A stretch of 15,413 nucleotides of DNA from Bdellovibrionia bacterium (GTDB taxonomy: Bacteria; Bdellovibrionota; UBA1018): positions 1-15,413 of the forward strand of contig JBJMMA010000173.1 in NCBI GenBank assembly GCA_045805065.1, read 5' to 3'. Each line of letters starts with the position of its first letter. Within the stretch, counting starts at the first letter, position 1. The notes under the pieces are model-generated. The model worked only from the letters and a program-made list of their open reading frames with translations. It had not been told where the DNA came from and did no database searches. Positions 1 to 15,413 of the stretch are shown piece by piece. Both the position numbers and the translations under genes were made by a program.

Positions 1-160
1 AAATATAAACCAAAAACAACCTCAAACAAAAATTTAAAACAAACAAACCCTAAGTAATGGAATAGAACCTGGAATACTACAAACAGCTCAATGACTATGG
101 AAACTACAGGAAAATCCTGAAATGCCTGGGTCAAATCAAGGTCTGATTCACAGCTGAATC

Positions 161-183
161 AATAGTTGCCAATACTAACTATT
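161..183. promoter_or_regulatory. Palindromic operator AATAGTT-N9-AACTATT, probable MarR autoregulatory site overlapping the operon promoter
   Basis: Perfect 7-bp inverted repeat (161-167/177-183) 31 nt upstream of the first ATG, containing a -35-like TTGCCA (166-171). A MarR gene is second in the operon; assignment to MarR is inference. Confidence 0.6.
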
Positions 184-214
184 TTATATAGAAGCGTCTC
201 TCATAAAGACGCAT

Positions 215-1570
215 ATGAAAAAGCCGAACCTTGTTACCGCACTGTTTTTCGTCTTAGGCACCTTAGTCATCTCAGGGGGACTCTGCTCAGCTGCACCCAA
301 CACGCAACAGCAGCCCATCGCGCTCTCGCTCTCCATTCAGGACGCCGTCAAGCGCGCTCTGGATCGCAATCCGACCGTTCTTGCCAACCGCGAAAGAGTC
401 GAAGAAGCAAGCCATGCTTATTCCTACGCGGTCTCCCAGTTTCTTCCTAACCTTGCTGGAAACGCTTCAGCGTTCAAACAAAAGGCCGCGGTCAACGGAA
501 TCAGCGTTCCTTTTGGCGGCGAGTCTTATAATCAATACACTTTACAGCTGAAGCTGGTGCAGCCCCTCTATCAGGGCGGCGCGATCATGAGCGGACTTCA
601 TGCCGCCGAAAAAGAGCTCGATATCCGAAAGAAGGATCTTGAGATCTCCGAGCGCGATGTGACCGCGCAAGTGATCAATTCCTTTTATTCGGTCATGCTC
701 AATCAGCAGCTTCTGAACGTGCTCAATTACACGCTCAATGAAGAAAAACAGACTCAGGCACTCGTTGAGAAATACCAGAAGATCGGAAGAACCCAGCTTC
801 TGGACGTTCTTCAGATCAAAACGCAAGTCGCCCTCATCTATCCCCGGATCTCCACGGCCGAAAACCAGATGAAGTCATCCGCGTCCCAACTCATGAGCCT
901 GCTTCATGACAATCAGACTGAAGCGGTGAACCTGACAGGAGATCTGGTTTATATTGATCCCGTGACGGTCTCAAAAGTGCTTGCGATGAAAAGAGAGCGC
1001 CCCGAGCTTGCCAGAAGCCGGATCGTGATCGATCAGTTTGACGACAAGTCAACCGTCGCCCTGGCCACTTACAATCCATCCTTCAATCTGCAGGCGCTTT
1101 ACGGAAAGACCGCGAACTCGCAGAGCGATCTCTTGAACGATTTCTCAAACACCTGGTCCGTGGGATTTCAGCTGACTGTCCCGATCTTTTCAGGGCTTGC
1201 ATCCATTCATGAAAAGCGCGTTCTTGCTTCGCAGGAAAAGCAGCTTGAGTACAATCAGCAATCGCTTCTCGATAATCTGGCCTATAGCCAGGTGCAGGCC
1301 GAGCGAAACCTGGATGCGGCTGCCGCCGTTTTAAAGAGCTCCAAAGAAGCCTCCGAGTACTCGACCGCCTCCCTCAAGGAAGCCCAACGCGAATTTAAAA
1401 TGGCCACAAGCAGTTACACGCAGCTCAATACGTCGGAACAGAACTTCCTGGACGCCCAGACCCGGTTCATTGGCGCCAAATACGATTACATCGACGCTGT
1501 TACAAAATACTTTGTTTCTGCTGGCGTTCCGATCCATGAGCTCGTACAACTCCTGGCGACCGCGAAGTAA
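215..1570 (+). CDS. TolC-family outer membrane efflux protein (451 aa)
   Basis: Signal peptide; LSIQDAVKRALDRNP N-terminal motif; two OEP repeats (FLPNLAGNAS...LKLVQPLYQGG and YNPSFNLQA...WSVGFQLTVPIFSG); ERPEL motif; long coiled-coil helices. Confidence 0.92.
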   Translation: MKKPNLVTALFFVLGTLVISGGLCSAAPNTQQQPIALSLSIQDAVKRALDRNPTVLANRERVEEASHAYSYAVSQFLPNLAGNASAFKQKAAVNGISVPFGGESYNQYTLQLKLVQPLYQGGAIMSGLHAAEKELDIRKKDLEISERDVTAQVINSFYSVMLNQQLLNVLNYTLNEEKQTQALVEKYQKIGRTQLLDVLQIKTQVALIYPRISTAENQMKSSASQLMSLLHDNQTEAVNLTGDLVYIDPVTVSKVLAMKRERPELARSRIVIDQFDDKSTVALATYNPSFNLQALYGKTANSQSDLLNDFSNTWSVGFQLTVPIFSGLASIHEKRVLASQEKQLEYNQQSLLDNLAYSQVQAERNLDAAAAVLKSSKEASEYSTASLKEAQREFKMATSSYTQLNTSEQNFLDAQTRFIGAKYDYIDAVTKYFVSAGVPIHELVQLLATAK

Positions 1571-1594
1571 CCCCTTTTCAGGACCGCAAAACTT

Positions 1595-2959
1595 ATGCGT
1601 TTTAATGATGATGACAATGCCAAGCTCTTGCTAGACACTATCCCCCGCGTGATGCACTCCATCCGCGAGGAAATGCGGGGAGTCGCCCGCGGAAAGTTCA
1701 CCGTTCCGCAGTTTCGCATCCTCAATCAGCTTCGAAAGCGCCCTCTGACCAACAGCGAGCTTGCCGAGTGGATGGGCGTCACCGCACCCACCATGTCCCG
1801 CATGCTAGAGCCTCTTGAAGAAAAGGGCCTGATTGTCCGCACCTACAATCCCAATGACCGCAGATCGCAATCGCTCTCCCTCACTGCCACGGGAAAGCGT
1901 GAGGCCGAGAAAATCCGCCGTCAGGCTCTGGAGAGCTTCGCCGCTCGAACTGAAAAGCTTTCCAGCGAGGAGAGCCATACTCTCGCCAGCGGTTTGAAAG
2001 TTTTAGCCAAAATGTTTGATGACGATGCAAACGATGCTCCTGCCGAAAGGACTAAATCCAGCATGAAAACCAAATCCGTGACTCTGATGATGCTTGTGGC
2101 ACTTGCCTCTTCGATCTCCTCTTGCATGGGCGACAGGACGACCGAAGATTACGCCAATGAGCAATCCCGTAAAGAGCAGGCAAAACTTCAGGAAATCGCC
2201 GGCACCTACAGAGGCAATCTGGTTTCCAATGAGACCGGGCAATCGCTCGGAACCCTCACCCTTCAACTCGATAGCTACACCGACGTCCAGAACTCATCGG
2301 ATGGTCTGACCAAGATCCAGGTTCCTGTCGCGAAAGGTACTCTCTTTTACAGCGGCATCAACAGGTCGCAGATCAACTTTGATAAATATTACTACGACTC
2401 AAACTCCAAGCTTCTTCAGATCCAGGTTCCTATCGTGGATGCTTCGAAGACCACTCAGATCCTCTCACTCCGCGGCACTTTCAGTGGAGATCAGCTGACG
2501 GGTGACATCGAGGCGCTCGGAGGCTATTCCAGCTCATTCACCCTAGTCAAAAACGGTCCATTGGTCCAGGCTCAGAACCTGAACGCGATTCGGGGCGCTA
2601 CTGCAATCGCTGCAGGTGACGAAACTTTCGTCGGCACCGACAACACTTCCTACAAGCTCACGATTCAGTATCCAGGCGATAATACTCAGCAGCTTTTTAT
2701 GAACCTCTTCTTGCCTCAGCGCACTGTCACAGCGACGCTGATCATCGGCAGAACGAAGCTTGCTTTCACTTCCGCTATTCTCGATGAGCGCTATAACACG
2801 CTCAAAGGCGATGCCGTGTTCAACACGTATCCCATCGAGCTCCGCTGCACCAGAACAGGCCATGGAACTCCGGCCGAGAAATGGGATTGTCAAACCATGG
2901 CGGGAGACGCCGTAAACCATATCGTCTTCGGGCTGGCAAACAGCCTTCAGGCAAAATGA
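1595..2959 (+). CDS. MarR-family regulator (about aa 1-140) in frame with a lipoprotein (454 aa ORF)
   Basis: Winged HTH: TVPQFRILNQL...LTNSELAEWMGVTAPTMSRMLEPLEEKGLIVRTYNPNDRRSQSLSLTATG (DRR wing motif). No stop after the domain; the acidic linker DDDANDAPAE leads into a signal peptide. Confidence 0.85.
   Translation: MRFNDDDNAKLLLDTIPRVMHSIREEMRGVARGKFTVPQFRILNQLRKRPLTNSELAEWMGVTAPTMSRMLEPLEEKGLIVRTYNPNDRRSQSLSLTATGKREAEKIRRQALESFAARTEKLSSEESHTLASGLKVLAKMFDDDANDAPAERTKSSMKTKSVTLMMLVALASSISSCMGDRTTEDYANEQSRKEQAKLQEIAGTYRGNLVSNETGQSLGTLTLQLDSYTDVQNSSDGLTKIQVPVAKGTLFYSGINRSQINFDKYYYDSNSKLLQIQVPIVDASKTTQILSLRGTFSGDQLTGDIEALGGYSSSFTLVKNGPLVQAQNLNAIRGATAIAAGDETFVGTDNTSYKLTIQYPGDNTQQLFMNLFLPQRTVTATLIIGRTKLAFTSAILDERYNTLKGDAVFNTYPIELRCTRTGHGTPAEKWDCQTMAGDAVNHIVFGLANSLQAK
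2063..2959 (+). CDS. Putative lipoprotein from an internal in-frame start; beta-rich, possibly two lipocalin-like domains
   Basis: AAAGGA at 2046-2051, ATG at 2063, then MKTKSVTLMMLVALASSISSC: basic n-region, h-region and lipobox ISSC (Cys codon 2123-2125). The mature part starts with AGTYRG and has a C-terminal Cys pair. Confidence 0.7.
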   Translation: MKTKSVTLMMLVALASSISSCMGDRTTEDYANEQSRKEQAKLQEIAGTYRGNLVSNETGQSLGTLTLQLDSYTDVQNSSDGLTKIQVPVAKGTLFYSGINRSQINFDKYYYDSNSKLLQIQVPIVDASKTTQILSLRGTFSGDQLTGDIEALGGYSSSFTLVKNGPLVQAQNLNAIRGATAIAAGDETFVGTDNTSYKLTIQYPGDNTQQLFMNLFLPQRTVTATLIIGRTKLAFTSAILDERYNTLKGDAVFNTYPIELRCTRTGHGTPAEKWDCQTMAGDAVNHIVFGLANSLQAK

Positions 2960-2967
2960 GGTCAGGC

Positions 2968-3687
2968 ATGTTGAAAGCGAAATCTGCCTTACTTTGCCTG
3001 ATTGCACTGACCCCAGCTCTGACAATGGCGAGTCAAGCCCATGCCGGAGCAGTAGCTCAAGGCACCTATCAGGTCACCATTCCTAAAAGCCGGATCGAGA
3101 TGCCAAAGATGCCAGCGCCTCAGAGCCCTCGGGTTCCTGATCAGCTGGACTTAGGCGCCTCAAGCTGGGCTCCTCGCGGGTTCAGCTTAGCTAGCCGGAC
3201 AATGGACACCACGAATTTCTCTCGTGAAGGCGCGCCATCTTTCTACGTGAACTATTTAAAGTCCATCACGAATCTGGACGGCCTTTTCCTCAAGGCAGGA
3301 CTCAATTGGCTTTCTCTGAGCCGCTCAGGAAAGGTTGGAAGCGGATCCACTCCTGTATCAGAAAGCCAGGCCCTTCAACTCTTCTCGCTTCGTGCCGGCG
3401 CAGAATACGCTCCTTCTCTTCTTCAAGTCATGGGAGTCCAGCCTTACGCAGGGCTTGCGATTCTGCCTTCTTTGGGCATGACCGGTCGCTCGGCTTTTGA
3501 TGATGGCTCCAGTTATTTTGGGATTCCATTTGAGTACACAGCCGGAGCTCAGTTCGAGCTCTCCCGTTTTGGGCTTGGTTGGAATCAGGCAAGCCTGGAT
3601 CTTGGACTAACCGGCACTGCAGGCACCGTCGATCACTCAAGCGTTGCCGGGATCGGAATCAAGGGCGGAATCAGGGTGGCATTATGA
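2968..3687 (+). CDS. Putative outer-membrane beta-barrel protein
   Basis: GAGG at 2958-2961 precedes ATG 2968 (alternative ATG 2956 overlaps the upstream stop). Signal peptide ending AHA, Pro-rich linker, amphipathic strands (FSLRAGAEY, PYAGLAIL, YTAGAQF) and alternating C-terminal strand IGIKGGIRVAL. Confidence 0.7.
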   Translation: MLKAKSALLCLIALTPALTMASQAHAGAVAQGTYQVTIPKSRIEMPKMPAPQSPRVPDQLDLGASSWAPRGFSLASRTMDTTNFSREGAPSFYVNYLKSITNLDGLFLKAGLNWLSLSRSGKVGSGSTPVSESQALQLFSLRAGAEYAPSLLQVMGVQPYAGLAILPSLGMTGRSAFDDGSSYFGIPFEYTAGAQFELSRFGLGWNQASLDLGLTGTAGTVDHSSVAGIGIKGGIRVAL

Positions 3688-5066
3688 GAAAGTTTTTAGC
3701 AGTCTTCTTACTGACTATTTTTAGCTCACCAGCTTTGTCTGCATTCGCAGCAGACTCATCGGCCAAGACTATCGTACTGGACCCAGCAACTCTGAGAGCT
3801 CAGCTACTCAAAGGCAATCTCTCGCTCGTGCAGCAGGAGAAACTTGTCGAAGACGCAAAGACTTCCATCAGCGTAGCTCGCGCGGGCCTTTTTCCTTCCT
3901 TGAACCTTTCAGCTGCATTCAAGGGCAACTTCATTCTTTCTTCGATCGATTTTCTGGTCCCTTTTCTGATCCCATCCAACTGGGCGGAACTCGATCAGAA
4001 CAAGCATCTCTTTGAAGCTCAAAAACTTTCTTACAAAGCTCTTGAGCTCAATACCTATAGCTCCGCTCTGTCAGTCTATTTCAATGTCAGAAGCGATAAC
4101 GAGATCGCTCAACAGCACCTTCAACAAGCAAAAGATCTCAGGCAGATTGCCGACTATATCCAGAATGCGGCAAGTTTTGGCGTTGCTTCAGGCCAAGACG
4201 TCCAAAACGCGTTAGGCAATGCTGAAGCTGCTGAAGGTGAAGCCTCCAAGATGCAAGTCGCGATGATCAAAGAGCTCGCGGCGCTTCGCCAGATGCTAGG
4301 ACTCTCGCTCGACACCCAGATTCTCTTCTCAACCGATCAGTCAGCCGCCACTCTGGCTCCTTCCACCGTAGAGTCAGCGACTTCTCCTACCGATATTGCA
4401 AAAGCCGTGGATCGCTCTCTTTCCACCGGCCCTGAGCTTGCTCAAATCAATGAGTTGATCACTGCAGCAAAAGCAGGAACCTGGAGCAAAGCTTTCGGCT
4501 GGATCAATAGCGCTTCTTTGGAAGCATCTTCAGAAAACGGATCCAATGCCTCGTTCTCTAATCTTCAGGCTCGCGGCTCCGTCAGCCTGGGACTCGGAAT
4601 TTTCCCGGTCATTGAGCTCTCCCATCGCAACGTTCAGGAGATCCAGCTTCGTGCCGAAGCGCTTAGACAGGAAAACACTGAGATCCTTGAAGGCAGCATT
4701 CTTGCCACGCAGGAAGCTCAGAACGAGCTGGCTCATTTCTCCCGCGCTGAGGCCGCTCTAAAAGGCGCCTACGATGACGTACTCACCCAGTACCAGTTTG
4801 GCGTCGCGAACATCTACGACGTGCTGCAAGCGCATCAATCGCTTTCCGCTGCGGCGATCAACCGCATTCAGGCCGAGCTTGAAATCACGCTACTTCGCGT
4901 GACGCTTCATCGCACGATGCTGACCGACGAATTTGCGAAGATCCCGGACTGCGCAGCACAGAACCCGCCCGCGCCACAAAAGCGCGGAGGATTTTTCGGC
5001 AACCTTTTTGGCTCTCATAAAGATGAGAGCGGTCCCTCACTTCTTGAGATTTGCAGAGCGAAGTGA
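3684..5066 (+). CDS. Second, divergent TolC-family outer membrane protein
   Basis: ATGA overlap with the upstream stop (3684-3687); signal peptide MRKFLAVFLL...AFA; ARAGLFPSLNLS, GPEL and QYQFGVANIYDVLQA OEP-like motifs. Confidence 0.8.
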   Translation: MRKFLAVFLLTIFSSPALSAFAADSSAKTIVLDPATLRAQLLKGNLSLVQQEKLVEDAKTSISVARAGLFPSLNLSAAFKGNFILSSIDFLVPFLIPSNWAELDQNKHLFEAQKLSYKALELNTYSSALSVYFNVRSDNEIAQQHLQQAKDLRQIADYIQNAASFGVASGQDVQNALGNAEAAEGEASKMQVAMIKELAALRQMLGLSLDTQILFSTDQSAATLAPSTVESATSPTDIAKAVDRSLSTGPELAQINELITAAKAGTWSKAFGWINSASLEASSENGSNASFSNLQARGSVSLGLGIFPVIELSHRNVQEIQLRAEALRQENTEILEGSILATQEAQNELAHFSRAEAALKGAYDDVLTQYQFGVANIYDVLQAHQSLSAAAINRIQAELEITLLRVTLHRTMLTDEFAKIPDCAAQNPPAPQKRGGFFGNLFGSHKDESGPSLLEICRAK

Positions 5067-5072
5067 GGAAAA

Positions 5073-5117
5073 TGCGGCAATCCACATCGCGCCTGTAAAG
5101 CGATGAGGGTTGCCGCA
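5073..5117. terminator. Long hairpin between convergent genes, probable bidirectional terminator
   Basis: TGCGGCAA-TCC-A-CATCGC, 9-nt loop, GCGATG-A-GGG-TTGCCGCA (one mismatch, one G-U pair). On the minus strand it is followed by TTTT (5072-5069). Confidence 0.7.
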
Positions 5118-5129
5118 CTTAGATATTCG

Positions 5130-5687
5130 TCAGACAAAAAGGCCCATACAGACGTCGTCGTCATAGCGGCCATCCGAATACTTGATGGCCTTGATGAGGC
5201 GACCTTCCTCTTTGAAACCAAGCTTCGAGTAAAGCGCAATGGCGCGCGCATTGGATGAAAGCACGTGCAACTCGAGCTTTTCCAGCGATGGGTTGCCTTT
5301 CGCCCATTCAATGACGCTTTTTAACAAGATCTCACCTAAGCCCTGGCTTCGCCAAGGCGGCATGACAGACATTCCAAAGACCGCGGTATGAGACAGGCGA
5401 CGCCGTGCCCCCCGATGGCAATCAATATTGCCGATGATCTCGCCGTCTTTCTCCGCGACCAGTAGAAGCTCACCAGGATTTTCAAGCATCCCTCGGATCC
5501 AGGCACGCTCCTGCTCCTCCGTGGGAGCAAATTCGCCTTCCTCCCAGAGCTGACCCTCGCCCTGGGCAAGATTGACTGCGAGGGTATTTAAAAGAGCTGC
5601 CGCATCGGACTCAACCCCCGCGCGAATCGTCACAGCATCGCCTGACTTAAGCTTCGCCTGAAAAGTTTCGATGCGGGCCACTTTCAA
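5130..5687 (-). CDS. GNAT-family N-acetyltransferase (185 aa)
   Basis: TTG start with AGGAG RBS (5695-5691); acetyl-CoA motif A GMSVMPPWRSQGLG and motif B NARAIALYSKLGF. Confidence 0.92.
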   Translation of the reverse strand: MKVARIETFQAKLKSGDAVTIRAGVESDAAALLNTLAVNLAQGEGQLWEEGEFAPTEEQERAWIRGMLENPGELLLVAEKDGEIIGNIDCHRGARRRLSHTAVFGMSVMPPWRSQGLGEILLKSVIEWAKGNPSLEKLELHVLSSNARAIALYSKLGFKEEGRLIKAIKYSDGRYDDDVCMGLFV

Positions 5688-5693
5688 ATTCTC

Positions 5694-6077
5694 CTACTGA
5701 CACTCAGATCCATTGACCAGAACCTGGCCAATGGAGATACGTGAGCTTCCATCCATCTTCACGGAACGAGAAGTCTTGGCAACGATATCAGCCGTATCCG
5801 GATGAAAACCGTCGAAATAGTACACGGACGTCAAAGTCGTCGTGTAGCCGTAATAAACGGTTCCGTTATCGAAGTCCTTCGCCATGACAGACGTGTCCGT
5901 CTCTTTCAGGCCATAAGGGATCACATACTCTGAGCAATGAGTTAAGAGATACGTGTAAAGCTCTGACTGAAGCTCCGTTGGCAAAACCGAGCTCGGCTTG
6001 AAGATCGTCTGGATCGAATTAGCCTGAGCCGAAGAAGCAGCCGCGATCAAAACCAAAAGCGATAATGCGCGCTTCAT
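5694..6077 (-). CDS. Small secreted hypothetical protein, paralog B (127 aa)
   Basis: ATG 6077 overlaps the upstream TGA (ATGA); signal peptide ending SSAQA; clear homology to the adjacent gene. Confidence 0.85.
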   Translation of the reverse strand: MKRALSLLVLIAAASSAQANSIQTIFKPSSVLPTELQSELYTYLLTHCSEYVIPYGLKETDTSVMAKDFDNGTVYYGYTTTLTSVYYFDGFHPDTADIVAKTSRSVKMDGSSRISIGQVLVNGSECQ

Positions 6078-6454
6078 TTGCAATCCGTCCCTTCAACCGA
6101 GACATGAGAGATGCCAAAGTAAGGGATCTCGTCGTAAGCAATGAGTTGGTAAGTTTCGGCGTAAATGCGAGCCGTGGTGGGATGCATTCCATCAAAGTAA
6201 TACGTGGAAGTCAGGGCGGTGCCGTATTCGTATTTCTGCACACCCGTGTCCTCGGTTTTATCAACCGTTGTTCCGGTTTCAGAAAGTCCGTAAGGAGAGA
6301 CATACTCGCCGCAGTGGGCTTCAATGTAGCTGATGAGCTTTTCACGGAGCTCCTGAGGCAACGCGCTTTTTGCGGAGAAAACGGTCTGCGCCGTGTTTGC
6401 CTGAGCGGAGGAAACTGCGAGCAATGCCGAAAGAACCAATAAGGACTTTTTCAT
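6074..6454 (-). CDS. Small secreted hypothetical protein, paralog A (126 aa)
   Basis: AGGAG RBS (6468-6464); signal peptide ending SSAQA; shares HCxEYVxPYGL, YYFDGxHP and a terminal Cys with paralog B. Confidence 0.85.
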   Translation of the reverse strand: MKKSLLVLSALLAVSSAQANTAQTVFSAKSALPQELREKLISYIEAHCGEYVSPYGLSETGTTVDKTEDTGVQKYEYGTALTSTYYFDGMHPTTARIYAETYQLIAYDEIPYFGISHVSVEGTDCK

Positions 6455-6605
6455 AAAGAAGCACTCCTGCCTATCGTGGGTTAAATTTGCGGCTCTTATA
6501 ACAGAAATAGTTGTAAAAAACAGTCAAGATTAAACAAAACCACGCAACGCAGCAAAATACCTGATTATATTGTCTAATTCGGGCAATCGATGTACGAGAG
6601 GCAAA
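6455..6605. promoter_or_regulatory. AT-rich divergent promoter region
   Basis: Intergenic gap between divergent operons; minus-strand extended -10-like TGTTATAAG (6503-6495); RBS GAGAGG at 6596-6601. Exact promoter boxes are uncertain. Confidence 0.5.
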
Positions 6606-7649
6606 ATGCGTGTTGGAATTACCGGCGCCAACGGTTTCATCGGCAATCACCTTCTCAGATCCGCTCTAGCTCATCGAGTTCATGGTTCTCGTCCTGTTGT
6701 TTTCCTGCAGCGAGGATCCTCCACGCGCCCCTTTGAAGATATTCCAACCGATCATTATACCGCGTTCTGGGGCGACCTTTTAGACAAAGAAAGCCTGGAC
6801 GCGTTTATCAGCCAGTGCGACGTGGTCTTTCACCTCGCCGGCTTTAATCGCTATTGGTCGCAAAACCCGAACGTCTTCCTCGATGTTAATCTTGAGGGAG
6901 CAAAGAATGTCGCTGAAGCCTGCCTCAAACACGGCGTAAAGAAGCTGATTCACGTCAGCAGCTGCGTGACCTTGGGAGCATCACTGGATCCCACTCCTCG
7001 CAATGAAGACGCCGAATTCAACCTCAAGGGAGTGCGCTTCCCTTACGCTGAAACCAAAAAGGCTGGCGAAGACCTCATCCTCTCTTATGTGAAAGAGCGC
7101 GCTCTGCCTGCGGTCATCGTTCATCCAACGTCCGCAATCGGTGAGCAGGATTTTGGCCCAACACCGATTGGAAAACCCATCGCCGATATCAGCAAAGGTA
7201 AATGGCCCGTCTATGTCGCGGGGGGCGCATGTTTTATCGATGTTCATGACGTGGTTCGCGGTTTGTGGCTTGCGATGGAACGCGGACGCATCGGTGAAAA
7301 ATATCTTTTTGCCGGAGAAAACCTGACAAACCAGCAGTTCATGACCCTGGTGGCCGAATGCGCGGGCGTTCCAAAGCCCAAGATGAAAGTCCCTCTGCCG
7401 CTTCTCAAGGGTGTGGCCTGGACCGCCGAATTTGCAGCGGATCGCATCACACGCAAAGAGCCAGTTTTGACCGTGGGAATGACTGCACTCATCGGCAAGT
7501 ATCTCTACTTTGACGGAAGCAAGGCTGAGCGAGAGCTTGGTTTTAAAGCAGGTCCTGCGGCACCCGCCATTCAGCGCTGCATTGATTGGTTCAGAGCCCA
7601 GGAAGCTACTCAAAACGCTGCTGAGCCTCTCCTAGGGGCTGCACAATGA
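6606..7649 (+). CDS. hpnA: HpnA-like hopanoid-associated NAD-dependent epimerase/dehydratase (extended SDR)
   Basis: TGANGFIG; FHLAGFNRYW; SSCVTLG; YAETK catalytic motif; VHPTSAIGEQDFGPTPIG resembles the HpnA NPSTPIGPxDxKPTPTG motif; hpnH is nearby. ATG 6606 has an RBS. Confidence 0.7.
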   Translation: MRVGITGANGFIGNHLLRSALAHRVHGSRPVVFLQRGSSTRPFEDIPTDHYTAFWGDLLDKESLDAFISQCDVVFHLAGFNRYWSQNPNVFLDVNLEGAKNVAEACLKHGVKKLIHVSSCVTLGASLDPTPRNEDAEFNLKGVRFPYAETKKAGEDLILSYVKERALPAVIVHPTSAIGEQDFGPTPIGKPIADISKGKWPVYVAGGACFIDVHDVVRGLWLAMERGRIGEKYLFAGENLTNQQFMTLVAECAGVPKPKMKVPLPLLKGVAWTAEFAADRITRKEPVLTVGMTALIGKYLYFDGSKAERELGFKAGPAAPAIQRCIDWFRAQEATQNAAEPLLGAAQ

Positions 7650-8686
7650 GTCAGAAACAAATTGCATTAATCACTGGCGCCACAGGCTTTATCGGTAGCC
7701 ACCTGGCTCAAAGGCTTTTGAAAGAAGGCCATAGCGTCCGCGTTCTTTGCCGCCAGGAGAGCCAGGGAAAACTCCTTTCGGACATTGCGACAAAAGCGCA
7801 GATTGCTCTGGGAAACCTGAAAGACCAGAACTCCTTGGAGCAGGCCATGCAGGGGGTAACTCACGTGTACCACTGCGCAGGCCAGGTCCTGGATTGGGGC
7901 TCGGATCAGGAATTTAACGCAACCAATATCCAGGGCACCGCATGGCTCTTGGAGAGTGCTGCACGCGCTCAAGTGAAGCGCTTTGTCCATCTCAGCACAG
8001 TGGCAGTCTTTGGAGTTCCGTCTCCAGCGAAATTTGATGACGAGACCCCTTACGGGTCAAGCCAGGATCCTTATTCCCGCACCAAGATTGAAGGCGAGAA
8101 AGTCGCGCTCAAAGCCCATCGCGAAAAAGGCGTACCTGTGACCGTTTTACGCCCAACCGTGGTGTATGGCGCGCGCAGCACCTGGCTGGAAGAGCCCCTT
8201 CGCATGATCCAAAAAGGGAAAATGTTCCTCTTGGATCGCGGAAACGGCACTTGCCACCCCTGCTATATTGAGAATTTGATCGATGCGATGATCCTGGTTG
8301 CAGAGCATCCTGCCGCGGTCGGACAAGCTTATCTCATTGGAGATGATGACCCGATTCCGTTTTCCCGCTATTTTCAAGGCGTTGCATCGCTTGCCGGTCA
8401 AGGCCCGATTAAACGCTCCATTCCTCTGAGCGTTGCCCGGGCAATGGCAACCACTTTTGAGGCTGCGGCGCGTTTAACTCGCTCTGCTTCACGTCCTTTG
8501 TTGACTCATACGGCGATCGACATGGTATGTACGCGAAGTCAAATGTCGATGGATAAAATCCGCCGTGAACTTGGCTACCGTCCGCGTTACCGCTTTGACC
8601 AGGCCATTCAAGAACTTCGCAGCGTTTACAGAACTTCGGATTTGAACCTAAACCGGGACCAGGTTCCCAACGCAAATTTAATTTGA
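7646..8686 (+). CDS. Extended SDR, NAD-dependent epimerase/dehydratase or 3-beta-hydroxysteroid-dehydrogenase-like (346 aa)
   Basis: TGATGFIG, HCAG, HLST, YSRTK, LRPTVVYG motifs; ATGA overlap with the hpnA-like gene. Confidence 0.88.
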   Translation: MSQKQIALITGATGFIGSHLAQRLLKEGHSVRVLCRQESQGKLLSDIATKAQIALGNLKDQNSLEQAMQGVTHVYHCAGQVLDWGSDQEFNATNIQGTAWLLESAARAQVKRFVHLSTVAVFGVPSPAKFDDETPYGSSQDPYSRTKIEGEKVALKAHREKGVPVTVLRPTVVYGARSTWLEEPLRMIQKGKMFLLDRGNGTCHPCYIENLIDAMILVAEHPAAVGQAYLIGDDDPIPFSRYFQGVASLAGQGPIKRSIPLSVARAMATTFEAAARLTRSASRPLLTHTAIDMVCTRSQMSMDKIRRELGYRPRYRFDQAIQELRSVYRTSDLNLNRDQVPNANLI

Positions 8687-8713
8687 ACTTTATTTACTCA
8701 ATAGGAGATCACG

Positions 8714-9763
8714 ATGGGAATTCCAGTTAAACAAGCCATGTCTGTCGGCAGCTACGTGATGAAGCAGAAGCTCATGAGGAACAAACGTTACCCTCTCGTC
8801 ATGATGCTCGAGCCACTCTTCAAGTGTAACCTCGCATGCGGCGGCTGCGGCAAGATCCAGTACCCAGACGAAATTCTGAAGAAGATGCTCACGCCTGAGC
8901 AATGCTTTGCTGCGGCTGAAGAGTGCGGCGCTCCAGTGATCTCCATCGCCGGCGGCGAACCTCTCATCCACCCACAGATGAAGGAAATCGTTGAAGGTCT
9001 GATCGCTCGCAAGAAGTTCATCTACCTCTGCACGAACGCCCTCTTGCTCAAGCGCAAGATGGACATGTTCACGCCAAGTGATTACCTCACCTTCAGCATC
9101 CATCTCGACGGCATCAAGGAACACCATGACAAGTGCGTGGACCGTGAAGGCGTTTATGAGACCGCGATCGAAGCGATCAAGGAAGCCAAAAAGCGCGGCT
9201 TCCGCATCACAACCAACACCACGGTTTTCCAGGGCCACCCACCTGAGCATCTCCATCAGTTCTTTGACAAGATGATGGAGCTTGGCGTGGACGGCATGAT
9301 GATGTCTCCAGGCTACAGCTACGAAAAAGCGCCAGACCAGGACAAGTTCCTCAAGCGCGAAAAGACAAAGCAGCTTTTCCGCGAGATCCTGGCGCCGATG
9401 CATTCCGGAAAGAAGAACTGGGTGTTCAATCACTCCCCATTCTTTCTCGACTTCCTCGAAGGAAAGCGTGACTACGAGTGCACCCCTTGGGGCAATCCGA
9501 ACTACAACGTGTTCGGCTGGCAACGCCCTTGCTACCTCTTCAGTGAGCAAGGCTACGCCAAGACCTTCAAGGAGCTCATGGAAACCACTGAGTGGGAGAA
9601 GTACGGAACCGGTCGCCATCCAAAATGCGCGGACTGCATGGTTCACTGTGGATACGAGCCAACGGCTGTCAACGACAGCATGGCCTCTCCAAAGAACATG
9701 CTGGCCTCGATGAAGTCGGCTTTCAAAAAAGCCCCTTCTCGCTCACCTGAGATGAACGCGTAA
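8714..9763 (+). CDS. hpnH: Adenosylhopane-forming radical SAM enzyme HpnH (349 aa)
   Basis: [26 protein letters not shown] (CxxxCxxC), [31 protein letters not shown]...GWQRPCYL and [15 protein letters not shown], all characteristic of HpnH; strong RBS TAGGAG. Confidence 0.95.
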
Positions 9764-9772
9764 TCGAGAACC

Positions 9773-10822
9773 ATGGATCGTAAAGACAGTCACATATCGA
9801 TCTGTCTGGAAAAGGATATCGAACTCTACACGGAGAATTCGAACGGATTCTCCGCGTGGAGTTTCGAGCATGACGCCCTTCCAGAGATCGATTTTTCAGC
9901 CATCAGCCTGGAGACCACGGTCTTAGGTAAAAAACTTCGGGCTCCACTGATCATCGGTGCGATGACCGGGGGGACGGTGCGCGCCGGCGAGATCAATCGC
10001 AGGCTCGCGCTTGCGGCTGAAAAGTGCCAGGTCGGCATCGCGTTGGGCTCGCAGCGCAAGATGATCGGCGAGAGCCGCGACTCGGCTGTGACGAAAAGCT
10101 ATGCGGTCCGTGAGCATGCTCCTGCCGTTCCCCTGCTTTTAGGAAACATCGGCGCCGTTCAGCTCAACTATGGCGTAACTGCCGCCCAGATCCGTGCCCT
10201 GATCGAGAACTCAGGATGCGACGCCTTCAATTTCCATCTCAATCCTCTTCAGGAAGCGGTTCAGCCTGAAGGTGATCGGGATTTCTCAAGCCTTCTTCCC
10301 AAGATGCGGGACGTGATCCCGTCCTTGGGTGTTCCGGTTTTAATCAAGGAAGTCGGCTCTGGAATCTCGGCGCGCACCGCCCGGAAGCTCAAAACTCTTC
10401 CGATCGCGGGCGTGGAAACCGCAGGTGCCGGTGGCACGTCCTGGTCGAAAATTGAAGCCTATCGCAGCTCTACGGCAGATCGTCAGCACTTGGGTCAGCT
10501 CTTTGCCCGCTGGGGAGTTCCCACTGCCGACAGCGTTATCGCCTGCCGTCAAGAGCTCCCGGATACCACGCTGATCGCCTCTGGCGGGATCCGGAACGGA
10601 ATTGAGATTGCAAAGGCCATCGCACTGGGGGCAGACGCTGCAGCCACTGCGTTACCGATTCTGAAAGCAGCAGAACGCTCGACAGAAGACGCGATCGCCG
10701 CGATCGAGCAGATTATTCTGGAGCTGAGAACCGCACTTTTTGTCACTGGAATATCTTCGATTGAAGAGCTCAAGCGCGAAGGCCGCTCTGTGCTCAAGCA
10801 AAGGCTCATCCATGTCAGCTAA
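9773..10822 (+). CDS. fni: Type 2 (FMN-dependent) isopentenyl-diphosphate isomerase
   Basis: RKDSHI, HDALPE, AMTGG, GSQR, NIGAVQL, HLNPLQEAVQPEGDRDF, KEVGSG, GGTSW, SGGIRNG motifs. Confidence 0.96.
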   Translation: MDRKDSHISICLEKDIELYTENSNGFSAWSFEHDALPEIDFSAISLETTVLGKKLRAPLIIGAMTGGTVRAGEINRRLALAAEKCQVGIALGSQRKMIGESRDSAVTKSYAVREHAPAVPLLLGNIGAVQLNYGVTAAQIRALIENSGCDAFNFHLNPLQEAVQPEGDRDFSSLLPKMRDVIPSLGVPVLIKEVGSGISARTARKLKTLPIAGVETAGAGGTSWSKIEAYRSSTADRQHLGQLFARWGVPTADSVIACRQELPDTTLIASGGIRNGIEIAKAIALGADAAATALPILKAAERSTEDAIAAIEQIILELRTALFVTGISSIEELKREGRSVLKQRLIHVS

Positions 10823-11867
10823 GATCAACATCCACGCTACTGCAGAACATTGTCTGCCTCGGATTGAGTCAGCGATGGAGGATTTCCTCAAGCGCTCCGA
10901 GCAAGAGGGAATCCGCTTCAACGCTGAGATGACCCGTTATCATCTCGCAAGTGGCGGAAAGCGCCTGCGAGCCCTGATGCCTTGCTGGGTTTTTGAGGCG
11001 TGCGGAAAAGACCCCATGGCAGCCATCTCATTGGGCTGCGCTCTTGAAATGGTCCATAACGCGACTCTCGTTCACGACGACCTTCAAGATGGTGATGTGA
11101 TGCGCCGTGGTTTTCCCACGGTCTGGAAAAAGTGGTCTCCGGCACAAGCCATCAATTGTGGTGACGTCATGTTCCAATTCGCGTTGGAACTTCTGCTTGA
11201 GCAACCGATGGAAGCATCCACTGCTCGCAGTATCACCCGCCGATTCCTCACCGGCATCTCGCAAGTCATCGAGGGTCAGGCGCAGGAGTTTCTCCTGAAG
11301 GATGAAGAGCTTCCGACCCTTGCTCGTTATATTCAGGTGGTCGAAGGAAAAACCGCAGCTCTTGTTGCGACCGCTCTGAGCATTGCCGTTCAAGCCCTGG
11401 GCAAAGATAAACGCGTCATCGCTGATGTCGAGCAGGCCGGAATGGATCTCGGCGTTCTCTTTCAGATGCAAGACGACGTTCTCGATGTTTACGGTGACAA
11501 GGGTCGGGACCAGAAAGCAACAGACATCGCGGAAGGCAAGATCAGTATCCTTGTCGCTCAATGCTTGGAGAGCGCAAACAGCTCGGATCAAATGCGGATT
11601 CTTGAAGTACTTCGCAAGCCACGCGAGCAAACGAGCGCTCAGGAGATTTCTGAAGTCGTCGCGCTCTTTGATCGCTATGAAACGCTTTCCAAGGTTTTGA
11701 GCAAAATCGCTGAGCTCCGCTCGCGAATCGCCAATCTTGAACTCAAAACGACCGAACCCAAGCTGCACGCTCTCCTGGTGGATCTTGGGGAGCTCTTTTT
11801 GAAACCGATCGCTCATCTAGTCGAGGCGGCCCCGCCGCTACGCTCTTCCAAGGAGATACGCTCATGA
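10812..11867 (+). CDS. trans-Polyprenyl diphosphate synthase (chain length uncertain)
   Basis: GGKRLR, FARM HNATLVHDDLQDGD-x2-RRG, GQ, KT, SARM FQMQDDVLD, DIAEGK. ATG 10812 overlaps the 3' end of fni. Confidence 0.93.
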   Translation: MSAKINIHATAEHCLPRIESAMEDFLKRSEQEGIRFNAEMTRYHLASGGKRLRALMPCWVFEACGKDPMAAISLGCALEMVHNATLVHDDLQDGDVMRRGFPTVWKKWSPAQAINCGDVMFQFALELLLEQPMEASTARSITRRFLTGISQVIEGQAQEFLLKDEELPTLARYIQVVEGKTAALVATALSIAVQALGKDKRVIADVEQAGMDLGVLFQMQDDVLDVYGDKGRDQKATDIAEGKISILVAQCLESANSSDQMRILEVLRKPREQTSAQEISEVVALFDRYETLSKVLSKIAELRSRIANLELKTTEPKLHALLVDLGELFLKPIAHLVEAAPPLRSSKEIRS

Positions 11868-13171
11868 CGGTGAGTTTTCGGCATCTGACCCAAGACGAGC
11901 GCCACGAGTATCTGAAAGCTCATTGTGCTTTGACAGACGAGGAAGTCGCGCTTCTCAAGGGCGCCCCTCTTCCTGCAACCATCGCAGATCATCTCATTGA
12001 GAATTCAGTCGGCTATTTTCAACTGCCCATGGGTATTGCGACCCATTTCAAGATTGATGGCAAAGAACGTCTGATTCCGATGGTCGTTGAAGAGACTTCC
12101 ATTATCGCCGCGGCAAGCGCCATGGCAAAATGGGTCCGAAGCACCGGCGAGCTCACCACCCGGATGCAGGGAAAGCTCATCATTGGCCAGATCCAGCTTC
12201 CACGCGTTTTAAAGCCAGAACAGGCCAGGGCGCTACTCGAAGCTGAGATCCCTTTGCTCATTGTCATGGCCAATCGCATGCTTCCAGGACTTGTGAACCG
12301 CGGCGGCGGCGTTCGCGAGATCAAGATCCGCGAGCTGAAACGCCCCGACGATGGGCAGGCGATGATGGTCATCCACATCCTTTGCGATCCCTGTGATGCC
12401 ATGGGAGCAAACCTCATCAACCAGGTTTGCGAAGCGCTCAAGCCTGAAATCGCGCGCATCACGGGCGAAACGGTTGGCCTCTGCATTCTGTCCAACCTCG
12501 TGGACGATAAGCTTGCGATTGCCGATGTCGTGATCCGGAACATCGACCCACAGATTGCTGAAGGAATCGTTGAGGCTGCACTTTTTGCGCACGCCGACCC
12601 TTATCGCGCGGCAACGCATAATAAAGGCATCTTGAACGGAATTGATCCGATTCTGATTGCCACAGGAAATGACTGGCGCGCTGTGGAGGCTGGCGCTCAT
12701 GCCTATGCAGCACGCTCGGGCTCGTATCAGCCAATGACGCGCTGGTGGCGCGAAGGCTCAGATCTTCGTGGCCAGATTGAGCTTCCCATGGCAGTTGGCA
12801 CCGCCGGTGGCGTCACCCGGATCCATCCGATGGCAAAGCTTGCGCTTAAAATTCTCGGCGTTGAGAAGGCTGAAGACCTGGCGCGAATCTGTGCGGCAGT
12901 TGGCCTGATTCAAAACCTCGGAGCATTGAAAGCGTTGTCCACGGTCGGTATTGTTCGTGGCCATATGGAGCTTCATGCGTCCAATCTTGCCCTTGCTGCA
13001 GGCTCGACCGAAGAAGAAGTCGTTGAAGTGAAAAGCAGACTCACTGAGATGCTGAAAAATCGTCAGGGTATTGGCATCAGCGCGGCTCAGGAAGTTTTGC
13101 GAGAAATTCGCTCTCGCGCCCGCCCGGGCGCTGGAGCCACTGGAGCAGTTCTTAAAACGGAGGTCCGTTAA
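11864..13171 (+). CDS. mvaA: Class II HMG-CoA reductase
   Basis: ENSVG, PMVVEETSIIAAAS, DAMGAN, ILSN, THNKGILNG, GNDWRAVEAGAHAYA, QNLGAL and C-terminal GHMELH motifs; ATGA overlap. Confidence 0.96.
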   Translation: MTVSFRHLTQDERHEYLKAHCALTDEEVALLKGAPLPATIADHLIENSVGYFQLPMGIATHFKIDGKERLIPMVVEETSIIAAASAMAKWVRSTGELTTRMQGKLIIGQIQLPRVLKPEQARALLEAEIPLLIVMANRMLPGLVNRGGGVREIKIRELKRPDDGQAMMVIHILCDPCDAMGANLINQVCEALKPEIARITGETVGLCILSNLVDDKLAIADVVIRNIDPQIAEGIVEAALFAHADPYRAATHNKGILNGIDPILIATGNDWRAVEAGAHAYAARSGSYQPMTRWWREGSDLRGQIELPMAVGTAGGVTRIHPMAKLALKILGVEKAEDLARICAAVGLIQNLGALKALSTVGIVRGHMELHASNLALAAGSTEEEVVEVKSRLTEMLKNRQGIGISAAQEVLREIRSRARPGAGATGAVLKTEVR

Positions 13172-13174
13172 GAG

Positions 13175-14206
13175 ATGCGTGAGATCGAGTTCTATCAAAG
13201 TCATCTGGATGGCGTGAGCCGAAGCTTTGCTTTTTGTATCCAGAAGCTCGACTCCCCTTACCGCCAATGGATTTCTCTCTCTTACCTTCTTTGCCGAGTG
13301 CTCGACACCGTTGAGGACTCTCCTTGGAGCGATGTAACGAAAGGCGTCACCCTTCAGAACGCCCAGTACGCTGAGTTCAATCAGTTCATGGACAAGCTCC
13401 CAACGCGTGAGGCAACCGTTGCCTGGGCCAAGCGTTTTCCAGAAAGCATTCCAGAAGCTGAAAAGAAGGTGCTTCTGGATTCGTACGATCTTTTCAATGA
13501 TCTGCATGGTCTGCCAGAAAACGCTCGCGTGATCATTCAGAACACCGTTGGAAAGATGTTCCGCGGGATGCGCTATTACTCGAATCGTTCTGCCAGCGGC
13601 TCACTGAGACTGGCTGATCTCGCTGATGCGAACCGTTACTGCTACTTTGTCGCAGGCGTTGTCGGCGAGCTTCTTTCGCAGCTTTATGTGGTCTATCGCC
13701 CGGATTTCAAGCCAGGCCAGAAGTTCCACACGGACGCGCTTCACTTTGGCTTATTCCTGCAAAAAGTGAATCTCTTGAAAGATCAGCGCTCCGATGAGCG
13801 CGAAGGTCGTTATCTGGTTCCCGATCGCCAGGTCCTTCTCTCCAGCCTCAGAAAGAACGCTCGAGGCGCGATGGATTATCTCCTAGCCCTTCCTCAGGAC
13901 GAGCATGGCTATCGCACGTTTTGCGCGTGGTCTTTGTTCCTGGGTGCTGCATCGCTGCCTTATATGGAAAAGGCCTACGAGGCGGATGATGGTTCAAAGA
14001 TTCCACGCACCGTCACGCAGGATCTTTTGACGGCGATCGAAGACGTTGTCCAAGACAATGTGACTCTTGAGAATGCTTTCCAGGAGTACCTGCCTTTCAT
14101 TCCTGAGATGGCGCTTCCAAAGCCAACGGACTCGGGCGATTGGTTCCGGGATCTCACTGCGGGATCTTTGGGCCATACCGAGATGGCCGAGCTTGGGATG
14201 CTCTGA
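13175..14206 (+). CDS. Squalene synthase-like head-to-head synthase (farnesyl-diphosphate farnesyltransferase type)
   Basis: VSRSFA flap, YLLCRVLDTVED, YCYFVAGVVG, FGLFLQKVNLLKD...EGRYLVP and FCA motifs match single-enzyme squalene synthases better than CrtB, HpnC or HpnD. Confidence 0.85.
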   Translation: MREIEFYQSHLDGVSRSFAFCIQKLDSPYRQWISLSYLLCRVLDTVEDSPWSDVTKGVTLQNAQYAEFNQFMDKLPTREATVAWAKRFPESIPEAEKKVLLDSYDLFNDLHGLPENARVIIQNTVGKMFRGMRYYSNRSASGSLRLADLADANRYCYFVAGVVGELLSQLYVVYRPDFKPGQKFHTDALHFGLFLQKVNLLKDQRSDEREGRYLVPDRQVLLSSLRKNARGAMDYLLALPQDEHGYRTFCAWSLFLGAASLPYMEKAYEADDGSKIPRTVTQDLLTAIEDVVQDNVTLENAFQEYLPFIPEMALPKPTDSGDWFRDLTAGSLGHTEMAELGML

Positions 14207-14216
14207 AAAGGACTCG

Positions 14217-14255
14217 ATGACCAGGGCGGGCGAAGCCGGCCCGAGATTATTATGA
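14217..14255 (+). other. 12-codon mini-ORF (MTRAGEAGPRLL) containing a GC hairpin and coupled to the next gene
   Basis: AAAAGGA (14206-14212) precedes ATG 14217; its TGA overlaps ATG 14252; hairpin GGGCGGGC-GAA-GCCGGCCC at 14224-14242. Confidence 0.35.
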
Positions 14256-15413
14256 AAGACAAACGCTTTACCCCGCTCTTTCTTGCTTTTCTTGCCTGCT
14301 CGGCTTTGCGCTTTCTGGCGGTCATCCCGTTTGTCATTGATGACGATGAGGCCTGGTGGGCAGTGAGCGCCCGCTGGCTCAAGGCTCCGTGGGATTTCTA
14401 TCGTTCCGTTCCTGATGACAAGACTCCTGGCTCTGTTTGGTTTGGCTGGGCGGTTCGACACTTGTTTGGTCCATTCGGAGAGCTGGGTGCCGATCCACGC
14501 GTGATCCGGGCTGTGTTCATTGCGCTGACGATCGGCTGCGCTCTGCTTTTGGGCAAGATCGCAGTTTATATTCGCCAGTCAGAAGCCAAGACTAAATCTC
14601 AAAACCTATTTTGGTTTTCGGCTCTTTTGTTTTTGATCGCATCGACTTTACCTAGCCCAAAGCTTTTGGCGTTTACAGGCGATGGGCTCATGGCGCTGCT
14701 TGCGATCAGCGGTTATGCGCTCGCACTCTTGGGTGGCAGCATCCCTGTTTATCTTCTCTCCGGCGTCTGCCTAGGCAGTGGCCTTTTGGTAAAACAGACA
14801 GCTGTGTTTACGGCGCTCCCGATTTTATTTTCGCGCACGCCTAAGAAATGGAGCGCTTCTGAGATCAGCTGGATTTTCCTCGGCTCACTCTGCGTTTTAA
14901 TTCCATCCATTTGGGCACTGGGTCCTGAGGAAATGGTTTACTGGGTCTGGACTTATCCTAAAGAAGTTCTGACCGTGGTTCGAGGCGAAGCCTTTTCCTG
15001 GCAATCAGAGCTCAGGTCCAATGCCCTGGTCTTTCTCCTCGCGCTTTTACCTCTCAGCCTTGCGGCATTTCGCTTCCGGACCAAAGAATCAGCACTTTTC
15101 GATTTCCGCGTCCAATGGCTGATCTCCGGTTTGCTTGTGATCCTGGCCGGCAAAGGTCTTTTCCTTCATTACTTTTTGATGATCGCACCTCCTTTGGCGC
15201 TTATTGTTGCCGATGTTTATTCCAGAAAGGCCTTCCGGGCCTGGGAGAGTATCTGGGTGAGCGTCGGTTATGCTGCTTGCTGTATCTTAGTCACCATCCC
15301 TGCGCTTCAGGTGAGTTGGGGGACAGATCTTCCCTATTTCTCGCGCCTGCAAGACGCAATTGACCCAGCTCTCTCGCCCAATACATCCGTTCTGGTTTGG
15401 GGTGGCTCCCCCC
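14252..15413 (+). CDS. GT-C fold (ArnT/PMT-like) polytopic membrane glycosyltransferase, truncated at the window edge
   Basis: Manual translation is open for 387 codons to the edge: MKDKRFTPLFLAFL...IDDDEAWWAVSAR...DDKTPG...GLLVKQ...HYFLMIAPPLAL...VLVWG. Acidic DE motif after TM1, DKxP loop, KQ and HY-x4-PP motifs, many hydrophobic segments. Absent from the ORF track because it has no stop. Confidence 0.8.
   Translation, partial: MKDKRFTPLFLAFLACSALRFLAVIPFVIDDDEAWWAVSARWLKAPWDFYRSVPDDKTPGSVWFGWAVRHLFGPFGELGADPRVIRAVFIALTIGCALLLGKIAVYIRQSEAKTKSQNLFWFSALLFLIASTLPSPKLLAFTGDGLMALLAISGYALALLGGSIPVYLLSGVCLGSGLLVKQTAVFTALPILFSRTPKKWSASEISWIFLGSLCVLIPSIWALGPEEMVYWVWTYPKEVLTVVRGEAFSWQSELRSNALVFLLALLPLSLAAFRFRTKESALFDFRVQWLISGLLVILAGKGLFLHYFLMIAPPLALIVADVYSRKAFRAWESIWVSVGYAACCILVTIPALQVSWGTDLPYFSRLQDAIDPALSPNTSVLVWGGSP

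Follow-up and report, generated by a model that had tools for sequence, protein, structure and literature searches.

MarR regulators are generally described as small proteins that act as soluble dimers, and lipoprotein signals as an exclusively N-terminal feature, which raises the question of what is encoded by a gene in which the two are joined. Such a gene lies in the window, by which we mean the whole stretch of 15,413 nucleotides analyzed here (contig JBJMMA010000173.1 of a Bdellovibrionia bacterium). The initial annotation had described a MarR domain that reads in frame into a complete lipoprotein, and this description is correct: ORF 1595..2959 is a single open frame, in which the MarR part continues into MKTKSVTLMMLVALASSISSC without an intervening stop (Table 1). 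The ribosome binding site (RBS) that it had placed at 2046-2051 and the ATG at 2063 are both there, as are two out-of-frame stops near the junction, TGATGA (2017-2022) and TAA (2053-2055).

Table 1. Coordinates of the fused gene, its parts and its neighbors in the window
Feature	Position (nt)	Strand	Description
OEP no. 1 (TolC/OEP outer-membrane efflux protein)	215..1570	+	Pfam OEP PF02321, E 1.9e-42
Fused ORF	1595..2959	+	454 aa, stop codon included in the coordinates: MarR, linker, lipoprotein precursor
MarR domain, complete, aa 1-145	1595..2029	+	Six helices and a beta wing; Pfam, AF2, Atlas structure search
Linker, aa 146-156 (11 aa)	2030..2062	+	Variable sequence, constant length, predicted disordered
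GAAAGGA, Shine-Dalgarno (SD) of the lipoprotein start	2045..2051	+	Within codons Glu151-Arg152-Thr153
Internal ATG and lipoprotein signal peptide, aa 157-177	2063..2125	+	n-region MKTK, h-region SVTLMMLVALASS, lipobox I-S-S-Cys177
Mature lipoprotein	2126..2956	+	N-terminal helix, then two 8-stranded beta-barrel domains
Small secreted protein, 239 aa	2968..3687	+	Signal peptide; conserved downstream partner of the lipoprotein gene
OEP no. 2 (OEP-family outer-membrane efflux protein)	3684..5066	+	Pfam OEP, E 2.4e-16

We characterized the N-terminal half by profile and structure comparisons. The Pfam MarR model (PF01047) covers aa 36-91 with 52.6 bits against a cut-off of 24.6, and an NCBIfam MarR-type model aligns aa 19-144 with its positions 16-142/143. 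Trans_reg_C, the OmpR/PhoB-type domain, was not found for aa 36-109, where Pfam lists MarR and other HTH families only. The AF2 model has helices at residues 5-31, 37-48, 53-60, 64-76, 98-120 and 124-145 and a wing at 80-96, with 10-residue block means of pLDDT of 80 for aa 1-10 and of 91-97 for aa 11-140. Helices 5-31 and 98-145 flank the winged helix-turn-helix, giving a predicted full six-helix MarR fold that includes the dimer-interface helices. In an Atlas structure search, aa 1-149 superposed on whole stand-alone MarR proteins of 147-176 aa (TM 0.70-0.85 by target); the Atlas feature search gave no usable match. Judging from the substitution rates between the window and its relative G001 (dN 0.18, dS 1.86, dN/dS about 0.1), the MarR half is under purifying selection.

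The features of a lipoprotein precursor can be read directly in the C-terminal half, with a positively charged MKTK, the hydrophobic SVTLMMLVALASS and an ISSC lipobox, the rule for which is [LVI][ASTVI][GAS]C. Cys177, encoded at 2123-2125, and Met157 are invariant in the alignment of the fused proteins, and across 87 members of the family the lipobox Cys is conserved to at least 90%. Stand-alone members of the family begin with the same kind of signal peptide. In the 454-aa ORF this signal starts at residue 157, and it is N-terminal solely if translation begins internally, at 2063. The AF2 model of the lipoprotein has a mean pLDDT of 90.1 and a pTM of 0.83, and conservation of at least 90% also holds for a Cys pair (C262/C276 of the lipoprotein half, Cys418/Cys432 of the ORF). 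The genome has no copy of the lipoprotein family other than the fused ORF, and the mature part is also under purifying selection, as estimated from a dN of 0.33 with saturated dS between the window and G001.

The barrels match 8-stranded barrels with Z scores of 8-11 (identity 2-20% across 50 VIA-align rows). They share their fold class with the TbpB/LbpB lobes, HpuA, fHbp, NHBA, hemophilin and Bacteroides BF2706 (PDB 3rwx), with Foldseek E values of 2e-5 to 1e-3 and VIA-align Z of 7-9, the Foldseek rows for surface lipoproteins having identities of 7-16% and a global TM of 0.2-0.3. As generic 8-stranded barrels (avidins, designed barrels, OmpW) score equally or higher, with Z of 9-11, and as identity is low, the function of surface lipoproteins or hemophores is not transferable to this protein, and we assigned it no function because the fold search gave only such generic barrels. 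The BamJ model (NCBIfam NF053689) was rejected, at 20.6 bits against a cut-off of 100 and over the first 58 residues only.

The initial annotation had also called for a structure prediction, and an AF2 model of the whole chain yielded the MarR fold (aa 5-145), a low-confidence segment (148-166) and then the barrels. The order of the parts, according to the sequence and the model, is thus a DNA-binding domain, a single hydrophobic segment and a C-terminal domain; the h-region has some 15-17 residues and is followed by an intact lipobox, and AF2 gives it low confidence in the full-length chain. The positive charges preceding the h-region suggest that MarR would be cytoplasmic and the barrels periplasmic. 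In a crude scan of the genome, internal segments resembling lipoprotein signals occurred in 4 of 3785 ORFs of at least 200 aa, and the fused ORF is the sole one in which a domain precedes a lipoprotein signal. The other three were discarded, two being ordinary transmembrane helices and one a non-coding read-through before a normal lipoprotein start.

We then considered whether the lipoprotein has kept its own translation start. AAAGGA lies at 2046-2051 and the internal ATG at 2063-2065, and the 11 nt between the end of AGGA and the ATG are on the long side of the distribution in this genome, whose peak is at 6-10 nt. The three DNA sequences whose junctions were compared, from two fused lineages (the window and G001) and one split lineage (L023), agree fully in GAAAGGA and the ATG. 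The linker itself varies, with only 55-64% identity to the window in P0004-P0006 and a pLDDT below 50 over aa 148-166, and its residue count is equal in every fused sequence. Asp147, Glu151, Arg152, Ser156 and Met157 are invariant within it in all six fused sequences; the codons of Glu151-Arg152 carry the SD, Met157 is the internal ATG, and the residue after Glu-Arg is always Thr, Asn or Lys, whose codons all begin with A. Such a motif ahead of the ATG at 2063 goes beyond what chance would give: in a crude ORF set of this genome, GAAAGG or AAAGGA is found 5-20 nt upstream of 86 of the 2332 first ATGs of long ORFs versus 33 of 16293 internal in-frame ATGs. Conservation of the RBS and the ATG as the fixed points of an otherwise variable linker argues that internal initiation has been retained and that the lipoprotein is probably still produced in free form as well. 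It is conceivable, though, that selection on the protein itself keeps Glu-Arg and Met. The significance given by the initial annotation to the out-of-frame stops did not hold, since G001 has none in that frame across its linker; they are not conserved and so carry no meaning. A programmed frameshift into them was likewise discarded, as TGATGA and TAA are not kept in G001 and no shared slippery site was seen.

An artifact of sequencing or assembly, or a pseudogene, might be suspected given a fragmented assembly (262 contigs) and the low read depth at the junction. However, Logan contigs of two runs, X2 (1943-2136) and X3 (1985-2141), span the junction with no differences and no gaps relative to the window, at depths of 2.6-2.9, both runs coming from one study and possibly including the source sample. 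The indel or stop between the domains that the initial annotation had proposed to look for in reads is thus absent from the contigs of both runs. Six distinct sequences from different assemblies have the same fusion despite differing junction nucleotides, and both halves are under purifying selection. Assembly error is therefore ruled out by the shared fusion and the matching contigs, and we regard an artifact or pseudogene of any kind as extremely improbable.

The fusion occurs in a small set of uncultured soil bacteria of predatory type. It is present in the window, P0003 (88% identity), P0004 (83%), P0005 (59%), P0006 (58%) and G001 (65%), the last being cut by a contig end and counted once with L024, which encodes the same partial protein. 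Word-index protein searches with the lipoprotein half ('near' lengths) returned three proteins and added no fused or split forms, and those with the MarR half ('longer' lengths) returned the same five fused proteins only; scans of metagenome and genome contigs gave one locus each, L023 and L024, respectively. Among the best 150 representatives of 274 lipoprotein-family matches at E <= 0.001, only the window's protein fits a domain before the signal, the family being otherwise stand-alone. Homologous loci are of both kinds: P0003-P0006 and G001 are fused, and L023, the nearest split relative, and the more distant G033 (a 155-aa MarR, a stop, then a separate lipoprotein gene) and G093 (MarR, a 75-nt gap, then a separate lipoprotein gene) are split. 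The prospect that all close homologs might encode separate proteins was not borne out.

Comparison with L023 indicates how the fusion arose. In L023 the junction reads GAAAGGACT-TAA-GCTTATT-ATG, with the lipoprotein in the other frame, and in the window it reads GAAAGGACT-AAATCCAGC-ATG, which is one base shorter. As the TAA of L023 lies in the spacer between RBS and ATG, together with one extra base, losing a single nucleotide would abolish the stop and bring the lipoprotein into the MarR frame. Of the initial annotation's third reading, a recent stop loss or an assembly error, the stop loss stands, by a 1-nt deletion relative to L023; neither a recent origin nor an error of assembly fits, since sequences of 58-88% identity share the fusion and synonymous sites are near saturation between the window and G001. 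In a concatenated tree built without the linker columns (best tree used), the fused sequences, six in all, are monophyletic and L023 is their sister (support 67/96), and a lipoprotein-only tree gives the same grouping (82/98). P0007 and P0008, whose N-termini are cut, fall inside the fused clade. The MarR-only tree pairs L023 with G001 (86/87), an arrangement that the AU test does not reject (p-AU 0.27). L023 is thus not firmly placed, so that a re-split or two separate fusions are possible.

The explanation that we favor, and hold to be fairly probable, is an inherited, genuine fusion that likely yields two products, including a read-through chain in which MarR is tethered and which is expected to be processed by Lgt and LspA. 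In the ancestor, the last MarR codons would have held the SD of the next gene, coding for an outer-membrane-type lipoprotein, and a TAA stop would have stood in the short spacer preceding its ATG. Loss of one base in that spacer would have removed the stop and brought both frames into register. As the lipoprotein retains its own RBS, ATG, signal peptide and lipobox, two products are most likely: a free prolipoprotein from the internal start at 2063, and a 454-aa read-through chain, now the sole form in which MarR can be produced. The initial annotation had offered two products as one of its readings, and this one fits best, with a conserved start for the lipoprotein and purifying selection on a stopless MarR. 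Since a MarR that lacks its own stop codon is nonetheless selected in this way, the read-through chain appears to be the working repressor. It is probably anchored N-in by the signal peptide, which would serve as an N-in/C-out membrane segment, with the MarR dimer held on the cytoplasmic face by a flexible tether of about 15 residues and the two-barrel domain exported. As the lipoprotein signal is unaltered, processing by Lgt and LspA at Cys177 would be expected, MarR staying on the signal-peptide stub until signal-peptide proteases clear it. The genome has one gene for LspA, two for Lgt and two for M50 proteases. The comparisons show the fusion, its conservation and origin, the retained start signals and purifying selection on both halves; membrane insertion, cleavage and an effect on repression of the OEP operon are what we infer from these features. 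Weighing against this explanation are the short h-region, of just 15-17 residues or so, and the pre-folded N-terminal domain of 155 aa ahead of it, which may hinder Sec targeting or the action of Lgt and LspA.

The same features might be read as those of a signaling device in which LspA acts as a site-1 protease, its cut at Cys177 being followed by a cut of the stub by an M50 (RseP-type) or SppA-type protease that releases or destroys MarR. This reading, which had been put forward in the initial annotation, extends the favored explanation; cutting by Lgt and LspA is plausible, and the level of repression at the OEP operon would then serve as a readout of lipoprotein maturation or Sec capacity. 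None of the fused forms has lost the lipobox Cys or altered the signal peptide, the genome has genes for LspA, Lgt and M50 proteases, and MarR is selected although it can be produced only as a fused chain. RseP-type proteases are known to clear signal peptides, and the Enterococcus pheromones are cut from lipoprotein signal peptides. Nevertheless, the retained internal start makes the lipoprotein supply independent of the long chain, and the split relatives function with a free MarR, so that coupling is not required for the operon. We consider this use of LspA unlikely. A MarR gated by lipoprotein maturation, made as the N-terminal extension of a prolipoprotein, inserted through Sec, cut from its cargo by LspA at the lipobox and then freed or destroyed by an RseP-type protease acting on the remaining signal peptide, appears quite unlikely; it would make signal peptidase II the site-1 protease of a regulated intramembrane proteolysis (RIP) pathway that tunes an outer-membrane channel operon to the capacity for envelope biogenesis.

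It may be that the lipobox is unused in the long form and that the 454-aa chain is a stable bitopic, ToxR-like sensor, whose periplasmic two-barrel domain would sense a signal and control DNA binding by MarR. An order of parts with DNA-binding domain in the cytoplasm, a single hydrophobic stretch and an exported C-terminal part, maintained as a fusion over long divergence, would suit such a sensor. However, the hydrophobic segment is short, as is typical of lipoprotein signals, and no longer than in the split relatives, the lipobox Cys, the SD and the ATG are invariant, and the exported domain comes from a large family of stand-alone lipoproteins, which leaves an uncleaved sensor very unlikely. 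The fusion could also be a tolerated, near-neutral accident without new regulation, with MarR as a soluble or loosely membrane-associated chimera or a degradation product and the lipoprotein made from the internal start only. Fused and split states are one base apart, the split form adjoins and possibly lies within the fused clade, and the linker evolves fast. Yet none of the six fused sequences has lost the open, in-register frame, despite heavy linker turnover. By rough arithmetic, a random stretch of 13 codons is free of stops with a p of about 0.53, which falls to about 0.08 for four lineages, the number into which the tree groups the fused sequences (the window with P0003 and P0004, then P0005, P0006 and G001). 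We see an accident as rather improbable.

Compared with known systems, the fused chain may be rated a variant of membrane-tethered one-component regulators. Regulators of the ToxR/CadC/TcpP type consist of an N-terminal cytoplasmic winged helix of the OmpR/PhoB type, one membrane segment and a C-terminal periplasmic domain; the fused chain has the same order of parts, and both lack a kinase and a receiver. In contrast, its DNA-binding domain is of the MarR type, its membrane segment has the form of a cleavable lipoprotein signal that includes a lipobox, and its exported part belongs to a stand-alone lipoprotein family and keeps its own start. The canonical MarR repressors of efflux operons are soluble dimers of about 140-160 aa. 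The fused protein shares with them the full MarR fold (aa 1-145) and an operon of outer-membrane efflux proteins, but without a stop of its own its MarR continues into a signal peptide followed by an exported domain of 277 aa. The stand-alone two-barrel lipoproteins (P0009, P0010, G033, G022, G093) have the same signal peptide, Cys-x-x-Asp ... Asp-Tyr N-terminus, barrels and Cys pair, and the same gene for a small secreted protein downstream. They begin at the signal peptide, whereas a MarR in front was seen only in the window's clade (best 150 of 274 matches).

This clade has kept, over long divergence, a repressor that can be produced only with the signal peptide of a lipoprotein attached. 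Should insertion and cutting of the chain proceed in the way that the sequence suggests, nature would here have anchored a transcription factor by means of a cleavable signal peptide, and the chain would offer a system for asking whether Lgt and LspA act on internal signals and whether the clearance of signal peptides carries regulatory information. The loss of one base in an overlapping arrangement of RBS and stop would have created a new multi-domain membrane protein while keeping the original product. We found no description of a membrane-tethered MarR or an internal lipobox in the full-text literature outside subscription journals, which, given noisy matches, is weak evidence that such a protein is unpublished.

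The surroundings of the fused gene are those of an efflux operon. OEP no. 1 is its first gene and ends 24 nt upstream of the fused ORF; the NCBIfam TolC/NodT subfamily models scored below their cut-offs on it. A counterpart precedes the fused ORF of G001 and the MarR gene of G033, and related MarR genes in the same bacterial family directly precede RND or OEP genes, which they often overlap by ATGA or GTGA. MarR proteins bind palindromic operators and are released by ligands; a candidate operator, the palindrome GATTCACAGCTGAATC at 145-160, was discarded, being matched in 19 of 200 shuffles (not significant) and not found in L024. The small secreted protein has no Pfam or NCBIfam match, and its homologs directly follow the lipoprotein gene in G022 (E 2e-10), G093 (E 2e-16) and G033. 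The likely start of OEP no. 2 is the ATG at 3684, which overlaps the stop of the preceding gene; from there, at residue 36 within the long ORF, the translation reads MRKFLAVF... with a signal peptide.

The open reading frame (ORF) joining the MarR domain to the lipoprotein runs through 454 aa without a stop, so the MarR part reads in a single frame into the lipoprotein signal, as the initial annotation had claimed. A search of 5.8 billion proteins yielded four more full-length fused proteins, P0003 (455 aa, 88% identity), P0004 (454 aa, 83%), P0005 (469 aa, 59%) and P0006 (472 aa, 58%), which with the query were the sole matches among 8,000 scored candidates. Searching the MarR half against longer proteins recovered the same five. 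The fusion is also present in G001, a relative of the same genus (65% identity over aa 2 to 349, the rest being cut off by the contig end), and because the junction nucleotides of the window and G001 differ, they do not represent one sequence repeatedly assembled. Separately assembled contigs of the sequencing runs X2 and X3 cross the junction with no differences and no gaps, at low depth and in runs that may include the source sample; the runs carrying this stretch are soil metagenomes from a single study. Among 75 genomes searched of the taxonomic family, a single frame covers both halves in the window's genome and G001 only. The fusion is real: the six fused sequences, the differing junctions and the gap-free contigs rule out an artefact, and of the two accidents first considered, assembly error and recent stop loss, only a stop loss stands, and not a recent one (see below).

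The N-terminal part is a bona fide MarR by both sequence and fold. The domain is complete at aa 1 to 145, scoring 52.6 bits against the Pfam MarR model (cut-off, 24.6), and positions 16 to 142 of the 143 in a MarR-type NCBIfam model align with aa 19 to 144. The structure prediction that had been proposed was run with AF2 and gave a MarR fold, a low-confidence linker and two 8-stranded beta barrels. The MarR part comprises six helices and a wing, with block mean pLDDT values of 80 for aa 1 to 10 and 91 to 97 for aa 11 to 140, and aa 1 to 149 match complete free-standing MarR proteins in structural superposition.

The linker (aa 146 to 156) is predicted to be disordered, with pLDDT below 50 at aa 148 to 166, and is variable in sequence and constant in length across the fused forms. 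Most of its residues vary by lineage; the exceptions, shared without change by the six fused sequences, are Asp147, Glu151-Arg152, Ser156 and Met157. It is followed at aa 157 to 177 by MKTK-SVTLMMLVALASS-ISSC, a textbook lipoprotein signal according to the lipobox rule. The internal ribosome binding site and start codon noted initially were found again: the AGGA of a GAAAGGA motif ends 11 nt before the ATG, the same distance as at the MarR start. The Glu151-Arg152 codons are GAAAGG, and the next residue is Thr, Asn or Lys, with A-initial codons, in every fused sequence. GAAAGGA and ATG are identical in the three DNA sequences compared, those of the window, G001 and L023, a metagenome contig with split genes, in which they have to serve the lipoprotein gene.

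Checked as initially suggested, homologous loci are of both kinds, P0003 to P0006 and G001 being fused and L023, G033 and G093 split. The closest split form is L023 (1,098 nt, 72% identity). Its MarR ends in Thr-Glu-Arg-Thr-TAA, and the lipoprotein starts 7 bases on, in a different frame, with MSTKSLSLLMLFTFAASISGC. The junctions align as GAAAGGACTTAAGCTTATTATG in L023, GAAAGGAC-TAAATCCAGCATG in the window and GAAAGGAA-CAAGCCCAGCATG in G001, the stretch from the Shine-Dalgarno (SD) sequence to the ATG being 1 base shorter in the fused forms. A single-base deletion would have removed the TAA and joined the two frames at once, and the comparison with this split relative shows a stop-loss origin. 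More distant relatives vary: G033 has a 155-aa MarR, a stop, and then a lipoprotein with its own start; in G093, MarR stops at its last helix and the lipoprotein follows after a 75-nt gap; in G022 the lipoprotein adjoins an outer-membrane efflux protein (OEP) gene with no MarR in between. Elsewhere in this bacterial family, MarR genes stop a few residues past the last helix. In most relatives' loci examined (L007, L010, L011, L012 and L016), the MarR stop overlaps the next start as ATGA or GTGA, so that tight coupling to the downstream gene is the local norm, an arrangement that would make a one-base fusion easy. Those overlaps lie a single base away from fusing in frame. The gene after MarR is RND pump-like in L010, L014 and L016 and OEP-like in L011, L012 and L020.

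The lipoprotein tree places L023 as the sister of a clade that takes in every fused sequence (support, 82/98), and a concatenated tree built without the linker columns again unites the six in one clade (67/96). A single fusion event is the simplest reading. The tree of MarR alone puts L023 with G001 (86/87; p-AU 0.27, not rejected), which leaves room for a subsequent re-split or for two fusions. P0007 and P0008, related to the lipoprotein half, nest within the fused clade, and their recorded N-termini are truncated inside the signal peptide.

Does the locus make one product or two? The lipoprotein family is otherwise stand-alone: among the 150 best representatives listed, out of 274 hits (E ≤ 0.001), the window's alone has room for a domain before the signal. 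The fused ORF is the sole family copy in this genome, estimated to be about 94% complete in 262 contigs, of which C173 is the window's. The SD hexamer context precedes 86 of 2,332 first ATGs of long ORFs versus 33 of 16,293 internal in-frame ATGs in a crude ORF set of this genome. In the fused forms, the signal peptide is neither lengthened nor devoid of a lipobox. Given the conserved GAAAGGA and ATG, the start-type SD context, the unaltered signal, the stand-alone family and the sole copy, internal initiation probably yields an ordinary prolipoprotein, and its product would be a bona fide lipoprotein precursor. On the other hand, as MarR has no stop, it can only arise as the N-terminal part of the long chain. 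No other part of the fused proteins is as well conserved as MarR (71 to 92% identity, versus 51 to 87% for the mature lipoprotein), which has dN 0.18 and dS 1.86 between the window and G001 (ratio, about 0.1). Across the six fused sequences, four lineages by the tree (window/P0003/P0004, P0005, P0006 and G001), the frame has remained open and in register. This conservation, with the frame kept open at constant linker length, argues that the long chain is not a dead by-product. Start signals and MarR selection point different ways and together suggest that both products are made. The kept internal start and selected MarR thus support the initial proposal of a free lipoprotein and a tethered MarR from one locus, the long product being a putative signal-peptide-tethered repressor.

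Arg152, Lys154, Lys158 and Lys160 before the h-region predict an N-in/C-out orientation, and in the mature domain two cysteines, Cys418 and Cys432, are conserved at 90% or more, as fits an exported protein. MarR would lie on the cytoplasmic side, its C-terminal helix joined to a flexible tether some 15 residues long. In MarR crystal structures this helix lies within the dimerisation region, distant from the DNA-binding wings, and DNA binding by a tethered MarR is therefore geometrically conceivable. Since the lipoprotein signal is unmodified and the genome has LspA, Lgt and M50-protease genes (one, two and two), processing at Cys177 would be the default expectation. MarR would then stay attached to a stub of the signal peptide until cleared or released; we hypothesize both this processing and a regulatory coupling. 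The two Lgt (prolipoprotein diacylglyceryl transferase) genes are full-length, on contigs C212 and C252, versus one LspA. The long chain resembles the ToxR/CadC membrane-integrated one-component regulators in architecture; unlike them, it has a MarR-type DNA-binding domain and a cleavable-type signal as its membrane segment, which places it outside that family. A literature search, partly diluted by 'marrow' matches and covering journals without subscription, turned up neither a membrane-tethered MarR nor an internal lipobox.

The remainder of the fused ORF is modelled with high confidence (mean pLDDT, 90.1) as one helix plus a pair of 8-stranded beta barrels. The best Foldseek matches were 3rwx (a Bacteroides putative outer-membrane protein), BFA1, HpuA and hemophilin (E 2e-5 to 1e-3), with global TM of only 0.2 to 0.3. 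In a wide fold search each barrel gave Z of 8 to 11 against avidins, designed barrels, OmpW, a Cap15 receptor and the LbpB and hemophilin barrel lobes; for other surface lipoproteins (TbpB, fHbp, NHBA and HpuA) Z was 7 to 9. These model-based matches fix the fold class and nothing beyond. A match to BamJ was weak, far under the cut-off, and that identity was rejected. Long members of the lipoprotein family (P0014, P0025, P0028 and others, 440 to 846 aa) show two to five repeats of the C-terminal barrel module, which bears a Cys...Trp-x-Cys signature. P0034, a 159-aa protein of the representative library, matches the N-terminal end of OEP gene 2 of the window over its first ~73 residues and the last lipoprotein barrel over the remainder (52% identity to aa 194 to 291 of the lipoprotein half); it is a deletion variant or else an assembly chimera of the two genes.

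Coordinates of features in the window
Feature	Positions	Strand	Remark
6-4-6 inverted repeat	145-160		GATTCACAGCTGAATC
OEP/TolC-like gene 1	215-1570		operon
Fused ORF	1595-2959	+	operon
Stretch spanned by X2 and X3 contigs	1985-2136		
GAAAGGA	2045-2051		
Internal ATG	2063		
Secreted protein, 239 aa	2968-3687		operon; no Pfam or NCBIfam family
OEP gene 2	likely ATG 3684		operon; overlaps previous stop
Downstream gene run	6570-14206	+	

The fused ORF lies in a tightly packed predicted operon. The order of lipoprotein then small secreted protein is always repeated in G022, G033 and G093, and the secreted product may be a small outer-membrane partner of the lipoprotein; it carries a conserved SSWAP-GFSL motif. 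The inverted repeat overlaps the -35-like hexamer of the sole promoter-like site ahead of OEP gene 1 and is a possible MarR operator. It does not exceed chance (19 of 200 shuffles match at ≤1 mismatch) and was not found in L024, a contig encoding the same partial protein as G001. The downstream run includes two NAD-dependent epimerase/dehydratases, a radical-SAM protein with DUF3463, an FMN-dependent dehydrogenase-like protein, a polyprenyl synthetase, an HMG-CoA reductase and a squalene/phytoene synthase, and resembles a lipid cluster of the mevalonate and triterpenoid type.
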